A stretch of DNA of 64,000 nt from Patescibacteria group bacterium (GTDB taxonomy: Bacteria > Pseudomonadota > Alphaproteobacteria > Micavibrionales > UBA2020): contig DASPMW010000109.1 in NCBI GenBank assembly GCA_035626855.1, positions 895-64,894 on the forward strand, written 5' to 3'. Positions within the stretch are counted from its first letter, which is position 1, and the number at the start of each line of letters is the position of its first letter. The notes under the pieces are model-generated. The model worked only from the letters and a program-made list of their open reading frames with translations, was not told where the DNA came from and searched no databases. The position numbers were made by a program, and so were the translations under genes. This document shows positions 1-64,000 of this stretch, piece after piece.

Positions 1-624
1 TGCCAAGTCCTTCAGGTAGGAGGCCGAATCGAAATCGTAATCCGTCTCCATCCCGGTGTCTTCGCCCGCGATGACCGAAACCGACAGGCTGAAGCCCGAA
101 GCGGGATAGCCGCCGACAAAGCCATTGGTAGCCGCGAAATAGGAAATTTCCTTGGTCACGCTGCATTCAGCGCCGTCGGAGTTTGTGATCCCCTCAACCT
201 CCAGCGCTGCGCCTTCGGCCGCATCCGCCATTTCCGCCATTTTTTCCACGCTGATTTCGGTCGGGTCATATAGATCGAGGTCCGGAAAGCTTTTAGCCAG
301 CTCAGCCGGATCGGCGAGACCGGCGAATTTGTCATCCGGCACCATCTTCGCCATGGCGACCGCGCGTTCCGCCATCTGCGCGAGCGCGTCCGGCGCGCGG
401 TCGGACGACGATACGATCGCCTGCCGCCCGCCGACCAGCACCCGCAAGCCGATTTCGGCCTCTTCGGAACGCTGCAGCGATTCCGGCTCACCATTGCGTC
501 GCGTGACGGCGACCGAGGTCGTGTCCGACAGCACGGCATCGGCGTCTGTCGCGCCGAAGGATTTCGCCTTTTTCAAAAGATCCTGCAGCAGTTGCAGGGT
601 CTCTGCCTGTTTCGGGTCGGCCAT
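1..624 (-). CDS. pmbA: PmbA/TldE-family protein, N-terminal part (gene runs off the left edge)
   Basis: Absent from the ORF track because it is open at the window edge. Manual reverse translation from ATG (622-624) gives MADPKQAETLQLLQDLLKKAKSFGATDADAVLSDTTSVAVTRRNGEPESLQRSEEAEIGLRVLVGGRQAIVSSSD..., in frame down to base 1. This is the typical N-terminal pattern of the PmbA/TldD family. The + strand ORF 152..832 looks like a Ser/Ala-rich shadow frame. Confidence 0.65.
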   Translation of the reverse strand, partial: MADPKQAETLQLLQDLLKKAKSFGATDADAVLSDTTSVAVTRRNGEPESLQRSEEAEIGLRVLVGGRQAIVSSSDRAPDALAQMAERAVAMAKMVPDDKFAGLADPAELAKSFPDLDLYDPTEISVEKMAEMADAAEGAALEVEGITNSDGAECSVTKEISYFAATNGFVGGYPASGFSLSVSVIAGEDTGMETDYDFDSASYLKDLA

Positions 625-645
625 GGTGTGTCCTTTGTTTTCGGG

Positions 646-1485
646 TTACGCCTCGGCGGCGGCGCTTTCGGCGCGCTGCGGGACGACGCGCTCCGCCTTT
701 TCCGCGCCCTGCGGCAATTCGATGAGGCTCATATGCAGGCGCGGCGCTTTAGCCTTGTCCTCGAAAGAATCATGGAACTTGCCGAGCACTTCGGAGAAAC
801 GGTTGATCGCATCTACCGGTTCCGTTTCGTAGATGGGGCGCTGCAGCAGCACCGCGAAGCAATCCGGGCCGAGCCGCCCGATCACGTCCGACTGGCGGCG
901 CATGAAGGTCATTTTTTCGGTGAGCTTCTTGAATGTTTCGTCATAGGCGGCGCTGTCCGCTGCTTTCAGCGCCTCATGGTTCGTGATGGTGATGAAGACG
1001 ATCAGGCTGCGTTCGGCATAACGGAAGGAGCGGTCGATGGCCGATAGAAACAGCTGGTTGAACGCTGCCTTGCCAATCATGCCGCCGGAGGAATGGACGT
1101 TATCCTCCCGCGCCAGGTGCCGGCAGAGGTCCATAAGGCGCTGCGCATTGCCGATCTTGGTTTCGAGATCCTCGGACGACAGCGGCTTGTTGAGGACGTC
1201 GTTGGTGCCCGCAGTCACCGCATCTTCTGTTGTCGCCGATTTCGACAGCAGGAAGATATAGGGTTTCACCTGCGCGCGGATATTTTTCCAGACGCCGATG
1301 ACGACGGGGCGCGCTTCGCTGAGCGGTGCGGGATCGATCATGATGCAGTCGAACTTGCCGTTCTTGATCAGTTCGAAGGCCGCATTCTTGTTCGGCTCGA
1401 GCGTCACCTTGTGACCCTGCGCCTCCAGCTTGGAGGCGATCAGCTGGTTGGTGAGAGATTCGCGGTCGATAACCAAAACTTCCAT
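646..1485 (-). CDS. Response regulator: REC domain fused to a degenerate GGDEF-like domain
   Basis: 279 aa. The N-terminus MEVLVIDRESL...FDCIMIDP...VLNKPL is CheY-like. The C-terminal half has diguanylate-cyclase-like layout (SLIVFITITNHEALK...RQSDVIGRLGPDCFAVLL), but the signature reads GPDCF instead of GG(D/E)EF. Confidence 0.7.
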   Translation of the reverse strand: MEVLVIDRESLTNQLIASKLEAQGHKVTLEPNKNAAFELIKNGKFDCIMIDPAPLSEARPVVIGVWKNIRAQVKPYIFLLSKSATTEDAVTAGTNDVLNKPLSSEDLETKIGNAQRLMDLCRHLAREDNVHSSGGMIGKAAFNQLFLSAIDRSFRYAERSLIVFITITNHEALKAADSAAYDETFKKLTEKMTFMRRQSDVIGRLGPDCFAVLLQRPIYETEPVDAINRFSEVLGKFHDSFEDKAKAPRLHMSLIELPQGAEKAERVVPQRAESAAAEA

Positions 1486-1631
1486 GACGCCCTGCCCCTT
1501 TTTAATACTCTCCGCGATTTTACGGGCTAGGTGACGCCAACTCCACAGGAATCAGGCTTTTTTCCCTATTCCCTGATATCATTTGACAAAGCCGCCTGAA
1601 TTCAATTATTACTTCTTCACCAAATACCCGT

Positions 1632-1718
1632 GCCCAAATGGCGGAATTGGTAGACGCGCAGGTTTCAGGTACCTGTGGGGTTACACCCGTGTAAGTTCGA
1701 GTCTTATTTTGGGCACCA
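1632..1718 (+). tRNA. tRNA-Leu (anticodon CAG)
   Basis: GCCCAAA...TTTGGGCACCA acceptor pairing; anticodon arm CAGGT-TTCAGGT-ACCTG gives CAG. It has a long variable arm, a GTTCGAGTC T-loop and an encoded CCA. Confidence 0.9.
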
Positions 1719-1724
1719 TCTTTT

Positions 1725-2165
1725 CTACAAGTTCTGACTCAAGTCCCCGTGCTCCTGAATGAGCATGGCGCGGCTTGTGTCGTTCGCAGCCTTCGCCCCC
1801 CTGTATGCTTCGGTGAGCGCAGCCTTGCCTTCTTCCCCCATGGCCTTCAGGACTTCGGCTGCAGTCATCGCGGCGATCGCATCCTTGCCGGTCAACATGT
1901 TTTTGAGGTGCGGTAGGTCGCCGGGCTTAACTTCGTTTTTCAGCGCAGCGATTGTTTCCATGTTCATGCCGCGGGTCATATGCGCAAGGCCGGTATTGGA
2001 TATGACCGCGCAGTGCAGTTGCGCGGGACGGCCCGGCAGCGCGCAGACGTAGCGCCCGGAAACCGCGGCCCAAGCCAGGACCGCGAGCATGAGCAGGATG
2101 ACGCGACGACCGCCCTTGCGGCGCAGGAGCAGCAGCGCGACGATAAGTTTGAGGCCTCTGGACAT
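1725..2165 (-). CDS. Hypothetical membrane-anchored protein
   Basis: I chose the ATG at 2163-2165 (MSRGLKLIVALLLL...) because AGGAG lies 8 nt upstream. It has an N-terminal hydrophobic segment and no recognisable family. Confidence 0.4.
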   Translation of the reverse strand: MSRGLKLIVALLLLRRKGGRRVILLMLAVLAWAAVSGRYVCALPGRPAQLHCAVISNTGLAHMTRGMNMETIAALKNEVKPGDLPHLKNMLTGKDAIAAMTAAEVLKAMGEEGKAALTEAYRGAKAANDTSRAMLIQEHGDLSQNL

Positions 2166-2221
2166 ATTGCAGGCTCCTGTTATAGTTTTTTGTCGAAACA
2201 TCAATAAAATCGGGCAGTAAT

Positions 2222-2833
2222 ATGAATGTAGCATTGCATGAAGGCGATTTGCCAGACGGTCTTGATCTCGGCCCCGTGGTCGCGATCGATACCGAGACGC
2301 TGGGCCTCAAGCCCGGGCGCGACCGGCTCTGCCTTGTGCAGCTTTCGGCAGGCGACGGCAATGTGCATCTGGTGAAATTCACTAAGCCGGAATATTCCGC
2401 GCCGAACCTGAAAAAACTTCTGGGCGATCCCGCCGTCACCAAGCTGTTCCACTTCGCGCGCTTTGATGTCGGGGTGATGCTCACCTATCTCGGTGTCCTG
2501 ACCGCGCCGATTTATTGCACCAAAATCGCGTCACGCATCGCCCGCACCTACACCAGCCATCACAGCTTGAAAAACCTCGTGAAGGACCTGCTGCAGCTTG
2601 ATATCGACAAGCAGCAGCAGACGACGGACTGGGGCGCGGAAAAGCTGAGCCAGGAACAGATCGAGTATGCAGCGAACGATGTCCTGCACCTGCACCGCAT
2701 TCGCGCTGTGCTGGACGAATCGTTAAAACGCGAAGGCCGCGCCGAACTGGCGCAGGCCTGTTTCGATTTCCTCCCCCACCGGGCAAAGCTCGATATGGCA
2801 GGCTGGGCGGAAGAAGATATTTTCACGCATTAA
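2222..2833 (+). CDS. rnd: Ribonuclease D-like 3'-5' exonuclease (short form)
   Basis: 203 aa. The DEDD exonuclease motifs are visible: VAIDTETLGL, KLFHFARFDVGVM and YAANDVLHLH. Confidence 0.8.
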   Translation: MNVALHEGDLPDGLDLGPVVAIDTETLGLKPGRDRLCLVQLSAGDGNVHLVKFTKPEYSAPNLKKLLGDPAVTKLFHFARFDVGVMLTYLGVLTAPIYCTKIASRIARTYTSHHSLKNLVKDLLQLDIDKQQQTTDWGAEKLSQEQIEYAANDVLHLHRIRAVLDESLKREGRAELAQACFDFLPHRAKLDMAGWAEEDIFTH

Positions 2834-2892
2834 CAAGCGCCTAGGCCAACGCCCCCGAGCGACCACGTTATGCAAATAAATATCCTCATTAA

Positions 2893-2921
2893 TTGACATA
2901 ACGACATAAATTTGATAGATA
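2893..2921 (+). promoter_or_regulatory. Candidate sigma-70 promoter for the kdsD-lpt operon
   Basis: TTGACA (2893-2898), a 17-nt spacer, then TAGATA (2916-2921), in an AT-rich gap about 75 nt upstream of the kdsD ATG. This is a motif match only. Confidence 0.35.
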
Positions 2922-2996
2922 TTTCGCGCCGCAACACGCATGATAAGGCGGTTTCAAAACGTCCCAAGCGTACCTGACGCATAACAGCGAGACACC

Positions 2997-4013
2997 ATGA
3001 AAATCCTCAAGCTTCCCGAGACCGCCCGCGAACAAGATGCCGTCGCCGATACCGTGCAGACAGGCCGCCGCGTGCTGCAGATCGAAGCCGAGGCGCTCGC
3101 GCAATTGGCCGCGTTTTTGAACGACAGCTTCGATCAGGCGATCGAGATGATTTCCGCGGCCGAGGGCCGCGTGATCGTGACCGGCATGGGCAAGAGCGGG
3201 CATATTGCGCGCAAAATTGCGGCGACGCTGTCCTCGACCGGCACGCCCGCTTTCTTCGTCCATCCGGCTGAGACGAGCCATGGCGATATGGGCATGATCG
3301 TGCGCGGCGACGTCGTGCTCGCGCTGTCGAATTCGGGCGAGGCAAAAGAACTCCTCGACCTCATCGAATATACGCGCCGCTTCGCGATCCCGCTGATCGG
3401 CGTGACCAGCCGGCCGGAATCAACGCTGGGCCAGAAGTCGGATGTCGTCCTGCTGCTGCCGAACTGCCCGGAAGCCTGCCCGAACGGCCTCGCCCCCACG
3501 ACCTCGACCACCATGACGCTGGCGCTCGGCGACGCGATTGCGATCACGCTGCTGGAGCGCAAGGGCTTCACGGCAAAGGACTTCAAGATTTTCCATCCGG
3601 GCGGCAAGCTTGGCCAGCAGCTGATGAAAGTTTCCGAGATCATGCATACCGGTGACGCGCTGCCTGTCGCGTCCGAAACCGCTGCCGTGCGCGACGTTAT
3701 CCCGGTCATCAGCGCCAAGGGCTTCGGCTGCGTCGCGCTGGTGAACGCCAAGGGCACGATGGCGGGCCTGATTACGGACGGCGATATCCGCCGTCACCTG
3801 AGCAACGACCTGATGGACAAGCAGGCGAAGGACATCATGACCAAGGCGCCGAAAGTGGCCGGCCCGGATATGCTGGTCGCGGAAGCGATGGCGGTCATGA
3901 ACGACCTTAAAAATACCTTCCGCAAGATCACTGCGCTTGTCGTGGTGGACGAAGCGGGCAAGCCTGTCGGCCTCCTGCATCTCCACGACTGCCTGAGAGC
4001 GGGTTTTGCCTAA
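2997..4013 (+). CDS. kdsD: Arabinose-5-phosphate isomerase (SIS domain + tandem CBS), KdsD/KpsF type
   Basis: 338 aa. SIS motif VTGMGKSGHIARKIAATLSSTGTPAFFVHPAE..HGD; C-terminal CBS pair. It sits directly upstream of lptC-lptA-lptB. Confidence 0.9.
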   Translation: MKILKLPETAREQDAVADTVQTGRRVLQIEAEALAQLAAFLNDSFDQAIEMISAAEGRVIVTGMGKSGHIARKIAATLSSTGTPAFFVHPAETSHGDMGMIVRGDVVLALSNSGEAKELLDLIEYTRRFAIPLIGVTSRPESTLGQKSDVVLLLPNCPEACPNGLAPTTSTTMTLALGDAIAITLLERKGFTAKDFKIFHPGGKLGQQLMKVSEIMHTGDALPVASETAAVRDVIPVISAKGFGCVALVNAKGTMAGLITDGDIRRHLSNDLMDKQAKDIMTKAPKVAGPDMLVAEAMAVMNDLKNTFRKITALVVVDEAGKPVGLLHLHDCLRAGFA

Positions 4014-4668
4014 AAAACCGAAAGCGAAGAAAAGCGCGTCCAAGCGGCTATCCGCGCGCGGCGGCGGCTATAGCTGGTTCGTGCGGATATCAAAAATCAC
4101 CCTGCCGCTGGTGGCGCTCGGGATCATGGGGCTCGTCTTCATCCGGCTCAGCCAGGATTCGCAGGAAATCCAGCTGGCTGACCTGCCGACCAAGGAGAAC
4201 ACAAAGCCCGGCCAGATCGAACTTAAAGGCGCGCGCTATGAGGGGATGGACGCCAAGGGCCGCAAATACACGCTGACCGCCGACAAGGCCATCCGCAACA
4301 TGCTGTCGGACGAAGCGGTGCTGCTCGAAAATCCGCGGGCCGATGTGATGCTGGAGGGCGGCAACTGGGTCGCCGTCCATGCGAAAAACGGCGACTACGA
4401 CAACAAGGCGGGCAAACTCTCGCTATCCGGAGGCGTGACCGTCTACCACGACAGTGGCTATGAGATGCACCTCGCCAACATCGCGGTCGATATGGAGACG
4501 CGCCACGCCGTGACGACCGAGCCGGTGACCGCGCAGGGTCCCGCCGGTGAGCTGAAGGCGCAGAATATGGATGTAGTGAATGAAGGCGAACTTGTCGTAT
4601 TCGGCGGGCCTGTTTTCCTGACCCTCTACGGCATGAAGGCCAAGCCTCCGAAAAAGGTGCGTGGATGA
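4006..4668 (+). CDS. lptC: LptC-like LPS export protein (membrane-anchored periplasmic)
   Basis: 220 aa with a TTG start overlapping the kdsD end. It has a basic N-terminus plus a TM segment (ITLPLVALGIMGLVFI) and beta-rich remainder. The call rests mainly on its conserved position between kdsD and lptA. Confidence 0.6.
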   Translation: MPKKPKAKKSASKRLSARGGGYSWFVRISKITLPLVALGIMGLVFIRLSQDSQEIQLADLPTKENTKPGQIELKGARYEGMDAKGRKYTLTADKAIRNMLSDEAVLLENPRADVMLEGGNWVAVHAKNGDYDNKAGKLSLSGGVTVYHDSGYEMHLANIAVDMETRHAVTTEPVTAQGPAGELKAQNMDVVNEGELVVFGGPVFLTLYGMKAKPPKKVRG

Positions 4669-5447
4669 AGCGCCTTGTTTTTCTCGCTTTGTTCCTCGTT
4701 ACGACGCCGGCTTTCGCCCAGCAGATGCCGATGGCGGACGAAAATGCGCCTGTCGAAATTTCCGCAAAACATTCCCTTGAATGGAACCGCAAGGCGAAGA
4801 CCTACACCGCGCGCGAAAATGCGATTGCGAAACAGGGCAATTTCCAGGTGGCAAGCGACCTGCTGACCGCGCATTACACCGACGAAAAAGGCGCGACTGA
4901 CATCAGCACATTGGTTGCCGCCGGGAACGTCGTCATCACTTCCCCGCCCTATACCGTCCATGGCGACCAGGCGACCTATAGCGTCCCCGACAACTCTGTG
5001 CTGCTGACCGGCCGGGACCTGCGCATCGAAACGGTGACCGAACGTCTTACCGCGCGCGACAAGATCGAATTTTACGGGCGCGAGAACCGCCTGACCGCGG
5101 TCGGCGACGCGGTTGCGGTGCGCGGCACAGACACGCTGCGCGCAAACGTGATGAACGCTTTTTTCCATCAAGGGCCGGAGGGAAAGCTTGTCCTGCAGAA
5201 AATCACCGTGGACGGCAATGTCTCTATCAAAACGCTGAAGGAAACCGTGAACGGCAGCAAAGGCGTGTATGACGTCGTCGCGGGCAAGGCAATCCTGACC
5301 GGCGATATCAAGATCCTGCAGGGAGAGAACTGGCTGCAGGGCACCCGCGCGGTCGTTGACTTGAAAACAGGTATCAGCCAGTTATTTGCCGAAGGGGGCG
5401 AGGGCCGCGTCAAGGGCCTGTTCTATCCCAAGAAGAAACCGCAATGA
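4665..5447 (+). CDS. lptA: LptA / OstA-like periplasmic LPS transport protein
   Basis: 260 aa with signal peptide MKRLVFLALFLVTTPAFAQQ and an OstA-like repetitive beta pattern. Its start overlaps the lptC stop (ATGA), and it precedes lptB. Confidence 0.75.
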   Translation: MKRLVFLALFLVTTPAFAQQMPMADENAPVEISAKHSLEWNRKAKTYTARENAIAKQGNFQVASDLLTAHYTDEKGATDISTLVAAGNVVITSPPYTVHGDQATYSVPDNSVLLTGRDLRIETVTERLTARDKIEFYGRENRLTAVGDAVAVRGTDTLRANVMNAFFHQGPEGKLVLQKITVDGNVSIKTLKETVNGSKGVYDVVAGKAILTGDIKILQGENWLQGTRAVVDLKTGISQLFAEGGEGRVKGLFYPKKKPQ

Positions 5448-6211
5448 GCGACATGAAAAAAACAGCAGAGCCACAACTGGTGCCAAGCGCCGCGGGGCTT
5501 GAGGTGTCTCACCTCATGAAGCGCTACAAGCGCCGGCCGGTGCTGCGCGACGTATCGCTGACCGTAAAGCGCGGCGAGGCCGTCGGGCTGCTGGGGCCAA
5601 ACGGCGCGGGGAAAACGACCTGCTTTTATATCGTGACGGGCCTGATCGACGCCGATAGCGGCAGCATCCGGCTCGACGGCAAGGATATCACCCGCCTGCC
5701 GATGTATCGCCGCGCGCGCCTTGGAATCGGGTACCTGCCGCAGGAATCCTCGATCTTCCGGGGCCTGAGCGTCGAAGACAATATCCGCAGCATCCTGCAG
5801 GTCGTCGAAGAGGACCATCACCGCCGCGAGCATATGCTCGCCGAACTGCTGGCTGAATTTTCAATCACCCATCTGCGCAGCACGCCCGCGATCGCTCTAT
5901 CGGGCGGGGAACGCCGCCGCGTCGAAATCGCGCGCGCGCTCGCGACCCATCCGCAATTTATCCTGCTGGACGAGCCGCTCGCCGGCATCGATCCGATCGC
6001 GGTGGGCGAGATCCGCGACTTGGTGAAGCACCTGAAAAACCGCAATATCGGCGTGCTGATCACCGACCACAACGTGCGCGATACGCTGGATATCGTCGAT
6101 CGTGCCTATATCCTGCATGGCGGGCAGGTGCTGATGGAGGGCAAGCCTTCCGACATCGTCGCGCATAAGGATGTCCGCCGCGTCTATCTCGGCGAGAAAT
6201 TCAGCCTGTAA
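5444..6211 (+). CDS. lptB: LPS export ABC transporter ATPase LptB
   Basis: 255 aa with Walker A GPNGAGKTT, signature LSGGERRRVEIARAL and Walker B ILLDEP. Confidence 0.92.
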   Translation: MSDMKKTAEPQLVPSAAGLEVSHLMKRYKRRPVLRDVSLTVKRGEAVGLLGPNGAGKTTCFYIVTGLIDADSGSIRLDGKDITRLPMYRRARLGIGYLPQESSIFRGLSVEDNIRSILQVVEEDHHRREHMLAELLAEFSITHLRSTPAIALSGGERRRVEIARALATHPQFILLDEPLAGIDPIAVGEIRDLVKHLKNRNIGVLITDHNVRDTLDIVDRAYILHGGQVLMEGKPSDIVAHKDVRRVYLGEKFSL

Positions 6212-6331
6212 TATGGTATTTTAATACCTGCATCTTCACTCCGCTCCAAAAAATCCCCATATGATTAAGAGGGCCGGAGATTCCATGGCTGAAATCATGG
6301 TATTCTGGAGACGGGGAGAGTTTGATTTTAC

Positions 6332-7855
6332 ATGGCTATTAACCAGCGCCTAGACCTGAAACAGGGCCAGACCCTGACGATGACGCCGCAGCTGCAGCAG
6401 GCGATCAAGCTGTTGCAGATGTCGAATATCGAGCTGGCGGAATTCGTCGAGGCAGAGCTGGAAAAAAACCCCCTGCTGGAGCGCGACGACAGCATGTCGA
6501 CCGAGAAGCCGGGCGATGAGCCGCCGGCCGCAGAAGGCGCCGGCGACAGTGAACACGCGCCGCAGGACGACCACGGCGGCGACGCCCCGCAGCGCGAAGA
6601 GCGCGAGCTTGACACCGATTTCGAAAACGTTTTCACCGGTGGCAGCATGGCCGAGCAGGAAGGCGGCTACGACGCTTTCGCGACCAACAGCTTCAGCGAT
6701 GTCGGCAAAGGCGGCAGCCTGAAATTCGATGATCCGGACTTCGCCTTCGAGAACAATATGGCGAAGGAGGCGACCCTCCGCGATTACCTTGAAGAGCAGA
6801 TCGCCGTCGATTTCGAGGATAACAAGGAACGAGCGATCGCGCGGCTGATGCTCGATTATCTCGATGAATCTGGCTATTTCCGCACCGATACGGGCCAGCT
6901 CGCCGAGCGCTTGGGCACCACAAAGGAACGCGTCGAGGGGATCCTTGCCAAGCTGCAGGATATGGACCCGGCCGGCCTCTTCGCCCGCAATTTAAGCGAA
7001 TGCCTTGCGCTGCAGCTGAAGGAGCAGGATCGCCTTGACCCCGCCATGCAGAAACTTGTCGAGAACCTGGACGTGCTGGCGGCGCATGACCTGAAAAAGC
7101 TTAAAAGTCTGTGCGGCGTTGACGATGCAGATCTGAAGGAAATGATTTCCGAGATCAAGGCGCTCAACCCGAAGCCCGCGCTCGAATTCGATCACTTCGT
7201 GTCGCAGACCGTCGTCCCGGACGTCCTCATGCGGCCGCTGCCGAAATCCAAGGGCGGCGGGTGGGCGGTCGAGCTCAATAACGACACGCTGCCGCGCGTA
7301 CTGGTGAACAAGCGCTATTACACGGAGATCAGCAACAGCGCCAAGAACAAGACCGACAAAGAGTACCTGTCCGAGCAGCTGAACACCGCCAACTGGCTGA
7401 TCAAGGCGATGGACCAGCGCGCCGAGACGATTTTGAAAACCGCGAGCGAGATCATCTTGCAGCAGGAAGATTTCTTCAATTACGGCGTCGAATACCTGAA
7501 GCCGCTGGTGCTGAAGGATATCGCAGCCGTGATCGGGATGCATGAAAGCACCGTCAGCCGCGTCACCAGCAACAAATATATCGGCACGCCGCGCGGCGTG
7601 TTCGAGCTGAAATACTTTTTCTCCTCCGGCGTTTCATCATCGGACGGCAACGCCGAATTTTCGTCGGAAGCCGTCAAGTCCCGCATCAAAACCTATATCG
7701 ACGCGGAGCCAGCCGCGAAGATCCTGTCGGATGACGACCTCGTCGATCTCTTGAAAAAAGAGGGCATCGACATTGCCCGGCGCACAGTTGCTAAGTACCG
7801 CGAGGCTATGAAAATCCCCTCCTCCGTCCAGCGCCGCCGGATCAAGAATACATAA
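6332..7855 (+). CDS. rpoN: RNA polymerase sigma-54 factor
   Basis: 507 aa. N-terminal LKQGQTLTMTPQLQQAIKLLQMSNIEL, an acidic region II, and the C-terminal RpoN box ARRTVAKYRE. Confidence 0.95.
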   Translation: MAINQRLDLKQGQTLTMTPQLQQAIKLLQMSNIELAEFVEAELEKNPLLERDDSMSTEKPGDEPPAAEGAGDSEHAPQDDHGGDAPQREERELDTDFENVFTGGSMAEQEGGYDAFATNSFSDVGKGGSLKFDDPDFAFENNMAKEATLRDYLEEQIAVDFEDNKERAIARLMLDYLDESGYFRTDTGQLAERLGTTKERVEGILAKLQDMDPAGLFARNLSECLALQLKEQDRLDPAMQKLVENLDVLAAHDLKKLKSLCGVDDADLKEMISEIKALNPKPALEFDHFVSQTVVPDVLMRPLPKSKGGGWAVELNNDTLPRVLVNKRYYTEISNSAKNKTDKEYLSEQLNTANWLIKAMDQRAETILKTASEIILQQEDFFNYGVEYLKPLVLKDIAAVIGMHESTVSRVTSNKYIGTPRGVFELKYFFSSGVSSSDGNAEFSSEAVKSRIKTYIDAEPAAKILSDDDLVDLLKKEGIDIARRTVAKYREAMKIPSSVQRRRIKNT

Positions 7856-8024
7856 TCGCTAGGTGGCTGGAATCGCGCGGGAATCCGGTGCGAAGTTGAC
7901 GCGCCGTTCAAAAATCTATATTTATTTGAAGCAATTACCGGACTGGTGCGTTGAATTTAATGCTTTTTTCAACTGCACCTGACTAAGATAAAAATCACGG
8001 TAAACACCAATTGAGGGGACGACA

Positions 8025-8747
8025 ATGGATCTGACAGTCAAAGGCATGCACCTGGATGTGGGCGATTCACTCCGCGAGCATGTGCGCGCGAACCTGACGC
8101 ATACCGCGGGCAAATACTTCCGCGAGCCGATCAAGGCCGTCGTTGTCTTCACCAAGGAAAAGAACCATCGCTACACCGCGGATATCTCGATCCATGCCGG
8201 CCACGGCATCGTGCTCGAGGCGCAGAATGAAGCGGATGATCCCTACCCCGCTTTTGACGGTGCGTCGAAAAACGTGGCCAAGCGCCTGTCGAAATACAAG
8301 GACCGCCTGAAGGACCACCACAAGCGCCAGGGCGTGTCGGAAACGACCGCGGCCGCTTACACCACCTTCAGCAGCAGCAATGAAAACGAGGCTGAAGGCG
8401 GCCAGGAACCCGCGGTCATCGCGGAAATGGACACGCAAGTGCCGACGCTGGCTGTCGCTGACGCCGTGCTGCGCCTGGAGCTGGGCACCGCGCCCGCGCT
8501 CCTGTTCCGCAACCCGAAACATAGCGGGCTGAACATGGTGTACCGCCGCAAAGACGGGAATATCGGCTGGGTCGACCCCGAGGGTTCGGCCCCTGCTAAA
8601 AAACCCGCCACCGCAGCAAAGCCTGTCGCGAAACCGGCCGCGAAACCCGCTGCCAAGGCAGCCCCGGCAAAAGCCGCCGCGAAACCCGCGGCAAGGCATA
8701 AGCCGGCCCAGAAGAAAAAGGCGAAAGCCGGAAAGAAGAGAAGGTAA
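8025..8747 (+). CDS. hpf: Ribosome hibernation promoting factor (long form) with Ala/Lys/Pro-repeat tail
   Basis: 240 aa with an S30AE/RaiA-like N-terminal domain (MDLTVKGMHLDVGDSLREHV...). It has a long-HPF C-terminal domain (IAEMDTQVPTLAVADAVLRLEL...FRNPKHSGLNMVYRRKDGNIGWVDP) followed by AKPVAKPAAKPAAKAAPAKAAAKPAARHKPAQKKKAKAGKKRR. It lies between rpoN and ptsN. Confidence 0.85.
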   Translation: MDLTVKGMHLDVGDSLREHVRANLTHTAGKYFREPIKAVVVFTKEKNHRYTADISIHAGHGIVLEAQNEADDPYPAFDGASKNVAKRLSKYKDRLKDHHKRQGVSETTAAAYTTFSSSNENEAEGGQEPAVIAEMDTQVPTLAVADAVLRLELGTAPALLFRNPKHSGLNMVYRRKDGNIGWVDPEGSAPAKKPATAAKPVAKPAAKPAAKAAPAKAAAKPAARHKPAQKKKAKAGKKRR

Positions 8748-8815
8748 CTGCCCGAAAACAGTACAAATTGCGGGTCGACCCTTGAAAAGGCGGCCACGAC
8801 GGGCAGATAATTTGT

Positions 8816-9268
8816 ATGATCACCGCAGACCTGATTATTCCTGACCTGAAGGCCACGAGCAAAAAGCAGGCGTTCCGCTCCATTGCGGACGCCCTCGTGC
8901 CCGTCATTGGCGGCGCGCCGGAAAAGCTGTTCGACGCGCTGATGGCGCGCGAGCGCATCGGCACGACCGGTATCGGCGGGGGGGTCGCCATCCCGCATGT
9001 CAAGCTTGACCATATCGACCGCATTTATGGCGCACTGGTACGGCTTGAAACACCGGTCGATTACGACGCGATCGACGGCGCGCCGGTCGATTTGATCTTC
9101 ATGATGCTGGTGCCGGAAGAAAGTAAAACGACGCAGCACCTAAAGGTACTCGCGCGGATTTCGCGCTTCCTGAAAGACCAGCAGACCTGCAACGGCATCC
9201 GCGGCACCTGCCAGCAGGACAAGATCGCCGAGCTGCTCACCGAATGGGCGCGCAACCAGGCCGCCTGA
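8816..9268 (+). CDS. ptsN: PTS-Ntr EIIA (nitrogen regulatory IIA protein)
   Basis: 150 aa with the EIIA-Ntr pattern ERIGTTGIGGGVAIPHVKL (phospho-His context). It sits in the conserved rpoN-hpf-ptsN arrangement. Confidence 0.85.
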   Translation: MITADLIIPDLKATSKKQAFRSIADALVPVIGGAPEKLFDALMARERIGTTGIGGGVAIPHVKLDHIDRIYGALVRLETPVDYDAIDGAPVDLIFMMLVPEESKTTQHLKVLARISRFLKDQQTCNGIRGTCQQDKIAELLTEWARNQAA

Positions 9269-9281
9269 TTTCAGATTTCAA

Positions 9282-9512
9282 TTAGTGGACGGAAACGAGA
9301 TCGAGCTCATGATGGCGCGCAGAATTCTGCGCCGCGCCGGAATCCGCCTGGACGGCGAGCGCGGTGCCATCGGCTGCATGCAGCACCCAGGCCGGCTTGC
9401 CGTTGACCTGGTACTGCTTCACATAGCCGACTTCTTCAAGGCCAAGCTTCTGCAGATCCGATTGCGTCATCAGGAAGGGGATGTAATTTTCGGGCAGGAA
9501 GTTGCTTTTCAT
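9282..9512 (-). CDS. DUF1150-family small protein
   Basis: I chose the ATG at 9510-9512 (MKSNFLPENYIPFLMTQSDLQKLGLEEVGYVKQYQVNGKPAWVLHAADGTALAV...) with GAGG upstream. It lies immediately downstream of hsp20, a gene pair I recall as common in alphaproteobacteria. Confidence 0.6.
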   Translation of the reverse strand: MKSNFLPENYIPFLMTQSDLQKLGLEEVGYVKQYQVNGKPAWVLHAADGTALAVQADSGAAQNSARHHELDLVSVH

Positions 9513-9534
9513 CTGTTTACCTCGCCTTCTTATG

Positions 9535-10026
9535 TTACTTCGGCATATCTTTGTTGTCACGCGAAACATCCGCGGCGACGTCAATCGTCTGGGCTTTTTT
9601 GCCGTCTTTTCCGGACTTTATCGCGATTGTCTGAACCGTGGTTTCGGGGATGATGCGGCGCAGATCGACGTTCAGCAACCCGTTGTCGAGCGATGCGCCG
9701 ACGACCTCGATGTCCTCGCTCAGGATGAAGGAACGCTGGAACTGGCGTGTCGCGATCCCGCGATGCAGGAACAGGCGGTTTTCATCTTCCTCCGCCGTTT
9801 TGCGGCCGCGAATGACCAGCTGGTTCTGCTCGAGCTGCACGGAGAGATCATCCATCTCGAAACCCGCAACTGCTATCGTGATGCGCAGCAGCGTCTCGCT
9901 GACCTGCTCGATGTTGTAGGGCGGATAGCCTTCCGACGCTGCGCGCTGCGCGCGGTCGAGCGCGCGTTCGAACTGGTCGAAACCGAGAAGGAAAGGGCTG
10001 TCGAAAAGTGACAGGCGTCTGCTCAT
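9535..10026 (-). CDS. Small heat-shock protein, Hsp20/alpha-crystallin family
   Basis: 163 aa. YPPYNIEQVSETLLRITIAVAGF...LVIRG...FLHRGIATRQFQRSFILSEDIEV..ASLDNGLLNVDL is the IbpA/Hsp20 pattern. Confidence 0.9.
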   Translation of the reverse strand: MSRRLSLFDSPFLLGFDQFERALDRAQRAASEGYPPYNIEQVSETLLRITIAVAGFEMDDLSVQLEQNQLVIRGRKTAEEDENRLFLHRGIATRQFQRSFILSEDIEVVGASLDNGLLNVDLRRIIPETTVQTIAIKSGKDGKKAQTIDVAADVSRDNKDMPK

Positions 10027-10100
10027 ACCGATGCTCCTTGTCGCAAGCGAGCGTTGTGATCTTTATGGCTGCCCCCGACAGGCGGCGAGCAACCTCTATA
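10027..10100 (-). promoter_or_regulatory. ROSE-like RNA thermometer in the hsp20 5' UTR
   Basis: The mRNA-sense sequence just upstream of the ATG is GCUC-G-CUUG CGA CAAGGAGC (10033-10052), followed by CAUCGGU AUG. UCGCU (the UYGCU motif) pairs with the AGGA of the Shine-Dalgarno and leaves one bulged G, which is the hallmark of ROSE elements. Confidence 0.5.
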
Positions 10101-10108
10101 TGACCATA

Positions 10109-10136
10109 ATATAAAGTCGCAGCAGGCGAAAGCAAG
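10109..10136 (-). promoter_or_regulatory. Candidate RpoH (sigma-32)-type promoter for hsp20
   Basis: In minus-strand sense it reads CTTG-N16-CTTTATAT, close to the alphaproteobacterial heat-shock consensus CTTG-N17-CYTATNT. It would give a 5' UTR of about 75 nt. Confidence 0.35.
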
Positions 10137-10156
10137 CCGGGGAAATATTCATAGTT

Positions 10157-10747
10157 TCAGGGGGTTGGCGGCTTAGACGCGGCGGCTGGCGCCTGTTTTC
10201 CGTCGCGCAGGTCGATCAACAGCCGACGCATCTCGCTGATGGATTCTTTCATGTAATAGCGCTGGTTTTCGCGGTGCGCGTATTCAAGATAGCTGTTATC
10301 GATCGGATGCTTCTTCTTCCAGTACTCGATCATGGAGGGGCTGAGCGGTTTATAGGTCAGGTCGAAATCCCGCTCCGCGACATCGAGAAGTTTCAGCACA
10401 TCTTCAAACGCCGAGGCGCGGCCGTCCAGCTTCGCGCCGGCCGTACGCGTGAGATCTTCGGCAAGGCCGAGGATCTGGTTCGGGTCCTTGCCTTCATACC
10501 GCGCGCTGACGCGCGAAAAAATCTGCTTGAGGGATTTGTCTTCCTTCAAATCGCCAGCCGCGTAACCGACCGCCGCCGGCCAGCGGAACATTTCGGAGAG
10601 CTGCACATGCTCGGGCAGCAGCAAGCCGTTCGGACGGTTCTGCGTCAGCGGCTGGCTTGCGATCGCGAGCTCCTTGATCTTCTCGCCGATGGCTTTCTGG
10701 ATTTCATCGAGCGCGGCGTTGCGCTCCTGCCGGAATTTCCTGTCCAC
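10157..10747 (-). CDS. Hypothetical protein (orphan)
   Basis: 196 aa with a GTG start 5 nt after the stop of the upstream gene. GC is normal and codon use coding-like; no recognisable motif. Confidence 0.5.
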   Translation of the reverse strand: MDRKFRQERNAALDEIQKAIGEKIKELAIASQPLTQNRPNGLLLPEHVQLSEMFRWPAAVGYAAGDLKEDKSLKQIFSRVSARYEGKDPNQILGLAEDLTRTAGAKLDGRASAFEDVLKLLDVAERDFDLTYKPLSPSMIEYWKKKHPIDNSYLEYAHRENQRYYMKESISEMRRLLIDLRDGKQAPAAASKPPTP

Positions 10748-10752
10748 GGTAA

Positions 10753-11289
10753 CTACTCTAAGTTTAATTTAAATATCGCCAGCACCTCTGCATCAAACTC
10801 ATCTGGCCATGTACCTGGCTCAAGCCGCTCCACGGTTTTTATTACTTCGCAAAAATGCTCAGCGACGTCAAAAATAGAGAACAATCCGACATTGTTCAAC
10901 TTCGGCACAAAGTACTTTTCAATTAATGAAAATAATGGACCTAGTTTCGATTGTTTTTGTATCACTGACCAAGATATCGGGGGTTGCCATGACAGCATCG
11001 AATGCCAACAGTTCGACGCCACGTCATATCCGATAACACCTGTTCCCGCCTCAGACGTCGCCTTTTCTATTCCAACGAGTTCAAAATTCGGGTCCCGAGA
11101 ACGAAAAATCTCGAATAATGTTATCGCCTCATTCTTTTCAGGAATCATTTCCCCGTATTTGTAAACGTACTCATGCCAAGCTCGATTCCAAGCTTCAGTT
11201 TCATCAGCAAGTTCGTTATATGACGGGCCCAGCCGGTGAACGCCACGGTAATTTCCGGACGGAGATACCTGAAAAATTCGGTACCGCAT
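10753..11289 (-). CDS. Hypothetical protein encoded in an AT-rich insert
   Basis: 178 aa; its ATG lies 3 nt after the stop of the NifU-like gene. The DNA is visibly much more AT-rich than its neighbours; Trp/Phe/Glu-rich with no recognisable family. Confidence 0.5.
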   Translation of the reverse strand: MRYRIFQVSPSGNYRGVHRLGPSYNELADETEAWNRAWHEYVYKYGEMIPEKNEAITLFEIFRSRDPNFELVGIEKATSEAGTGVIGYDVASNCWHSMLSWQPPISWSVIQKQSKLGPLFSLIEKYFVPKLNNVGLFSIFDVAEHFCEVIKTVERLEPGTWPDEFDAEVLAIFKLNLE

Positions 11290-11292
11290 ACT

Positions 11293-11730
11293 TTATTCCT
11301 TTAAAAAAGCTTTTTCCACCGCCTCGAAGGGCAGCAGGATTGAATTGTGGCGCGCTTTATAATCCTTCACGGGCTCGAGTATCTGCAGCTTCGCCCAGTC
11401 GCCGGAGGGGAAAACTGTTTCGCCGTTCAGCATGGCTTCCAGCTCAGTCCCAGCGCGCGCGACGTCAGCCCTCGTTTTGCCGATAATTGCCTTGTTCATC
11501 ACGGCGACGACGGTTTTGGTCAGCGCGCAGGCCTCGACCTCGAAGCCGAAATCCGCGACGCGGTCGCCGTCGAGCTTGAGCTGAACGGTGATTTCGCTGC
11601 CGCAGATCGGGCTCACGGCCTTCGCGGTCGCGTCAGGAAAATGGATATGTTTTGGCAGCATGGCTTCGCCCGACAGCGCGATCAGCTCGGCGTTATAAAC
11701 GGCGAGCAGGCTGTCGTCATCGGCATCCAT
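11293..11730 (-). CDS. NifU-N/IscU-like iron-sulfur cluster scaffold homolog
   Basis: 145 aa. AVSPICGSEITVQLKLDGDRVADFGFEVEACALTKTVVAVM resembles the IscU/SufU fold pattern with conserved Cys. Confidence 0.65.
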   Translation of the reverse strand: MDADDDSLLAVYNAELIALSGEAMLPKHIHFPDATAKAVSPICGSEITVQLKLDGDRVADFGFEVEACALTKTVVAVMNKAIIGKTRADVARAGTELEAMLNGETVFPSGDWAKLQILEPVKDYKARHNSILLPFEAVEKAFLKE

Positions 11731-11937
11731 TTACGCGGCGCCGCGCGGGCGGTAGGGCTTCGCGCCGACCTGGTTGTTCTTGGTGAACAGCCGGTCGCAA
11801 TAACCGCAGACGGCTTCGTCATGGTCGTCAAAGGCGAGGAACACTTTGGGATGGCCGAGCACGCCGCCCCCGCCATTGCACGAGACCTGCGCCATCTCTT
11901 TCGGGACCAGCAGGACTTCGGGATGTTTGGTTACCAT
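11731..11937 (-). CDS. Zinc-finger (CHCC-type, NDUFS6-like) small protein
   Basis: 68 aa. VSCNGGGGVLGHPKVFLAFDDHDEAVCGYCDRLF is typical of the small alphaproteobacterial zf-CHCC proteins. Confidence 0.7.
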   Translation of the reverse strand: MVTKHPEVLLVPKEMAQVSCNGGGGVLGHPKVFLAFDDHDEAVCGYCDRLFTKNNQVGAKPYRPRGAA

Positions 11938-11946
11938 GATATCTCC

Positions 11947-12303
11947 TTAATCTTTTCCGCTCGGTGGCAGGCCAAAAAAGATAAACACGAAAAAAATTAC
12001 AAGTGCAGCGACGGCCGTGGCGAGATTGCGTAGGTCGTCTCTGCGGCGCAGATAAAAAATGGCTGATATCACCATACTCTGCAAGGCAATAAATGATATC
12101 AGGCGAGCGGACGCCATATACACTTCAGGGGTGACGTAGTTCCAGCCTGTTTCCGAGCCCCATGGATAATCCTTGAACCGCGCTGGCGATACATAAATCT
12201 CAGAAACAATCATCGCAAAAAATAACAAGACGCCGACAAATAGGACGGCATAAGCAGCACTTAAAATCCTTCCCCCAACAGTATTTATAGTTTTTGATAC
12301 CAT
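11947..12303 (-). CDS. Small three-TM membrane protein in an AT-rich insert
   Basis: 118 aa with three hydrophobic segments (AVLFVGVLLFFAMIV, LISFIALQSMVISAIFYL, AVAALVIFFVFIFFGL). The DNA is AT-rich, and the ATG overlaps the cysS 3' end by 19 nt. Confidence 0.45.
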   Translation of the reverse strand: MVSKTINTVGGRILSAAYAVLFVGVLLFFAMIVSEIYVSPARFKDYPWGSETGWNYVTPEVYMASARLISFIALQSMVISAIFYLRRRDDLRNLATAVAALVIFFVFIFFGLPPSGKD

Positions 12304-13694
12304 TGCGTGCCTTCTGGCCTATCCTTCAACATTAACCCAGTTTCGAGCAATACAGCACGCAACCGGTCAGCTTCTGCCCAATTTCTTTCTCGCCTCGCCG
12401 TGTCGCGAAGGGCGAGCAGATCTTCCTGCTCCTTCGTCAGTTGCGGCTTGTCCAGCGTCACGCCGCCAAGGCCCAACGCACTGTCGGCAGCATCGAGAAT
12501 AGCGAGCTTGTCCGGCACGGGCAGCGCCTCGTCCCGCATCGCTTCCCAAAGCGCGGAGAGCGCGATGGGCGAATTGAGGTCGTCCTGCATCGCCGCGTCG
12601 ATTTTTTGCACAACCGCCTTCGCCGCCGCGCCTGGCTGCGCCGCCGCCGGATAGGCGGCGCGCCATTCATCCGCCTTGTGGCAGAGCGTGTCGTAGGAGG
12701 TGCGAGCGCCGTCAAGCGAGTCCCAACTGAATTTAAGCTGCCCGCGGTAATGCGCCGTCAGGCACAGATAGCGGTAATGCATCGCCGTGTAACCTGCATC
12801 CAGCACCTTCTGCAAGGTGAGGAAGCCGTCTTTCGATTTCGACATCTTGTCGTTATCGAGCAGAAGGAATTCGCCATGCAGCCAGTAATTCACCCATTGA
12901 TGATCGAAACAGCCTTCGGACTGCGCAATCTCGTTCGTGTGGTGCACGGGGATATGGTCGATGCCGCCGCAATGGATGTCGATATACTCGCCAAGGTATT
13001 TCGTCGCCATCGCCGAGCATTCGATATGCCAGCCCGGGAAGCCTTCGCCCCAGGGACTCGGCCATTTCATGATCTGGTTCGGGTATTTCGATCCGTGCAA
13101 TGTGAACCACAGGACGAAATCCGTGGGGTTGCGCTTGTTGTCATCCGCCTCGACGCGGCCCTGCAGGTCCTGCGCCTCCGGCATGCGCGCCAGGTCGCGG
13201 TAATGCGGGAATTTCGCCGTGTCGAAATAGACATTCGGCTGGTTGCCCCCTGATTTGTAGGCATAGCCCTTCTGCTCCAGCGTTTCGACCATGCCGATCA
13301 TTTCGGGGATATGATCGGTCGCGCGGCATACGATATGCGGCTTCAGGATGCCGAGCCTGCGGCAGTCGGCGAAGAACGCTTCTTCGTAAAACTTCGCAAT
13401 GTCCCAAGGCGATTTCTGCTCGCGCGCGGAGGCGAGCGCCATTTTATCTTCGCCCTCGTCGGCATCGGATTGCAGGTGACCGACATCGGTGATGTTCATG
13501 ACATGGGTCAGCGCGAAGCCCGCGCGCGCGATTGTCCGGCGCAGCAGGTCCTCGAACACATAGGTGCGGAGGTTGCCGATATGGGCATAGTTGTAAACCG
13601 TCGGCCCGCAGCAATAGAGCTTCACCTGCTTCGGCTCGAGCGGCTTGAATTCTTCCTTCTGGCGCGTGAGCGTATTGTAGAGGTGGAGCGGCAT
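12285..13694 (-). CDS. cysS: Cysteine--tRNA ligase
   Basis: 469 aa with the HIGH motif (YNYAHIGNLRTY) and KMSKS (DKMSKSKDG), plus class I cysteinyl-tRNA synthetase architecture. Confidence 0.95.
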   Translation of the reverse strand: MPLHLYNTLTRQKEEFKPLEPKQVKLYCCGPTVYNYAHIGNLRTYVFEDLLRRTIARAGFALTHVMNITDVGHLQSDADEGEDKMALASAREQKSPWDIAKFYEEAFFADCRRLGILKPHIVCRATDHIPEMIGMVETLEQKGYAYKSGGNQPNVYFDTAKFPHYRDLARMPEAQDLQGRVEADDNKRNPTDFVLWFTLHGSKYPNQIMKWPSPWGEGFPGWHIECSAMATKYLGEYIDIHCGGIDHIPVHHTNEIAQSEGCFDHQWVNYWLHGEFLLLDNDKMSKSKDGFLTLQKVLDAGYTAMHYRYLCLTAHYRGQLKFSWDSLDGARTSYDTLCHKADEWRAAYPAAAQPGAAAKAVVQKIDAAMQDDLNSPIALSALWEAMRDEALPVPDKLAILDAADSALGLGGVTLDKPQLTKEQEDLLALRDTARRERNWAEADRLRAVLLETGLMLKDRPEGTQWYQKL

Positions 13695-13696
13695 GG

Positions 13697-14005
13697 TTAC
13701 TTGAACTTCACATACATGCCGCCCGCGTCTTTGGACATCACGGGCGTCGCGCTTTCGACATAGCCGTTCATCTTTTCGACCTTGAAGTAACGTGCCACGG
13801 GCTGGAACAGCGTCTCGCCCTCGCCCGGCCTTGCGGGGTTGAAGCGGATGAACATCGTCTTTGCAGAGGTTTTCTTGGCGTATTTCACGGTGTGGTCGAG
13901 CGTGTGCAGCGCGTCCTGCCGCTCCATGTTGCGCAGGTCGAGCTTCACTTCCGCGCCCTCGACATCAAGGTCGCCGGTTCCCGCTATCTGGTCGAAAAAA
14001 TTCAT
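13697..14005 (-). CDS. Hypothetical small protein (possible Smr-like fold)
   Basis: I chose the ATG at 14003-14005 (GAGGG 6 nt upstream): MNFFDQIAGTGDLDVEGAEVKLDLRNMERQDALHTLDHTV... The KLDLRN..QDAL pattern weakly recalls Smr domains. Its stop lies 2 nt before the cysS start. Confidence 0.4.
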   Translation of the reverse strand: MNFFDQIAGTGDLDVEGAEVKLDLRNMERQDALHTLDHTVKYAKKTSAKTMFIRFNPARPGEGETLFQPVARYFKVEKMNGYVESATPVMSKDAGGMYVKFK

Positions 14006-14067
14006 ATATCCCTCTTTGCCGACAGCCGCCAATATAGCAATATCGCGGGCGGAAAGTGAGTCCAAAA

Positions 14068-15471
14068 ATGGCGCAGTCCTTCGATCTTATCCTTAAAAAC
14101 GGCACGGTTGCGACCCCCTGGGGGCTTGTCGAAACGGATATCGCGGTATCGGACGGCCGCATCGCCGATCTTGGCGATTTCTCGCAAGGCAGGGCGCGCG
14201 AAATTGTCGACTGCAAAGGCTTGCACATCCTGCCGGGCGCGATCGACACGCAGGTGCATTTGCGTGAACCGGGCCTGACGCACAAGGAAGATTTATCGAC
14301 CGGCACGCTGGCCGCGATTGCAGGCGGAGTGACGACTGTGTTCGAGATGCCGAATACCGACCCGCTGACGGTGAGCGCCGGCGCCCTGCACGACAAGCTG
14401 CACCGCGCCGCCGAAAAAGCTTTCTGCGACTATGCCTTCTTTATCGGCGGCTGCGCGGAAAACGCGCATATCTTGGCGCAGCTTGAGAAAATGCCGGGCT
14501 GCTGCGGCGTGAAGGTGTTCATGGGTTCCTCGACCGGCACGCTGCTGGCGGCGCAGGATGAAGTCATTTTTAAGATCCTGCAAAATGGAACCCGCCGCGT
14601 GGCCCTCCATGCCGAGGATGAAGAGCGCCTGAAGGCGCGCAAACACATCGCCGAAGACAGCCATGACGTGAAGGACCACCCGCTCTGGCGCGATGCCGAA
14701 TGCGCGATGATGGCGGTGCGCCGCGCGGTGAAGCTGGCGCGCGAAGCGGGACGGCGCATTCATTTCCTGCATGTCACCTCCGGCGACGAGATGGTTTACC
14801 TCGCCGACCACAAAGATATCTGCACGATCGAGACGACGCCGCAGCACCTGACGCTATCCGCGCCCGAATGTTACGAGCGCCTTGGTACGCGCGCACAAAT
14901 GAACCCGCCGATCCGCGACAAGGCCCATACCGACATGCTGTGGGATGCCATCAATAAAGGCGTTGTGGACGTGTTGGGTTCCGACCATGCGCCGCATACG
15001 CTCGAGGAAAAGGCGAAGTCATACCCGGCCTCCCCCTCCGGCATGACGGGGGTGCAGACGATGGTGCCGGTCATGCTGAACCATGTAAACAATAACAAGC
15101 TGCCGCTGATGCGCGTGGTCGACCTGCTTGCGCATGGCCCGCAGCGCATCTATCAGATCGCCGGCAAGGGGCGCATCGCGCTTGGCTATGACGCGGATTT
15201 CACGATCGTCGATATGCACCGCGAAAAAACTATCAACGATAAATGGATCAAGTCGCGCTGCGGCTGGACGCCGTTCGATGGCATGAAGGTGAAAGGCTGG
15301 GTGCAGGGCACCGTCCTTCGTGGACACACGGTGATGTGGGACGATGAAATCACAGAATCGGCGAAGACCCGCGCCGTGCGTGGGGAGCCGGTTCGTTTTG
15401 CCGATTTGTTGACAAAAGCAACAAACTTGCCGGACGAAGAAATAAACGTACCGGGCATGGATTGCTGCTAG
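14068..15471 (+). CDS. pyrC: Dihydroorotase-family cyclic amidohydrolase
   Basis: LPGAIDTQVHLREPGLTHKEDLSTGTLAAIAGGVTTVFEMPNT shows the metal-binding DxHxH motif, and VLGSDHAPH lies downstream. The start is ATG 14068 or GTG 14056. Allantoinase or hydantoinase cannot be excluded. Confidence 0.75.
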   Translation: MAQSFDLILKNGTVATPWGLVETDIAVSDGRIADLGDFSQGRAREIVDCKGLHILPGAIDTQVHLREPGLTHKEDLSTGTLAAIAGGVTTVFEMPNTDPLTVSAGALHDKLHRAAEKAFCDYAFFIGGCAENAHILAQLEKMPGCCGVKVFMGSSTGTLLAAQDEVIFKILQNGTRRVALHAEDEERLKARKHIAEDSHDVKDHPLWRDAECAMMAVRRAVKLAREAGRRIHFLHVTSGDEMVYLADHKDICTIETTPQHLTLSAPECYERLGTRAQMNPPIRDKAHTDMLWDAINKGVVDVLGSDHAPHTLEEKAKSYPASPSGMTGVQTMVPVMLNHVNNNKLPLMRVVDLLAHGPQRIYQIAGKGRIALGYDADFTIVDMHREKTINDKWIKSRCGWTPFDGMKVKGWVQGTVLRGHTVMWDDEITESAKTRAVRGEPVRFADLLTKATNLPDEEINVPGMDCC

Positions 15472-15594
15472 GCCGCGAATAGGCGTTCAAAAACAATTGT
15501 TTACCGATCTTAACAGCAGGTTAAATTTTCATAAAATTTATCTGATATCTTACACAATTCCTTAAACCTGTTGGCGTAAAATGGTTTAAATCAA

Positions 15595-17817
15595 ATGCCT
15601 TGGGGGGCATTTCCAAAGTCAGGGGTATATACGGTCTTGGAACGCGATCCAGCCGAATTCGAGCGAAGCGTGGAGGGCAGCACGCGCAGGAGCCGTTGGA
15701 GTTTCCTCTCCGCGGATGCCTCCGGTTCCAGCCCCGTCTGGCGCAGCCGCATCTCCTGGCGCATCACGATCGCGGTGTTCGGCACCATCATGCTGGTGCA
15801 GGGCGCTGTCCTTGCCTTCAACGTCAAAAGCTATGAGGCGGACAAGCTTAACTCGCTGGCCGAACTGGCGCGGGTCGCGATCACCGCCACGGTTTCCGAC
15901 GCGCCGGGCCAGCCGCCGCTGACCGACGCGGTCGCGCGCCGGCTCTCCGGCAACACGGTTATCGACGGCCTCGCGATTTACGATTTGCAGTTCAAGCCGG
16001 TCTACGGCTTCGGCACGCCGCCCGCCATTATCCCCGACAGCAATCCCGCGACGCCCGCCACGGTGCGCTCCTCAGACGGACACGATTATGATGTCTGGTT
16101 CCAGCCGAAGCATACCGCCAAGCCGTACCACATCGCCGCGCGCATCGATTCAACCGGCGTCGATGAAATGGTCGCAAAGCAGATCCACCAGACGCTGATC
16201 ATCCTGCTGCTGCTGTCGGGACTCGTCACCGCCATCATGATGCTGGCGCTCGGCGCCTGGCTGCTGGAGCCGATCATGGTCCTGCGCAACAACCTGCTCT
16301 CCGCCGCGCGCAATCCGGAGAAACCGGAACTGCAGAAACCAAGTGTCGAAAGCCGCGACGAAATAGGCGTGGCGATCCGCATCGCCAACGACCTGATCCG
16401 CCAGAATGCGAACAACCTGAAGCGCTTGCGCAGCCAAGCGGAAGACAAGATCCACAAGCTCGCCTATTACGATAACCTGACCGGCCTGCCCAATCGCACC
16501 TACTTCCTCGAAAAGCTTGACGATACCATCCGTCACAAGGTGGTGGAGGAAGACCGCCGCATCGCCGTGTTCTCGGTCGACCTTGACCATTTCAAGGACA
16601 TCAACGACACGATGGGCCATGAATTCGGCGACAAGCTCTTGGAGGCGATCGGCAAGCGCCTTGTTAAATCCATGCCGGAGGATGCGATCATTTCCCGCGC
16701 CTCGGCCGACGAATTCACGATCATGGTCGTACTGAAGCCGGAATACGCGGAAAGCCAGGTGCTCATCGACCGCATCTTCCAGGCGATGGGCGAGCCTGTC
16801 AGCATCCTGCAGGAACGTTTCCAGGTGCGCGTCTCGATCGGCGTGTCGCATTGCCCCGATGATACGATGGAGGCGCGGCAGCTGTTGAAGAACGCCGATA
16901 TCGCGCTGAACCGCGCCAAGGAAGAAGGCCGCGACACCGTTCGTTTCTACAGCCAGGATTTCGACCTTGCCGTCCAGCAGCGCTTCCAGCTGTTGCGCGA
17001 CCTGCGCTCGGCGCTCGACGAAAACCAGCTCATGCTGCATTACCATCCGCAGTTCGACCTGCGCACCGGCCAGCTGATCGGCGCGGAAGTGCTGCTGCGC
17101 TGGTTCCTGCCCGACAATTCCAAGGACGGCGGCTATTACGTCTCGCCGGCGGAATTCATTCCGGTTGCCGAGCAATCCGGCTTGATCGTTCCGATCGGCG
17201 AATGGGTTTTGCGCACCGCCTGCGCGCAGATCAAGGCTTGGCAGGAAATGGGCATCCCGCCCTTCCGCGTCGCGGTCAATATCTCGGGCGTACAGTTCCA
17301 CAAGGCCGACATCGTCGCGCTGACGGATGACGTGCTGAAAACCACCAAGCTCGACCCGAAGCTGCTGGAGCTGGAAGTCACTGAATCCGTCTTCATGGAA
17401 AATATGCAGATGACGATCGACATCCTGAACCAGCTGCACCGCCTGGGCGTCGAGCTGGCCGTGGACGATTTCGGCACAGGCTATTCGTCGCTGTCCTACC
17501 TGCGCCAGTTCCCGATCGACCGCCTGAAAATCGACCAGTCCTTCATCCGGAACGCGCTCGTCAACCCCGACGACCGCATGATCACGAAGACAATCATCAA
17601 TCTTGGCCACAGCCTGAACCTGAAGGTTATCGCCGAAGGGGTCGAGACGAACGACCACGAAAACTTCCTGAAGGAAGAGGGCTGCGACGAGGTCCAGGGG
17701 TTCAAATACACCAAGCCGCTGCCTGTCGATAAATTCCGCGACTACGTCATCAACTACAACCGCGAATGGGCGAAGAAAAACCGCCCCGCCCTGGTCGCCG
17801 AAGAAAAGAAGGCCTGA
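15595..17817 (+). CDS. Membrane-bound GGDEF-EAL (c-di-GMP turnover) signalling protein
   Basis: 740 aa with two TM segments flanking a periplasmic region and a HAMP-like linker. The GGDEF region reads SADEF in the RxGGDEF position (degenerate), and the EAL domain carries EVLLRW, EVTES, DDFGTGYSSLSYL and KIDQSF. Confidence 0.9.
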   Translation: MPWGAFPKSGVYTVLERDPAEFERSVEGSTRRSRWSFLSADASGSSPVWRSRISWRITIAVFGTIMLVQGAVLAFNVKSYEADKLNSLAELARVAITATVSDAPGQPPLTDAVARRLSGNTVIDGLAIYDLQFKPVYGFGTPPAIIPDSNPATPATVRSSDGHDYDVWFQPKHTAKPYHIAARIDSTGVDEMVAKQIHQTLIILLLLSGLVTAIMMLALGAWLLEPIMVLRNNLLSAARNPEKPELQKPSVESRDEIGVAIRIANDLIRQNANNLKRLRSQAEDKIHKLAYYDNLTGLPNRTYFLEKLDDTIRHKVVEEDRRIAVFSVDLDHFKDINDTMGHEFGDKLLEAIGKRLVKSMPEDAIISRASADEFTIMVVLKPEYAESQVLIDRIFQAMGEPVSILQERFQVRVSIGVSHCPDDTMEARQLLKNADIALNRAKEEGRDTVRFYSQDFDLAVQQRFQLLRDLRSALDENQLMLHYHPQFDLRTGQLIGAEVLLRWFLPDNSKDGGYYVSPAEFIPVAEQSGLIVPIGEWVLRTACAQIKAWQEMGIPPFRVAVNISGVQFHKADIVALTDDVLKTTKLDPKLLELEVTESVFMENMQMTIDILNQLHRLGVELAVDDFGTGYSSLSYLRQFPIDRLKIDQSFIRNALVNPDDRMITKTIINLGHSLNLKVIAEGVETNDHENFLKEEGCDEVQGFKYTKPLPVDKFRDYVINYNREWAKKNRPALVAEEKKA

Positions 17818-17856
17818 GCCCTTCCTGAAATTCCGGGCTTGCGCTATCATCCAGCC

Positions 17857-19185
17857 ATGACCGGCCTCATTTCACATCCCGTATCCAGCCTCAAGGGCGT
17901 CGCGCGCGCGCCCGGGGACAAATCAATCTCGCACCGCTCGCTGATGTTCGGCGCGCTGGCGGAGGGAGAAACTGTTATCAGCGGCCTCCTGAACGGCGAG
18001 GATGTGCTGCATACCGGGCAGGCGCTGTCGGCCATGGGCGCGGAGATCCATCCGGCGACGGAGCCGGGCGGCACCTGGCGGGTGAAGGGCATTGGCGCGA
18101 CAGGCCTGAAAACCCCGCGCAACACGGTCTACCTCGGCAATAGCGGCACCTCGACGCGTCTCCTCATGGGCGTGGTCGGCGGCTATCCGATCCATGCGAC
18201 CTTCACCGGCGACGCAAGCTTGAGCAAGCGCCCGATGGGCCGCGTGATTAAGCCCCTCGCGCAGATGGGCGTGCAGTTCGAGGCATCGCATGGCGACATG
18301 CTGCCGCTTAAAATTATCGGCTCCGGGCAGCTGCGCCCGATCGAATACACGCTGCCCGTCGCATCGGCACAGGTGAAATCGGCCATCCTGTTCGCCGCGC
18401 TGCATGCGGAGGGCGAGACGACCGTTATCGAACCAGAACCGACGCGCGACCATACCGAGCGCATGCTGCGCTTCTTCGGAGCGGAAATTGAATCGCGTAA
18501 CGATAACGGCGCGAACATTATCAAGCTGAAGGGTTTACCGCGCCTGACGGGCCAGCCTGTGACCGTGCCGTCTGATCCCAGCTCCGCCGCCTTCCTGACG
18601 GTCGCGGCGCTGATAACGAAGGATTCAGACATTCTGATTCCCGGCGTTTCGGTCAATCCCCTGCGTGCGGGACTTTACGACACGCTGCGCGATATGGGCG
18701 CGGATATTGTTTTCGAAAACCAGCGCGAACTCTCCGGCGAACCTGTCGCCGATATCCGCGTCAAATCGAGCGCGCTGAAAGGCGTCACCGTGCCGAAATC
18801 CCGCGTGCCGTCGATGATCGATGAATTCCCGGTCCTCTCTGTCGCGGCATCCTTTGCCGAGGGTGACACCTATATGTCGGACCTGAAAGAGTTGCGCGTC
18901 AAGGAAAGCGACCGCCTGCTCGCGATTGCCAAAGGCTTGACCGCCTGCGGTGTGCTCGCCGATATGGGCGATGATGACCTGACGGTTCATGGCCGCGGCC
19001 AGCCCCCCGGCGGCTGCATGATCGCCGCCAATCTCGACCACCGCATCGCCATGAGCTTCCTGGTCATGGGAATGGCGACACGCGAAGCGGTGTCGATCGA
19101 CGATGCGGAGACGATGAATACCAGCTTCCCCGGCTTCGCCGCGCTGATGAACAGCCTGGGCGCAAAAATCAATCCGGCCGCTTAA
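17857..19185 (+). CDS. aroA: 3-phosphoshikimate 1-carboxyvinyltransferase (EPSP synthase)
   Basis: MTGLISHPVSSLKGVARAPGDKSISHRSLMFGALAEGET..., LGNSGTSTRLL, and RVKESDRL near the C-terminus. I prefer the ATG at 17857 to the TTG at 17839. Confidence 0.95.
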   Translation: MTGLISHPVSSLKGVARAPGDKSISHRSLMFGALAEGETVISGLLNGEDVLHTGQALSAMGAEIHPATEPGGTWRVKGIGATGLKTPRNTVYLGNSGTSTRLLMGVVGGYPIHATFTGDASLSKRPMGRVIKPLAQMGVQFEASHGDMLPLKIIGSGQLRPIEYTLPVASAQVKSAILFAALHAEGETTVIEPEPTRDHTERMLRFFGAEIESRNDNGANIIKLKGLPRLTGQPVTVPSDPSSAAFLTVAALITKDSDILIPGVSVNPLRAGLYDTLRDMGADIVFENQRELSGEPVADIRVKSSALKGVTVPKSRVPSMIDEFPVLSVAASFAEGDTYMSDLKELRVKESDRLLAIAKGLTACGVLADMGDDDLTVHGRGQPPGGCMIAANLDHRIAMSFLVMGMATREAVSIDDAETMNTSFPGFAALMNSLGAKINPAA

Positions 19186-19502
19186 AAATATTCGTGGGAT
19201 TTCTTCCCGCAATGCCGTTGAAGCACGGGGGCGTGATGCTAAATCTCTCCCTATGCATCCAACAATCGCCTTTCACAGCCAATATCATCCCCTCTGGGTC
19301 GCGACTCGGAACCGTGTAATTGCCAAGATCCTGAAATTACAGGTGTTTATTCTGGACCCCGGCACCAGCAATTATCCTCTTGATATCATTCGGGTTTTAA
19401 TGATACAAAAAGTCCTGCCCTTGATAAAGTCTTAATATTATGTTAATAATATATGAAGGTTTTATTAAAGGCGCTCACGCAGCCGACGGGGGAAATTCGA
19501 CT

Positions 19503-20255
19503 ATGTCCATTCTCACTTTCCGTAAGACGGACTTTATCCCCGACAATGCGGCACAGCAGAAAATCGTCATCGCGGTCGATGGCCCCGCCGCCTCTGGCAA
19601 GGGCACGCTTGCCAAGAAAATGGCGGAGCGCCTGGGTTACGCCCATCTCGATTCCGGTGCGCTTTACCGCGCAGTTGCCATGACCGCCCTCGAAATTGGC
19701 GCCGACTGCAATCTCTTCAGCGATGTGGAGCCGGCACTGAAGATCGTGCTGCGCAACCTCACCCCTGAGCTTCTTTCCTGCCCCGATCTTCGCACGCCCG
19801 AAGTTTCCGAAGCCGCATCAAAGGTTTCCGCTATTCCGCAGGTGCGCGACGCCCTCTTGAAGCACCAGCGCGATTTCGCCCATAATCTGCCCGCTTATGT
19901 CGGCGGCGTGGTCATTGATGGCCGCGACATTGGGACGGTCGTCTGTCCCGATGCCGATATCAAGTTTTTCGTCACCGCCTCCGTCGAGGAGCGTGCGCGC
20001 CGCCGCTATCTGGAACTGCAGAGCGAAAAGAAAGAAGCAAGCTTCGTAAAGGTCCTTGAAGACCTGAAGGCCCGCGACCACCGGGACACAACGCGCAAGG
20101 TAGCGCCGCTCGTGGCGGCCGAAGATGCCTATATCCTCGATACCACCACGCTCAGCCCGTCGCAGACGCTGGACGAGACGATTTCGGTCATCCGCTCCCG
20201 CTTCCTGTCGGATTCCGCCGAATATCCCGCCAAAGCCTCGCAAAAGGCCGTTTAA
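19503..20255 (+). CDS. cmk: Cytidylate kinase
   Basis: IVIAVDGPAASGKGTLAKKMAERLGYAHLDSGALYRAVA (P-loop), in the conserved aroA-cmk-rpsA order. I chose the ATG at 19503. Confidence 0.9.
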   Translation: MSILTFRKTDFIPDNAAQQKIVIAVDGPAASGKGTLAKKMAERLGYAHLDSGALYRAVAMTALEIGADCNLFSDVEPALKIVLRNLTPELLSCPDLRTPEVSEAASKVSAIPQVRDALLKHQRDFAHNLPAYVGGVVIDGRDIGTVVCPDADIKFFVTASVEERARRRYLELQSEKKEASFVKVLEDLKARDHRDTTRKVAPLVAAEDAYILDTTTLSPSQTLDETISVIRSRFLSDSAEYPAKASQKAV

Positions 20256-20476
20256 ACAGGCTTTTTCGTTGACTCCTGCCTCTGTCCGCCTTACTTTGCC
20301 CTCAACCGCTTGAACGGGCCCGGGTGCCGCATGGCAGCCCCTCGAGTGGATTTTAAAATTCCGGCGTGACTGGTTCCTCCGCCCTCCCCCAACAGACATG
20401 GTTTTATACCGTCCGATGGCATCGGGAGGCGACGAACGCTTAACAGCGCGCCGATCTGAAAGAGAGAAAACACCAG

Positions 20477-22279
20477 ATGGCAAAAGTAGCAGCCAGAGCA
20501 CTATCCGAAACCACCGTGAAAGAGATCACGGGCGAAGACTTCAGCTTCAAGTCCCTCCTCGACGAAAGCTTCAAGGGCGTCAAGTCCTTCGAAGGCTCCG
20601 TCGTCGAAGGCACCGTTGTCAGCATCGACAACGATTTCGTCACCCTCGATGTCGGCCTGAAATCCGAAGGCCGCATTTCGCTGCGCGAATTCGGCGTCGG
20701 CGGCAACAAGCCCGAAGTCAAAGTCGGCGACAAAGTCGAAGTTTTCGTCGAGCGCATGGAAAACAAGGATGGCGAAGCCGTCCTGTCCCGCGAAAAAGCA
20801 AAACGCGAAGAATCCTGGATCGTGCTCGAGAAGCAGCATAAAGCCAACGAGCGCGTCACCGGCACGATCTTCGGCCGCGTCAAAGGCGGCTTCACGGTTG
20901 ACCTCAACGGCGCCGTCGCGTTCCTGCCCGGCTCCCAGGTCGATATCCGCCCCGTGCGCGACATCAGCCCGCTGTTCGGCACCCCGCAGCCTTTCCTGAT
21001 CCTGAAGATGGACCGCCAGCGCGGCAACATCGTCGTGTCCCGCCGCGCGGTTCTCGAAGAATCCCGCGCAGAGGCACGCTCGGAACTGGTTTCCAACCTC
21101 AAGGAAGGCCAGGAGCTGCAAGGCGTCGTCAAGAACATCACCGATTACGGTGCGTTCATCGACCTCGGCGGCGTGGATGGCCTGCTGCACGTGACCGATA
21201 TCTCGTGGAAGCGCATCAACCACCCGTCCGAAGTGCTCTCCGTCGGCCAAACGGTCAACGTCAAGATCATCCGCTTCAACGAAGAATCCCAGCGCATCTC
21301 GCTCGGCATGAAGCAGCTCGAGGGTGATCCCTGGCAGGGCGTCGAAGGCAAGTTCAAGGTCGGCCAGCGCTACACCGGCCGCGTCACGAACATCGCCGAC
21401 TACGGCGCGTTCGTCGAACTGGGCGAAGGCATCGAAGGCCTCGTCCACGTCTCGGAAATGTCCTGGACCAAGAAAAACATCCATCCCGGCAAAATCGTTT
21501 CGACCAGCCAGGAAGTGGAAGTGCAGGTTCTCGACGTCGATCTCGCCAAGCGCCGCATCTCGCTCGGCCTGAAGCAGACGCAAGAAAACCCCTGGGGCAA
21601 ATTCGCGTCGGCGCATAAAGCCGGCGACGTCCTGGAAGGCGAAGTCCGCAACGTCACCGAGTTCGGCCTGTTCGTCGGCATCGGCGACCAGATCGACGGC
21701 ATGGTCCATATGAGCGACCTGTCGTGGAAAGACTCTGCCGAAGAAGCCATCAAGGCCTTCAAAAAAGGCGACATGGTGAAGGTGAAAGTGCTCGAGATCG
21801 ACCCCGAGAAAGAGCGCGTTTCGCTTGGCATCAAGCAGCTCGACGGCGAACAGCCGGCGGAAGAAGCGGGCATGACCGGCGTGTCCAAAGGCTCGGTCGT
21901 CACCTGCACCGTCAAGGCGATCACTACGGGCGGCATCGAAGTCACCGTGAACGACAACCTGACCGGCTTCATCAAGAAGGGCGACCTTTCCCGTGAACGC
22001 TCCGAGCAGCGCCCCGACCGTTTCGCCGTTGGCGAAAAAGTCGACGCGAAAGTGCTGAAGGTCGAGCGCGGCTCGAAGAAACTCGAGCTGTCGATCAAGC
22101 AGCGCGAAATCGACGAAGACAAGCAGGCGATGGCCGAATACGGCTCGTCTGACTCAGGCGCGTCGCTCGGCGACATCCTGGGCGCGGCCCTGCAGAAGAA
22201 AGGCGCGAAAGCGTCCGACGCTTCTGAAGAAGCCCCCAAGAAAGCCAAAAAAGCCAAGAAGGACGACACCGAAGAGTAA
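20477..22279 (+). CDS. rpsA: 30S ribosomal protein S1
   Basis: 600 aa with six S1 repeats (for example GVVKNITDYGAFIDLGGVDGLLHVTDISW, GRVTNIADYGAFVELGEGIEGLVHVSEMSW). A leader of about 220 nt precedes it. Confidence 0.95.
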   Translation: MAKVAARALSETTVKEITGEDFSFKSLLDESFKGVKSFEGSVVEGTVVSIDNDFVTLDVGLKSEGRISLREFGVGGNKPEVKVGDKVEVFVERMENKDGEAVLSREKAKREESWIVLEKQHKANERVTGTIFGRVKGGFTVDLNGAVAFLPGSQVDIRPVRDISPLFGTPQPFLILKMDRQRGNIVVSRRAVLEESRAEARSELVSNLKEGQELQGVVKNITDYGAFIDLGGVDGLLHVTDISWKRINHPSEVLSVGQTVNVKIIRFNEESQRISLGMKQLEGDPWQGVEGKFKVGQRYTGRVTNIADYGAFVELGEGIEGLVHVSEMSWTKKNIHPGKIVSTSQEVEVQVLDVDLAKRRISLGLKQTQENPWGKFASAHKAGDVLEGEVRNVTEFGLFVGIGDQIDGMVHMSDLSWKDSAEEAIKAFKKGDMVKVKVLEIDPEKERVSLGIKQLDGEQPAEEAGMTGVSKGSVVTCTVKAITTGGIEVTVNDNLTGFIKKGDLSRERSEQRPDRFAVGEKVDAKVLKVERGSKKLELSIKQREIDEDKQAMAEYGSSDSGASLGDILGAALQKKGAKASDASEEAPKKAKKAKKDDTEE

Positions 22280-22301
22280 TCTTCGACATCTTCCTGAACA
22301 A

Positions 22302-22336
22302 AACCCCGCGAGACCAATCTCGCGGGGTTTTTGTTT
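22302..22336 (+). terminator. Rho-independent terminator after rpsA
   Basis: CCCCGCGAGA-CCAA-TCTCGCGGGG hairpin (22304-22327) followed by TTTTTGTTT. Confidence 0.75.
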
Positions 22337-22420
22337 GGCGAATCAAGCGCCTGACGGTGATTCATTCCCGGTTAAACGCTTATGTAATATAATAAGGCCA
22401 GACGAAACCGGGCAGGATAT

Positions 22421-23830
22421 ATGTGGTCGCTAAAGTCACTGCTTACATGGCAACGCGATAAGCCGGACGCGGGAAAGTCGCCCGGCGTCAATGTCGATGC
22501 GCCTGTCGTCCTTGAGGCGAAATCGATGGCGGGCGCCCAGCCGCTGCTCGATTACATCAAGGGATTCGAGTGCAATTCCAACATCGCGATCGCGGCGGCA
22601 GAGGGAAAGCGCCTCGGCCCCTATTTCAACGCGCTTGGCGGCTACCTGAGCCAGGCGATCGAGCTCGACACCACGCCGCGCGCGCCCGAAGAAACCGCCG
22701 CGCTGAAGGACGCCGCGCAGCCAGAGCGCCTGCGAACCTTGTTCAACACTGTCGCGGAGAAAACACGCAACACGCTTGTATCGGATGTCGTCATCGCGCC
22801 GCTGACCGTTTTGCAAAACGGCCCCGCCGCGCATTTCTTCAAGGATCAGGACCAGTTTGCGATCGGCTATGAAACGGGCGGCCACCCGTTCAAGTTCGGC
22901 TTCCTGCAGGTCTTCGAAAACAAGCGCCCGACCGAAGGGAAAGGCAGCGTGAGCTTTCCGGTCTTCCTGCTCGATGAAGCCATGATGGACGCCGTCGCGC
23001 CGCACGCCCCCGAGGCATTGCTGCGCGGGCTGCAGAAAACCCTCGCCTTCGTGAATCACGACATGCTGCACCACCTGACGGCGCCCGTCATCAAGGGCTC
23101 GGTTGCCGCGAAAATATCACCGGACCCCGCCGCCAATGCGCTTTATTTCCCGGAGCATCCCCTGCGGCTGTGGCTGGAGCAACTACCCAAGTTCGGCGAT
23201 AACGAACTCTATGAAGAATGGGCGCAGATCAGCCATGAAGGCGCGATGCTGTCGCCCGCCAACCTTGCGCAGGTCGCGTCGCTCGACCGCGATGTAGCGC
23301 AGTTTTTTAAGGACCTCAAAACCATCGGGCAGGATATCGCCGCCGAAAAGGGCGTGCCGGCGGCGCATGAGGTTGTCGATTACTACGGCATGGTGATGGC
23401 GCATGCCCTGACCCGCGTCTTTCCCCTGCACCACCCCGTGATTGCGCGCTGCCTCGACGGCTTGCAGGCGGCCGACCCGCAGCCGGCGACGCCGGAGAAT
23501 GCCGCCGCCGACGCGGTCGGGGGAATGCGGGAAAGGCCGGATCTCGCGCTGAAAAACCTGATGCAATTGGTGACGATCAATGGCGGATTGATGCGGCTGG
23601 TCGACAATTACCGCAAGGAGGGCCTGCATATCCTGCCCGCGGAAGAAGACAAAAATCCGGACTGGAAAGGCGTCAAGCTGCTGCAGATCGCGCGGATGGC
23701 AATGGATGACGTCCACCCGCATATGCCGGAGCCGCTTAACAACAGCATGAAGGAAATGCGCGCGCAGGCGGGCCCGCAAACCGTGCGCATGTTCGGCGCA
23801 ACCGTGAAGGCTTTTACCGGCACCTGGTAA
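22421..23830 (+). CDS. Hypothetical protein (orphan, 469 aa) with C-terminal GPQTVRMF...KAFT motif
   Basis: Long ORF with coding-like codon usage and no family I recognise; His-rich patch FVNHDMLHHL. The C-terminus AQAGPQTVRMFGATVKAFTGTW resembles the tails of the four paralogs at 24151-26226. Confidence 0.55.
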   Translation: MWSLKSLLTWQRDKPDAGKSPGVNVDAPVVLEAKSMAGAQPLLDYIKGFECNSNIAIAAAEGKRLGPYFNALGGYLSQAIELDTTPRAPEETAALKDAAQPERLRTLFNTVAEKTRNTLVSDVVIAPLTVLQNGPAAHFFKDQDQFAIGYETGGHPFKFGFLQVFENKRPTEGKGSVSFPVFLLDEAMMDAVAPHAPEALLRGLQKTLAFVNHDMLHHLTAPVIKGSVAAKISPDPAANALYFPEHPLRLWLEQLPKFGDNELYEEWAQISHEGAMLSPANLAQVASLDRDVAQFFKDLKTIGQDIAAEKGVPAAHEVVDYYGMVMAHALTRVFPLHHPVIARCLDGLQAADPQPATPENAAADAVGGMRERPDLALKNLMQLVTINGGLMRLVDNYRKEGLHILPAEEDKNPDWKGVKLLQIARMAMDDVHPHMPEPLNNSMKEMRAQAGPQTVRMFGATVKAFTGTW

Positions 23831-23854
23831 TTCCCGGAACGAAAATTGCCGCCC

Positions 23855-23986
23855 GGCATTGGCTGGGCAGGGGACAAAGCTGCCTTTCCCGTGTTCAAAG
23901 ACACAGTTCAGGTCGCTTTGTTTCCAACCGTTTCGGCCCTTGTGGCCGCGAGAGAAGATCCAAGGCTCACGCCTTGGATCTTTTTC
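23855..23986 (+). ncRNA. Candidate small RNA, tandem copy 1 (conserved 5' region, 5-bp hairpin, intrinsic terminator)
   Basis: GGCATTGGCT...GTGTTCAAAG...TTTCGGCCCTTGTGGCCGCGAGAGAAGATCCAAGGCTCACGCCTTGGATCTTTTTC. The 12-bp stem AAGATCCAAGGC/GCCTTGGATCTT plus a T-run is a + strand terminator. The unit is repeated at 24018-24141. Confidence 0.4.
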
Positions 23987-24017
23987 TTTGTTCACTTGGG
24001 AACGACATGCCGCGCTG

Positions 24018-24141
24018 GGCATTGGCTATGCAGGAACCGAGAGCATATCAGTGTTCAATCACAGATATATTCTCGTTTCCGCTAGTTTCGGTCCTCGTGA
24101 CCGCGAGAGAAGATCCAAGGCTCACGCCTTGGATCTTTTTC
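24018..24141 (+). ncRNA. Candidate small RNA, tandem copy 2
   Basis: GGCATTGGCT...GTGTTCAATC...TTTCGGTCCTCGTGACCGCGAGAGAAGATCCAAGGCTCACGCCTTGGATCTTTTTC. The last 41 nt are identical to copy 1. The upstream hairpin is CGGTC/GACCG against CGGCC/GGCCG in copy 1 (a compensatory change). A possible -35/-10 pair is TTGGCT-N16-CATATC. Confidence 0.4.
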
Positions 24142-24150
24142 GCATTCGGG

Positions 24151-24612
24151 TCACGACCTGCGCGTGAATTTCGCGGTGCCGGGTCCTGAAATGGGTTGGG
24201 TGAGCTTCATGGCGGGTGGCTGGAACGGCGGTGGCGGCGGTTTTGGCGCGGCAGCATACTGCGCTGCAAGGCCTGCCAGGATATTCTGGCGGCTGCCCTC
24301 ATAGGCGGGCCGGATAAAGTTGCTCCAGCGTCTGTTCGCATCCGCGTCATTCTCCTCCAGCGCCACGCGATCGGCCTGAAAGAGCGGTGTGACGGCCGTG
24401 GAATAGGCCTCGCTGGTGGTCAGAGGTCGGCCGTCCTTTATTCCGTATGACCCCTTCTGCGCCAGACCTGCAAGGCGTTCGAGATTGGCGGCGCCCTCAT
24501 TAAACAGCGCGGCGATTCCCTTGTGTTGCGCATGCAGCGCCTGGAACTGCAGCAGGTCGCGAAAATCCTCAAGCGTATTCACCTCGTAGGATTCGAGCGG
24601 CCGGGCGGTCAT
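24151..24612 (-). CDS. Orphan paralog D (153 aa) of the four-gene small-protein array
   Basis: LERLAGLAQKGSYGIKDGRPLTTSEAY..., a Pro-rich linker, and the C-terminus PISGPGTAKFTRRS. The start overlaps the stop of the upstream paralog as ATGA (24609-24612). Confidence 0.6.
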   Translation of the reverse strand: MTARPLESYEVNTLEDFRDLLQFQALHAQHKGIAALFNEGAANLERLAGLAQKGSYGIKDGRPLTTSEAYSTAVTPLFQADRVALEENDADANRRWSNFIRPAYEGSRQNILAGLAAQYAAAPKPPPPPFQPPAMKLTQPISGPGTAKFTRRS

Positions 24613-25052
24613 GGCGTTTCCCGGCGGAAATGCGCTGTTGGCGGCGCGGGGACGGGATGCGTCAGTAGCATCGGCGCAGTCAGCGGCACAGGCAACACGC
24701 CGGGTCCATGCGCCTTCTCCAGCGCGGTCAGGATCTGGTTTTTATTACGGGCGAAATCGGTCAGCAGGCCGCGCGCAGCCTCGGCGCCGGCCTCATCCTT
24801 CTCCATCTTTGCAGCGCTGATTGCCTCTCCGATGGGAGCCTGCGCGTGGTTGTAGGCGTCGACAAGCGTGAGCGGCGTGCCGTCCTCGGCCGCGCCGAAA
24901 TCTCCCTGCCAGGCCTGGCTTTCCATGCGCCGCAGCCGGACTGCGCTTTCAGTGAAAAGCGCGCTGAGGGCGGGTGTCCGCGCATGGCGCGATTCCATCA
25001 TCACAAGCCCGGCCAGCGCTTCCAGCGAAATCAGGTTGACCGGTCCCGTCAT
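24609..25052 (-). CDS. Orphan paralog C (147 aa)
   Basis: LRRMESQAWQGDFGAAEDGTPLTLVDAY... with the C-terminus PVPAPPTAHFRRETP. There is an ATGA overlap at 25049-25052. Confidence 0.6.
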   Translation of the reverse strand: MTGPVNLISLEALAGLVMMESRHARTPALSALFTESAVRLRRMESQAWQGDFGAAEDGTPLTLVDAYNHAQAPIGEAISAAKMEKDEAGAEAARGLLTDFARNKNQILTALEKAHGPGVLPVPLTAPMLLTHPVPAPPTAHFRRETP

Positions 25053-25801
25053 GGCGCGGCCCGCTTGCGAAACTGCGCTGTTTTCGGGGCGGAAACGGGG
25101 CCCGCGGACGCCATGTTGTAAACCGGCTTGCGCGCCTTCGCCAGGAACTCGCTCGTCGCGGCGTCATGGCGCATGACGAGGTGGCTTTTCATTCTTTCGC
25201 CATCCTGCGCGAGCCATTTATTTATCTCCTGCAGGTGCAGGCCGAGGCTCCCTTCCGACATTGCGGCCGCCATGTTGAGGTTATCATAGGGCTTGAAGAT
25301 CGCGCTCCATGCTTCCGCCAGCGTCTGTTCGCGGTCGGCGACGCGACCGTAGCTGCCCTTGGCCGTCTGCCACTGCAGCTCCTGTAACCCCTCCGCCATC
25401 TTGCCGAGCGTCCCGCCTGCCACATCCTTGTCCTTGGCACGAAGCAGGTCGATAAGACCGCCCAGCCGCTTTGTCCCGGGCTCTGCGCCGGGAACCTGGC
25501 GTTTCAGCTCGTGCATGGCGTCGGAGGCGAAGGCGAGAAAGACGTCGAAGGCTTCCCGAAGCGGGCCCTTCTCGGGCAGGTCGGAAAAAGCGCTGAGCAA
25601 GGCCTGAGAATCCCTGCGCAGCGTGTCGGCGTCGAGCCTGCCTGCCGATGCGTCATCTTCCATGCGGCGCAGGGTTTGCGCCCAGCGCCGGTATTCGCCT
25701 GCACTCAGCACGCCCGGCGTGACATCTGCCGCATAGTTAAAAAGGTCGCGAAGAATGGCAACGCTGTGAAAGTCGGCATGGGTTTGCGGTTGCGCGGTCA
25801 T
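25049..25801 (-). CDS. Orphan paralog B (250 aa, internally duplicated version)
   Basis: The second half reads LQELQWQTAKGSYGRVADREQTLAEAW... and ends GPVSAPKTAQFRKRAAP. The first half (RRWAQTLRRMEDDASAGRLDADTL) resembles the same module. There is an ATGA overlap at 25798-25801. Confidence 0.6.
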   Translation of the reverse strand: MTAQPQTHADFHSVAILRDLFNYAADVTPGVLSAGEYRRWAQTLRRMEDDASAGRLDADTLRRDSQALLSAFSDLPEKGPLREAFDVFLAFASDAMHELKRQVPGAEPGTKRLGGLIDLLRAKDKDVAGGTLGKMAEGLQELQWQTAKGSYGRVADREQTLAEAWSAIFKPYDNLNMAAAMSEGSLGLHLQEINKWLAQDGERMKSHLVMRHDAATSEFLAKARKPVYNMASAGPVSAPKTAQFRKRAAP

Positions 25802-26226
25802 GCGCCCAGCTTCTGCCGCGGCCGGAAGCGCGCGGTCACCGGCGCCGCGATCGGCTGCGGCTGGCTTGCCGCAGTTGCGAGATCATGTGTTTCCTCCAGC
25901 GCCTGGCGCATGGGCCCGCCCATCCACTGGAAGGACTTGAGGACATCTTCCCACTGCTCGAAAAGCCCGGGGCGGCCGGCATCGGCCAGCGCGCGGACTT
26001 GGTTGGCCGGGGCGACCACATAGTCGAGGGCGTCATCGAGCGATGCGGATTTTCCGCCGATAGTGCCGTAGCTGCCCTTCTGCACAAGGGTGCTCAGGTC
26101 GCTGAACCGCTGCGCCGACTGCGCGTAGAGGGTTTTTGCATCGGGATCCGTCGATTTGTCTGCGGAGGCATTAAAAAGGGCCTGAAAGCGCTCAACCCGC
26201 CACCATTCGATCTCTTTTCCAGCCAT
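25798..26226 (-). CDS. Orphan paralog A (142 aa from ATG 26226)
   Basis: FSDLSTLVQKGSYGTIGGKSASLDDAL... with the C-terminus PIAAPVTARFRPRQKLGA. I prefer the ATG at 26224-26226 (GGGGGGA 6-7 nt upstream) to the TTG at 26244. Confidence 0.6.
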   Translation of the reverse strand: MAGKEIEWWRVERFQALFNASADKSTDPDAKTLYAQSAQRFSDLSTLVQKGSYGTIGGKSASLDDALDYVVAPANQVRALADAGRPGLFEQWEDVLKSFQWMGGPMRQALEETHDLATAASQPQPIAAPVTARFRPRQKLGA

Positions 26227-26303
26227 GCGATTCCCCCCTAACAAAGGCAGGTACAGTATAGCCGGTTATGTAAACTTGTCAAACGGGCGGGAATTGTGAA
26301 ATA

Positions 26304-26492
26304 TTATTTCACGATCTTCAGTTCGGTCTTGGCGAGGAATTTAAACACGCCTTCAAGCGATTCCTGGTACTCCTCCCACCGCTTTTGCTGGTCGGCGCGG
26401 GGCAGCCCGGCGATGTCGGGCCGGGCGAGGAAGGTTTCGCAGATCGTGTGCTCGCCGAAATATTCGCAGGCCCGGGCGGTGGAGCGCTTCAT
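26304..26492 (-). CDS. Hypothetical 62-aa protein
   Basis: MKRSTARACEYFGEHTICETFLARPDIAGLPRADQQKRWEEYQESLEGVFKFLAKTELKIVK. Third-position GC is high, and the start lies 11 nt after the stop of the membrane-protein gene. Confidence 0.5.
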   Translation of the reverse strand: MKRSTARACEYFGEHTICETFLARPDIAGLPRADQQKRWEEYQESLEGVFKFLAKTELKIVK

Positions 26493-26503
26493 GGAATGGA
26501 TCC

Positions 26504-27622
26504 TTACGGTGCCGCGATTTTCGGCGGGCGGTTGCCATGCTCGGGTGGGTTGATCGCCTCCGCCGCAGGCTGCTGGTTTTCGTTCGCGGGCGCAGGCGGC
26601 ACGATTTTCGCCTTCATCGCGAAGACCTGCTGCAGGTCGACCTTGTCGAGATCGGCAGGCGCCACTTCCGGCCCCGGGATGCGCTCGTTGTTGTTGGTCG
26701 CGACCTGCACGCTGGTCTTGGCGACCGGCGTTGCGGCATTGGTGACCGTGACGGGTACGGGCACGGGCGCTGCGACGACTTCCGGCTTCTTGCCGAAGCC
26801 GAACAGCTTGAGCGGCGCGGTCACGATATTCTTGAAGATCTGCTTCGCGCCGCCCGGAGTGATGCGGCGTTCCATTTCCGCGAGCACGACCGCATTCAGC
26901 AGATGCGCGCCGGCGATAAGCCCGTGGCCGTTCGCCTGGCCGATGCCGGCGAACACGCCCGCGGCGCCCGCGGTTATCAGTTTCGGATGCGCGTTGTATT
27001 CCGGCTTGCCCTGGATCGAGTTCTTCACGCCGAGCGCAAATGCGACCGCAACGACGGGCAGGATGAACAGCGCCGCGCCGCCCGCCATCAGCCCCGCGAG
27101 CGCGAAGCCGGCGTTCAGGTAGATGTCGGGGCGCTTGAAGATCGTCGTGACGATATCGACCGCCTTGGCAAAGCCCTTCTTCGGCTCGGCCGGCTTCTTG
27201 TCTTTTTCGTCGGCGATATGTTTCTTGGAAATGCTTTCGGCGAGGCGGAAATTCGCGACCGCGAAAAGAAGGCTGGCAGCGGCGGGCAGCCAGGCGCCCG
27301 TGGCGACCGTCGCGCCCGTCACGACGAGCAGCGCGAGGCCCCCGGCGCGCAGCGGCGTGCGGTCATCAAAAATGGCTTTCTTCACGCGCGGGTGCTTGTC
27401 GAGCCAGGTCGGCTGCAGCACGGCCGCCGTCTTGAGGGTCGCGGCGATGCCCGTCGCCGTCAGCATCGCGCCGAGGCCGACCGGGTTGGTGCCGGCGAAC
27501 ATCAATACATCTGCGGTGGTGTAGGCGATGCCCGGGTCGAGCACCACATGCTTGGTCAGTGCGCCGGGGATTTCCCAGCCGGTTGCCTTCGGTATTTCCT
27601 GCTTCGGTCCGGTCGTTCCCAT
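26504..27622 (-). CDS. Polytopic Gly/Ala-rich membrane protein with Pro-rich C-terminal tail (orphan)
   Basis: 372 aa with about six hydrophobic segments (for example GLALLVVTGATVATGAWLPAAASLLFAV, FALAGLMAGGAALFILPVVAVAFALGV). The C-terminal third is low-complexity (PVPVPVTVTNAATPVAKT...PPAPANENQQPAAEAINPPEHGNRPPKIAAP). It is the first gene of the minus-strand cluster. Confidence 0.6.
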   Translation of the reverse strand: MGTTGPKQEIPKATGWEIPGALTKHVVLDPGIAYTTADVLMFAGTNPVGLGAMLTATGIAATLKTAAVLQPTWLDKHPRVKKAIFDDRTPLRAGGLALLVVTGATVATGAWLPAAASLLFAVANFRLAESISKKHIADEKDKKPAEPKKGFAKAVDIVTTIFKRPDIYLNAGFALAGLMAGGAALFILPVVAVAFALGVKNSIQGKPEYNAHPKLITAGAAGVFAGIGQANGHGLIAGAHLLNAVVLAEMERRITPGGAKQIFKNIVTAPLKLFGFGKKPEVVAAPVPVPVTVTNAATPVAKTSVQVATNNNERIPGPEVAPADLDKVDLQQVFAMKAKIVPPAPANENQQPAAEAINPPEHGNRPPKIAAP

Positions 27623-27840
27623 TCTTTAGATCGCTCCTGTGGATGGGGGTGCTCAGATGCCACTCGATTCTATACCGTTGAACCGATAGTTTGGACAGCG
27701 GTTTCCGCGCAATTTAATTAAATTAATTATGTAAATGCTCTTCGCTCAGTTATTTCAAGCATCTATACACCGTTTACTTATGCTCATTTGGAGAAAATTT
27801 TTCTGAAAACGATCTGTACGGCTCAAGGATCTGGTGTGAA

Positions 27841-28525
27841 TCAGCGCCAAGCCAGCAGCTCCCGCCCCTCGCGGCGCAGCCAGGCGCGGCATTCCCGTGA
27901 CTTGGGCGCAAGGGTGACGCAAACCCGCCAGAACTGGCGGCTATGGTCCATATGGACGCGGTGGGCGACCTCATGCGCGACCACATAATCCATGACCGCA
28001 TAGGGGGCGAGGATCAAGCGCCAGGAATACATGATCCGGCCGCCCGGCGCGCAGGAGCCCCAGCGCGATTTCGGGTCGAGGATGCGGACGCTCGCGTTTT
28101 TGAGGCCGAGCGACGCGGATTTTTCCTGCGTCAGTCTGGTCAGCGTGTCGAGGGCCACACCCTTCAGGAAATCTTTCACGCGTCGCGCGACGTGCTCCGG
28201 CTGGCCGTGGACGATCAGGCGGTCGTCTTCAAACCGCGTCAGCCCGCGACCTGCCGCATGAACGATCGTATAATTTTTTCCGCCAACCGGCACGACCGCC
28301 CCCGGCGCGAAAATTTTCGGCGCGACCGCCTGCGATTTCTGCTGCGCGATCCAGCCGCGGTTATCCTCGATGAATTTCAGCGCGCGGTCTGGCGTCAGGC
28401 GCGATTTCAGCGGCCAGGTGAAAACGACATCGCCCGTGCGCGCCTCGACCCGCAAGCCCATGCGCTTCGCCCGCGCGGAGGGCCTGACGCGCAAGCCGCC
28501 GATTTCAAGCGGGATCGTCGCCGCC

Positions 28526-28554
<29 letters not shown>
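27841..28554 (-). CDS. YgjP/DUF45-family zinc metallohydrolase (M48-like)
   Basis: 237 aa. WGSCAPGGRIMYSWRLILAPYAVMDYVVAHEVAHRVHMDHSRQFW contains the HExxH motif in the typical DUF45 context. Confidence 0.8.
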
Positions 28555-30064
<1,510 letters not shown>

Positions 30065-30188
30065 GGCTTTTCCTTAACCTTGGTATTTGTTGAAACACAT
30101 ATTAGTCAGCGTGGGGGCCGTTTTCCAGCCTAATGTCGCGGCTGCGGTGTGTAATCCGTATGTTTTTCACTCTCGATAAAATTCCTTT

Positions 30189-30998
30189 CTAATTATTAGC
30201 TACATCTTCCAAATATTTGTCTTCAAGCTCTTCCAAACTCTTAAATTCGTAGCGCACATGATATTTGGAAGTTTGAAGAGTCTCGGAAATTTTGTTCTTT
30301 ATCGCGGAAACAATAGCGGGAGTTCCATCAGCAACAAGGAAAAGTAAGTAATCTCTATTGCGAGTACCCCCCATCTCCATCATATCCACAAGCTGGCGAC
30401 TTTGATCCGCTTTAGCCAAGACATTATCAATTTGGCTCTTGTCGCTGATCAGCTTAACTTCAATATGAATTCTGTCCTTAGAATTAGGCTTGCTGACAAC
30501 AAAATCGTAACCGGAATCTAGTTGAACGCTTCTTCTCGCAAAGTCTTCGCGAACATTCTCATACCCATATGTATCTTTCAGATATTCCGAAAGTAATGCT
30601 TGGGCCAAGTATTCTTTCCCAATAAATTGCGCTACCGCATTTGCTCTAGCTCGTACGGTGGGGGGATTAGACGATGCGCCAGTATTGCTTAGCGAAGGAT
30701 CGAAATCCTCCATGTTTTCTAGAAGGCTACCCTTTTTATAAGTATTAAATCCTTCATCCGTTCTAAAATCCTGAGGGCCATAAATTTTGCCGGGGTGTTT
30801 AGTAACGAGTTTAAAAAAAACGTGCAGCAGCAAAATTGGGTAGCCAATCAAAAACAGTATAAGCATCGACTGCAGGCAAATATGAAGTTGGGAAAGGCTA
30901 TCTTTTAGGACATAACCGTAAATCGCATAAATAAGCGTAATGAAAAGGCCGACTACTCCTAACGGGCCCTTAATTACCTTTAGATCTGAACTGAACAT
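30189..30998 (-). CDS. Membrane-anchored orphan protein with PD-(D/E)xK-like motif, in an AT-rich insert
   Basis: The ATG at 30996-30998 (MFSSDLKVIKGPLGVVGLFITLIYAIYGYVL...) lies 1 nt after the Trm112 stop, with GGAGG inside the Trm112 3' end. It has two or three N-terminal TM helices, and the C-terminal domain carries GYDFVVSKPNSKDRIHIEVKL (D...ExK). The DNA is clearly AT-rich relative to its flanks. Confidence 0.55.
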   Translation of the reverse strand: MFSSDLKVIKGPLGVVGLFITLIYAIYGYVLKDSLSQLHICLQSMLILFLIGYPILLLHVFFKLVTKHPGKIYGPQDFRTDEGFNTYKKGSLLENMEDFDPSLSNTGASSNPPTVRARANAVAQFIGKEYLAQALLSEYLKDTYGYENVREDFARRSVQLDSGYDFVVSKPNSKDRIHIEVKLISDKSQIDNVLAKADQSRQLVDMMEMGGTRNRDYLLFLVADGTPAIVSAIKNKISETLQTSKYHVRYEFKSLEELEDKYLEDVANN

Positions 30999-30999
30999 T

Positions 31000-31188
31000 C
31001 TAATCCTCCAGCTTCCGGGCCTCATCCACCAGCATGATCGGAATCCCCTCGCGGATCGGGAAGGCGAGCTTTGCCTGGCGGCTGATCAGCTCCTGCTTCG
31101 CCGCGTCATATTCCAGCGGCGCCTTGGTCAGCGGGCAGACGAGGATTTCGAGCAGCTTCGGGTCGGCGAATTTCGCGGGTCCGGTCAT
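31000..31188 (-). CDS. Trm112/YcaR-family small zinc-ribbon-like protein
   Basis: 62 aa. [47 protein letters not shown] is the UPF0434/Trm112 pattern. Confidence 0.8.
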
Positions 31189-31198
31189 GGGGTCACCT

Positions 31199-31864
31199 TC
31201 AATGGCACGACGCCTTGCATTCTTCTTCCTCCTTCGCCGCGATCTCCAGCAGCGCGTGGAGGATTTTCGCGCGGGCGGGGAGGTCGGGGGCTTCGAGGAG
31301 GGCTTGTTTTTCTTCGGTTGAGAACGGGCAGACGACGCTCAAAGTCGAGATCAGCTTTTCGCATTCGATGTTGCGGATGGTTTCCCATTTGTCGCAGAAC
31401 ATCTGCATTTTATCGAGGTATTGGCGCAGCGTAGTCATCATCGTGTCGCGGCAGATATCGGTCGTCGTGTCGCAGGCGAGGTCGTGATGATACTGCTGCC
31501 ATGTTGCCTTGACGCGGCGGTAGCCGCCCGCGGCCAGCGGCAGTTCCTGCGCGACGTCGAAGCGGCAGACGCCCTTCAGCGTAATGAGGTAGCGGCCGTC
31601 TTCAGTCTCTGAAAAGGACGTAATGCGCCCCGCGCAGCCGGTCGTGAAGGTTTGGTCATTCGCGCCGTCGGCGGCATCGGGCTTCGGCTGGATCATGCCG
31701 ATCAGCCGGCCGTTGCTCATCGCGTGGTTGACCATGGCAAGATAGCGCGGCTCGAAGATATTGAGCGGCAGCTGCACGCGCGGCAGCAGGATCACGCGCG
31801 GCAAGGGAAATATAACCAGTTCTTCGGGCAGGTTTTCGACGCTGATCGGGAAGGCTTCGGTCAT
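31199..31864 (-). CDS. LON N-terminal (substrate-binding) domain protein
   Basis: 221 aa. [30 protein letters not shown] is the typical LON-N domain start. Confidence 0.8.
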
Positions 31865-32802
31865 GAGAAGAGAACCGCGGAGAGCCGGCGGCGCCCTTGC
31901 GAGGTAAGCGGATGATCATTACCGAGCGCCTCGAACAGCTCCAGCAGCAGTTTGCGCGCCTTCTGCTCCTGCCATTCGCGGTCACGGCGGGTCAGCTCGA
32001 CGATGCTGTCGATCGCGCCTTCGAGATCAAGCGCGGAGAGCTGACGGAGCGCAAGGTCATAGCGCGCCTGGTGATCCTTGGGATTTTTTTCGAGCTTCGC
32101 CTGCAGCGCCTCGGCGGTGTCAAGCGCTTCGGCCTCCGCGCCTTTTTTCAGCAGCATGTCGAGGCCCTTGATGCGCGCATAGGCTTTCTGCTCATCGGTC
32201 ATTTCACCGACGAAGGCCTTGAAGCTTTCATGATCTTTTTCGGCGACGAAGCACCAGCCGATGCCGGCCAGCGCGTCCATGTTTTTCTCGTCGTAGTCGA
32301 GCGCGGTCGAATACTGCGCCATTGCGTCGGTGTAATTTCCGGCCTTGAAATGGGTCTGCGCGGCCGTCATGATTTTTGCGACCAGCTGCGGGTCGGGCAT
32401 GCCGGCGGTCGCGTCATTCGCAGCCGCGCCGTGCGCCTTGATCAGCTTGTCGACAAAGGCGCGCAGGTCTTTTTCCGCTTTCGCGCCGGTGAAGCCGTCG
32501 ACCGGCTGGCCCTGATAGAAGGCATAGACGGTCGGCACGCTCTGCACCCGGAACAGCTCGGCCATTTCGGGATATTTTTCGACGTTGATTTTGACGAGGG
32601 TGACGGCGCCGGCCGCTTCGGTCACGACCTTTTCGATGCTCGGCATCATCTGCTTGCAGGGGCCGCACCAGGGGGCCCAGAAATCGACAAGCACGGGATT
32701 TTTGAGGGAGGCCGTAACGACCAGCTCTTCGAAATTGCCGGTATCGGCATCGCGGATATAGGCGCTTGGCGCGCTCTTCGCTTGCGATCCTATTTCCAGC
32801 AT
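31861..32802 (-). CDS. Thioredoxin-domain protein with C-terminal TPR-like region (YbbN-like co-chaperone)
   Basis: 313 aa. VLVDFWAPWCGPCKQMMP is the active-site motif, followed by a helical-repeat C-terminal half. Confidence 0.85.
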   Translation of the reverse strand: MLEIGSQAKSAPSAYIRDADTGNFEELVVTASLKNPVLVDFWAPWCGPCKQMMPSIEKVVTEAAGAVTLVKINVEKYPEMAELFRVQSVPTVYAFYQGQPVDGFTGAKAEKDLRAFVDKLIKAHGAAANDATAGMPDPQLVAKIMTAAQTHFKAGNYTDAMAQYSTALDYDEKNMDALAGIGWCFVAEKDHESFKAFVGEMTDEQKAYARIKGLDMLLKKGAEAEALDTAEALQAKLEKNPKDHQARYDLALRQLSALDLEGAIDSIVELTRRDREWQEQKARKLLLELFEALGNDHPLTSQGRRRLSAVLFS

Positions 32803-32842
32803 AACTGCCCTTCAGCCTTCCGTTTATCCACTATCAGATAGT

Positions 32843-33361
32843 TTATAGTCTGGTGAAATCAACAATCAACGGGTCATAACCCAAAGATTTCATGAATTTA
32901 ACCAGATCATCGGGTTTCAGCGCGGTCGTCATGTCGTTCCGCAACGGATGACAATTGACTAGATCATGGTTAAAGATCCGTTGGTCGAGGATGGGGCGGA
33001 CCTGTCGGCCGGTATCGTTAACAAGCCCGAGCGCCGTCACCGAGCCCGGCGTGATGCCGAGCAGCGCCTGCATCAGTTCGGCATTCCCGAAACTCAAGCG
33101 CCCGGCATTGATGCGGGCGGGCAGCTTTTTCAGGTCGATTTCCGTATCCTGCAGCGCCGTGATCAGCCAGACGACGTCCTTTTTATCCTTCAAAAACAAA
33201 TTCTTGGTATGCCCGCCCGGCATTTCATGCTTGAACCCCGCGCCCTGCTCGACTGTGAATACGGCCGGATGCTCATAGGTCTGCGTCACGATCCCGAGTT
33301 CGCTGAATTTCGCAAACAGCGGGTCGGGCGTCTGGATGGATTTCAGCAGGGCGTTGGTCAT
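32843..33361 (-). CDS. YbaK/ProX-type aminoacyl-tRNA editing domain protein
   Basis: 172 aa. GGHTKNLFLKDKKD..., GITPGSVTALG, and the general ProX layout. Confidence 0.7.
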   Translation of the reverse strand: MTNALLKSIQTPDPLFAKFSELGIVTQTYEHPAVFTVEQGAGFKHEMPGGHTKNLFLKDKKDVVWLITALQDTEIDLKKLPARINAGRLSFGNAELMQALLGITPGSVTALGLVNDTGRQVRPILDQRIFNHDLVNCHPLRNDMTTALKPDDLVKFMKSLGYDPLIVDFTRL

Positions 33362-33398
33362 AAGGGGTTTTTAGTCGCTTTTGCAATTTCTCTCAACT

Positions 33399-33472
33399 GT
33401 CATCCTGAGCTAGCGAAGGATCTTCCTTGTTCGCCGCAAGAAGGGAGATCCTTCGCTGCGCTCAGGATGACA
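33399..33472. repeat. GC-rich palindromic intergenic element (long hairpin)
   Basis: TGTCATCCTGAGCTAGCGAAGGATCT...AGATCCTTCGCTGCGCTCAGGATGACA has arms of about 27 nt that pair almost perfectly. It gives the AALRMT / CAQDDT-type peptides in the spurious ORFs across it. Confidence 0.7.
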
Positions 33473-33477
33473 CGTTC

Positions 33478-34302
33478 CTATTTAGGCCTGAACCGGATAT
33501 AGCTGCGGTCGTCGAAGGAGACGTGCCCTTTTTTGACGCCCTTTACCTGCGGGTGGATTTTGTACATCAGCGGGTCGTCGCGCAGCACGGAGTTCAAATA
33601 GCGCTCGGTTTCCGCGAGCGTCGGCTCGACCTCGGGGTACCCGTCGCTGGCGAAGATGATTTCATTGGCGTGGCCGGCCGGATAGACTTCGACATGCACA
33701 TCCGGCACCTTGGTGCCATTGATCACGCCATAGCCATAGGGGCCTTCGTAGTTGGCGAAGACCTTGCATTCGGAAATGAGCGGCGTCAGCAGCTCCCAGG
33801 TCGGGTCGTTTTCCTGCAGTTCTTTTTCCGACTTGCCGCGCGCGATTTCGGCGCAGAGATAGGCGCGCCGCAGTTCGCACCAGGTTCTTTCCTGTGGAAA
33901 GGTCGTGAAGTGGCCGCGGCCATCGACGACGAAGGATGAATCGGCGACGCGCCAGATTTCGCGACGCGCAACGGAATAGACCAGCAGGGCCGCCGCCGGG
34001 AAATCCCAGATCTCGCGGAATTGCTTTTTCTCGGAGGCCGCGACGCGCTCGGCCTCGGTCAGCAGGATTTCGGTGAGGCGGTCGACCGCGCCGCGCGCGG
34101 AGATATCCCTGTCCAGGTTTTCAAGCGCATTTGCAATCGTGCGGGAAGCGAACTGGCCGTTCGGCAGCCCGTCGAGCGTATGCCCGGCGCGGCTGGTCGC
34201 GCCGTCGATGACGGCGATGAAATTTTCGGACACCGCGATGAAGTCGTCATTCAGGTCGCCGGGACCTGCCTTGCCCTCTGTGAACTGCTCGATGATTTTC
34301 AT
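33478..34302 (-). CDS. Hypothetical protein, possible PP2C-like phosphatase fold
   Basis: 274 aa. N-terminal DDFIAVSENFIAVIDGATS and C-terminal EIIFASDGY resemble the first and last metal-binding motifs of PP2C/SpoIIE-type phosphatases. This is a weak, motif-level call. Confidence 0.4.
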   Translation of the reverse strand: MKIIEQFTEGKAGPGDLNDDFIAVSENFIAVIDGATSRAGHTLDGLPNGQFASRTIANALENLDRDISARGAVDRLTEILLTEAERVAASEKKQFREIWDFPAAALLVYSVARREIWRVADSSFVVDGRGHFTTFPQERTWCELRRAYLCAEIARGKSEKELQENDPTWELLTPLISECKVFANYEGPYGYGVINGTKVPDVHVEVYPAGHANEIIFASDGYPEVEPTLAETERYLNSVLRDDPLMYKIHPQVKGVKKGHVSFDDRSYIRFRPK

Positions 34303-34353
34303 GGCATCCCTTTCCGCAAAAGCTGGCAGTATAGCAGGGGAATCGTTAAAAAA

Positions 34354-35592
34354 TCACGGTTTCGGCGCGGCAGGCGCGGCGGGCGCATTTCCGTTGCCCG
34401 GCAGCGGCGGGTTGAGGAGCGGCAGCGCCTTTTCCACAAGATTGACCCAATAGCTTGCGCCGATCGGCAGCGCCGCATCGTTGAAATCGTATTTCGCGGA
34501 ATGGATGTCCTGGTATTCCTTCGCGCCGGGCTTGCCGGTGCCGAGCGCGATATAGTTGCCGGGCTTGTGCTGCAGGTAGAAGGCGAAATCCTCGGTGCCG
34601 AGAGTCGGCGGCACGGGCGTGATGACCTGGATGTCGCCCACCGTCTCTTTCGCGACGTCGATCGCGAAATCGGTCTTCGCCTTGTCGTTCACGAGCACGG
34701 GATAGCCGGCGCGCAGGTCGAAATCGATCAACACGCCGTGCTTTTGCTCGGCCTCGTCAACGACGCGGATCATTTCATCTGTCAGCTTCTGGTGCAGCGC
34801 CTCGTCAAAGGTGCGCATGGTGCCGGAAATTTTCGCGGTATCGGGCAACACGTTCGAGGCGTCGCCCTGCGTCGAGAGCGAGGTGAGGGTGAGGGTGGCC
34901 GTCGCAGTCGCGGGAATCTCTTTTTTAGCGATCTCCTTGAAGGCGAGCGCGACTTCGGCCGCCGCGCCCAGTACGTCGGTCGTGTTTTCGGCGCGGCTGG
35001 TATGGCCGCCCTTGCCGCGCACGGTGATGTCGAAATCCTCGGACGCCGCGAGCATCGGCCCCGCGCCGGTCGCCATCGTGCCGAGCGGCAGGCCCGGATA
35101 GTTGTGCATGCCGTAAACTTCATCGGCCGGGAACTTGGTGAACAACCCCTGCTTGATCATTTCCTGCGCGCCGCCGACATGCTCCTCCGCCGGCTGGAAG
35201 ACGAAGTAAACCGTGCCGTCGAAATCCTTCGACTGGGCGAGATGCTTGGCTGCGCCCAGCAGCATCGCCATATGGCCGTCATGGCCGCAGGCATGCATCA
35301 CGCCGTTGTTCTTGGAGGCATGGGGAACGCCGGTCTTTTCCTGGATCGGCAGCCCGTCCATATCGGCGCGGAGCATGATCGCCTTGCCGCCCGGGCCGTT
35401 CTTGCCGTGAAGCACGCCGACGACGCCGGTTTTCGTGAGGCCGTGGACATCGAGGCCGAAATCCTCGAGCTGCCGGATGATGAAGCGCATGGTGCGCTTT
35501 TCATCGAAGGCGAGCTCGGGGTCCTGGTGCAGTTTCTGGCGCCAGCGCGTCATTTCCTGCTTCATTTCCTGAATTTTCTTAACGATACCCAT
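34354..35592 (-). CDS. M20-family amidohydrolase (hippurate hydrolase / N-acyl-amino acid amidohydrolase type)
   Basis: 412 aa. RADMDGLPIQEKTGVPHASKNNGVMHACGHDGHMAMLLGAA is the typical M20D pattern, and it ends in a Pro/Ala tail, NPPLPGNGNAPAAPAAPKP. Confidence 0.85.
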   Translation of the reverse strand: MGIVKKIQEMKQEMTRWRQKLHQDPELAFDEKRTMRFIIRQLEDFGLDVHGLTKTGVVGVLHGKNGPGGKAIMLRADMDGLPIQEKTGVPHASKNNGVMHACGHDGHMAMLLGAAKHLAQSKDFDGTVYFVFQPAEEHVGGAQEMIKQGLFTKFPADEVYGMHNYPGLPLGTMATGAGPMLAASEDFDITVRGKGGHTSRAENTTDVLGAAAEVALAFKEIAKKEIPATATATLTLTSLSTQGDASNVLPDTAKISGTMRTFDEALHQKLTDEMIRVVDEAEQKHGVLIDFDLRAGYPVLVNDKAKTDFAIDVAKETVGDIQVITPVPPTLGTEDFAFYLQHKPGNYIALGTGKPGAKEYQDIHSAKYDFNDAALPIGASYWVNLVEKALPLLNPPLPGNGNAPAAPAAPKP

Positions 35593-35790
35593 GGCTTATA
35601 TATCCTTTGCGTCCGGAAGCCGTAACCTTGCCGGGAAAAAGGCAGTCGCGCCTGTTGAAAATACGATAGTGCATCATGTGGATTCGCAGATGATGTGTCA
35701 ACGGCACGAAGGCTGTTCTTTTAATTAGCTTATTTTGTACTTGCTTTGTTCTCGTTTCCATGCTAGGGTATAAAAAATGGAGACGCACAG

Positions 35791-36378
35791 ATGGCAAGCA
35801 AAACTAAAAGCCTCCCCTTCCTCCCCGCGCTGATGGCAAGGGCACAGGAATTCTTCTCCCGGCTGGCGGGCTGGCTGGATGCAGTACTCGCGCCCCTCGA
35901 GGCGGAATGGACCGCTGCTCCCGCTCTCGTCCCCGCCAGGATTTCCGAAACCCGCACCCGCCGCATCACGACCGCCCGCCTCTACAAGCGCCGCCGCCTT
36001 TCGGCGCGTGCGGTGCTGATGATGGCGCATCCGGTCAACCATGCCCATAAATGGGCAGCCCGCGTGGCGAAGCGCCGCGCGCTGGCGGCGCCCGCGCTGC
36101 CCGTGCCTGCATCCACCATCCGTTTCCCCCAACCTCCCGCTTCGCGACGACTGGAATCCGCGCTGCCCGCCGCCTCAGGTTATGCCCCTGGGGATGCCCT
36201 TGATTTTGCCCAAGGCGGGCGCGCGGATCTTTTTTTCCGCCTGCGCGCGGGCACCGGCGCCCGGCAGTTGCTGGCGCGGCAGAAATTGCGCCAACCCGAA
36301 TTGAGAACGCAAGCATTGCGACCCCCGGTCAGCAGGCATCCTGCGGCGGCATTCACACCCCGCCCCATGATTGCCTGA
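35791..36378 (+). CDS. Hypothetical Arg/Ala/Pro-rich protein (uncertain)
   Basis: 195 aa with GGAG 8 nt upstream of the ATG and GC-rich third positions. A hairpin plus T-run (CCCCTCCTC...GAGGAAGGGG..CGTTTTT) follows the stop. The composition is also what wrong-frame ORFs give in GC-rich DNA. Confidence 0.35.
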   Translation: MASKTKSLPFLPALMARAQEFFSRLAGWLDAVLAPLEAEWTAAPALVPARISETRTRRITTARLYKRRRLSARAVLMMAHPVNHAHKWAARVAKRRALAAPALPVPASTIRFPQPPASRRLESALPAASGYAPGDALDFAQGGRADLFFRLRAGTGARQLLARQKLRQPELRTQALRPPVSRHPAAAFTPRPMIA

Positions 36379-36476
36379 CGCCAGCTTCGGCGGCTTGATC
36401 GTGAGCCAATCCCCCTCCTCCCCGGCGGCGAGGAAGGGGATCTCCCGTTTTTCATGATTCATGCGATACTGGAACA

Positions 36477-36770
36477 ATGGCGCGCCGGTTCAGCGAAGAG
36501 GAATATATCTGCCAGGATTGCGGGCATCTTGGCCGCGCAGAAGTCACCCTGCGCGGCAGCGCGGGGCTGGAGCGGTTCCTTTGGTATGCGCTGCTGATAC
36601 CCGGCCCCTTTTATTCCTGGTGGCGGCGGCGGGGGAAAACCCTGACCTGCGCGAAGTGCCGCGTCGGTTATATCGTGCCCGCGGACAGCAAGCTCGGCGA
36701 GGTGATGCTGGAGAACAAGCTGCGCGGCCGCGCCCCCGCCGCGCGCAAGCCGATTCCGCGGCGCAATTGA
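36477..36770 (+). CDS. Small zinc-ribbon protein with hydrophobic insert between the CxxC pairs
   Basis: 97 aa. YICQDCGH...LERFLWYALLIPGPFYSWW...LTCAKCRVGY, followed by a basic tail. Confidence 0.5.
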   Translation: MARRFSEEEYICQDCGHLGRAEVTLRGSAGLERFLWYALLIPGPFYSWWRRRGKTLTCAKCRVGYIVPADSKLGEVMLENKLRGRAPAARKPIPRRN

Positions 36771-36815
36771 GCGGCCCCTGCGGTTCGGCCTATACTGGCG
36801 CAAAGGGGAAACACA

Positions 36816-37634
36816 ATGAAGCTCTGCAAATACTGGGACGCCGCTGAAACGACGGCGCCGGACGCGACCGGGAAGATATTGAAACTGCGCAAATGGGGCG
36901 GATCGAATACCAGCCTGGAGGATGCGCAGCGACAGGCGTGCGCGGCGCTGGATGCGCTCGTCGCAGGGTTGGGCGCGCGCGTGTTCAGAGGGCACGACTA
37001 TTCCTACAGCATGCGCGAGGTGCCCGAGGAGCTGGTGCAGGAAATCAGCGACACCGCGGGCGTCACACGCAATGCGCGCGGCTGTCTGGTTCTCAATACC
37101 GCCGATGCGTTCTTTGCCGATATCGATATTCCGGAGCCGGGATTTTTCGCGCGTCTGTTCGGCGCGTCGAAAGAGAAGGCGGAGCAGGCGGCGCTTTCAA
37201 AGCTGCGCACGTTCATCGCGGCGCATCCCGGTGCCGGCGCGCGCATCTATCGCACGCGCGCGGGCCTGCGTTACCTGTTCACGCATGCGCCGGTGCCCAT
37301 GAGCGAGGAAAGCATCGGCTGGCTGGAGGCGCTTGGCAGCGACAAGCTCTATGTGCGCCTGTGCAAGAACCAGAAATGCTACCGGGCAAGGCTGACGCCG
37401 AAGCCCTGGCGCATCGGCTGCGGGGCGATCGCGGGGCATTACCCCTATCGCCGCCCGGAACACGCCGAGGGATTCCGGAACTGGCTGCGCGACTACGAAG
37501 AAAAGTGCCGCGCCCACGCGACCTGCAGCCTTGTCGGCACGGAGGGGGAAACGCGCCTTCACCCGGCACTGTCGCCTATCGTGACGCTGCATGACAAACT
37601 ATGCCGAATTCACGAGCCCCTGCCGCTCGCCTGA
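36816..37634 (+). CDS. Hypothetical protein (orphan, 272 aa) with DxD motif
   Basis: Coding-like ORF. The motifs FFADIDIPE, ARIYRTRAGLRYLFTH, LGSDKLYV and CYRARLTPKPWR occur in that order. No family recognised. Confidence 0.55.
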   Translation: MKLCKYWDAAETTAPDATGKILKLRKWGGSNTSLEDAQRQACAALDALVAGLGARVFRGHDYSYSMREVPEELVQEISDTAGVTRNARGCLVLNTADAFFADIDIPEPGFFARLFGASKEKAEQAALSKLRTFIAAHPGAGARIYRTRAGLRYLFTHAPVPMSEESIGWLEALGSDKLYVRLCKNQKCYRARLTPKPWRIGCGAIAGHYPYRRPEHAEGFRNWLRDYEEKCRAHATCSLVGTEGETRLHPALSPIVTLHDKLCRIHEPLPLA

Positions 37635-37650
37635 TCGCGCCGCGCGCCTT

Positions 37651-37695
37651 AAAAAAACCAAAAGCCCCGCAGTTGCCTGCGGGGCTTTCGATTTA
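37651..37695. terminator. Bidirectional intrinsic terminator between convergent genes
   Basis: AAAAAAACCAAA-AGCCCCGCAG-TTGC-CTGCGGGGCT-TTCGATTT. The 10-bp GC stem has an A-run on one side and a T-rich run on the other. Confidence 0.65.
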
Positions 37696-37709
37696 TGAGG
37701 CTCGTTCGC

Positions 37710-40700
37710 TTAAACGACGATCGTGCCGGAGCCAACGAGGGCAGTCTCGTCCGTGCCGAGGTTGACGCCGGTGAGGGTTGCGATCTGCACCCAGCGCGTG
37801 CCGTTTGCCGTGCCATCCGCATCGACGCGGATGATGGTGTTGGCACCCTGGTTGATGACCTGCAGGTAGTCCTCGATCGGGCCGCCCGGGCTGCCCAGGA
37901 TCGCGGAAACGTCGATCACGTCGCCTTGGCCGACGTTGAAGTCGGTCACGGTGTCGCGGCCGTTCGCGGTCGAGGTGAACAAGAAGGTATCGGCATCCGC
38001 GCCGCCGGTCAGGCGGTCGTTGCCGAGGCCGCCGTCGAGGAAGTCGCCGCCCAGGCCGCCGAGCAGCGTATCGTTGCCGCCGAGGCCGGAGAGGGTGTTG
38101 ATGCCGTCGTTGCCGGTGAGCGTGTTGGCAACCGAGTTACCCGTGCCGTCGAGATCGAGCACGCCCGTCAGCAGCAGTTTTTCGAGGCCGGTCGCCAGCG
38201 TGACGTCGATCGTCGAGGAAGTGACGGTATCAACGCCGTTGCTGTCGATGATCACGTCGCCTAAGTCGTCAACGACATAGGTGTCGTTGCCGGCGAGGCC
38301 GATCAGCGTATCCGCGCCGCCGCCGCCGTCGAGCGTGTTGATGCCCGAGGTGCCGGTGATCGTGTTGGTGTTGGCGTTGCCGGTGCCGTTCAGGGCGCCG
38401 TTGCCGGTGAGCACCAGGTTGTCGATCAAGGCATCTGACTGCGCGCCGCCCAGATCGAAGCTGATGCTGGAGCGGACAGTATCGGTGCTGGTCGCCGAGC
38501 CTTCAACGCTGTCACCGACGTTATCGACCACGAAGGTGACGTTGTTGAGGCCGCCGCCCGCGTTGACCATGACATCCGCGCCCGCGCCGCCGTTGAGGGT
38601 GACGTTCGCGCCGACTGCTTCCGAGGTCAGCGTGTTGTCGCCGGTGCCGCCCGTGAGGGTGCCTGCGCCGGTGATGACGCCGTTCTCGATATTGGCCGAG
38701 AGCGTATAGGTGCCGTTCGATTCGACGGTGTCATCGCCTTCGCCGGCTGCTTCGGAAACCACATCGGTCGAGGAGTCGACGACGTAGTAATCGTCGCCCA
38801 TGCCGCCGATGAGGCGATCGTTGCCGCCGCCGCCGTCGAGCGTGTCGTTGCCGCCAAGGCCGGTCAGGGTGTTGTTGCCCGTGTTGCCGGTGATGACGTC
38901 ATCATCGTTCGTGCCGGTGATGTTGATGTTCCCCGTGCCGGTTGCGATCACGTTCTCGAGGTTGCTGCCGGTCAGCGTGTAGTTGACGGAGGTGAAGAGC
39001 GTATCGTCGCCTTCGCCCAGCAGCTCGGTCACGACGTCGCCCGCGTTGTCGACATAGTAGGTGTCGTCGCCGTCGCCGCCGGTCATGCTGTCCGCGCCGG
39101 TGCCGCCGTCGAGCGTATCGTTGCCGAGGCCGGATTCCAGCGTGTCGTTGCCGCCAAGGCCGTTCAGGACGTTGTCGCCGTCGGTGCCCGTGATCGAGTT
39201 GTCGGAGGCGTTGCCGGTGCCATCGATCGCGCCGACGACCAGGGTGTCGAGAATGAGGTTCTCGACGCCCGCGCCGAGCGTCAGGGAAACGCTGGAGAAC
39301 GCGGTGTCGTTGCCGCCGCCGAGGTCGGTGACCACGTCGCCGACGTTATCGACGATGAAGTAGTCGTTGCCCGCGCCGCCTTCCATCGAGTCCGCGCCGG
39401 CGAGGCCGTCGAGCGTGTTGTTGCCCGAGTTGCCGACCAAGGTGTTGACCGAGGCATTGCCGGTTGCGTTGAAGTCGCCGGTGCCCGACAGGGTCACATT
39501 CTCGAACTCAGCTGCCGCGGTGTAGGAGTAGCCGGCGACGACGGTATCGTTGCCTTGACCCGCCACTTCCGAGAGCACATCGCCGGGGTTGTCGGTGACG
39601 TAGGTATCGTCGCCCGTGCCGCCGATGAGCGTATCGACGCCCGCGCCGCCATCGAGCGTGTTGTTGCCCGAGTTGCCGGTGATGGTGTTGGCGGCCGCGT
39701 TGCCGGTGCCGTTGATGTTGGCGGTGCCGGTGAGGTTGAGGATTTCAACTTCGCTGGTGCCGCTCAGGGTGTAGCTGACCGAGGCGTTGACGGTATCGGT
39801 GCCTTCGCCCGCGTTTTCGAATACCTGGTCGCCGGCGTTATCGACGAAGTAGAGGTCGTTGCCTGCGCCGCCGGACATCGCGTCCGCGCCGCCCATGCCG
39901 TCGATCGTGTTGGCGTTACCGTTGCCGGTGATGACGTTCGCGCCGGCATCGCCGATGGCGGTGACAGCCGCACCGGTGATGGTCAGGTTCTCGATGTTGC
40001 CGGACAGGGTGTAGTCGACCGAGGAAATCACGGTATCGGTGCCCTGGCCTGCCAGTTCGGAAACGACGTCGAGGGAGCTGTCAACGACGTAGGCATCGTT
40101 GCCGAGACCGCCGATCATGGTGTCGTCGCCCGTGCCGCCGTCGAGGCTGTCATTGCCGTCGCCGCCCGACAGGATGTCGATATCCGCGCCGCCCGACAGC
40201 GTATCCTGGCCGTCGCCGCCCGACAGGACGTCGTTGCCGGCGAGGCCGGTGAGGGTGTTGTTCGACGCGTTGCCGGTGATGATGTTGGCGTCGCCATTGC
40301 CCGTGCCGATGAGAGCGGTGCCGGTCAGGGTCAGGTTATCGACATCGGTCGTGCCAGCCGCGCCCAGGTCCCAGTTGATGCTGGAGCGGACTTCGTCGCC
40401 GGCAAGGTTGCCGTCAACGGTATCAAGCGCGTTGTCGACGACGAACACGGTGCGAATGTAAGCGCTGGTGCTGCTCATCGTGTCCGCGCCTGTGCCGCCA
40501 TCGAGCGTTTCGGTGCCGCTGACGCCGTACTTGGTGCTCGGCGTTCCATTAACGTTGTTGACCAGCGTGTCGTTGCCATCGCCGCCCAGCAGGATGTTGT
40601 TCACCGAGGGTTCGCCGAAAAAGGCGCCGTTGAAGGTGGAGTTGTCGGTGATGACGTTCGCGCCGGTGTTGCCCGTCGCGGTCATCGCGAGCGCGCCGTA

Positions 40701-42164
40701 TTTCTGTGCATCGCCTTCCAGCGTCAGGTTTTCGAGGTTACCGGACAGGGTATAGGAGGTGTTGTTGCGCAGAATAACCGTATCTGTGCCGGCCGCAGCG
40801 TCTTCCGAGACGATGTCGCCATTGTTGTAGATGATGTAAACATCGTTGCCTGCGCCGCCAATGAGCGTATCGGTGCCGCCCGCGCCGCCGCCATCAAGCG
40901 TATTGGCGAGCGCGTTGCCGGTCAGGACGTTGGAGCCGGTCGTGCCAACCGCGGTCGAGCCTGCAATGGCTGACGCGGTGAGCGTGAGGTTTTCGACGTT
41001 GGAAACGGTGGCGCCCTGGAGGCTCAGCGTCACATCGGAGAGGATAGTGTCGGTGCCGTCGCCGCCGTCAACGACTTCCGCGCCGCTGTGGACGAGGAGC
41101 GTGTCATTGCCGTCGCCGCCATTCAGCGTGTCGTTGCCCGAGACGCCATCGAGCGTGTTGTTGCCGGAGTTGCCGGTGATGATGTTCACGGACGCGTTGC
41201 CGGTGCCGTTGAAGTTGCCGGTGCCGGTCAGGGTAAGGTTTTCGAAGTTCGCGCTGAGGGTTGTCGTGAAGCCCGCGTTCACGGTGTCGGTGCCTTCCGC
41301 CGCCGCTTCGGTGATGCTGTCGGACGCGTTGTCGAGGAAGTAGGTGTCGTCGCCGAGACCGCCCGCCATGCTGTCGTTGCCCGCGCCGCCTTCCAGCGTG
41401 TCGTTGCCGTCGCCGCCAACGAGCGTGTCGTTCGCGCCGCCGCCGTCTAGCGTGTTGCCGAGGTCGTTCGCCGTAATCACGTTCGCGCCGGTGCTGCCGG
41501 TCGCGGTTGCGCCCGCGCCTGCGGCTGCGGAGAGCGTGAGGTTCTCGACGCCCGCGCTCTGGGTAGCAAGGCTCCAGCTGACATCCGAAACGATAAGGTC
41601 GGATGCGCCGTTCGCGCCGGTCACGGTGTCGCCCGTGCTGCCAACCAGGAAGGTGGTGTTGCCGCCGCCGGTGCCCGACATGATGTCGGAGCCCGCGCCG
41701 CCATCCAGCGTGTTGCTGCCGGCGGATGCGTTGATGAGCGTGTTGGCAAGGCCGTTGCCCGTCAGCGTGAGGCCGGTACCGGAGGTGATAGTGCCGTTCT
41801 CGATGAAATCGCCGAGGGTGTAGGTGACGGATGCGCGCACCGAATCAATGCCGCCGCCATCCGTGGTGGCGTCGGTTTCATCCGCGACGTCGAGGATGCT
41901 GTCGACGACATAGGTATCGTTGCCGTCGCCGCCGTACATGTAGTCGTCGCCGGTGCCGCCATCGAGGGAGTCGTTGCCGTCGCCGCCCAGCAGCGTGTCG
42001 TCATTCGCGTCGCCGTTCAGGGTGTCGTTGCCATTGCCGCCGTCAACGATGTCGTTTCCTGCGCCGCCATTGGCCGTGTCATTGCCTTTGTCGAGAAGGA
42101 TAACGTCTGCACCCGCGGTGCCGTTAAGAGAGTCGCTGCCGGTAGTGCCTTTGACGGTTGCCAT
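37710..42164 (-). CDS. Giant RTX (hemolysin-type calcium-binding repeat) protein, putative T1SS substrate
   Basis: 1484 aa consisting almost entirely of GGxGxDxUx nonapeptides (GGAGNDTLNGG..., GGDGNDTYVVD...). These are arranged in about 14 larger modules, each ending ...YTLSxxxENLTLTGxxxxxGTGN. It has no Cys and is acidic. The C-terminus (DVIDVSAILG...TIIRVDADGTANGTRWVQIATLTGV...GSGTIVV) is typical of a non-cleaved T1SS signal region. Confidence 0.9.
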   Translation of the reverse strand: MATVKGTTGSDSLNGTAGADVILLDKGNDTANGGAGNDIVDGGNGNDTLNGDANDDTLLGGDGNDSLDGGTGDDYMYGGDGNDTYVVDSILDVADETDATTDGGGIDSVRASVTYTLGDFIENGTITSGTGLTLTGNGLANTLINASAGSNTLDGGAGSDIMSGTGGGNTTFLVGSTGDTVTGANGASDLIVSDVSWSLATQSAGVENLTLSAAAGAGATATGSTGANVITANDLGNTLDGGGANDTLVGGDGNDTLEGGAGNDSMAGGLGDDTYFLDNASDSITEAAAEGTDTVNAGFTTTLSANFENLTLTGTGNFNGTGNASVNIITGNSGNNTLDGVSGNDTLNGGDGNDTLLVHSGAEVVDGGDGTDTILSDVTLSLQGATVSNVENLTLTASAIAGSTAVGTTGSNVLTGNALANTLDGGGAGGTDTLIGGAGNDVYIIYNNGDIVSEDAAAGTDTVILRNNTSYTLSGNLENLTLEGDAQKYGALAMTATGNTGANVITDNSTFNGAFFGEPSVNNILLGGDGNDTLVNNVNGTPSTKYGVSGTETLDGGTGADTMSSTSAYIRTVFVVDNALDTVDGNLAGDEVRSSINWDLGAAGTTDVDNLTLTGTALIGTGNGDANIITGNASNNTLTGLAGNDVLSGGDGQDTLSGGADIDILSGGDGNDSLDGGTGDDTMIGGLGNDAYVVDSSLDVVSELAGQGTDTVISSVDYTLSGNIENLTITGAAVTAIGDAGANVITGNGNANTIDGMGGADAMSGGAGNDLYFVDNAGDQVFENAGEGTDTVNASVSYTLSGTSEVEILNLTGTANINGTGNAAANTITGNSGNNTLDGGAGVDTLIGGTGDDTYVTDNPGDVLSEVAGQGNDTVVAGYSYTAAAEFENVTLSGTGDFNATGNASVNTLVGNSGNNTLDGLAGADSMEGGAGNDYFIVDNVGDVVTDLGGGNDTAFSSVSLTLGAGVENLILDTLVVGAIDGTGNASDNSITGTDGDNVLNGLGGNDTLESGLGNDTLDGGTGADSMTGGDGDDTYYVDNAGDVVTELLGEGDDTLFTSVNYTLTGSNLENVIATGTGNINITGTNDDDVITGNTGNNTLTGLGGNDTLDGGGGNDRLIGGMGDDYYVVDSSTDVVSEAAGEGDDTVESNGTYTLSANIENGVITGAGTLTGGTGDNTLTSEAVGANVTLNGGAGADVMVNAGGGLNNVTFVVDNVGDSVEGSATSTDTVRSSISFDLGGAQSDALIDNLVLTGNGALNGTGNANTNTITGTSGINTLDGGGGADTLIGLAGNDTYVVDDLGDVIIDSNGVDTVTSSTIDVTLATGLEKLLLTGVLDLDGTGNSVANTLTGNDGINTLSGLGGNDTLLGGLGGDFLDGGLGNDRLTGGADADTFLFTSTANGRDTVTDFNVGQGDVIDVSAILGSPGGPIEDYLQVINQGANTIIRVDADGTANGTRWVQIATLTGVNLGTDETALVGSGTIVV

Positions 42165-42428
42165 GTTTGTGAAGTCCTCTGGGTTGTGAATTTATGACTG
42201 TGTGGACGGTGTCCTGTTGAATCCTAGACGGCAAATATACGCAGATTCCCTCGGCTTGAAAATGGAATTATCCTCGTCGCCGCGCGGGTGGCCTGCGATT
42301 GCAAGACTTCACCCATGCGCCGTCAGTTATGGGCAATCCTTCCCGGCCGCATGAATTTGCCTTGGCAATGCGCGGGTGCTAATGGTGATTTTGTCGTCTG
42401 GTTCCCCGCATCGCGATATAAAGTTCTT

Positions 42429-42956
42429 ATGGATAACTCTACCGCCCTTATCGAACAATATGGCATCTGCGCGCAGCTCGGCGCCTATCGCCTGCTGCCG
42501 GTATTCCAGAATACGACAGAGGAGGTGCGCCGCCTCATCACCGACATGTGGGAGCGCAACCGCGCCCTGCCCGCCGGCGCCAATGCGGAGGCCAGAGCGA
42601 GGCAGGTGGTGGTGATGGCGCTGGGGCCGGAGGGCAAGCCGGTCGGCGTCAGCACCGTTTACAAGGACAGCTTCGCGCATACCGGCATGAAGGCGGCACC
42701 CGAGGGCCTGTACTATTTCTTTCGCACCTTCGTGCAGCCGAGCGACCGCGTGCATCACCTGTCACGGTTGCTGACCGCCTGCACCTACGATCATCTCAGG
42801 GACTTGAGCGACAGCGCGCGGCCGAAGGGCGTCGTCATCGTCGCGGAAAACCCGAAGCTGACAAAGCCGGTGCTGGAGCGGCTGGTGGGCACGCTGGGCT
42901 GGGATTACATCGGCGAAGATTCGCGCGGCAAGCTTGTCTTCCGCCGCGATTTCTAA
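42429..42956 (+). CDS. Hypothetical protein (orphan)
   Basis: I chose the ATG at 42429 (MDNSTALIEQYGICAQLGAYRLLPVF...), 175 aa. The longer ORF from 42288 starts in unlikely sequence. No recognisable motif. Confidence 0.45.
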   Translation: MDNSTALIEQYGICAQLGAYRLLPVFQNTTEEVRRLITDMWERNRALPAGANAEARARQVVVMALGPEGKPVGVSTVYKDSFAHTGMKAAPEGLYYFFRTFVQPSDRVHHLSRLLTACTYDHLRDLSDSARPKGVVIVAENPKLTKPVLERLVGTLGWDYIGEDSRGKLVFRRDF

Positions 42957-44047
42957 AGGCCGGCGAGGATTTTCTGGTCAAGCGGGGGATGGCTGAGGAA
43001 GCCCTTGATGTCGTTATCCGCGAAGCCGAGCGACATCGGGCATTTCAGGCCGGGCACAACGGCGACGTCATACACTTCGGTCATCGCGCCCTCGGCATGG
43101 AACCACTCGACGCATTTGCCGGTCGCGAGGTCAATCACCTCGATGCCGCAGACGGGTTCGCGCCCAGCATCGGAGAGCTTGCCATCAAGTGCGAGACCTT
43201 CGAAATGCTTGTCGCGCGGCTTCGACAGCCCGACGAAGGCGTAATTGCCGTGGAACGACAATCCGCGCAGGAATCCCGGGCAAAAAGCCCGCGGCTGGAA
43301 TTTGCGGGCTGCAGTATCCACAGTACCAAGTTCGCCGGTGCCGGAGTTGAGCACCCAGAGTTCGCCATTATGCAGCCGCGGCGAATGCGGCATCGACATG
43401 CCCTCGCAGACGATCTCGTTGCTGCGCACATCGATCACCACGCCGCCGCCGCCGCGATGCGGCCGCCAGCCCTGGTCGGTGTCGCTGACGCCGCAGGCGG
43501 TGACATAGCGCGGGGCGCCGTTTTCCACGGCAAGGCCGTTGAGGTGGCAGCGGTCCTCGCCCACGATGGCCGAGATGAAGGCAGGCTTCCATACCGGGAT
43601 GAAACTATCCTTGGGGCTTGTCGTGGCGAGGCAGTTGAACAGCGTGTTGACGAAGATGATCCGGCCATCCGAAAGCTGCCCGACGTCATGCGCGTCGAGC
43701 ACGCCGGTGTTATGCGTCGTGCGCGGCACGTAGCAGGCGTCGTAGGTGTCCTGGATCAGTTTTCCTTTCGGCAGGCCGTTTTCGAAGCGCTGCATCTGGA
43801 AGTGCGTCGCAAGCAGCAGCGTGTTGCCGGCGACATGCAGCCCCATCGCCTTTTCAAAAATGCGCGCATGCACCATCAGCGCGCCCTGCGGATTGCGTCC
43901 GAGCAGATAGAACTTCCCCGACTGATAGGATGTCAGCGCCAGCGAAATATTCAGCCGCGCGAGGCACGCGATAAAGCCGTCCGACATTGCGAAGGTGACA
44001 GGCGGGGCTTTGTTTTCGGCAACCGGGGCCGGCGTCGCGTCGCTCAC
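42953..44047 (-). CDS. TIGR03032/DUF4915-like conserved hypothetical protein
   Basis: 364 aa. FVNTLFNCLATTSPKDSFIPVWKPAFISAIVGEDRCHLNGLAVENGAPRYVTA and HSPRLHNGELWVLNSGTGELG match my recollection of this uncharacterised beta-propeller-like family. The start is GTG. Confidence 0.55.
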   Translation of the reverse strand: MSDATPAPVAENKAPPVTFAMSDGFIACLARLNISLALTSYQSGKFYLLGRNPQGALMVHARIFEKAMGLHVAGNTLLLATHFQMQRFENGLPKGKLIQDTYDACYVPRTTHNTGVLDAHDVGQLSDGRIIFVNTLFNCLATTSPKDSFIPVWKPAFISAIVGEDRCHLNGLAVENGAPRYVTACGVSDTDQGWRPHRGGGGVVIDVRSNEIVCEGMSMPHSPRLHNGELWVLNSGTGELGTVDTAARKFQPRAFCPGFLRGLSFHGNYAFVGLSKPRDKHFEGLALDGKLSDAGREPVCGIEVIDLATGKCVEWFHAEGAMTEVYDVAVVPGLKCPMSLGFADNDIKGFLSHPPLDQKILAGL

Positions 44048-44048
44048 G

Positions 44049-44459
44049 TCATTTCACCCGGTTTTTGCGCGCTTCGTGAAAGCCGTGCAGGCCGATATGC
44101 CATTGCAGCGCGACGACCGCGCCCTTGACGGGCTGGAGCAGCAGCCAGGACAGGCCGACCGCGACGATGGGCCAGGCGATGACATGGAAGATGTAAGGCG
44201 GCTCGAAATGCTTCTCCGCAAACATTACGAGCGGCACGAGGATGTGGCCGATGATGAGGATGACGATATAGGCAGGGAAGTCATCGGCGCGGTGGTGATG
44301 AAAATCCTCGCTGCAGCGGCTGCAGCGGTCGGCGACCTTTAAATGCGCGCGGAAAATATCGCCCTCGCCGCAGGCCGGGCATTTGCCGCGCAACCCGCGG
44401 CAGAGCACGCCGGTCAGCGATAACGGCGCGGCGGGGGTGTCGGGTTCGGTCTGGGTCAT
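44049..44459 (-). CDS. DUF983-family membrane protein
   Basis: CPACGEGDIFRAHLKVADRCSRCSEDFHHHRADDFPAYIVILIIGHILVPLVM is a zinc ribbon followed by TM helices. I chose the ATG at 44459. Confidence 0.75.
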   Translation of the reverse strand: MTQTEPDTPAAPLSLTGVLCRGLRGKCPACGEGDIFRAHLKVADRCSRCSEDFHHHRADDFPAYIVILIIGHILVPLVMFAEKHFEPPYIFHVIAWPIVAVGLSWLLLQPVKGAVVALQWHIGLHGFHEARKNRVK

Positions 44460-44573
44460 GGCTTTTCTCCTGCGGCTAACATAGCGCAGCAGCGCCGAAA
44501 ATGAAGCATTTCGACGCTGGGATACCATGTTAAGAGGTACAAAAAGCCGGCCGGGGTTTGCGCGTTACGGCAA

Positions 44574-45074
44574 TTACAGGTTGACCTTGGCGTTTTCGCC
44601 CAGCTTTGGCGCGTTGCCGGTGACGGCGGAGACGAGCATCGCGCCCGAGGTCATAAGGTTATTGAGGCCGTCCCACAACTCGCCCGATTCGGGGCGGAAG
44701 GTGATGACGCGGATCTCGGGATCGTCCTCGCTGTCCCACCAGGCTTTGTAGAAGCTGTTCCAAAGATCCTTGATCAGCGCGCGGTCATTGGTGACTTCGG
44801 CTGTGCCGCGGATGGAGATGAACTTGTTCGCGTCGTTATCGACGAAGGCGAGCATGACGGAGGGGTTTTCGGCGATCTGGATTTCCTTCGGCGAGCCGGT
44901 TTTGTCGAGGAAATAGATCGCGTGGTCTTCGCGCTTCACATGCGCCGACATCGGCCGCGCGTTCAGCTGCGTTTGCGCGGCGGTAATGAGCATGCAGGTG
45001 CGCATCTTTGCCGCCAGTTCCCAGATGCGGTCAATCGCCTCATGGGCGGGCTTGGTGTCGTAATCGTTGTTCAT
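44574..45074 (-). CDS. Pyridoxamine 5'-phosphate oxidase-family protein (general stress protein 26-like)
   Basis: 166 aa. The LITAAQTQLNARPMS...AIYFLD...SIRGTAEVTNDRALIKDLW pattern matches. Confidence 0.75.
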   Translation of the reverse strand: MNNDYDTKPAHEAIDRIWELAAKMRTCMLITAAQTQLNARPMSAHVKREDHAIYFLDKTGSPKEIQIAENPSVMLAFVDNDANKFISIRGTAEVTNDRALIKDLWNSFYKAWWDSEDDPEIRVITFRPESGELWDGLNNLMTSGAMLVSAVTGNAPKLGENAKVNL

Positions 45075-45156
45075 GGGATCCTCCAGATGAAAGCATGCCG
45101 GAGGACAACTGCGCGAGGCAGGTCCTTGTTCCGATTAAATATTTATGGAGGAAAAA

Positions 45157-45231
<75 letters not shown>

Positions 45232-45337
45232 GTCATGCGCCGGAGAATCCCCCGGCGCGGGTACCCATGAGAAATATGGGATTTGCGGGTCTTTGTCAAG
45301 AAATCCTGCGCGGGGGTTTATCCAGTTATTTCAACAA

Positions 45338-45378
45338 ATTAAAAGCCCGCCCCATCGAAACGGGGCGGGCTTGTTTTC
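45338..45378 (-). terminator. Intrinsic terminator after fadN-thiolase operon
   Basis: AGCCCGCCCC-ATCGAAA-CGGGGCGGGCT hairpin (45344-45371). In minus-strand sense it is followed by TTTTAATTTG. Confidence 0.65.
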
Positions 45379-45400
45379 CTGTGTGTGCAGGAGAAGCGGG

Positions 45401-48061
45401 TTATTGCGGCTTTTTGGGCGGCGTCACGTTCGGCCAGTTGACCTTGGCCTTGGTATCGCGCTCGAGGGCCGCGGTGTTGTCGTTGACCGCCTTGTGCGTG
45501 AACTTGTTGAACACGCCCTTGATCGGCTGGGTGATCGCGCGGGCGATGAAGGAGGGGCGATCCGCCTCTTCCCGCAGTTTTTGCGCGGTCGTGCCTTTCA
45601 GCGGCGGTTCGCGCAGCGGCTTGCCGGTTTTGAGCATGGTTTCGACGCGGGCCATGGTGCGCTTGTCGTGGATGAGCTCCATGAAATGCTTGCGCTCGAG
45701 CTCGCGCAGGTAGTCCTGCGTGACCACGACGCCGGGGCCCGCCTTGTCGCCGCCTGTCAGGACTTTGCCGACCTTGTCGGACACAATGACGTCATAAGAC
45801 GTCGCAGCGCCTTTCAGGAAGAAGCCGTCGACCGCCATCGCAAGCGCGGCAGAGCCCGAAGGTCCCGGCAGCGTCATGTTGAACGGCACTTCCGGCTTGA
45901 AGTCGACGCTGAGCTCCAGCGCTTTCTTCTTGGCATCCGCGAGCAGGCGCGATTTGTTCATCGTCACGCCGTCCGTGTCGCGGAAGTAACCGAGGTCTTT
46001 CGCTTCAAAAGCCGAGAGGCCGACTTTCGCGGTCGAGATGGTTTCGAACACTGTCGCAACCGCCGGCATCGGGCCGCCGGGCAGGCGCTTGTTCTGCTTC
46101 GCGCGAGTCATCAGCTCGGTCGAGCCGCCCCAGGCGGGGAGCAGGCCGACGCCGACTTCGACGAGGCCGGGATATGTTTCGGCATGCGCCTGGACGTGGT
46201 GGCTGTGCAGCAGGATCTCGCAGCCGCCGCCGAGCGCCTTGCCGGCCGGGGCCGAGACGACGGGGAAGTTGGCGTATTTGAGGCGCTTGTAGGTGTCCTG
46301 CCCCATCTTGACCATCTTCTCGACCAGCCAGAACTGCTTGGCCTTCGCGGCATAGAGCGCGACGCCGATATTCGCGCCGACGGAGAAATCATCCGCTTCG
46401 TTGTGGATGACGAGCGCCTTGTATTTGCCGCCCGGCTTGCCGCCGTTTTCGATGATGTCGGCCGCCTTGTTCATCATGCCGAGCGACATGAAATCGAGCG
46501 AGTTCATCTTCGAATGGAATTCGAGGCAGATCACGCCGTCGCCGATATCCCAGAGCGAGGCCGACATGTTTTTCGCGACGAGGTTTTTCTTGTCGCGCTT
46601 GACGTCGGAGAGCAGCAGCACGCCTTCGGGGCGTTTGACTTCCACATACTCGCCATCCTTGTTGAGCATGTTGAGCTTGTTGTCGATGTTTTTGTAGAAG
46701 GTCTTGCCGGCTGCTTTTTTCAGCAGTTCGGGAACTTCGTCGCCGTCTTTTTCAAGACGCTTGATGAAGTAATCGACGCCCAGTTTATCGAGCATCTCGA
46801 AGGGGCCGTATTTCCAGTTGTAGCCGAGCTTCATGCCCTGATCGACGTCATAGATCGATCCGGCGACCGTATGCGCGTGCTGCAGGGAATAGACGAGGGT
46901 CTGCTTGACGACCGACCAGGCATATTCGCCATATTTGTCGTCGTGTTCGACCAGCGCGCGCAAGCCGCCTTTTTTCGAGGCATTCAGGATCTCGAGCTCA
47001 ATCGGCTTTTGTTTGCCCGAGGAATCTTTTTTCTTCGCGAACAGCTTCAGCGGCGCGGAGAGCACGCGGGCGATCGCGGTGGAGGCCTTCGCAAAGCCGG
47101 ATTTCGCAGGCACTACTTTGGTTTTCGGGTGCAGCGCGCCGGTTTCGAGATCGACCGCGAAGTCGTTCTTGTTTTCGTCGCGGCGATAGAAACCGCCCTT
47201 GCCTTTGCGGCCCGTATAGCCTTCCTTGATCATGTTGTCGATCACGGGATGGGTGCGGTTCGCCTTCACATAGCCGTCTTCCGCCGGCAGGGAGCCGACA
47301 AGCGATTTCGAGATATGCGGCATGAGGTCGAGGCCGACGAGGTCGACGAGGCCGAAGATGCCGGTTTTCGGCACGCCCATTGGCTTGCCGACGATCGCGT
47401 CTGCTTCCTCGACCGTGATCTTGCGCGCAATCGCTTCGTTGATCGCGGATTGAATCCAGAAGGTGCCGATGCGGTTGGCAATGAAGCCAGGCGTGTCGTT
47501 GCAATGCACGACGCCCTTGCCGAGTTTTTCATCGAGGAAGCGCGTCAGGTCGGCGACCATCGCGGGGTCGTTGTGTTCCGACGTCACCAGCTCCAGCAGC
47601 GGCATGTAGCGCGGCGGGTTGAAGAAGTGGGTGATGACGAAATCTTTTTTGAGCTGTTCCGACTGGTCGGCGATCAGGTCTTTCAGCGGAATTGTCGAGG
47701 TGTTGGACGCGACGATGGAGCCGGGTTTGCGGTTGGCGTCGATCTTCTTGAAGATGTCGGATTTCACCTTGGGATCTTCGAAGACGGCTTCGATGATGAT
47801 ATCGACGTCCTTCAGGCGCTCCATATGGTCTTCGGTATTGCCGGGACGGATCTTGCGCGCGTTTTTCTTGTGCATCAGCGGCGCGGGATTCGTTTTCAGC
47901 AGTTTTTCGACAGCGCCTTCCGCGATTGCGGTGCGGTTGGCCGGGTTTTTCGGATCGACGCGGTCGAGCAGTTCGACCTCGTAGCCGGCATTGGCGAGGT
48001 GCGCGGCAATGCCCGCCCCCATGACGCCCGCGCCGATAACGGCTGCTTTTTTGATAGCCAT
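45401..48061 (-). CDS. Fused 3-hydroxyacyl-CoA dehydrogenase / enoyl-CoA hydratase (FadN/FadB-like)
   Basis: 886 aa. N-terminal Rossmann motif AAVIGAGVMGAGIAAHLANAG, 3HCDH C-domains, then a crotonase-like region (VISAPAGKALGGGCEILL). It sits immediately downstream of a thiolase. Confidence 0.9.
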   Translation of the reverse strand: MAIKKAAVIGAGVMGAGIAAHLANAGYEVELLDRVDPKNPANRTAIAEGAVEKLLKTNPAPLMHKKNARKIRPGNTEDHMERLKDVDIIIEAVFEDPKVKSDIFKKIDANRKPGSIVASNTSTIPLKDLIADQSEQLKKDFVITHFFNPPRYMPLLELVTSEHNDPAMVADLTRFLDEKLGKGVVHCNDTPGFIANRIGTFWIQSAINEAIARKITVEEADAIVGKPMGVPKTGIFGLVDLVGLDLMPHISKSLVGSLPAEDGYVKANRTHPVIDNMIKEGYTGRKGKGGFYRRDENKNDFAVDLETGALHPKTKVVPAKSGFAKASTAIARVLSAPLKLFAKKKDSSGKQKPIELEILNASKKGGLRALVEHDDKYGEYAWSVVKQTLVYSLQHAHTVAGSIYDVDQGMKLGYNWKYGPFEMLDKLGVDYFIKRLEKDGDEVPELLKKAAGKTFYKNIDNKLNMLNKDGEYVEVKRPEGVLLLSDVKRDKKNLVAKNMSASLWDIGDGVICLEFHSKMNSLDFMSLGMMNKAADIIENGGKPGGKYKALVIHNEADDFSVGANIGVALYAAKAKQFWLVEKMVKMGQDTYKRLKYANFPVVSAPAGKALGGGCEILLHSHHVQAHAETYPGLVEVGVGLLPAWGGSTELMTRAKQNKRLPGGPMPAVATVFETISTAKVGLSAFEAKDLGYFRDTDGVTMNKSRLLADAKKKALELSVDFKPEVPFNMTLPGPSGSAALAMAVDGFFLKGAATSYDVIVSDKVGKVLTGGDKAGPGVVVTQDYLRELERKHFMELIHDKRTMARVETMLKTGKPLREPPLKGTTAQKLREEADRPSFIARAITQPIKGVFNKFTHKAVNDNTAALERDTKAKVNWPNVTPPKKPQ

Positions 48062-48090
48062 GTCAGTTTCCTTTCAAGGAAAGATAAGGA

Positions 48091-49266
48091 TCAGGGTTTG
48101 GGAGCGGCGGGCGTGTATTTTTTCAACACGGTCGTGATGCCCTGCCCCGCGCCGATGCACTGGGTCGAGATCGCGTAGTCGCCGTCCTTGCCTTCGTCAT
48201 GCAGCAGCTGCGCGGCCTTGCCGGTGATGCGGGCACCGGTCGCGCCGAGCGGGTGGCCGAGCGCTATCGCGCCGCCATGGACGTTCAGTTTTTCGTCGGG
48301 AATGCCCAGTTCGCGCTGGCTTGCGACCGACTGGCTGGCGAAGGCTTCGTTCATCTCGACGAATTTGACCTGGCTCATATCGATGCCGGCCTTTGCCATC
48401 GCCTTTTGCGTGGCCGGCACGGGGCCGAGGCCCATGACTTCCGGGTCAAGGCCGACGACCGCGAAGGATTTCACTTCCGCCAGGATTTCGAGGCCGTGCT
48501 TCAGCGCGAATTCTTCGGAGCAGACGAGCACTGCCGCCGCCCCATCGGTGACGGGCGAGGAGGTCGCGGCCGTGACCGTGCCTTCCTTCATGAAAGCAGG
48601 CTTCAGTTTCGCGAGGCCTTCTGCCGTCGAGTCGGGACGGGGGCAGCCGTCTTCCGACACGATCACGCCCTTCGGCGTCTTGATCTTGACGATTTCGGCT
48701 TCGGTCAGGCCGGCTTTTTTCGCAGCGGCCGCCTTGAACTGCGATTTCAGGGAGAATTCTTCCTGTTCCTGGCGGGTCACGCCTTTGCGCGCGGCGACAT
48801 TCTCTGCCGTTTCGCCCATGCCCATATAGGCGCCGGGGACGTTTTTATAAAGCTCGGGGTTCGGCGCGGGGTTGAAGCCGCCCATCGGCACGCGGGACAT
48901 GCTTTCCACGCCTGCCGCGATCACCGCATCCGCCATGCCCATCGCAATGGCGCCAGCTGCGTCGTGAATCGCCTGCATCGAGGAGCCGCAGAAGCGGTTG
49001 ATGGTCACGCCGCCGATTTCGGTAGGAAGGCCCGCCTGCAGCACGACGAGGCGCGCCATGTTGAGACCCTGCTCGCCTTCCGGCATCGCGCAGCCGAGCT
49101 TCAGGTCGTCGACCAGCTTGGGATCGACGCCGGTCTTCTGCACGAGGCCAGCGACAGTCTGCGCCATCAGATCGTCGGGGCGCACGCCCGCAAGCTCGCC
49201 CTTGCCCGCAGGCGTGAAGGGGGAACGGACGTAACCAGCAATCACTACTTTTTTAGACTCGGTCAT
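48091..49266 (-). CDS. Acetyl-CoA C-acyltransferase (thiolase)
   Basis: I chose the ATG at 49266 (MTESKKVVIAGYVRSPF...). It carries the active-site context NRFCGSSMQAI and C-terminal GGAIALGHPLGATGAR...CIGAGQG. Confidence 0.92.
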   Translation of the reverse strand: MTESKKVVIAGYVRSPFTPAGKGELAGVRPDDLMAQTVAGLVQKTGVDPKLVDDLKLGCAMPEGEQGLNMARLVVLQAGLPTEIGGVTINRFCGSSMQAIHDAAGAIAMGMADAVIAAGVESMSRVPMGGFNPAPNPELYKNVPGAYMGMGETAENVAARKGVTRQEQEEFSLKSQFKAAAAKKAGLTEAEIVKIKTPKGVIVSEDGCPRPDSTAEGLAKLKPAFMKEGTVTAATSSPVTDGAAAVLVCSEEFALKHGLEILAEVKSFAVVGLDPEVMGLGPVPATQKAMAKAGIDMSQVKFVEMNEAFASQSVASQRELGIPDEKLNVHGGAIALGHPLGATGARITGKAAQLLHDEGKDGDYAISTQCIGAGQGITTVLKKYTPAAPKP

Positions 49267-49444
49267 TTCATGGCCTCGTTTGTTAAAACGCGTTGAATTC
49301 GGCCACACCCCTTTGAAAACGGCTTTGCGCCCCAAAGAATCCCCAGATGGGCGGCGCCGCTTTTTTTATTTCAAAGGAGTATGAAACAACGACCCCTTGA
49401 CGTAAAGCCGCAAAAGGCAAAAAGCCGGAAAGAATCTTTACGCG

Positions 49445-49490
49445 TGTAAACAAAAGAAATTCGGCGGATATGTTTTCATATCCGCCGAAT
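49445..49490 (-). terminator. Intrinsic terminator after the TerC-family gene
   Basis: ATTCGGCGGATATG-(loop)-CATATCCGCCGAAT hairpin (49459-49490). In minus-strand sense it is followed by TTCTTTTGTTT. Confidence 0.65.
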
Positions 49491-49516
49491 AATCTTTCAA
49501 GCCTTATGTCTAAAGC

Positions 49517-50602
49517 TTATTTCTTCTTGGCTGCCTTTTTCTCCGCACGCGCGGCGGCTTCCGTCTTGATGAAGGAAAACACGCCGCCCGCGATCAGCGT
49601 GCCCACGGTCAGGAGCAGCGATACCCAAGGGGGCATATGGAAGGCATAGCCGCCGATGGTCGCAGCCAGGTCAGGGTTATGCGGCGAAATCCATGCTGCG
49701 ATTTCTTCGGGCCCTTTGCCGATCAGCACCTTGAGGCCGATGAACACCAGAACCAGCGACAGCGCGTATTTCAGGTACTGGAAGCGATCCAGCATCGCCG
49801 AAAGCGCGAAGTAGAGCGCGCGCAGGCCCATGATTGCGAACAGGTTGGAGGTATAAACGAGGAACGGATCCTGCGTGATGGCAAGGATGGCCGGGATGCT
49901 GTCGACCGCGAAGATCACGTCCACAACTTCGATCACGCAGAGCGCAAGGAACAAGGGCGTCGCGAACAGCACCATCTTTCCTGTCTTCGGCGATTTTTCA
50001 CGCACGAGGAAGTGGTGACCATGAAAATCCTCGGTCAGCCGCAGGTGCTTACGGAAGAACTTGACCACTTTGTTGTTCGAAAGATCCTGCTCTTCGTCGC
50101 CGTCGTCCATGAATAGCATCTTGGCGCCGGTATAGACGAGAAACAGTGCGAAAATGAGCAGCACCCATTCAAAGCGCTGCACGATCGCGGAACCCGCGCC
50201 GATCATAATGCCGCGCATGACGATCACGCCCATGATGCCCCAGAACAGTACGCGGTGCTGGAACTGCTTGGGCACGGCGAAGTAGCTGAGGACCAGCGAG
50301 ATGACGAAGATATTGTCCATGGAGAGGGACAGTTCCACGAGGTAGCCCGTAATGAAGAGGCCGGCCTTTTCCGGCCCGCCGCTGTCGAGCATGAAGATCC
50401 AGCCGCCAAAGGCGAGCGCGATCAGCCCGTAGATGGCCGAGAGACGCAAGGATTCCTTGGCGCCGAACACATGGTCCTTTTTATTGATGACGTTGAGGTC
50501 GAAGACGAGGACGCCCAGGAACACGGCGAAGAACACGCCCCAGACCCAGAGCGGCTGTCCCCCCAGAGCGGCAAGGTTGTCGACCAAGGCAGATGTGTCC
50601 AT
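49517..50602 (-). CDS. TerC-family integral membrane protein
   Basis: I chose the ATG at 50602 (MDTSALVDNLAALGG...). Multi-TM, with the paired TerC motifs SLSMDNIFVISLV and FAVDSIPAILAIT. Confidence 0.85.
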   Translation of the reverse strand: MDTSALVDNLAALGGQPLWVWGVFFAVFLGVLVFDLNVINKKDHVFGAKESLRLSAIYGLIALAFGGWIFMLDSGGPEKAGLFITGYLVELSLSMDNIFVISLVLSYFAVPKQFQHRVLFWGIMGVIVMRGIMIGAGSAIVQRFEWVLLIFALFLVYTGAKMLFMDDGDEEQDLSNNKVVKFFRKHLRLTEDFHGHHFLVREKSPKTGKMVLFATPLFLALCVIEVVDVIFAVDSIPAILAITQDPFLVYTSNLFAIMGLRALYFALSAMLDRFQYLKYALSLVLVFIGLKVLIGKGPEEIAAWISPHNPDLAATIGGYAFHMPPWVSLLLTVGTLIAGGVFSFIKTEAAARAEKKAAKKK

Positions 50603-50631
50603 TGTAACCTCGATAATAATGTTAGCCGGTA

Positions 50632-51150
50632 CTAACCGGAAATGATGTTGAGCACCTCGGCCAGCATTGGTCCGAGATATTCCTTGAAGCCGATGACGAC
50701 CAGCAGGATGCCGACCGGTGTTCCCCATACCGTGCGGAACGGGTTCATGTGCGCGGCGTCGAGTGATTTCTGGACCACCAGCGCGACAAAAGGTACGACG
50801 CCTGCGGCAAGCAGCAACGCAAGAGCCCGGATGGCGATCAGCAGGGCATAATCGATTTCCTGGGCGCCGGTGACATTGATGTTCTGCGTCTTGAACAGCA
50901 GGTTGTCCAGCGCGTCCCAGCCGAGCCTTAAATTAAGCCCGCCGGCAGAAATGTATTTTTCGGACGCCATCCACGAGACCGCGAGGGCCGCGACATAAAT
51001 CGTGATGACGGAAACCGCGGCACTGGTTTCCTTGCCTTCCCGTTTCGACAGGACTGCCGCGCCGCCGCCGCCCTGGATCTGCTGGGCAAGGCGGATCTTC
51101 TCGCGCGCGCCGACGCGGGGCGGAATATTCTTTTTGCCGATGCCAAACAT
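50632..51150 (-). CDS. Hypothetical membrane protein
   Basis: 172 aa with three or four hydrophobic segments. Its stop lies 29 nt upstream of the TerC start. No recognisable family. Confidence 0.5.
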   Translation of the reverse strand: MFGIGKKNIPPRVGAREKIRLAQQIQGGGGAAVLSKREGKETSAAVSVITIYVAALAVSWMASEKYISAGGLNLRLGWDALDNLLFKTQNINVTGAQEIDYALLIAIRALALLLAAGVVPFVALVVQKSLDAAHMNPFRTVWGTPVGILLVVIGFKEYLGPMLAEVLNIISG

Positions 51151-51221
51151 TATAGAAACCTCGTCACTTTCCCAGCTTTGCTATCTTAGCCAAGCTTGGG
51201 GATAAAGATAAAGAGGTCATA

Positions 51222-52592
51222 TCAGGCCTTTACGATATTCGCCTTGTTATGGACTGCATGCAGCGCATTGCGGGTGTCGATCACAAGCTTCGCATTCGCC
51301 GCAACCATCCCATAATCAACATCGTCATGGTCGGTCACGACTACGACCGCATCATAGGTCGCGATCTTTTCGGCGGACAGCGAGACGGAGGCCATGCCGG
51401 CGTAATGGGCATGCTCACGAGTCGGCGGCACGATATCGACATGCGGGTCATGGAAGTCGATGGTCGCGCGGCGGGCGGCCAGAAGGTCCATGATCGTGAA
51501 CGATGGGCTTTCGCGGATATCGGAGACGTTTTTCTTGTACGCCATGCCGAGAATAAGAATTCTGGACGCGCTCAGGGATTTGACAAAACGCTCGTCCAGC
51601 GCCTCGGCGAGGCGGTTCACCACAAAGCGCGGCATGGAAATATTGATCTCGCCCGCGAGCTCGATGAATTTGGTGGCGATGCCGAATTCGCGCGCCTTCC
51701 AAGTCAGGTAAAACGGGTCGATCGGAATGCAGTGCCCGCCAAGGCCGGGGCCCGGATAGAAGGGCATGTAGCCGAAAGGCTTGGTCTTGGCGGCTTCGAT
51801 GACTTCCCAGATGTCAATGCCCATCGCGTCATAGATCACCTTGAGCTCGTTCACGAGAGCGATGTTGACGGAGCGGAAAATGTTTTCGGTCAGCTTGACG
51901 GCTTCCGCGGTCGCGGTGGATGACACGGCCACGGTTTTGCTGAGGAACTGGTCATACATCGTCTGCGCGATCCGTAGCGCGGCAGCGCCGTCGCCGCCCA
52001 CGACTTTCGGGATGATGGCGGTATGGAATTTCGCGTTGCCCGGATCTTCACGCTCCGGCGAGAATGCGAGGAAGAAGTCGACGCCCGATTTGAGGCCGCT
52101 TGCCGCTTCGAGGATGGGCGCGACGAGGTCGCTGGTAGTTCCTGGATAGGTTGTCGACTCCAGCACGACCAGCTGCCCGCGCTTGAGGTATTTCGCGACG
52201 GTCTCGACCGTCTTGACGACATAGGTCATGTCGGGTTCGCGGTTTTTGTTGAGCGGCGTCGGAACGCAGAGGATGACTGCATCGACCTCCGCAAGTTTCG
52301 AGAAATCGCTGGTCGCGGTCAGCAGGCCCGACTTGACGAAACCCGACAGTTTGTCGCTCGGCACGGTGCCGATATAGGATTCGCCGCCGCGCAGCTTCTT
52401 CATCTTGGCTTCGTCGATATCGAAGCCGACAGTTTGAAAATCCTTGGCGCAGGTCGCGCAGGCGAGCGGCAGGCCGACATAGCCAAGGCCGATAATGCCG
52501 ATCTTCGCCGTGCGGTCGACGAATTTGGCGCAAAGCGCATCGACATCGAGGGCAGGCTGGACGGGCTGGAGGCTGGCGCGCTGTGCGGTCAT
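51222..52592 (-). CDS. Nucleotide-sugar dehydrogenase (UDP-glucose/GDP-mannose dehydrogenase family; UDP-N-acetyl-amino-sugar type)
   Basis: KIGIIGLGYVGLPLA is the Rossmann motif, and GGHCIPIDP is the catalytic Cys context. I chose the ATG at 52592. Confidence 0.85.
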   Translation of the reverse strand: MTAQRASLQPVQPALDVDALCAKFVDRTAKIGIIGLGYVGLPLACATCAKDFQTVGFDIDEAKMKKLRGGESYIGTVPSDKLSGFVKSGLLTATSDFSKLAEVDAVILCVPTPLNKNREPDMTYVVKTVETVAKYLKRGQLVVLESTTYPGTTSDLVAPILEAASGLKSGVDFFLAFSPEREDPGNAKFHTAIIPKVVGGDGAAALRIAQTMYDQFLSKTVAVSSTATAEAVKLTENIFRSVNIALVNELKVIYDAMGIDIWEVIEAAKTKPFGYMPFYPGPGLGGHCIPIDPFYLTWKAREFGIATKFIELAGEINISMPRFVVNRLAEALDERFVKSLSASRILILGMAYKKNVSDIRESPSFTIMDLLAARRATIDFHDPHVDIVPPTREHAHYAGMASVSLSAEKIATYDAVVVVTDHDDVDYGMVAANAKLVIDTRNALHAVHNKANIVKA

Positions 52593-52669
52593 GGCTTGTT
52601 TTCCGAGTTGGTTAAGCGGCGTCTTTTTTAACATATTGAATGGGTTGCAGCCAAGAAATAACCTGATTA

Positions 52670-52698
52670 TTGACATAATTATCGGGTAAAGCTAGGTT
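52670..52698 (+). promoter_or_regulatory. Candidate sigma-70 promoter (possibly giving a leaderless mRNA)
   Basis: TTGACA (52670-52675), a 17-nt spacer, then TAGGTT (52693-52698). The ATG of the next ORF is at 52705, only 6 nt past the -10 box. Confidence 0.3.
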
Positions 52699-52704
52699 AT
52701 TGTG

Positions 52705-53085
52705 ATGAAAAACCCGCTGCAAAATCTGTCGAAGGGCGTTAAATCGCTGTTCAACCTTGTCGTCAAGGGCGAAAGCCTTCAGGACACTGCCCGCAAACCC
52801 GATGCAATTGCCGCCCTGGTGGCCGCATCGGCGCCTTCTTTCGCGGGTTCGGGCGAGGAAGACTACGCAAAGACGCCTGCGGCAGCGCTCAAGCGCATAC
52901 GCACCAAGGATCTTGAAACCCTTGTCGAGCACAAGGTTGCCGTCGGGCTTGATCCGCGCCTGGGCGAGCAGGGGTTGACGACGCGCGAAAAGCCGGTGAA
53001 TGCGGTTTATTACAGCCGCGGCAAAAGCGGCGGCACGCTTGCCCTGCCGGACTTCAGGGATGGATTCTCCCTTCAACGCGCGTGA
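52705..53085 (+). CDS. Hypothetical protein (orphan)
   Basis: 126 aa from the ATG at 52705 (MKNPLQNLSKGVKSLFNLVVKGESLQD...). No SD and no recognisable family. Confidence 0.4.
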   Translation: MKNPLQNLSKGVKSLFNLVVKGESLQDTARKPDAIAALVAASAPSFAGSGEEDYAKTPAAALKRIRTKDLETLVEHKVAVGLDPRLGEQGLTTREKPVNAVYYSRGKSGGTLALPDFRDGFSLQRA

Positions 53086-53284
53086 GATCATTCAGGGTCT
53101 TGCCACGCGTTTCCGGGAGGGGGACACGCTGCCCGACGGGCAGACGCTTTATGCCGCGCAGGTAACGCAGGCGGCGGCGCGCACGGTCGTCACCTATACG
53201 AACTGGTATGTGGCGGAGAGATTCCCCGATACGTCGCTGCTGAAAAATCCCGGGCTCAAAAATCCGCCGGCGCCGCGCCTTTAG
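53060..53284 (+). CDS. Hypothetical small protein (uncertain)
   Basis: 74 aa from the ATG at 53060 (MDSPFNAREIIQGLATRFREGDTLPDGQTLYAAQVTQ...). It overlaps the previous ORF by 26 nt. Confidence 0.3.
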   Translation: MDSPFNAREIIQGLATRFREGDTLPDGQTLYAAQVTQAAARTVVTYTNWYVAERFPDTSLLKNPGLKNPPAPRL

Positions 53285-53292
53285 ACAGCCTG

Positions 53293-54738
53293 TTAGCGCG
53301 TGCCCGGCTTCTTCACCCGGCTGCCGTCATTGCCCTTGCGGAAATTGTTTTTGCGGAACTGCTTTTTGTCGTCGTTGTCGTTGACGGGATTGGCCGCCCG
53401 GCGCACGCGGTCGGCGTCGCGCAGCTGGGTCGCAACGCGGTTGAAATCGGCATCGAGTTGGCGGAAGGTCGAGACCATCTCCGCCGCTTCCGGCACGGGC
53501 AGCGCCGCGATATCGGCGCGTAGGTTTCGCACCTCCTCCGATTGGTAGAAACGCAGCAGATCGAAGAAGGCGTCTTTTTCGAACGGACGCTCGAGCGACT
53601 GGGTCGTCTTGCGGTAAAGGGCAGCGACGCTATAGGTGAGGTCTTCGATGCCGGGACGCACCAGGCCGTTGACGAAGTCGCTCGCCGCCGGATCTTTGGC
53701 GACTGCGTCGTTGAACGCCTTGCGCAATCCGCCTTTTTTCTGCCGCGCCTGCGCATCGGCAAGTTCGGCGACGGTGGTTTTTTCCGCCTCCGCCGCGTCT
53801 ATGAAGTCACGCACGACCGCGCGCACGGGCGCCAAGCGCTTGAGCTCCGCGATTTCCTGGGTCATCGTCGATGCGACATACTGCGCGTGATAGATGACCA
53901 GCGGCTTTTTCTGCAGGCCCTCGAGCGGGCTGCCCTTGGGCTGCGGCTGCGCGACGAAGCCGTGATGCTGCTCGTTGCGCTCGGGCACCATCATCAGGAT
54001 CCATTTGCCCTTCTGGAAGGGCATGTCGCTTGCCACCTGAAGGTCGTTCAGCTTGTTTTTGTATTCATGCACCTGCTCGGGCAGCAGCACGAAGTTGCCG
54101 AGGTGATTGACGTCGTAAGTAACGCGGTTGCCGTTATCCGGATCAGGGGAGCGCGTCTTGCCCATCATGCCGGAGCCCGCGCGCTCGACGATATGATCGA
54201 CGTTGAGCCGGTAATACGTGCCCTTGCCGTCGGACGGATCGAGGCCGCCCTTCATCCGCTCGATGCCGGCATCGGGAATGCCCAGCGCGCGCAGGTCGTC
54301 GGCGTAATTTTCGCCGAGGAATTTCAGGAAGCGCGGGCGGACGCTGTAGGAATATTCCTGCTTGATGGCGTTGTTTTCATCGGTCGTGATGCGGGAATAA
54401 AACGTGGGTACCAGCTTGAAGCCGTGCGGGACGTCGTTCAGCAGATCCTCGAACATCTGCTGGTTTTCCGTCGCCTGCTTCACATCCTTGCGGCGCTGTT
54501 CGATGGTGCGCTCGTTCTCGGGGTCGGCGGCGTCAAGCCAAGCCTGCGCGGCGAGGACTTCCTTTGAAAGGCGGAGACGGGTTTTCTCGATAAGGTCGTC
54601 GGCGGTGGGGGCGGGAGGAATGGGCGTTTTTTGTTCGCCGAAACCCGGCGCGCCTGTGATCTGGGTTATCGTGTCGGCTGAAACGCGTTTCGCCAAATCC
54701 CGTACTCCCGTAACTACATTTATGTAAGTAGTGAGCAC
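53293..54738 (-). CDS. Orphan 481-aa protein with HNH/His-Me-finger-like motif and basic C-terminal tail
   Basis: YRLNVDHIVERAGSG...NRVTYDVNHLGNFVLLPEQVHEYKNKL follows the DH...N...N..LL...H layout without zinc Cys. It has a long helical C-terminal half and the tail KKQFRKNNFRKGNDGSRVKKPGTR. Only a GTG start is available at 54738, so the start is uncertain. Confidence 0.5.
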   Translation of the reverse strand: MLTTYINVVTGVRDLAKRVSADTITQITGAPGFGEQKTPIPPAPTADDLIEKTRLRLSKEVLAAQAWLDAADPENERTIEQRRKDVKQATENQQMFEDLLNDVPHGFKLVPTFYSRITTDENNAIKQEYSYSVRPRFLKFLGENYADDLRALGIPDAGIERMKGGLDPSDGKGTYYRLNVDHIVERAGSGMMGKTRSPDPDNGNRVTYDVNHLGNFVLLPEQVHEYKNKLNDLQVASDMPFQKGKWILMMVPERNEQHHGFVAQPQPKGSPLEGLQKKPLVIYHAQYVASTMTQEIAELKRLAPVRAVVRDFIDAAEAEKTTVAELADAQARQKKGGLRKAFNDAVAKDPAASDFVNGLVRPGIEDLTYSVAALYRKTTQSLERPFEKDAFFDLLRFYQSEEVRNLRADIAALPVPEAAEMVSTFRQLDADFNRVATQLRDADRVRRAANPVNDNDDKKQFRKNNFRKGNDGSRVKKPGTR

Positions 54739-54900
54739 AACATATCAGGCTTTCCGGTAAATTCAATCTGGAAATGAACGAATGTCCATGTATAAGCGTG
54801 GAAAAACGCTGTCACTTAAAGTTTTTTGCGCGAAGCATTCTCAACTGGCGCTTGTTGCAGGGCAACAGAAGCCGCTTTAGTGGGGTCGGCGATTCGGAAG

Positions 54901-55587
54901 TCAGCCGAAGGTTTTTTCCCAGTTCGCTTTCAGCCCCTTGTCCACGTCCTGCATCGACACCTTCACGCCAAGCCTGGCGAGCGACGTGACGCCATGTTCG
55001 GTGATGCCGCAGGGAACGATGCCGTTGTAATGCGAGAGATCGGGATTCACATTGAGCGCAATGCCGTGATAGCTGACCCATTTTCGTACGCGCACGCCGA
55101 TGGCCGCGATTTTTGCCTCGCCCTTCCCGCCGTGCTTTTTCATGTCGATCCAGACGCCGATGCGCCCCTCGCGCCGCTCGCCCGCGATATCCCATGTCTG
55201 CAGCGTATCGATCATCCAGCCTTCGAGCTTGTGGATGTAGTCGCGCAGGTCGGGGTTGCGTTTTTGCAGGTCGAGCATGGCATAGGCGATACGCTGGCCG
55301 GGGCCGTGATAGGTGTATTCGCCGCCGCGGCCCGCGCTGTAAACCGGGAAGCGCGGGTTGAGCAGGTCGGAGGGTTTCGCGCTGGTGCCCGCCGTGTAAA
55401 CCGGCGGATGCTCGAGCAGCCAGACATATTCATTTTCCGCCTTGTCGCGGATGAGCGCAGCCTTCGCCTCCATGAATGCGAGTGCGCGGTCATAAGGAAC
55501 AGGGCGGTCTTCCGACTGCCAGTCCACCTTGTAGACGGGCTTTTTAGGTGTGGCGCTTTTGGTCGCCGCTTTTTGCGCGAGGGCCAT
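54901..55587 (-). CDS. lipB: Lipoyl(octanoyl) transferase
   Basis: WLLEHPPVYTAGTSAK, RGGEYTYHGPGQRIAYAMLDL, and KIAAIGVRVRKWVSYHGIALNV (catalytic Lys context). I chose the ATG at 55587; the ORF extends to 55668. Confidence 0.88.
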   Translation of the reverse strand: MALAQKAATKSATPKKPVYKVDWQSEDRPVPYDRALAFMEAKAALIRDKAENEYVWLLEHPPVYTAGTSAKPSDLLNPRFPVYSAGRGGEYTYHGPGQRIAYAMLDLQKRNPDLRDYIHKLEGWMIDTLQTWDIAGERREGRIGVWIDMKKHGGKGEAKIAAIGVRVRKWVSYHGIALNVNPDLSHYNGIVPCGITEHGVTSLARLGVKVSMQDVDKGLKANWEKTFG

Positions 55588-55766
55588 CTGAAAATCGCTT
55601 TCCGTGCTGAAATAGAATGCGGGTAACATAATCCACGGGCGGAAAACGGGGAAGCCCCCTTGACTCATCGAGCGGGGGTATTTAGAAAAATAAGGTATCT
55701 TTTCGGTAAATTATTGGTTTTTTACAATATTCTGTAAAGCCACAGGCCCGCGACGGAGGAATTGCC

Positions 55767-56309
55767 ATGTTCAGGAAGATGTTCAATCGCGCCGCCGATT
55801 CTTTCGACCAGGTCGACCAGATGGTGACCCGCAAGCTGCCGATCCCGGATCTCGAGAATACCGACAAGAACATCCAGTTCACCGCGACGCGCGACAAGCT
55901 GGGCCACTGGACCATCACGAGCAAGCACAACCTCCGCAACGTGACCTACGGCCTGCAGCAGGTGAGCCATGCCTTCACCGCCGCTGTTGAAAAACATACG
56001 GGCCGCAAGCCGGGCGACGATCTGGAGATGAATTTCGATTCCGCCTTCCTGATCCTCAAGGACATGGAAGAATCATTGCTGAAATACCGCGCGACCGCAG
56101 CCGGCGAAGAGCCGAAGCACCATTACATGGCGGCTTACCGCCTGCTGCCGGAGAAATTCCGCGAAGGCCTCGACGACCTGTTCTTCAACCGCACGGAGAA
56201 AAAAGGCCAGATTTTGCCTTCAAAAGCGCAGAATGCGGCCGCGCAGCCGGCTTCGCGCCACCAGAACCCGCCCAAACCGGGTCCGGTCAATCCCGGCCGC
56301 CCGAACTAA
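55767..56309 (+). CDS. Hypothetical protein (orphan) with Pro-rich C-terminus
   Basis: 180 aa, coding-like, ending QNPPKPGPVNPGRPN. No recognisable family; it lies next to tRNA-Leu. Confidence 0.5.
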   Translation: MFRKMFNRAADSFDQVDQMVTRKLPIPDLENTDKNIQFTATRDKLGHWTITSKHNLRNVTYGLQQVSHAFTAAVEKHTGRKPGDDLEMNFDSAFLILKDMEESLLKYRATAAGEEPKHHYMAAYRLLPEKFREGLDDLFFNRTEKKGQILPSKAQNAAAQPASRHQNPPKPGPVNPGRPN

Positions 56310-56380
56310 GCCCGGAATCCTTGCACTTGACGGTCGCAGGCACTATCTGATATTGCAATACGGTAATTTGGTTTACCTAC

Positions 56381-56465
56381 GCGGTCGTGGCGGAATTGGT
56401 AGACGCACTACCTTGAGGTGGTAGCGGGGCGACCCGTGAAAGTTCGAGTCTTTTCGACCGCACCA
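56381..56465 (+). tRNA. tRNA-Leu (anticodon GAG)
   Basis: GCGGTCG...CGACCGCACCA acceptor; anticodon arm CTACC-TTGAGGT-GGTAG; long variable arm; GTTCGAGTC T-loop. Confidence 0.9.
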
Positions 56466-56467
56466 TT

Positions 56468-56511
56468 ATCCCCCTTGGCGCTGCTTCGGCAGCCCGGGGG
56501 GATTTTCTTTT
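56468..56511 (+). terminator. Intrinsic terminator after tRNA-Leu
   Basis: TCCCCC..GCTGC-TTCG-GCAGC..GGGGGA composite hairpin followed by TTTTCTTTT. Confidence 0.55.
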
Positions 56512-56624
56512 CGGGGCTCGATTGCGGCGACCACAGCCGCTCCATTTGAATCCCTTTCTTATCAAAACCATGCTAACCTTTCTTGGGTCGGCATTCGCCG
56601 TTACCGGTCCCCCGGAGTTCGAAA

Positions 56625-58979
<2,355 letters not shown>

Positions 58980-58990
58980 AGCCGCACGCG

Positions 58991-60418
58991 ATGGAAGAGG
59001 AAGATAAAAAACCCGACCTGCACCTCGACCCGCTTCCGCCGCCGGACAGCGATGAAGATGATGACGACGAACACCAGGTCGGCTTGTCCGACGATTTCAT
59101 CGCCGAGATTCGCGAGCTGCTGGACCAGAGCTATACGGACCGCATCCAGGAGCTTTGCCGCGACCTGTCAGCACCCGATGCAGCCGAGCTGCTGACCAAG
59201 GTGTCTGCCGCCGAGCGCCGTCAGCTAGCGGAAATTCTGGAAGAAGACATTCCGCCCGAAACCTTTTCCTACCTCGATCACGAGATGATGAACGACCTGC
59301 TGGAAAGCATGTCGGGCGCGCATGTCGCGGCGATCGTCAACGAGCTGGAATCGGACGATGCGCTGCGCATGATCGACGATCTTGACGAGGAGCGGCGGCA
59401 CGAAATCATGCGCCACCTGTCGCGTAAGATGCGCGCGGCGGTCGAAGAAGGCCTGACATTCCCCGAAGATTCGGCAGGGCGGATGATGCAGCGCGAATTC
59501 GTCGCCATTCCGCAGTTTTGGACCGTCGGCAAGATCGTCGATTACCTGCGCGCGGCCGCCGACGCGCTGCCGGACAAATTCTACGATATCTTCATCGTCG
59601 ATCCCATGCACCGCTTCGTCGGCGCGGTCACGCTGTCTTCCGTCCTCTGCGCCCAGCGCCCCGTGAAGGTCGATACATTGGTCAGCGAAGAGCATGTGAC
59701 GATCCCGGTCGACATGGATCGGGAGCAGGTTGCCTTCCAGTTCCGGCGGAAGGACCTGCTGTCGGCGCCCGTCGTCGACGGCGACAATCGGCTGATCGGC
59801 GTGATCACCGTTGACGATATCGTCGACGTTATCGACGAAGTGGCGCAGGAAGACTTCCTGAAGCTCGGGGGCGTGAGCGACAGCGACATCAACCGCTCCG
59901 CCGTCTCGACCGCCAAGGCGCGCTCCAGCTGGCTGTTCATCAACCTGTTCACTGCCTTTCTTGCCTCCTTCGTCATCGGTATGTTCGAGGCCTCAATCGA
60001 AAAGGTCGTCGCGCTCGCGGTGCTCATGCCGATCGTCGCCTCGATGGGGGGCAATGCGGGCACGCAGGCGCTTGCCGTCCTTGTGCGGGCGCTTGCGACA
60101 AAGGAAGTTTCGGCCGCCAACGCGTGGCGCGTGGTGGGCAAGGAATGCCTCGTCGGCCTTCTGAACGGCATCGCCTTTGCCCTGGTTCTTGGCGCCGCGG
60201 TCGCCTGGTGGTATAGCGACCCGAAACTGGGCGCGGTCATCGCGGCGGCAATGGTCCTCAACCTGTTTGCCGCAGGCCTGTTTGGCGCGCTGATTCCGGT
60301 CGCGCTGGCGCGGTTCGGCATGGATCCTGCGCCGTCCTCCGGCGTCCTCCTGACCACGGTCACGGATGTCGTGGGTTTTCTGGCCTTCCTTGGCCTCGCG
60401 ACCTTTTTTCTACTGTAG
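58991..60418 (+). CDS. mgtE: Magnesium transporter MgtE
   Basis: 475 aa with an acidic N-terminus, the MgtE N-domain, a CBS pair, and a TM domain carrying MPIVASMGGNAGTQ and SGVLLTTVTDVVGF. Confidence 0.95.
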   Translation: MEEEDKKPDLHLDPLPPPDSDEDDDDEHQVGLSDDFIAEIRELLDQSYTDRIQELCRDLSAPDAAELLTKVSAAERRQLAEILEEDIPPETFSYLDHEMMNDLLESMSGAHVAAIVNELESDDALRMIDDLDEERRHEIMRHLSRKMRAAVEEGLTFPEDSAGRMMQREFVAIPQFWTVGKIVDYLRAAADALPDKFYDIFIVDPMHRFVGAVTLSSVLCAQRPVKVDTLVSEEHVTIPVDMDREQVAFQFRRKDLLSAPVVDGDNRLIGVITVDDIVDVIDEVAQEDFLKLGGVSDSDINRSAVSTAKARSSWLFINLFTAFLASFVIGMFEASIEKVVALAVLMPIVASMGGNAGTQALAVLVRALATKEVSAANAWRVVGKECLVGLLNGIAFALVLGAAVAWWYSDPKLGAVIAAAMVLNLFAAGLFGALIPVALARFGMDPAPSSGVLLTTVTDVVGFLAFLGLATFFLL

Positions 60419-60460
60419 AATCAATTTGCATAACAGGTTTCGGCGCCCTATAGTTTTGCG

Positions 60461-60868
60461 ATGCAAGACGACGCCAAAACCTTCCTGATGTTCTGCGAGA
60501 ACAATGATGCCGCAATGATGGCGCTATGCCTGCGTGAAAATCCCGCACTTGTTGACGTTAAGGATTCGCACGGTACCCCTGCCCTTCACAAGGCGGTCGA
60601 GATCGCCGGCATCGAGGCCGTTGAAGTGCTGCTCAAAAATAACGTGGATACGCGGGCGACGGATGAATTCAACCGCACCGCCGCCGATCTGGCCCGGTTG
60701 CTGAACTTCACGCAGATCGCGCTGATGATCGACACGGTCGAGCGCGTAAAGGCAAAGGAAGGCGACAAGCACGCTTTTCGCGCCGAGTTCGAGCAGGCGA
60801 TCCGCGGCTTTGAAAAGGGCAACGCCTCGATGACAGTGCCGAGGCACAAATACCGCTGGAAAAAGTGA
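60461..60868 (+). CDS. Small ankyrin-repeat protein
   Basis: 135 aa. DSHGTPALHKAVEIAGIEAVEVLLKNNVDTRATDEFNRTAADLA is an ANK-repeat consensus pattern (about two repeats). The C-terminus is basic: PRHKYRWKK. Confidence 0.7.
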   Translation: MQDDAKTFLMFCENNDAAMMALCLRENPALVDVKDSHGTPALHKAVEIAGIEAVEVLLKNNVDTRATDEFNRTAADLARLLNFTQIALMIDTVERVKAKEGDKHAFRAEFEQAIRGFEKGNASMTVPRHKYRWKK

Positions 60869-60937
60869 TTCCGTAAATAACCTTGCCTGTCGCGCCTCCG
60901 CGCCGATTTGGCTAAGGTATCGCGAAGGAGCAAAACC

Positions 60938-62161
60938 ATGACGCAGCCCGCAAGAAAAGAGTCTTCCATGTCCAAGGAAAGCTACACCGCCCAAGCGCTC
61001 GACTACCCGTCGCTGAAATTCCAGCTGGGCGAGCATGCCGATATGCTGCGCGAAGCGGTGCGGAATTTCGCGCAGGGCGAACTCGCCCCAATCGCCGCGC
61101 AAGTAGATCATGACAATGAATTCCCGAACCACCTCTGGCCGAAATTCGGCGAGCTGGGCCTGCTTGGCATCACGGTCGAGGAAGAATATGGCGGCTCCGC
61201 CATGGGCTATATCGAGCATATCATCGCGATGGAGGAAATCTCCCGCGCTTCTGCTTCGATCGGCCTTTCCTACGGGGCATTTTCGAACCTCTGCGTCAAC
61301 CAGATCCGCCTGAACGGCACCGAAGCCCAGAAGAAAAAATACCTGCCCGACCTCTGCGCGGGCCGCAAGATCGGCGCGCTCGCGATGAGCGAGCCTGGCG
61401 CCGGTTCCGACGTCGTATCCATGAAACTGAAGGCCGAGAAAAAAGGCGACCACTACGTGCTGAATGGCACGAAAATGTGGATCACCAACGGGCCCGACGC
61501 ACATACGCTCGTCGTCTATGCCAAGACCGACGTGAATGCCGGCTCCAAAGGAATGACCGCCTTCATCATCGAAAAAGGCTTCAAGGGCTTTTCGACGGCG
61601 CAGAAGCTCGACAAGCTGGGCATGCGGGGTTCCAACACCTGCGAGCTTGTTTTCCAGGACTGCGAAGTGCCGGAGGAAAACGTGCTGAATGCTGTCGGCA
61701 AGGGCGTCAACGTGCTGATGAGCGGGCTCGATTACGAGCGCGCGGTGCTCGCGGGCGGGCCGCTTGGCATCATGCAGGCCTGCATGGACGTCGTGCTGCC
61801 CTATGTGCATGAGCGCAAGCAGTTCGGCCAGAGCATCGGTGAATTCCAGCTGATGCAGGGCAAGATCGCCGATATGTATGTCGCGCTGAATACCGCGCGC
61901 GCCTATGTGTATGCCGTCGGCCAGGCTTGCGACCGCAAGGAAGTGACGCGCAAGGACGCGGCGGGCGCGATTCTTTATTCCGCCGAGAAGGCGACGTGGA
62001 TGGCGCTGGAGGCAATCCAGGCCTTGGGCGGCAACGGCTATATCAACGATTACCCGACCGGCCGCCTGCTGCGCGACGCCAAGCTCTATGAAATCGGCGC
62101 GGGCACCAGCGAGATCAGGCGCATGCTGATCGGCCGCGAGTTGTTCAAAGAGACGACGTGA
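60938..62161 (+). CDS. ivd: Isovaleryl-CoA dehydrogenase (acyl-CoA dehydrogenase family)
   Basis: [24 protein letters not shown], and [35 protein letters not shown]. The ATG at 60938 has GAAGGAG 7 nt upstream. Confidence 0.9.
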
Positions 62162-62799
62162 CGGCGCGGGCGATCATCGCGGCTGTCGTTGTTGCCGCCC
62201 TGCTTGCGGGCGGAGCTTTTTTTTGGCATCGCCGCGTTGCGCCGACCGAACAAGCGGTTCAGCCTCCGCCGCAGCCCGCCGCGCCGGTTGCCGAAACCGT
62301 CCCCTTGCCGGCCCCCAGATTGTGGAAGCTCACCACCGAAGTCGGCTGCCTGGCGGCGGAGGCATTCCGGTACGAACAGGCGGATGCGAAACTGTTCGGC
62401 CACTGGAAACCTATCGGCGTACTGGTCGCCAATCAATGCGCGGAGCCGCGGGTTTTCACCGATATCAAGACGTCGATGACCGCGCGGGAATATGTTTCAT
62501 CTCATCTGCCGCAGCGCGTCGTTTTGCTGAAGGACGCGGCGGCGCGGGTTGTTTCGCTGTCCCGCGGTGGCAGGATCTGCACGAGCGGCGAACCGCTGCC
62601 GGAAGCCTGCCGCGAAGTGCCGGTTGCGCCGGGCGAACAGATCTTCTTCGAGGTTGCCGACCAGACCTGGTTTTCGCTGCGTCTTGCCGGCGACAAACGC
62701 ATAGAAGGCTTTTTCGGCTTTCCCCAGGATCCGACCAAGCCGCGGCCCATCTCGAAAATGCCCGAAATGGGTTTTGGCCTGGAATCGAAGAAACGCTAA
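62158..62799 (+). CDS. Hypothetical membrane-anchored/exported protein
   Basis: 213 aa with a GTG start overlapping the ivd stop (GTGA). It has an N-terminal TM ([19 protein letters not shown]), a Pro-rich linker and four Cys. Confidence 0.5.
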
Positions 62800-63839
62800 A
62801 GACCGACGCTGTTGCGCAGTCGCCGGAAATAACCGGGTGACTTGGGCTTCGCGTGGCGCGCAGCCGCCGAATTAAAGCGCGCCGAAAGCCCCGTTGTGCG
62901 ATCGATGATCTCGTTGCGCGCCTGTTTGAATTCGGATTGGCTTAAGTCCTTTGCGCGCTGCACCGTGTCTTCAATGAGCGCGAGCGTCTCCTGCGCTTCG
63001 CGCGGCTGTTCACAGAAAAATTTGCGGGCAAGCGCGCTGACGGAAGGAGCCGGGTCATCGCGGTGCAGATAGGTATCGAGCAGACGATCGGTTGGCAGGA
63101 ATTTAGGGGCCACACCCTCGCGCTTCACGAGCTTGCGGAATTTCTCGGCCGTCGCAGCCCTTTGGAAAATATTGCGATGGCGCTCGAAGTATTTCGCGCT
63201 GTAGCGCGGCAGCCCCTCGCGCATCATTTCCGTGAAAAGGGCACGGGCAAAATGGCGGTCGTCGCTAAAATCCGGCGGCTGGTTCTTTTTCAGGAACTCG
63301 CGGATACAATCCATGGCGGGGCCGTCGCGGCTCAGCATGGCCTCAAGATATTCCGGGCGCCCTCCCCGCGCCTGCTGAACCGCCATAACAGTCTGCGCGG
63401 TGAATGCATCCGCCTCGATCATCAGCCCGATCACATGTTCCGCGCGGGCGTTGTGGAGCTTGCCGGCCCGGCCCGCCATATCGCCGCGATCGATATGCTG
63501 CTGCATGTGCCGCAGCTCGTGCCAGAGCGTTGTCGTCATCCGCGCGATATCGCCACGATTCGCCACGCGTATGAACACGCCCGCGGGCCCTCGGGAGAAA
63601 CGTCCCTGCACGTCGTCGATGCTCGCGGGATTGACGACGAGGATCTTCACCTTGTGCTGTTGCGCAAGGTTCAGCAGTTCAGCGCCGCCCGGAATTGCCG
63701 CGACCCGGTCCATGATTTCGGCCCGGGCATCGCTATGCGCGCCGTGGCGCAGCTGCACATAGCGGTCGTCAACGGCGAGTTTCAGGCGCTGGACGCGGGC
63801 CTTCGCATCCTGCAGCCACGGCTTGCGCGGAGCAGTCAC
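62796..63839 (-). CDS. Orphan protein with HExxH (gluzincin-like) metalloprotease motif
   Basis: 347 aa. TTTLWHELRHMQQH is followed 30 residues later by MIEADAF (a possible third-ligand Glu). The C-terminus is basic, [21 protein letters not shown]. The start is GTG at 63839; the first internal ATG is 42 codons further in. Confidence 0.5.
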   Translation of the reverse strand: MTAPRKPWLQDAKARVQRLKLAVDDRYVQLRHGAHSDARAEIMDRVAAIPGGAELLNLAQQHKVKILVVNPASIDDVQGRFSRGPAGVFIRVANRGDIARMTTTLWHELRHMQQHIDRGDMAGRAGKLHNARAEHVIGLMIEADAFTAQTVMAVQQARGGRPEYLEAMLSRDGPAMDCIREFLKKNQPPDFSDDRHFARALFTEMMREGLPRYSAKYFERHRNIFQRAATAEKFRKLVKREGVAPKFLPTDRLLDTYLHRDDPAPSVSALARKFFCEQPREAQETLALIEDTVQRAKDLSQSEFKQARNEIIDRTTGLSARFNSAAARHAKPKSPGYFRRLRNSVGL

Positions 63840-63902
63840 GGTTTTTCCATCTGTTGTATGACAACAGCCTAGTCGCGGGGCGGCGGAGAATCAAGACGGC
63901 GA

Positions 63903-64000
63903 ATCACGCCTTTTTGGGCAGGGCCTGCGCGGAAACCCCGAGCGCGGTGACAGCCTGCTGCACGATATGCGCGGCATTCAGTTCCGCCTGCTCATATTGC
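63903..64000 (-). CDS. 3' end of an unidentified gene entering from the right edge
   Basis: Manual reverse translation gives ...QYEQAELNAAHIVQQAVTALGVSAQALPKKA* with the stop at 63903-63905. It is too short to identify. Confidence 0.3.

Follow-up and report, generated by a model that had tools for sequence, protein, structure and literature searches.

A basic C-terminal short linear motif shared by four tandem paralogs of a Micavibrio-like alphaproteobacterium

Several described systems rely on a short peptide of the kind considered here. The NWETF peptide of chemoreceptors holds CheR, and basic C-terminal ClpX signals of the MuA type exist. Substrates of VirB/D4 type IV systems carry short unstructured C-terminal signals that are net positive in the last ~20 residues, and encapsulin cargo proteins have short C-terminal loading peptides that follow a linker, with a GSL-type core in family 1. 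The XB peptide of SspB (RGGRPALRVVK) acts on the ClpX N-domain, and R379 and K380 of FtsZ are required for recognition by ClpX and degradation by ClpXP (PMC3983244). In LarA (DUF1150, an alphaproteobacterial Lon activator) the last five residues carry the whole interaction with Lon, and the C-terminus is both Lon degron and Lon activator (PMC10665427).

Here we analyse a stretch of 64,000 nucleotides (the window) from a lineage of Micavibrio-like epibiotic predators, which are poorly understood at the molecular level. Four adjacent genes in it, A to D, encode proteins that invite comparison with these systems. With SspB they have in common a folded domain, a flexible linker and a hydrophobic-plus-basic C-terminal peptide, all found in A-D by alignment and AF2 modeling, as well as a tail that is retained while the remaining protein varies; they differ from it in their four-helix-bundle body, which has no SspB-domain homology (no Pfam or NCBIfam match), and in their motif (AP-x-T-A-x-F-R/K against ALRVVK), and docking to ClpX would be by analogy only. 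The FtsZ C-terminal peptide (DIPAFLRKQAD in Escherichia coli) is likewise a conserved Pro/Ala/Phe/basic common docking site after a disordered linker, but its register is P-A-F-L-R-K rather than P-x-T-A-x-F-R-K, and A-D are a multi-copy accessory family and not tubulin homologs. LarA would resemble them as a small alphaproteobacterial protein whose C-terminus interacts with an AAA+ protease; the LarA tail, however, comes after a helix, is hydrophobic and has His as its last residue, and LarA has no sequence or family relation to A-D. The tail motif of A-D matches no known docking peptide.

The paralog operon and its neighbors

The features of the locus, in the order of transcription, are as follows.

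27841-28554, minus strand: YgjP-like metallopeptidase gene (HExxH; PF01863, E 2.6e-42), overlapping leuA
26504-27622, minus strand: multi-pass membrane protein of 372 aa, Ala/Gly-rich, with a long Pro-rich C-terminal region
26304-26492, minus strand: conserved ORF of 62 aa between the membrane protein gene and A, linked to them by position only
26255-26282, minus strand: putative sigma-70-like promoter TTGACA-16-TATACT, 5' of A
25798-26226, minus strand: paralog A, 142 aa, which opens the paralog operon, with its ATG at 26226
25049-25801, minus strand: paralog B, 250 aa, its ATG overlapping the stop of A (ATGA)
24609-25052, minus strand: paralog C, 147 aa, which overlaps B at an ATGA
24151-24612, minus strand: paralog D, 153 aa, which closes the operon and has the longest poly-Pro linker

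The four proteins align with one another as paralogs; they arose by tandem duplication within a single undescribed family that is confined to Micavibrio-like Alphaproteobacteria. None of them matched a Pfam, NCBIfam, PADLOC or PHROG family, and a profile search of 1.84 billion representatives found only ~16 clusters of the family, whose copy number ranges from 1 to 4 between lineages. B has ~100 additional residues at its N-terminus. The start of A is taken as the ATG at 26226, although the mechanical ORF list runs on to a TTG at 26244. The putative promoter matches the consensus at 11 of 12 positions, and a Shine-Dalgarno sequence, AGGGGGG, lies between it and the ATG of A. As judged from the sequence, the operon is probably driven by this promoter of its own and its genes are probably translationally coupled.

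The locus is a hot spot amid highly conserved housekeeping genes, in which a private family duplicates and diverges while a peptide of 7-10 residues stays constant. Between the window and locus L002, identity is 97% for rpsA and 94% for leuA, both of which flank the locus, 82% for the membrane protein, and 51% and 35% for A and B. The 62-aa ORF has no family match; it is present only in the window's own clade, where it is 66-72% identical to its orthologs. The membrane protein lies upstream of all members seen with an AP..A.F tail, and it is also found without the paralog family in several lineages; conversely, distant family members lie directly 3' of ygjP orthologs and lack the membrane protein. 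The two are thus not obligate partners. We also note an RTX type I substrate at 37710-42164, 12 kb away, whose C-terminus is quite unlike the paralog tails.

Sequence and conservation of the tail

The motif lies at the C-terminus of each paralog.

25816-25845, minus strand: APVTARFRPR in the tail of A, APVTARFRPRQKLGA, with QKLGA after it, overlapping the start of B
25061-25090, minus strand: APKTAQFRKR in the tail of B, APKTAQFRKRAAP
24621-24647, minus strand: APPTAHFRR in the tail of C, APPTAHFRRETP
24157-24186, minus strand: GPGTAKFTRR in the tail of D, GPGTAKFTRRS

The pattern [AG]P.T[AV].F has four matches in the 79,163 residues of the six-frame translation of the window, all at the C-termini of A-D, and the stricter [AGE]P.TA.F[RKST][RKP] finds the same four C-termini only. 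When a relaxed pattern was applied to the last 18 residues over 293 kb (the window plus related loci), it returned 23 family tails and a single non-coding frame. The tails of A-D are not due to chance, and the motif occurs above chance frequency within the 293 kb scanned.

The preliminary description had placed the motif on five neighboring proteins. A, B, C and D carry it as described, while the fifth, a 469-aa protein (22421-23830), is rejected as a carrier: its GPQTVRMF fits only P.T[AV].{1,2}F and no basic residues follow. In the window this looser pattern is found at eight frame ends: A, B, C and D account for four, the 469-aa protein for one and frames that are not genes for three. GPQTV is not conserved in the 15 homolog clusters of the 469-aa protein, whose members end ..TLDM[VI]xAAxK[ST]..Y.., and none of the syntenic loci examined contains the gene. 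The carriers are four tandem paralogs of one family, and so the motif is common to them by descent and not convergent on unrelated proteins.

AP..A.F and the basic residues after it are kept in all 22 distinct tail-bearing members from ~10 related genomes, that is, in every ortholog found. Of all runs of seven columns in the family alignment, the motif has the lowest entropy (0.80 bits against a mean of 1.87), and three of the five columns that are invariant fall within it. Members share on average 32% pairwise identity in the body and 66% in the nine-residue tail, and different synonymous codons encode the conserved Ala, Pro, Thr and Phe. These alignments indicate that the tail is under purifying selection on its amino acids, while the bundles evolve rapidly and species differ in copy number. 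The core of the earlier proposal, an extreme-C-terminal peptide kept for a function of its own, is thus favored by ortholog conservation as well as by the non-chance frequency. We conclude that the proteins end in a basic short linear motif, ~12-16 residues long, with the consensus hydrophobic-x-[AG]-P-x-T-A-x-F-[KR]-x-[KR].

The Phe lies 3 to 8 residues from the C-terminus among members, the terminal residues differ (GA, AP, TP, RS, KA, KP, AR, RK), and the preceding linker varies in length by >20 residues. A Pro-rich or flexible linker had been reported in every case; we confirm this for C and D, with 6 and 9 Pro in the 25 residues before the motif, and find it weaker for A and B, with 3 and 2. 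Positions that are well conserved outside the tail (G51, A66 and P73) cluster in a hairpin and helix 3 of the body. Distant members keep the hairpin motif with a different tail (RFRY, LVLR) or none (P0013); single-copy lineages retain the tail.

Predicted fold and readings of the tail within the cell

In the AF2 models of A and D alike, a non-helical tail follows a four-helix bundle. In A (pLDDT 93) the helices span residues 8-24, 28-49, 63-82 and 87-121, with the hairpin at 54-60; in D (mean pLDDT 91) residues 11-120 reach 96-98 and the coil at 131-153 falls to 67-71. Each protein is thus predicted to consist of an acidic bundle of four helices (~120 residues) that includes a conserved KGSYG hairpin, then a Pro-rich linker whose length varies, and finally a basic tail. 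Net charge is -1 to -5 for the bodies and +1 to +4 for the tails. None of the four sequences contains an N-terminal signal peptide or a hydrophobic segment.

Among the roles that the preliminary description listed (export, sorting, degron or docking), this anatomy would favor docking to a common partner: a variable linker, acidic bodies against basic tails, and no signal peptide or hydrophobic segment are all compatible with a tether. The variable distance from Phe to the C-terminus (3 to 8 residues) argues in addition against a free carboxylate being read. By analogy with the systems above, we give something approaching an even chance to the reading in which the tail is a tethering peptide that docks all the paralogs on one common cellular partner. 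Each protein would be brought to that partner whatever its bundle has become, the bundles supplying divergent specificities and the tail the common connection; candidate partners would be the N-domain of an AAA+ protease or the co-located membrane protein. Many specificities and one connection is the pattern expected from a hub-and-spoke arrangement. The identity of the partner would yield one of a new alphaproteobacterial adaptor for regulated proteolysis, a new export signal of predators, or a new self-assembling bundle, and the peptide is short enough for direct use as bait; should it prove to be no more than a structural trait peculiar to one small family, the interest would be local.

The tail pLDDT bears on a different reading. 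It is 67-86 overall and does not fall below 50, and the tail could therefore pack, in cis or in trans, against the bundle that it belongs to. It may then be a self-association element, latching on its own acidic bundle or on that of the next paralog to give head-to-tail homo- or hetero-oligomers, in which case it would owe its conservation to structure. The tail coils of A (70-83) and D (67-71) score above what is usual for free disorder, the tail is basic and the body acidic, the ATGA coupling suggests stoichiometric co-production, and the conserved G51, A66 and P73 of the hairpin and helix 3 could form a receiving site. We nevertheless consider self-association rather unlikely: the linker is highly variable in length, tail and hairpin are not strictly coupled, given that the hairpin persists in distant members with RFRY, LVLR or no tail, and hetero-oligomerization cannot be the sole role in single-copy lineages that keep the tail.

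The tail might also be a degron through which a single ATP-dependent protease recognizes all the paralogs as substrates. Hydrophobic and basic residues occur together in this exposed C-terminal peptide, and the MuA-type ClpX signals, FtsZ R379/K380 and the C-terminus of LarA, introduced above, are precedents. For most C-terminal degrons, however, it is the extreme end of the chain that is read, whereas here both the terminal residues and the distance from Phe vary, and we regard this role as very unlikely; it also overlaps with docking to a common partner and does not exclude it. No secretion, sorting or degradation family was confirmed for A-D.

The best PDB sequence match of the family profile is the N-terminal extension of the eukaryotic ribosomal protein eL13, in which LRPIVRCPTVKYNRRT aligns with rpvaappTakFrrr. 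With the basic character of the tail, this match could suggest an extension that binds nucleic acid or the ribosome, as extended basic segments do in ribosomal proteins. The match is borderline (E 0.005), however, and biased composition is its likely cause; there are just two to four basic residues in the tail, nucleic acid would be repelled by the acidic body, and nothing else points in this direction. We consider such a role highly improbable.

Export and the CW_7-like element of the body

The tail could instead be an export or targeting signal, by which proteins lacking signal peptides leave the cytoplasm of an epibiotic predator and act on the envelope or on prey, the route possibly passing through the neighboring membrane protein or being an undescribed one. 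The Micavibrio-like lineage, the effector-like fast divergence with 1 to 4 copies, the position of all AP..A.F-tailed members downstream of the membrane protein and the RTX type I substrate nearby are consistent with export, and the CW_7-like element discussed below hints at an extracytoplasmic ligand. The tail is, however, no known signal, having neither RTX repeats nor a hydrophobic/acidic type I-like end. The operon contains no ABC, MFP or other secretion gene, and the membrane protein belongs to no transporter family recognisable in Pfam or NCBIfam and exists also without the paralogs. Moreover, the motif was seen on one family only in the 293 kb, whereas signals are usually common to unrelated cargo. 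In the cultured relative M. aeruginosavorus, secretion systems of types I and II are present and those of types III and IV are lacking (PMC3189940); the lack of the latter two also speaks against export. Taken together, these points make export fairly unlikely.

Known signal classes were compared individually. The exclusion of sortase and PEP-CTERM type signals in the preliminary description was correct: only 4-8 mostly polar or basic residues follow the Phe, and LPXTG, PEP-CTERM and GlyGly-CTERM sorting signals (sortase, exosortase and rhombosortase) are rejected for lack of a hydrophobic transmembrane segment after the motif. Type I substrates are rejected, with no HemolysinCabind match in A-D and no transporter gene in the operon or the syntenic loci, and so are Tat substrates: their S/T-R-R-x-F-L-K motif is N-terminal and precedes a hydrophobic region, whereas F-R-R of A-D lies at the C-terminus and no such region accompanies it. 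VirB/D4 substrates and encapsulin cargo similarly bear a short, basic, unstructured C-terminal peptide after a linker, on proteins that otherwise differ, but no type IV system is known in Micavibrio and none lies in the annotated regions of the window. The GSL-type core of encapsulin cargo is absent from the tails of A-D, and this class is rejected, no shell gene being present among the Pfam-marked called genes of the syntenic loci or the operon neighbors.

The resemblance to CW_7 (PF08230), a peptidoglycan-binding repeat of 40 residues in phage endolysins, concerns the body of the family and not its tail. By hhalign the family matches CW_7 with 83% probability (E 9e-6, 38 columns), and the family profile search matches CW_7 endolysins with whole-library E of 1e-6 to 4e-4; no single paralog has a Pfam match to CW_7, even at E up to 1. 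The end of helix 2, the KGSYG hairpin and helix 3, in the center of the bundle, align with one entire repeat, G-x-Y-G-x(4)-[RK]-x-A-x-L. CW_7 repeats differ in being three-helix modules, usually in tandem and attached to a cell-wall hydrolase, whereas in A-D the element occurs once, embedded in a four-helix bundle, and neither a hydrolase domain nor a signal peptide accompanies it; in the AF2 models a hairpin takes the place of the second helix of CW_7 (PMC5705596). A still less likely, more specific form of the export reading is that a new lineage-specific signal would send diversifying, CW_7-like, muropeptide-binding bundles onto the cell wall of prey or predator by an undescribed route, perhaps via the membrane-protein family. 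Secreted effectors, too, would fit the rapid divergence and changing copy number seen in this predatory lineage, a point against the tether reading. A Lys or Arg of the family aligns with the conserved CW_7 Arg, the residue that in CW_7 contacts muropeptide (PMC5705596).

The four paralogs and their C-terminal tails

Paralogs A to D lie consecutively on the minus strand, with an ATGA overlap between every start and the preceding stop, and convergent to them lies the 469-amino-acid (aa) protein that the preliminary description had counted as a fifth carrier of the tail motif:

25798-26226, minus strand, paralog A, C-terminus APVTARFRPRQKLGA
25049-25801, minus strand, paralog B, C-terminus APKTAQFRKRAAP
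24609-25052, minus strand, paralog C, C-terminus APPTAHFRRETP
24151-24612, minus strand, paralog D, C-terminus GPGTAKFTRRS
22421-23830, plus strand, 469-aa protein, C-terminus AQAGPQTVRMFGATVKAFTGTW

A scan with [AG]P.T[AV].F of every stop-to-stop frame in the window that is 60 codons or longer (together 79,163 residues) gave exactly four matches, all of them the C-termini of A to D, and a stricter pattern that includes the basic residues likewise gave exactly these four. The tail motif on the paralogs is genuine and not a chance occurrence, and all four tails stand as originally written and are unique in the window. The Phe lies 3 to 8 residues from the C-terminus, the extra residues in A, B, and C falling where the next gene overlaps. 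Net charge is -1 to -5 in the acidic bodies and +1 to +4 in the basic tails; the linker between body and tail is Pro-rich in C and D, and among family members its length differs by over 20 residues. Neither a signal peptide nor a hydrophobic segment was found in the sequences of A to D.

For the 469-aa protein the results point the other way. It was matched only after the pattern was loosened to P.T[AV].{1,2}F, which fits three non-gene frames in addition to the four paralog tails and this protein (eight frame ends of the window in all), and its match is not followed by basic residues. Nor is it the orphan it was taken to be, since 15 homolog clusters with 33-42% identity occur in Alphaproteobacteria MAGs, some of them extended to about 710 aa; their C-termini have in common a segment ..TLDM[VI]xAAxK[ST]..Y.., and GPQTV is not conserved. 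The syntenic loci examined lack the gene, and only this genome has it as an insertion between rpsA and the paralog operon. Given the loosened pattern, the homologs without GPQTV, and this absence, a role as motif carrier is not supported. The protein has no known domain and no match in Pfam, NCBIfam, PADLOC, or PHROGs.

Conservation of the tail and divergence of the bodies

Every family member in eight syntenic loci from the window's clade has [AE]P-x-T-A-x-F near its end, with two or three mostly Lys/Arg residues after it, and two more distant single-copy lineages have the tails APEPATFKKR and APVAASFKAKPKA, so the invariant core is A-P..A.F plus basic residues. No seven-column window in an alignment of 22 distinct members has lower entropy than the motif (0.80 bits vs. 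a mean of 1.87), and three of the five invariant columns fall within it; mean pairwise identity is 66% in the nine-residue tail vs. 32% in the body. In 293 kb (the window plus related loci), a search of 2,590 six-frame ORFs for a relaxed motif within their last 18 residues found 23 family tails and one non-coding frame. Thus, within that sequence, the motif is kept in orthologs and occurs above chance frequency, and the two findings that might have told against it did not materialize.

The tail is under purifying selection, while bundle, linker, and copy number (1 to 4, with most copies in the window) are free to change. Comparison of the window with the related locus L002 gives identities of 97% for RpsA, 94% for LeuA, 82% for the neighboring membrane protein, 70% for YgjP, 51% for paralog A, and 35% for paralog B; the paralog bodies evolve much faster than the neighboring proteins. 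We also note that at positions 11257-11723 of the related locus L001 the third paralog is split by a frameshift into ORFs of 78 and 106 aa; intact versions of this paralog are the family protein P0012 (168 aa) and one in locus L008. Whether it marks an assembly error or a pseudogene, the frameshift fits rapid copy turnover.

Nucleotide signals serving the downstream gene are excluded as the cause of tail conservation on two grounds: the terminal genes (D in the window, B in L002) keep the motif, and synonymous codons for the conserved Ala, Pro, Thr, and Phe differ between members. The overlap with the start region of the next gene takes in only a few residues past the basic pair. A phospho-Thr/FHA reading of T-x-x-F was not kept: of the two distant lineages, L017 (APVAASF) has another residue in place of the Thr, and L010 (APEPATF) has it at a shifted position.

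Family, fold, and possible roles of the tail

No model in Pfam, NCBIfam, PADLOC, or PHROGs matches A to D. Among 1.84 billion representative proteins searched by profile there are about 16 family clusters, of which the more distant members have differing tails (..MQPIRFRYGQSTVAA, ..MKTIKFRYRQPVAA, ..IVLLSRLVLRQPSG, and ..IRLLNQSVLRLSL) and one is tail-less; metagenome scans with an A-type alignment and a membrane-protein alignment found no relatives. The family and its motif are undescribed in the libraries searched; their architecture, in which a linker joins a domain to a conserved C-terminal peptide, is of a known kind.

Confident AlphaFold2 models of A and D (pLDDT 93 and 91) have a four-helix bundle, a short hairpin at the conserved KGSYG, and then a non-helical tail at pLDDT 67-86, so that in these models the tail is shown to lie outside the helical fold. 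A Foldseek search with the models against PDB and BFVD gave a best E of 0.18. Weaker matches to the family profile are phage endolysins with CW_7 repeats, and in profile-profile comparison family columns 44-81 align with the whole CW_7 repeat (83% probability, E 9e-6); the Arg of Cpl-7 CW_7 that contacts muropeptide is aligned with a family K/R (PMC5705596). A remote similarity to CW_7, of the body only and not of the tail, is probable but unproven.

We tentatively predict, at somewhat less than an even chance, that the tail is a tethering peptide that would join the divergent bundles to one common partner. The working analogies are the C-terminal peptides of SspB (its XB tail) and FtsZ, which bind the ClpX N-domain (PMC3983244), and LarA, whose last five residues act on Lon (PMC10665427). 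A tail serving purely as a degron is distinctly improbable. The SspB of Alphaproteobacteria may end in an F-R-K-K-like XB motif, and we draw from it no support for our reading of the tail; a text search for such an end found nothing, and no SspB gene occurs in the 293 kb.

An export signal would suit a predatory lineage, the effector-like evolution of the paralogs, and the hint of CW_7 in the body, but no known system was matched and Micavibrio aeruginosavorus is without type III and IV secretion (PMC3189940), and we consider this role unlikely. Self-association, with the tail as a latch element, is similarly doubtful, although it is favored by a tail of intermediate pLDDT whose charge is opposite to that of the body. 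The sole match of the family profile in a PDB sequence search was a marginal one of the tail region (profile positions 88-147, E 0.005) to the N-terminal extension ..LRPIVRCPTVKYNRRT of the eukaryotic ribosomal protein eL13, the only external sequence resembling the tail. It would speak for an RNA-binding extension, which is very improbable, and is probably compositional. The conserved tail makes a clean and testable case whose value depends on its binding partner.

Neighboring genes and source organism

The following features flank the paralogs:

26282-26255, minus strand, predicted sigma-70-like promoter, near consensus (TTGACA-16-TATACT), before A
26304-26492, minus strand, 62-aa ORF between the membrane protein and A, 66-82% identity among orthologs
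26504-27622, minus strand, 372-aa membrane protein with Ala/Gly-rich hydrophobic segments and a long Pro-rich C-terminal region
27841-28554, minus strand, YgjP-like metallopeptidase gene, overlapping the leuA 3′ end by 29 bp
28526-30064, minus strand, leuA, overlapped at its 3′ end by the YgjP-like gene
31199-31864, stand-alone LON_substr_bdg protein
23950-23986 and 24105-24141, two perfect copies of a 37-bp element GAGAGAAGATCCAAGGCTCACGCCTTGGATCTTTTTC, each within a repeat of about 57 bp

A predicted ribosome-binding site (AGGGGGG) also precedes A, and together with the promoter it makes a separate operon of A to D likely. The 62-aa ORF, the membrane-protein gene, ygjP, and leuA all lie upstream on this strand; the 62-aa ORF occurs only in the window's clade (it is absent in L010 and L017), and the ygjP/leuA overlap is conserved in all related loci. 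Neither the 62-aa ORF nor the membrane protein has a family match in Pfam, NCBIfam, PADLOC, or PHROGs. The membrane protein's unannotated family comprises 52 clusters at 90% identity, and in the window's clade it has a strongly conserved C-terminal peptide, DLDKVDLQQVFAxKAKI..PANEN..PPEHGNRPPKIAAP; L019 has two copies, and in L013 it is at a different locus. All members of the paralog family seen with AP..A.F tails lie downstream of the membrane-protein gene, which is suggestive of a link. As an obligate partner it is weakened, since it is present without paralogs in Micavibrio sp. and other lineages and distant members of the paralog family directly follow ygjP without it; the link is thus not obligatory, and it is confounded by phylogeny.

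The 37-bp copies occupy the gap where the 469-aa gene and D converge, and each folds into a hairpin of 15 pairs with a T-run after it, terminator-like on the plus strand (none expected by chance). Translations of similar elements appear in L001, so the lineage may have a REP-like family of them.

In NCBI the source MAG bears the label "Patescibacteria group bacterium", which looks like a binning or taxonomy error. Its 60% G+C, gene content, and gene order (cmk-rpsA on one side, leuA-ygjP on the other) indicate a Micavibrio-like alphaproteobacterium, as relatives with matching synteny are labeled Alphaproteobacteria, Bdellovibrionales, or Micavibrio sp., and NCBI files Micavibrio under Bdellovibrionales. 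Three small ORFs at 35791-37634 without a family match precede the gene (37710-42164, minus strand) of a 1484-aa protein in which 19 RTX calcium-binding repeats were matched, a probable type I secretion substrate of a sort typical of Micavibrio hemolysin-like proteins (PMC3189940).

Follow-up and report, generated by a model that had tools for sequence, protein, structure and literature searches.

A 320-nt gap between a 469-aa gene (22421-23830, + strand) and a convergent 153-aa gene (24151-24612, - strand) holds two direct repeats, and the question that this locus raises is whether the repeats are small RNA (sRNA) genes in their own right, elements that serve the flanking genes, or mobile sequence. 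We addressed it in the window, i.e., the whole stretch of 64,000 nt of DNA that was analyzed, and in the corresponding loci of related genomes. The preliminary description had placed the repeats at 23855-23986 and 24018-24141 on the + strand, and both positions were borne out. It had also reported an identical 41-nt 3' end, and indeed the 64-kb window contains CCGCGAGAGAAGATCCAAGGCTCACGCCTTGGATCTTTTTC two times and no more, on the + strand in both cases (23946-23986 and 24101-24141), while 100 shuffles of the window gave no match to this 41-mer with up to three mismatches. Likewise, the common blocks GGCATTGGCT, GTGTTCAA, and GTTTCC follow one another in the same order at these two sites only in the window and at no site in the shuffles. 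The two 3' modules are as follows.

23946-23986, + strand: 41-nt 3' module of copy 1, consisting of the purine tract GAGAGAAGA, a terminator hairpin, and a U-run
24101-24141, + strand: identical 41-nt 3' module of copy 2, ending 10 nt before the stop codon of 24151-24612 (-)

Each module carries a GC-rich stem with a 4-nt loop, and the T-run lies 3' of the hairpin on the + strand only, in agreement with the terminator orientation that had been proposed. A terminator consensus scan reported copy 1, and copy 2 has the identical stem with a shorter T-run. Read on the - strand, the hairpin of copy 2 is followed by the pyrimidine-rich CUUCUCUC, so judging from the sequence the copy 2 terminator may also end the convergent operon by bidirectional termination. 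Besides, the compensatory change described for the short hairpin just upstream is real: CGGCC/GGCCG in copy 1 corresponds to CGGTC/GACCG in copy 2, a double change from C-G to U-A. Both flanking genes (22421-23830, +, and 24151-24612, -) are without a Pfam match. A Logan contig of the same organism (L006, 1494-1604) ends inside the 41-nt repeat, as would be expected if the duplicated terminator broke the assembly graph.

When the whole repeats were folded, a long 5' hairpin (SL1) that had been overlooked in the first reading was found in both copies. The transcript length of about 95 nt given earlier is too short, since conserved promoter-like boxes lie about 30 nt further upstream; the predicted RNAs, with the long 5' hairpin included, are thus about 125 and 114 nt. 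The predicted RNAs and their parts are listed below.

23865-23989, + strand: sRNA 1, about 125 nt, supported by its fold, a model match of 119.6 bits, and covariation; its 5' end is predicted to within a few nucleotides
23870-23925, + strand: SL1 of sRNA 1, with the apical part GUGUU-CAAA-GACAC
23926-23933, + strand: single-stranded linker of sRNA 1, containing GUUU
23934-23948, + strand: second hairpin (SL2) of sRNA 1
23950-23989, + strand: terminator and U-run of sRNA 1
24028-24141, + strand: sRNA 2, about 114 nt, supported by its fold, a model match of 109.2 bits, and covariation
24030-24082, + strand: SL1 of sRNA 2, with the apical part GUG-UUCAAU-CAC
24083-24088, + strand: linker of sRNA 2
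24089-24103, + strand: SL2 of sRNA 2
24107-24141, + strand: terminator of sRNA 2

The refined transcripts fold far more stably than their shuffles, with z values of -5.3 (sRNA 1) and -7.9 (sRNA 2). In SL1, the foot (CAGGrA paired with UUUCC) is conserved and the tip GUGUUCAA is invariant, and between the two copies the stem shows many compensatory changes. Its middle part reads CAAAGC-UGCC/GGUC-GCUUUG in copy 1 and CGAGAG-CAUAUC/GAUAU-UUCUCG in copy 2, which differs widely from copy 1 and yet pairs.

Homologs were sought in relatives. The rpsA protein of the window places it in a Micavibrio-like alphaproteobacterial lineage that is represented by metagenome assemblies only. The proteins of the source contig are labeled 'Patescibacteria group bacterium' at NCBI, whereas the window resembles Micavibrio and other Alphaproteobacteria in its nearest rpsA relatives, its gene order, and its GC content, and the label is probably a taxonomic mislabel or the result of misbinning. 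We reached the loci of relatives by synteny through rpsA; the 469-aa neighbor was unusable for this purpose, as its homologs are at most 42% identical (except for one identical Logan fragment) and an exact look-up was empty. The gene order GGDEF/EAL-aroA-cmk-rpsA ... YgjP-like-leuA is conserved in relatives. In a sister lineage with rpsA 97% identical, represented by three assemblies (GCA_029945425.1 and two from ENA; L007, L008, and L009), the same RNA occurs twice downstream of rpsA: copy A lies between the rpsA terminator and a cupin gene, and copy B lies just after the cupin gene.

These homologs, together with the two window copies, gave eight sequences, and the arrangement SL1-linker-SL2-terminator was obtained by individual folding of each one of them (8/8). 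We built a covariance model from the eight (the two of the window and copies A and B of L007-L009) and used its alignment for the counts. Standard pairs were formed in 95% of the cells, compared with 44 to 57% when the partners were slid by 1 to 3 columns, and 11 pairs were changed on both sides, compared with 5.2 ± 1.5 in shuffles (none of 500 reached 11); these counts are to be read against the fact that the eight sequences represent only about four independent types and that the alignment was fitted to the structure. In SL2, three of the five pairs covary. The core of the earlier proposal, that a pair of paralogous, structured small RNAs is encoded on the + strand and that each ends in a terminator of its own, is upheld, and it is strengthened by the homologs and the covariation.

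The strand call needs a separate argument, since the thermodynamics favor neither strand: both DNA strands fold equally well. It is carried by the U-run, the promoter, and an excess of G-U and U-G cells (41) over A-C and C-A cells (7), an excess that fits an RNA of the + strand and disfavors an RNA of the - strand or a palindrome at the DNA level. A reading as a small open reading frame (ORF) was ruled out, because the homologs differ by indels of 2, 3, and 5 nt, not all of them multiples of three, so that a coding function is excluded. Sequence identity between the window and the sister lineage is 73 to 76%, no higher than that of the best-conserved ordinary intergenic region (77%).

Upstream of each predicted RNA, we found the following promoter-like elements.

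23836-23864, + strand: promoter-like element of sRNA 1, GGAAC (23836-23840), 16-nt spacer, and CATTGGCT (23857-23864); boxes invariant in 8/8 homologs
23999-24027, + strand: promoter-like element of sRNA 2, GGAAC (23999-24003), 16-nt spacer, and CATTGGCT (24020-24027); boxes invariant in 8/8 homologs

The element of sRNA 1 begins 5 nt past the stop codon of the 469-aa gene, and that of sRNA 2 comes directly after the sRNA 1 terminator. The boxes are identical between the window copies and the spacer matches at 8 of 16 positions; in the full alignment GGAAC and GCATTGGC are invariant and the spacer is variable. Since there is a complete terminator before copy A of L007 (that of rpsA) and another before sRNA 2 (that of sRNA 1), each needs a promoter of its own. 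A start about 5 to 8 nt past CATT would coincide with the foot of SL1.

The combination of GGAAC and CATT(G/A)G, 16 to 17 nt apart and with diverged spacers, was found in seven instances, namely, the four sRNA types, one more distant Micavibrio sp. metagenome-assembled genome (L013), and an RTX-like gene in two genomes, and their consensus is (G)GGAAC-N16/17-CATT(G/A)GC. A spacer of 17 nt separates the boxes in L007-L009; all other instances (the window copies, L013, and the two RTX sites) have one of 16 nt. Promoters of extracytoplasmic function (ECF) sigma factors are defined by AAC at -35 and CGT at -10 (PMC8103513), and the EcfG consensus is GGAAC-N16-CGTT (PMC3892343, PMC5869019). All seven instances have AAC at -35, within GGAAC, and a fixed spacing of 16 to 17 nt with a drifting spacer, those of the RTX sites being largely diverged. 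At -10, CGT is replaced by CAT(T) in all seven, a conserved departure of a single base, and because of this departure in every instance we name the element ECF-like and withhold an assignment to EcfG. From its sequence, what precedes both sRNA copies resembles a promoter of the ECF-sigma type and is a candidate for one. No ECF sigma gene was seen among the ten window ORFs of 159 to 228 aa that were scanned, nor any sigma-factor domain among the 26 window ORFs scanned.

Two other promoter types did not hold up. The sigma-70 promoter TTGGCT-N16-CATATC suggested in the preliminary description is present in copy 2 only and sits inside the conserved 5' stem; the equivalent hexamer in copy 1 reads TGCCTT, and that of the B-type homologs reads CTTCGG. 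A sigma-54 promoter (GG-N10-GC, with GG at -24 and GC at -12) was rejected as well, as it is readable only in the two window copies, as GGCAT-N5-(G/T)GCA; the GG is CG in copies A and B of L007-L009, and the GC is missing in L013.

The motif in L013, at 6208-6313 on the + strand, deserves mention by itself. There, GGAAC-N16-CATTGG is kept downstream of rpsA, and the hairpin that comes after it (16 bp, U7 tail, z = -7.5) is an unrelated one; it may represent another sRNA of this regulon or be a remnant.

The remaining instance in the window belongs to the RTX-like gene.

42378-42406, - strand: third instance of the promoter type, GGGAAC, 16-nt spacer ending in CAC, and CATTAGCA; kept in the sister genome (L130), with the spacer diverged

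About 215 nt separate this third GGAAC-N16-CATT (42405-42381, - strand), located in a divergent intergenic region, from the RTX-like gene downstream of it (HemolysinCabind; 37710-42164, - strand), which encodes 1,484 aa and is full of repeats with a 27-nt period. In L130, the orthologous locus is at 5317-9729 (-) and the promoter-like motif at 9950-9978 (-), with GGGAAC and CACCATTAGCA conserved at the same spacing and the spacer diverged. The presence of the same promoter type before the RTX-like gene in both genomes suggests a regulon shared with the sRNAs. Apart from this motif, the leader or promoter region of the gene contains a 34-nt block, GGAATCTGCGTATATTTGCCGTCTAGGATTCAAC (42216-42249, -, in the window and about 9787-9820, -, in L130), which is identical at 32 of 34 positions between the genomes and has an invariant 29-nt core (CTGCG...TTCAAC) within otherwise diverged intergenic DNA. 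The block might be an RNA element, or it might serve as an operator or an additional promoter.

The sRNA pair lies in a variable surrounding, in which the immediate neighbors are the following.

22421-23830, + strand: upstream 469-aa gene, without a known domain and without a terminator of its own before sRNA 1
24151-26244, - strand: convergent array of four orphan genes (153, 147, 250, and 148 aa), fast-evolving paralogs

The four paralogs of the array have KGSYG and C-terminal A-x-F-R-R motifs in common, and they are 28 to 48% identical to their counterparts in genomes with rpsA 91 to 97% identical. A variable island extends from rpsA to a conserved 372-aa gene (22280-26500 in the window and 7807-10650 in L007). 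It is also found downstream of rpsA in seven other relatives (L010, L013, L014, L017, L025, L026, and L029), and its cargo differs with the lineage: a 469-aa or 707- to 718-aa orphan, a cupin, a glyoxalase, a 245-aa protein, or nothing. Elsewhere in the window, a 278-aa ORF (30189-31025, -) has a third-position GC of 0.41, compared with 0.7 to 0.8 in its neighbors, and lies in a 2-kb dip of GC to 0.52; it gave no NCBIfam match, and this region may be foreign DNA.

How far the family extends was examined in several collections. In Rfam 15 at the gathering threshold, the whole window gave only tRNAs, and at an E value of ≤10 the gap had a single + strand match, in which 18 nt fitted a viral pseudoknot model by chance. 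The element was absent at this locus from lineages with rpsA 85 to 91% identical. No further copies were found in 16 sources of 211 kb in total, made up of the 64-kb window and 15 loci from relatives, or in L026-L029. Among GTDB representative genomes, which were scanned with a stricter 5' pattern, GGCATTGGCT..GTGTTCAA..GTTTCC gave five matches, which is about the chance expectation, and the two that were inspected (L004 and L001) were without a terminator or promoter. The source genome itself was unmatched there, so this collection is uninformative on the copy number in the source genome. In JGI metagenomes, a promoter-free pattern of the RNA body gave five unrelated matches, three of which are GTTTCCAGC tandem repeats, and in IMG/VR viral contigs about 100 chance matches were obtained, of which 80 were rescored with the covariance model and all failed (best E value, 0.058). 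Because no copies appear beyond the known loci in the DNA searched, the family is narrow and not dispersed within reach of these data; among the loci compared, it is confined to two close lineages. The REP-like dispersal that had been named as the case against an sRNA was not seen: across the 64-kb window and DNA of relatives amounting to about 250 kb, the element is present at this locus only.

The two copies of each lineage can be matched with those of the other. Copy 1 and type A have a long SL1 and a CCA-CC linker in common, and copy 2 and type B have a short SL1 and a CCG-yyAG linker in common. The identity of the 5' parts is 70.6% between copy 1 and A and 77.9% between copy 2 and B, compared with 63.5% between the window copies. 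The 3' modules show the opposite pattern, with identities of 92.5% (window) and 90.7% (sister lineage) within a genome and 70 to 77% between genomes, which points to homogenization between the two copies. Judging from these identities, the pair probably goes back to an old duplication that predates the split from the sister lineage, the terminator modules of each genome having been homogenized later; independent duplications are a less likely alternative. One gene pair would thus display two processes, terminator modules evolving in concert and 5' stems diverging by compensatory change.

We compared the RNAs with known systems of similar layout. AbcR1 and AbcR2 of Rhizobiales are head-to-tail paralogous sRNAs with their own terminators and a layout of hairpin, single strand, hairpin, and terminator, and the loop of their first hairpin carries the motif M1 (CUCCCA), while the stretch between this hairpin and the second one carries M2 (GUUCCC) (PMC5461406). 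The RNAs described here are also two head-to-tail paralogs with their own terminators and the same hairpin layout. However, the M1 and M2 hexamers are found in none of the eight RNAs, in which the loop is UUCAAU and the linker has GUUU(C/U)G. AbcR lies downstream of the LysR-type gene vtlR, whereas the neighbors here are rpsA, the 469-aa orphan, and the orphan array, with no LysR domain; the promoter type is another one, and there is no Rfam match even at an E value of ≤10. The AbcR analogy drawn in the preliminary description is therefore architectural only, as CUCCCA, GUUCCC, a LysR neighbor, and an Rfam match are all absent.

sRNAs that depend on sigma-EcfG are known in Alphaproteobacteria (PMC5869019, PMC3892343). 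GsrN of Caulobacter and ReC64 of Rhizobium etli resemble the present RNAs in being alphaproteobacterial, about 90 to 125 nt long, and built with a 5' hairpin first and an intrinsic terminator last (PMC5869019, PMC3892343). They also have a GGAAC-N16/17-C(G/A)TT promoter sequence in front, and they are coregulated with protein genes of the same sigma regulon (PMC5869019, PMC3892343), as the RNAs described here may be with the RTX-like gene. A near-consensus sigma-EcfG site upstream of an sRNA of the GsrN type is GGAAC-N15-17-CGTT, whereas every copy here has GGAAC and a spacing of 16 to 17 nt with CATT as the -10 box. The C-rich loop of the 5' hairpin that defines GsrN (PMC5869019) is absent, the loop being UUCAAU, or CAAA in copy 1; the distinction from GsrN drawn here is one of promoter and loop features. 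Proximity to ecfG-nepR-phyR, which is usual and not universal, was not seen nearby among the 26 window ORFs scanned. AbcR and GsrN membership thus fail on defining features, and the predicted RNAs form an undescribed sRNA family of a familiar kind.

A possible functional parallel is offered by Enterobacteria, in which the sigma-E-dependent sRNAs MicA, RybB, and MicL form the noncoding arm of an ECF-sigma regulon, and MicL starts at a promoter placed in the 3' end of the upstream gene. The promoter of sRNA 1 would likewise be at the 3' end of the upstream gene, while the sequences and the phylum are unrelated to those of the sigma-E sRNAs.

Taken together, it is reasonably probable that the gap holds two separate sibling sRNA genes on the + strand, each with a promoter of the ECF-sigma type, that their products are trans-acting riboregulators, and that the RTX-like gene is driven along with them. 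Each gene would have its own promoter GGAAC-N16-CATTGGCT with a start at the SL1 foot, and SL1 would be followed by the GUUU linker, the 5-bp hairpin SL2, the purine tract AGAGAAGA, and the intrinsic terminator with its U-tail. An alternative sigma factor of the ECF type would switch on both RNAs, and the same factor might drive the RTX-like secreted-protein gene (37710-42164). The RNAs would act in trans as riboregulators, with the invariant SL1 loop and the linker as putative contact surfaces, and the U-tail together with the AAG/AGA/AGA tract is a plausible binding module for a chaperone of the Hfq type. A cis role on the flanking genes is possible for termination only: the sRNA 1 terminator may also end the upstream 469-aa gene, and that of sRNA 2 probably serves the convergent operon too. 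When targets were sought with RNAduplex in the RTX leaders and in 50 translation-initiation regions, all of the duplexes obtained were full-length and unrealistic, and they were discarded.

Other readings of the locus were weighed against this one. The RNAs might be real and independent and nevertheless work by sequestering a protein or as an RNA sponge instead of pairing with mRNAs. The absence of a convincing target in the window agrees with such a role, as do the most conserved unpaired sequence, the UUCAA of the SL1 loop, which is neither Shine-Dalgarno-like nor C-rich, and the same-sense UUCAA inside the conserved 34-nt block of the RTX leader. However, a repeated motif for protein binding, as in CsrB or 6S, is absent from the RNAs, and base-pairing sRNAs such as AbcR usually have the same layout, in which a single strand separates two hairpins and a terminator with U-tail comes last (PMC5461406), so that we consider sequestration conceivable, if unlikely. 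It is rather unlikely that the repeats are 3' modules acting in cis only, i.e., terminators or 3' untranslated region stabilizers of the flanking genes that are chance duplicates with neither a transcript of their own nor a function in trans. A terminator needs no 85 nt of conserved, covarying upstream structure and no invariant loop, bipartite promoter boxes are conserved before every copy, and read-through would reach neither copy A of L007, which has the complete rpsA terminator before it, nor sRNA 2, which has the sRNA 1 terminator before it. What speaks for the cis reading is placement: the unit of sRNA 1 starts 5 nt past the stop codon of a gene without another terminator, copy B of L007 is placed likewise behind the cupin gene, and the 3' hairpin is 10 nt from the convergent stop codon and pyrimidine-rich on its other side.

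Two further explanations fare worse. A small mobile or REP/MITE-like intergenic repeat that carries a terminator by chance would suit a variable island whose gene content is different in every lineage, the identity of the 3' module between copies, and the break of a metagenome assembly inside the element. Against this, the 64-kb window has two copies only and the loci of relatives, about 250 kb in all, have none elsewhere, terminal inverted repeats and target duplications are absent, pattern scans of GTDB, JGI metagenomes, and viral contigs gave no real match, and the place next to rpsA is conserved between species; we regard this explanation as very improbable. That the repeats are 5' leaders (attenuators or riboswitches) of a downstream gene hardly seems credible, since three of the four copy types (both window copies and B) have no downstream gene on the same strand and no Rfam riboswitch matches, even though copy A of L007 with its terminator does lie about 45 nt upstream of the ribosome-binding site of the cupin gene.

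Returning to the two sibling sRNA genes, their meaning for this group of bacteria can be considered at several levels. A remote possibility is that the invariant UUCAA loop and the 34-nt block of the RTX leader bind a common factor. Going further, one may speculate that the sRNAs and the RTX-like secreted protein are the core of a lineage-specific ECF-sigma regulon that controls the phase of attack or attachment in a Micavibrio-like epibiotic predator, a doubtful proposal at present; if it were true, no riboregulators would have been linked with predation in alphaproteobacterial predators before these sRNAs. Among the top-ranked full-text literature matches, no paper links Micavibrio with small RNAs, and in predatory Alphaproteobacteria of the Micavibrio type riboregulation appears to be undescribed. 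Regulators of this type are already known; what is new is a predicted family of sibling sRNAs and a promoter signature in an understudied predatory lineage. The group thereby gains a structurally supported candidate sRNA family and, in the large RTX-like calcium-binding protein, a first candidate for a coregulated gene, and the signature GGAAC-N16/17-CATT(G/A)GC can be used to trace an alternative-sigma regulon in uncultured Micavibrio-like genomes.

Follow-up and report, generated by a model that had tools for sequence, protein, structure and literature searches.

The window, i. e. the whole stretch of 64,000 nucleotides analysed here, comes from a Micavibrio-like (predatory) alphaproteobacterium and contains an array of four translationally coupled minus-strand genes. 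Their products are paralogs that belong to a very rare, fast-diversifying, and lineage-restricted orphan family. According to structure prediction, each module of these proteins folds on its own into a bundle of four helices, the second and third of which are connected by a beta-hairpin, and the two most conserved elements of the family are this apical loop and a Pro-tethered C-terminal peptide. As a tentative explanation, we propose that the paralogs may be interchangeable envelope-associated modules that are docked by their common tail, with the membrane protein encoded just upstream as the candidate docking partner. The array is new in the sense that it cannot be placed in any known family or system, which does not amount to the demonstration of a new mechanism. 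Since neither a known family nor a known secretion system accounts for the array proteins, their function can only be inferred.

Gene organization and transcription signals

The initial annotation had described four minus-strand genes for proteins of 142, 250, 147, and 153 amino acids that are joined by three ATGA stop/start overlaps, and both the open reading frames and the overlaps are indeed present: Paralog A (25798..26226, minus strand; 142 aa, a single module) shares positions 25798-25801 with paralog B (25049..25801, minus strand; 250 aa, a tandem double module), B shares positions 25049-25052 with paralog C (24609..25052, minus strand; 147 aa), and C in turn shares positions 24609-24612 with paralog D (24151..24612, minus strand; 153 aa). 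The coupled translation of the genes implies that the proteins are made in fixed proportions. A Shine-Dalgarno sequence, GGGGGG, is located 6 nt ahead of the ATG of paralog A. Further upstream, our scan identified a promoter (26255..26282, minus strand) composed of TTGACA, a 16-nt spacer, and TATACT, which agrees with the sigma-70 consensus at 11 out of 12 positions. The spacer contains a conserved element, TTTACATAA/TTTACCATAA, and a comparison of the promoters from seven genomes revealed no changes in the -35 box, CATAA, and TAnnCT, whereas the surrounding spacer has diverged. The loci of the relatives are labelled L001 etc., and single family proteins P0008 etc.: in L004 and L006, the promoter is found directly ahead of B, and it is also present in L010, L013, and L016. 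With this conserved promoter of its own, the array is unlikely to be solely the end of a transcript that extends from 27.7 to 24.1 kb. A terminator-like hairpin (24110..24141, minus strand) is located directly 3' of D. This hairpin is one of two copies of a direct repeat of about 150 bp, and the second copy (23836-23986) closes a convergent gene encoding a protein of 469 amino acids.

A rare family of predicted four-helix bundles

The array genes are real and under purifying selection: orthologs are present on at least 10 other contigs, and dN/dS is 0.12-0.19 where dS is unsaturated. The proposed kinship of the four proteins was confirmed by BLASTP (C-D, 4e-13; A-B, 3e-7; A-D, 8e-6; A-C, 2e-3), and all of them match a single family HMM with E-values of 1e-43 to 1e-50. 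The paralogs share 30% identity or less, and the orthologs of paralog A are about 50% identical. Paralog B is the most widely kept member of the array. D-type orthologs follow B with the identical ATGA overlap in L007, L011, and L013. Paralog C is a divergent D-type duplicate that is restricted to this genome; its best relatives are of the D type, and no other C-type cluster was found. Among 1.84 billion representative proteins, the family comprises only about 15 clusters, all from Micavibrio-like Alphaproteobacteria. No further loci were detected when metagenome contigs were scanned with A-type and B-type alignments or when viral contigs were scanned, and a tblastn search with B gave no match in the phage and plasmid collections. 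The family had been regarded as unrecognised, and this view holds across sequence, structure, and viral fold databases: Pfam, NCBIfam, PADLOC, and PHROGs returned nothing for A to D, the upstream membrane protein, the 62-aa protein, or the 469-aa protein; the family profile retrieved a de novo coiled coil alone from the PDB sequences; and Foldseek searches with the model of paralog A yielded only generic helical bundles, with best E-values of 0.9 in the PDB and 0.27 in BFVD.

The AlphaFold2 models do not agree with the small helical hairpin that had been suggested initially, as they predict a four-helix bundle for each module. In the model of paralog A (pLDDT 85, pTM 0.72), the helices comprise residues 9-24, 28-49, 63-82, and 87-121, followed by a disordered Pro-rich linker and a disordered tail. 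In paralog D, the linker is a poly-Pro sequence. The modules are acidic, soluble, and Cys-free with a core pI of 4.75-6.1, and the tail is basic. Conservation per column is highest in the tail (2.97 bits), followed by the hairpin (2.51 bits) and the helices (1.9-2.1 bits). Both the central motif and the common C-terminal tail that had been reported earlier are found in all four paralogs. The central turn is conserved as Gx[YF]Gx4[RK]x3L, whereas the W-Q-G of paralog C, which had been highlighted as one copy of this turn, is absent from the other paralogs. The hairpins, all on the minus strand, are GSYGTIGGKSASL in A (nt 26038-26076), GSYGRVADREQTL in the C-module of B (nt 25319-25357), GDFGAAEDGTPLT in C (nt 24867-24905), which has a one-residue insertion and no Arg, and GSYGIKDGRPLTT in D (nt 24415-24453). 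Paralog B does contain the module twice, as had been suspected: its N-terminal 105 residues (nt 25487-25801, minus strand) are collinear with a family profile that was made without B sequences (hhalign 94%, E=1e-7). This N-module is degenerate, and in the B-type proteins neither the GxYG motif nor the tail is retained in it; the complete C-module is encoded by nt 25049-25486 (minus strand).

The apical loop

As judged from profile comparisons, the apical loop locally resembles the CW_7 peptidoglycan-binding repeat. The corresponding segment consists of the end of helix 2, the hairpin, and the start of helix 3 (38 residues), and it spans the whole repeat (Cpl-7; PF08230). Common to the family loop and CW_7 are a hydrophobic helix, G-x-[YFW]-G, four residues, R/K, three residues, L, and an aromatic residue at +8. 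For this match, which was noticed post hoc, hhalign gave 84% over 38 columns and a score of 31.2 as compared to 8.6 +/- 1.9 for 100 column shuffles. Moreover, in an hmmsearch the family profile matches multi-repeat CW_7 proteins with E-values of 4.5e-6 to 2.3e-4, and CW_7 endolysin-like proteins were the sole non-family matches in the exhaustive search. The Pfam CW_7 model matched none of A to D, P0008, P0010, P0012, P0013, and P0015. CW_7 is an autonomous three-helix bundle of 37-43 amino acids with helices of 9, 9, and 13 residues, in which a fully conserved Arg and a Gln bind GlcNAc-MurNAc-dipeptide; muropeptide binding can be assayed with GMDP by STD-NMR or thermal shift (PMC5705596). At the aligned positions, Arg or Lys is present in 10 of 16 family sequences, and there is no conservation of the Gln. 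The predicted structure also seems to differ: in the model of paralog A, helix 2 and the beta-hairpin are followed by one continuous helix (residues 63-82) with an invariant Pro73 in its middle, whereas CW_7 has a helix-loop-helix at this place. The family has one CW_7-like copy within a four-helix bundle of 120 residues, whereas CW_7 occurs as tandem repeats behind a hydrolase domain, and unlike the CW_7 proteins the family members lack a catalytic domain and an export signal. If the proteins are cytoplasmic, a ligand of the peptidoglycan type would be difficult to explain.

The C-terminal tail and the upstream membrane protein

The tail is a basic peptide with the consensus [AG]PxTAxF[RK][RK] on a flexible Pro-rich tether. 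It reads APVTARFRP in A (nt 25819-25845), APKTAQFRK in B (nt 25064-25090), APPTAHFRR in C (nt 24621-24647), and GPGTAKFTR in D (nt 24160-24186), all on the minus strand. When all open reading frames of the window and the loci were considered, 24 out of 24 matches to the tail motif were family members. Proteins that use docking peptides are well established, e. g. FtsZ with its C-terminal peptide, chemoreceptors with the NWETF pentapeptide, encapsulin cargo proteins with their loading peptides, and T4SS substrates with their basic C-termini. The array proteins have the same architecture, i. e. a folded helical domain, a Pro-rich disordered tether, and a conserved peptide of about 10 residues on divergent proteins. 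To our knowledge, APxTAxF[RK][RK] corresponds to none of the motifs of the FtsZ, NWETF, encapsulin, or T4SS substrate peptides. In contrast to the docking-peptide systems, no encapsulin shell, T4SS, or chemotaxis genes adjoin the array, and the likeness is architectural and does not imply homology. Several specific readings of the tail were discarded or retained solely as architectural parallels: a role in encapsulin cargo loading; sorting of the sortase or PEP-CTERM type, since no hydrophobic segment follows the motif; and mimicry of the FtsZ C-terminal peptide, since the spacing differs. The window also encodes an RTX substrate; its typically hydrophobic C-terminus (...GSGTIVV) has no similarity to the tail.

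Both upstream neighbours that had been assigned to the same strand are present: the 372-aa membrane protein M372 (26504..27622, minus strand), which belongs to a family of 56 clusters, and the orphan 62-aa protein S62 (26304..26492, minus strand). The AlphaFold2 model of M372 has four helical hairpins (core pLDDT 83-94) with uncharged turns of 2-4 residues (AGTN, GA, AGG, and NGH), and all 31 loop Lys and Arg residues are on one side, opposite the turns. The predicted topology is N-in/C-in, with hairpins that face the cytoplasm and almost no periplasmic exposure. The C-terminal tail of M372, about 100 amino acids in length, is Pro-rich and disordered and has conserved motifs at its end. A Foldseek search of the PDB with the M372 model gave no fold match (best E 0.33). 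S62 is present in the loci that contain B and missing from the M-A loci.

A canonical tail is found in every family protein of the 10 loci with an M372-type gene, whereas P0013 and P0016, two singletons next to YgjP, have a degenerate tail or none; this co-occurrence of tail and M372 is confounded by phylogeny, with essentially two clades. The idea that the homologs always accompany the membrane protein is not supported: M372 occurs without the array in L014 and P0013 and P0016 are solitary and tail-less, thus the association is frequent rather than obligatory. L008 has a family member without an adjacent M372. Solitary homologs, which the initial annotation had considered as a counterargument, therefore do exist in the form of the tail-less P0013 and P0016 of more distant relatives.

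Variation of the locus

The array is found between leuA-ygjP and rpsA, in a slot whose content varies. Among genomes with an RpsA that is about 97% identical to that of the window, the copy number of the array genes varies from 1 to 4. Moreover, a tract of about 700 bp was replaced between L001 and L005, and in this recombination tract of L005 S62 was exchanged together with the spacer and A. The array is thus a mosaic that is subject to recombinational allele replacement.

Possible roles of the array

How might these proteins work? In the explanation that we tentatively put forward, the near-consensus promoter of the array and coupled translation would provide the paralogs in fixed proportions, and the common tail might serve as a docking peptide, so that all paralogs meet at a single shared partner. 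The likeliest partner would be M372, whose gene lies just upstream and whose membrane hairpins are predicted to face the cytoplasm. Once docked, the variable bundles would sit on the inner side of the envelope, where the apical loop may bind a ligand of the glycopeptide type or another ligand of the envelope. The bundle bodies would vary through tandem duplication, loss of genes, and exchange of alleles by recombination, with tail and loop kept constant. One may speculate further that the tail and M372 constitute a new targeting system of predatory Micavibrio-like bacteria, in which the tail has CW_7-like bundles that recognise peptidoglycan or muropeptides recruited to the envelope, or released through it, for prey-wall recognition or feeding, with the cassettes tracking the prey; we consider this improbable.

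A link to secretion had been suggested by analogy to WXG100/Esx substrates, and for a type VII-like system it is effectively refuted. WXG100 proteins are two-helix hairpins of about 100 amino acids with a conserved W-x-G turn. The array resembles them formally: small helical proteins, adjacent co-translated paralogs, a conserved central turn (W-Q-G in C), and a C-terminal tail. However, the array proteins have a four-helix bundle per chain and GxYG rather than WxG, with the Trp present only in paralog C, and the host is a Gram-negative (diderm) alphaproteobacterium. Moreover, A to D have no WXG100 (PF06013) match at E<=1 in Pfam or NCBIfam, they lack a YxxxD/E motif, and genes for an EssC/EccC FtsK-SpoIIIE ATPase or other T7SS components are absent within about 10 kb in the window and in L001, L004-L007, L014, and L016. 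The neighbourhoods of the homologs had been thought to be informative in this respect; 10 loci contain no secretion machinery within about 10 kb, and neither ABC/MFP/TolC genes nor any other secretion ATPase is encoded in this range at any locus. Sec or Tat signals are not apparent, as the N-termini are polar without RR (maximum 19-residue Kyte-Doolittle values 0.48-1.39), and Pfam detects no RTX repeats in the array proteins. No finding here points to their secretion. It is unlikely that the paralogs are secreted or prey-directed effectors, with the C-terminal peptide as an uncleaved signal for a T1SS or another system and a CW_7-like loop that binds peptidoglycan of the prey or of the cell itself. 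Yet, this idea would fit small, acidic, Cys-free proteins without an N-terminal signal and with their unstructured information at the C-terminus, as in the RTX/T1SS substrates of Micavibrio; in this organism of the same kind, the T1SS is complete and becomes up-regulated when the cells attach to prey, and neither a T3SS nor a T4SS is present (PMC3189940). It would also fit the presence of an RTX substrate within the window and the rapid divergence, variable copy number, and allele replacement of the array: fast evolution and copy-number variation would be no less expected of proteins that are exposed or secreted, and the CW_7-like segment would be most sensible outside the cytoplasm. Since T1SS signals are not defined by sequence, a tail unlike that of the RTX protein is compatible with this route. 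On the other hand, the tail is basic and conserved rather than hydrophobic, the array is not flanked by T1SS genes, M372 is predicted to be almost entirely hidden from the periplasm and its model matches no transporter fold, and dN/dS is well below 1.

The lack of an export signal is equally in agreement with purely cytoplasmic structural or regulatory proteins, e. g. hetero-oligomeric scaffolds whose tail binds anionic lipids or nucleic acids, without any link to M372 or peptidoglycan and with the neighbourhood as inherited synteny. The strong housekeeping-type promoter, the translational coupling, which suggests stoichiometric assembly, the ancestral place immediately behind leuA-ygjP, which is seen also in lineages whose locus lacks M372, and the fact that M372 and the family are each found alone all support this view. 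We regard it as doubtful: it leaves unexplained that a tail of 10 residues is the most conserved element of paralogs that are 25-30% identical, that the canonical tail tracks the presence of M372, and that cassette-like allele replacement and one to four copies are seen among near-identical genomes. The variable slot between conserved core genes, with patchy, fast-evolving small genes beside a membrane protein, alleles swapped by recombination, and a second orphan gene (469 aa) at the same spot, is also reminiscent of an immunity or defence module, in which diversifying small sensors or immunity proteins would cooperate with M372 as the membrane effector in a variable hotspot. This is very improbable, as PADLOC and PHROGs have no match for any component, the phage, plasmid, and viral-contig collections gave no match, no toxin or nuclease domain is encoded nearby, and M372, in contrast to mobile defence genes, is conserved at a fixed position throughout the lineage, including genomes that lack the array.

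Prey recognition and exploitation by epibiotic predators like Micavibrio are largely unexplained, and their genomes are rich in unassigned genes. The locus is a compact and tractable candidate, with its highly conserved promoter, a hairpin membrane protein predicted to face the cytoplasm, and variable bundles that carry two short conserved elements. If the tail is a docking or export signal, it would represent a new targeting motif, and if the apical loop binds muropeptides, the principle of CW_7 would be extended to a new scaffold. If neither is true, the array would be a clean case of the growth of an orphan family by tandem duplication, domain fusion (as in B), and allele replacement in a fixed slot. 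The 469-aa orphan gene is inserted at the same spot as the array; another open reading frame of this length in the window (12285-13694) is unrelated to it and encodes CysS.

Four translationally coupled paralogs

Four consecutive minus-strand genes are present in the ORF list, and an ATGA is found on the coding strand at all three junctions (A-B, B-C, C-D), exactly as the initial annotation had described. A encodes 142 aa from its ATG (25798-26226), B 250 aa (25049-25801), C 147 aa (24609-25052) and D 153 aa (24151-24612). For A, the 142-aa start is preferred over an upstream TTG since a GGGGGG Shine-Dalgarno sequence is located 6 nt 5' of the ATG and the orthologs start at the same position. 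The mutual relatedness claimed for the products was confirmed as well, and A-D are true paralogs: pairwise BLASTP gave E-values of 4e-13 (C-D), 3e-7 (A-B), 8e-6 (A-D) and 2e-3 (A-C), and a family HMM searched against the 64-kb window matched A-D at 1e-43 to 1e-50 and nothing beyond them. The array genes encode real proteins; in comparisons with unsaturated dS, dN/dS was 0.13-0.18 for A, 0.12-0.19 for B and 0.125 for D. The idea that B carries the module twice holds: its N-terminal half gave weak but position-consistent HMM matches (best i-E 0.008), the N-terminal half of a B ortholog matches A (BLASTP 3e-4), and a profile of B-type N-terminal halves is collinear with a family profile from which all B sequences had been left out (1-105 to 1-112, 94% probability, E=1e-7). 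This N-terminal module has lost both the GxYG motif and the C-terminal tail.

The confident AlphaFold2 model of A (pLDDT 85, pTM 0.72, six-sequence alignment) consists of four helices (9-24, 28-49, 63-82 and 87-121) with a short beta-hairpin between the second and the third (55-60); from residue 122 onward, the tail is disordered. Because of this model, each module is predicted to be a self-contained four-helix bundle rather than the small helical hairpin that had been proposed. None of the four proteins has a hydrophobic N-terminus or a cysteine; their cores are acidic (pI 4.75-6.1) and their tails basic. Across 16 modules with pairwise identities of at most 30%, the C-terminal peptide is conserved best, with 2.97 bits per column, followed by the hairpin region with 2.51, whereas the helices reach 1.9-2.1. 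Among the ORFs of the window and of all retrieved loci, 24 carry the tail motif [AG]Px[TPA]AxF[RKT][RKPA], and all of these belong to the family.

A family without assignment and its resemblance to CW_7

Neither A-D nor their neighbors, i.e. the 372-aa membrane protein M372 (26504-27622, minus strand), the 62-aa protein S62 (26304-26492, minus strand) and a 469-aa protein, matched Pfam, NCBIfam, PADLOC or PHROGs. A PDB sequence search with the family returned only noise, and Foldseek with the A model found only generic bundles (best E 0.9 against PDB, 0.27 against BFVD). A word-indexed search of 5.8 billion clusters recovered only A-D themselves and two others. When 1.84 billion representatives were searched exhaustively with HMMER, about 15 clusters proved to be true members of the family; collections of phages, plasmids and viral contigs and the metagenome contigs of JGI yielded no copies. 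The family is thus genuinely without assignment to any known family, as had been suspected.

The sole non-family matches of the exhaustive search were amidase/CHAP proteins, whose C-terminal repeats, assigned by Pfam to CW_7, align to positions ~39-78 of the profile (E 4.5e-6 to 2.3e-4, for the summed scores of the repeats). Profile-profile comparison with 17 CW_7 repeats gave 84% probability over 38 columns and a score of 31.2; 100 controls with shuffled columns scored 8.6 +/- 1.9 and at most 15.3, and the reversed repeat scored 8.0. This likeness, although noticed post hoc, is real at the level of sequence. CW_7 is an autonomous three-helix bundle of 37-43 aa whose ligand, GlcNAc-MurNAc-dipeptide, is held by a fully conserved Arg together with a Gln (PMC5705596). 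Of 16 family members, 10 have R or K at the matching position and a conserved Gln is lacking; where CW_7 has its helix-loop-helix, AlphaFold2 predicts a single uninterrupted helix that contains an invariant Pro in its middle. We therefore read the likeness to CW_7 as local and as a lead on function, without counting the family among CW_7 proteins.

A variable slot and an array with its own promoter

The array occupies a slot between leuA-ygjP and the convergent rpsA, and the contents of this slot vary among genomes with RpsA 97% identical to that of the window: M (the M372-type gene) only (L014), M-A (L010, L016), M-S62-B (L004, L006), M-S62-A-B (L001, L003, L005), M-S62-A-B-D (L007), S62-A-B-D-M' (L013) and, in the window, M-S62-A-B-C-D plus the orphan 469-aa gene (22421-23830, plus strand), which is found in the slot of this genome only and has 15 homolog clusters, all hypothetical proteins of Alphaproteobacteria MAGs. 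S62 accompanies B in every locus and is missing from the M-A and M-only loci; C is a D-type duplicate restricted to the window genome. In more distant relatives (L008/P0013 and the P0016 contig), the one family member, which lacks the tail or has a degenerate one, directly follows ygjP, so the position of the family is ancestral. No membrane gene lies in between; the family and the membrane protein occur together often but not always. The array and the canonical tail are traits of the clade with a membrane gene in the slot. The gene for the YgjP-like metallopeptidase neighbors leuA in all related genomes examined, and in the window the two overlap by 29 nt (28526-28554).

Between the window and L001, identity falls from RpsA (97%), LeuA (94%), M372 (80%) and YgjP (70%) to S62 (67%), A (50%) and B (33%). 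When L001 is compared with L005, B shares 91% identity but A just 54%, with a dS of 1.17 for A as compared to ~0.3 in its neighbors. A sliding window gave 85-100% for ygjP and M, 57-74% for S62, the spacer and A, and 82-94% from the start of B. This low-identity tract of ~700 bp (L001 9460-10190, L005 3557-4265) is a recombinational allele replacement in which S62 and A were exchanged together.

A near-consensus promoter, TTGACA-16-TATACT (26282-26255, minus strand), precedes A, and a hairpin (24110-24141) follows D; based on these signals, the array is predicted to be transcribed as a unit of its own. Seven genomes share an invariant -35 box, a CATAA next to it and a TAnnCT -10 box, while the rest of the spacer diverged; the same promoter lies directly 5' of B in loci lacking A and is also present in the M-A loci. 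The spacer element TTTAC(C)ATAA beside the -35 box (26262-26276, minus strand) is conserved in L001, L003-L007, L010, L013 and L016, yet dispensable for sigma-70, and may be an operator for a regulator. A ~150-bp direct repeat (23836-23986 and 23999-24141; 90% identical over 67 nt) bears the same hairpin, AAGATCCAAGGCTCACGCCTTGGATCTT, in both copies, one ending the 469-aa gene (plus strand) and the other gene D (minus strand). The repeat may be the scar of an insertion that brought extra genes.

The membrane neighbor M372

M372 belongs to a family of 56 clusters. Its AlphaFold2 model (31-sequence alignment) is confident for residues ~10-275, with the C-terminal 100 residues disordered, and has no fold match in PDB. 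It contains four hairpins with uncharged turns of 2-4 residues (AGTN, GA, AGG, NGH), and all 31 loop K/R are confined to alternate loops; the positive-inside rule therefore predicts that the N- and C-terminus and all larger loops face the cytoplasm. Such a protein resembles an anchor facing the cytoplasm, or a small channel, more than it does a protein exporter. In L013, a second M372-type gene (2117-2590), with 66% identity across the N-terminal 139 aa, is found downstream of S62-A-B-D, and some genomes therefore have two membrane-protein paralogs flanking the array. Two clusters, P0033 and P0058, are likewise located on one 22.9-kb contig. L015 carries a distant homolog (8369-9067, 50% identity) in another genomic context; the two small ORFs after it, of 108 and 119 aa, have Pro-rich basic C-termini but no detectable similarity to the family.

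Possible functions and lineage

Our work describes a rare, fast-diversifying family of soluble, predicted four-helix bundles with two conserved short elements, encoded in an array with its own promoter, translational coupling, and variation in copy number and alleles. It is tempting to speculate that the tail is a common docking peptide for all paralogs. M372 would be the best candidate partner since the canonical tail occurs only in M372-containing loci, a correlation that is phylogenetically confounded. The apical loop may be a ligand site, possibly for a glycopeptide-like molecule. The proteins may also be purely cytoplasmic scaffolds without relation to M372, or an immunity or defence module. 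Nothing found so far points to an unusual mechanism. The analogy to WXG100 substrates of type VII secretion failed every test that could be run: the module is modelled as a four-helix bundle rather than a two-helix hairpin, and Pfam gives no match.

Secretion to prey by a type I system or another route may be considered, given the lineage. A Micavibrio sp. MAG with an M372 homolog is syntenic with the window over more than 15 kb (RpsA 89% identical), and membrane proteins ~80-82% identical to M372 occur in five reference-genome loci titled Alphaproteobacteria or Bdellovibrionales; NCBI places Micavibrio under Bdellovibrionota. The window also encodes a 1,484-aa RTX protein (37710-42164, minus strand) with 13 HemolysinCabind matches and the typical hydrophobic C-terminus (...GSGTIVV), a classic type I secretion substrate, and hemolysin-related RTX proteins have been described for Micavibrio (PMC3189940). 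For these reasons, the NCBI label "Patescibacteria group bacterium" of the source MAG looks wrong; the window has a GC content of ~60% and contains leuA, aroA and a six-domain rpsA. For A-D themselves, nothing that we found supports the proposed reading as secretion substrates. As an orphan system of a predatory lineage, the locus is clean and lends itself to testing. Near the RTX gene region, a 364-aa protein (42953-44047, minus strand) matches DUF4915 over its full length (E=3.5e-127).
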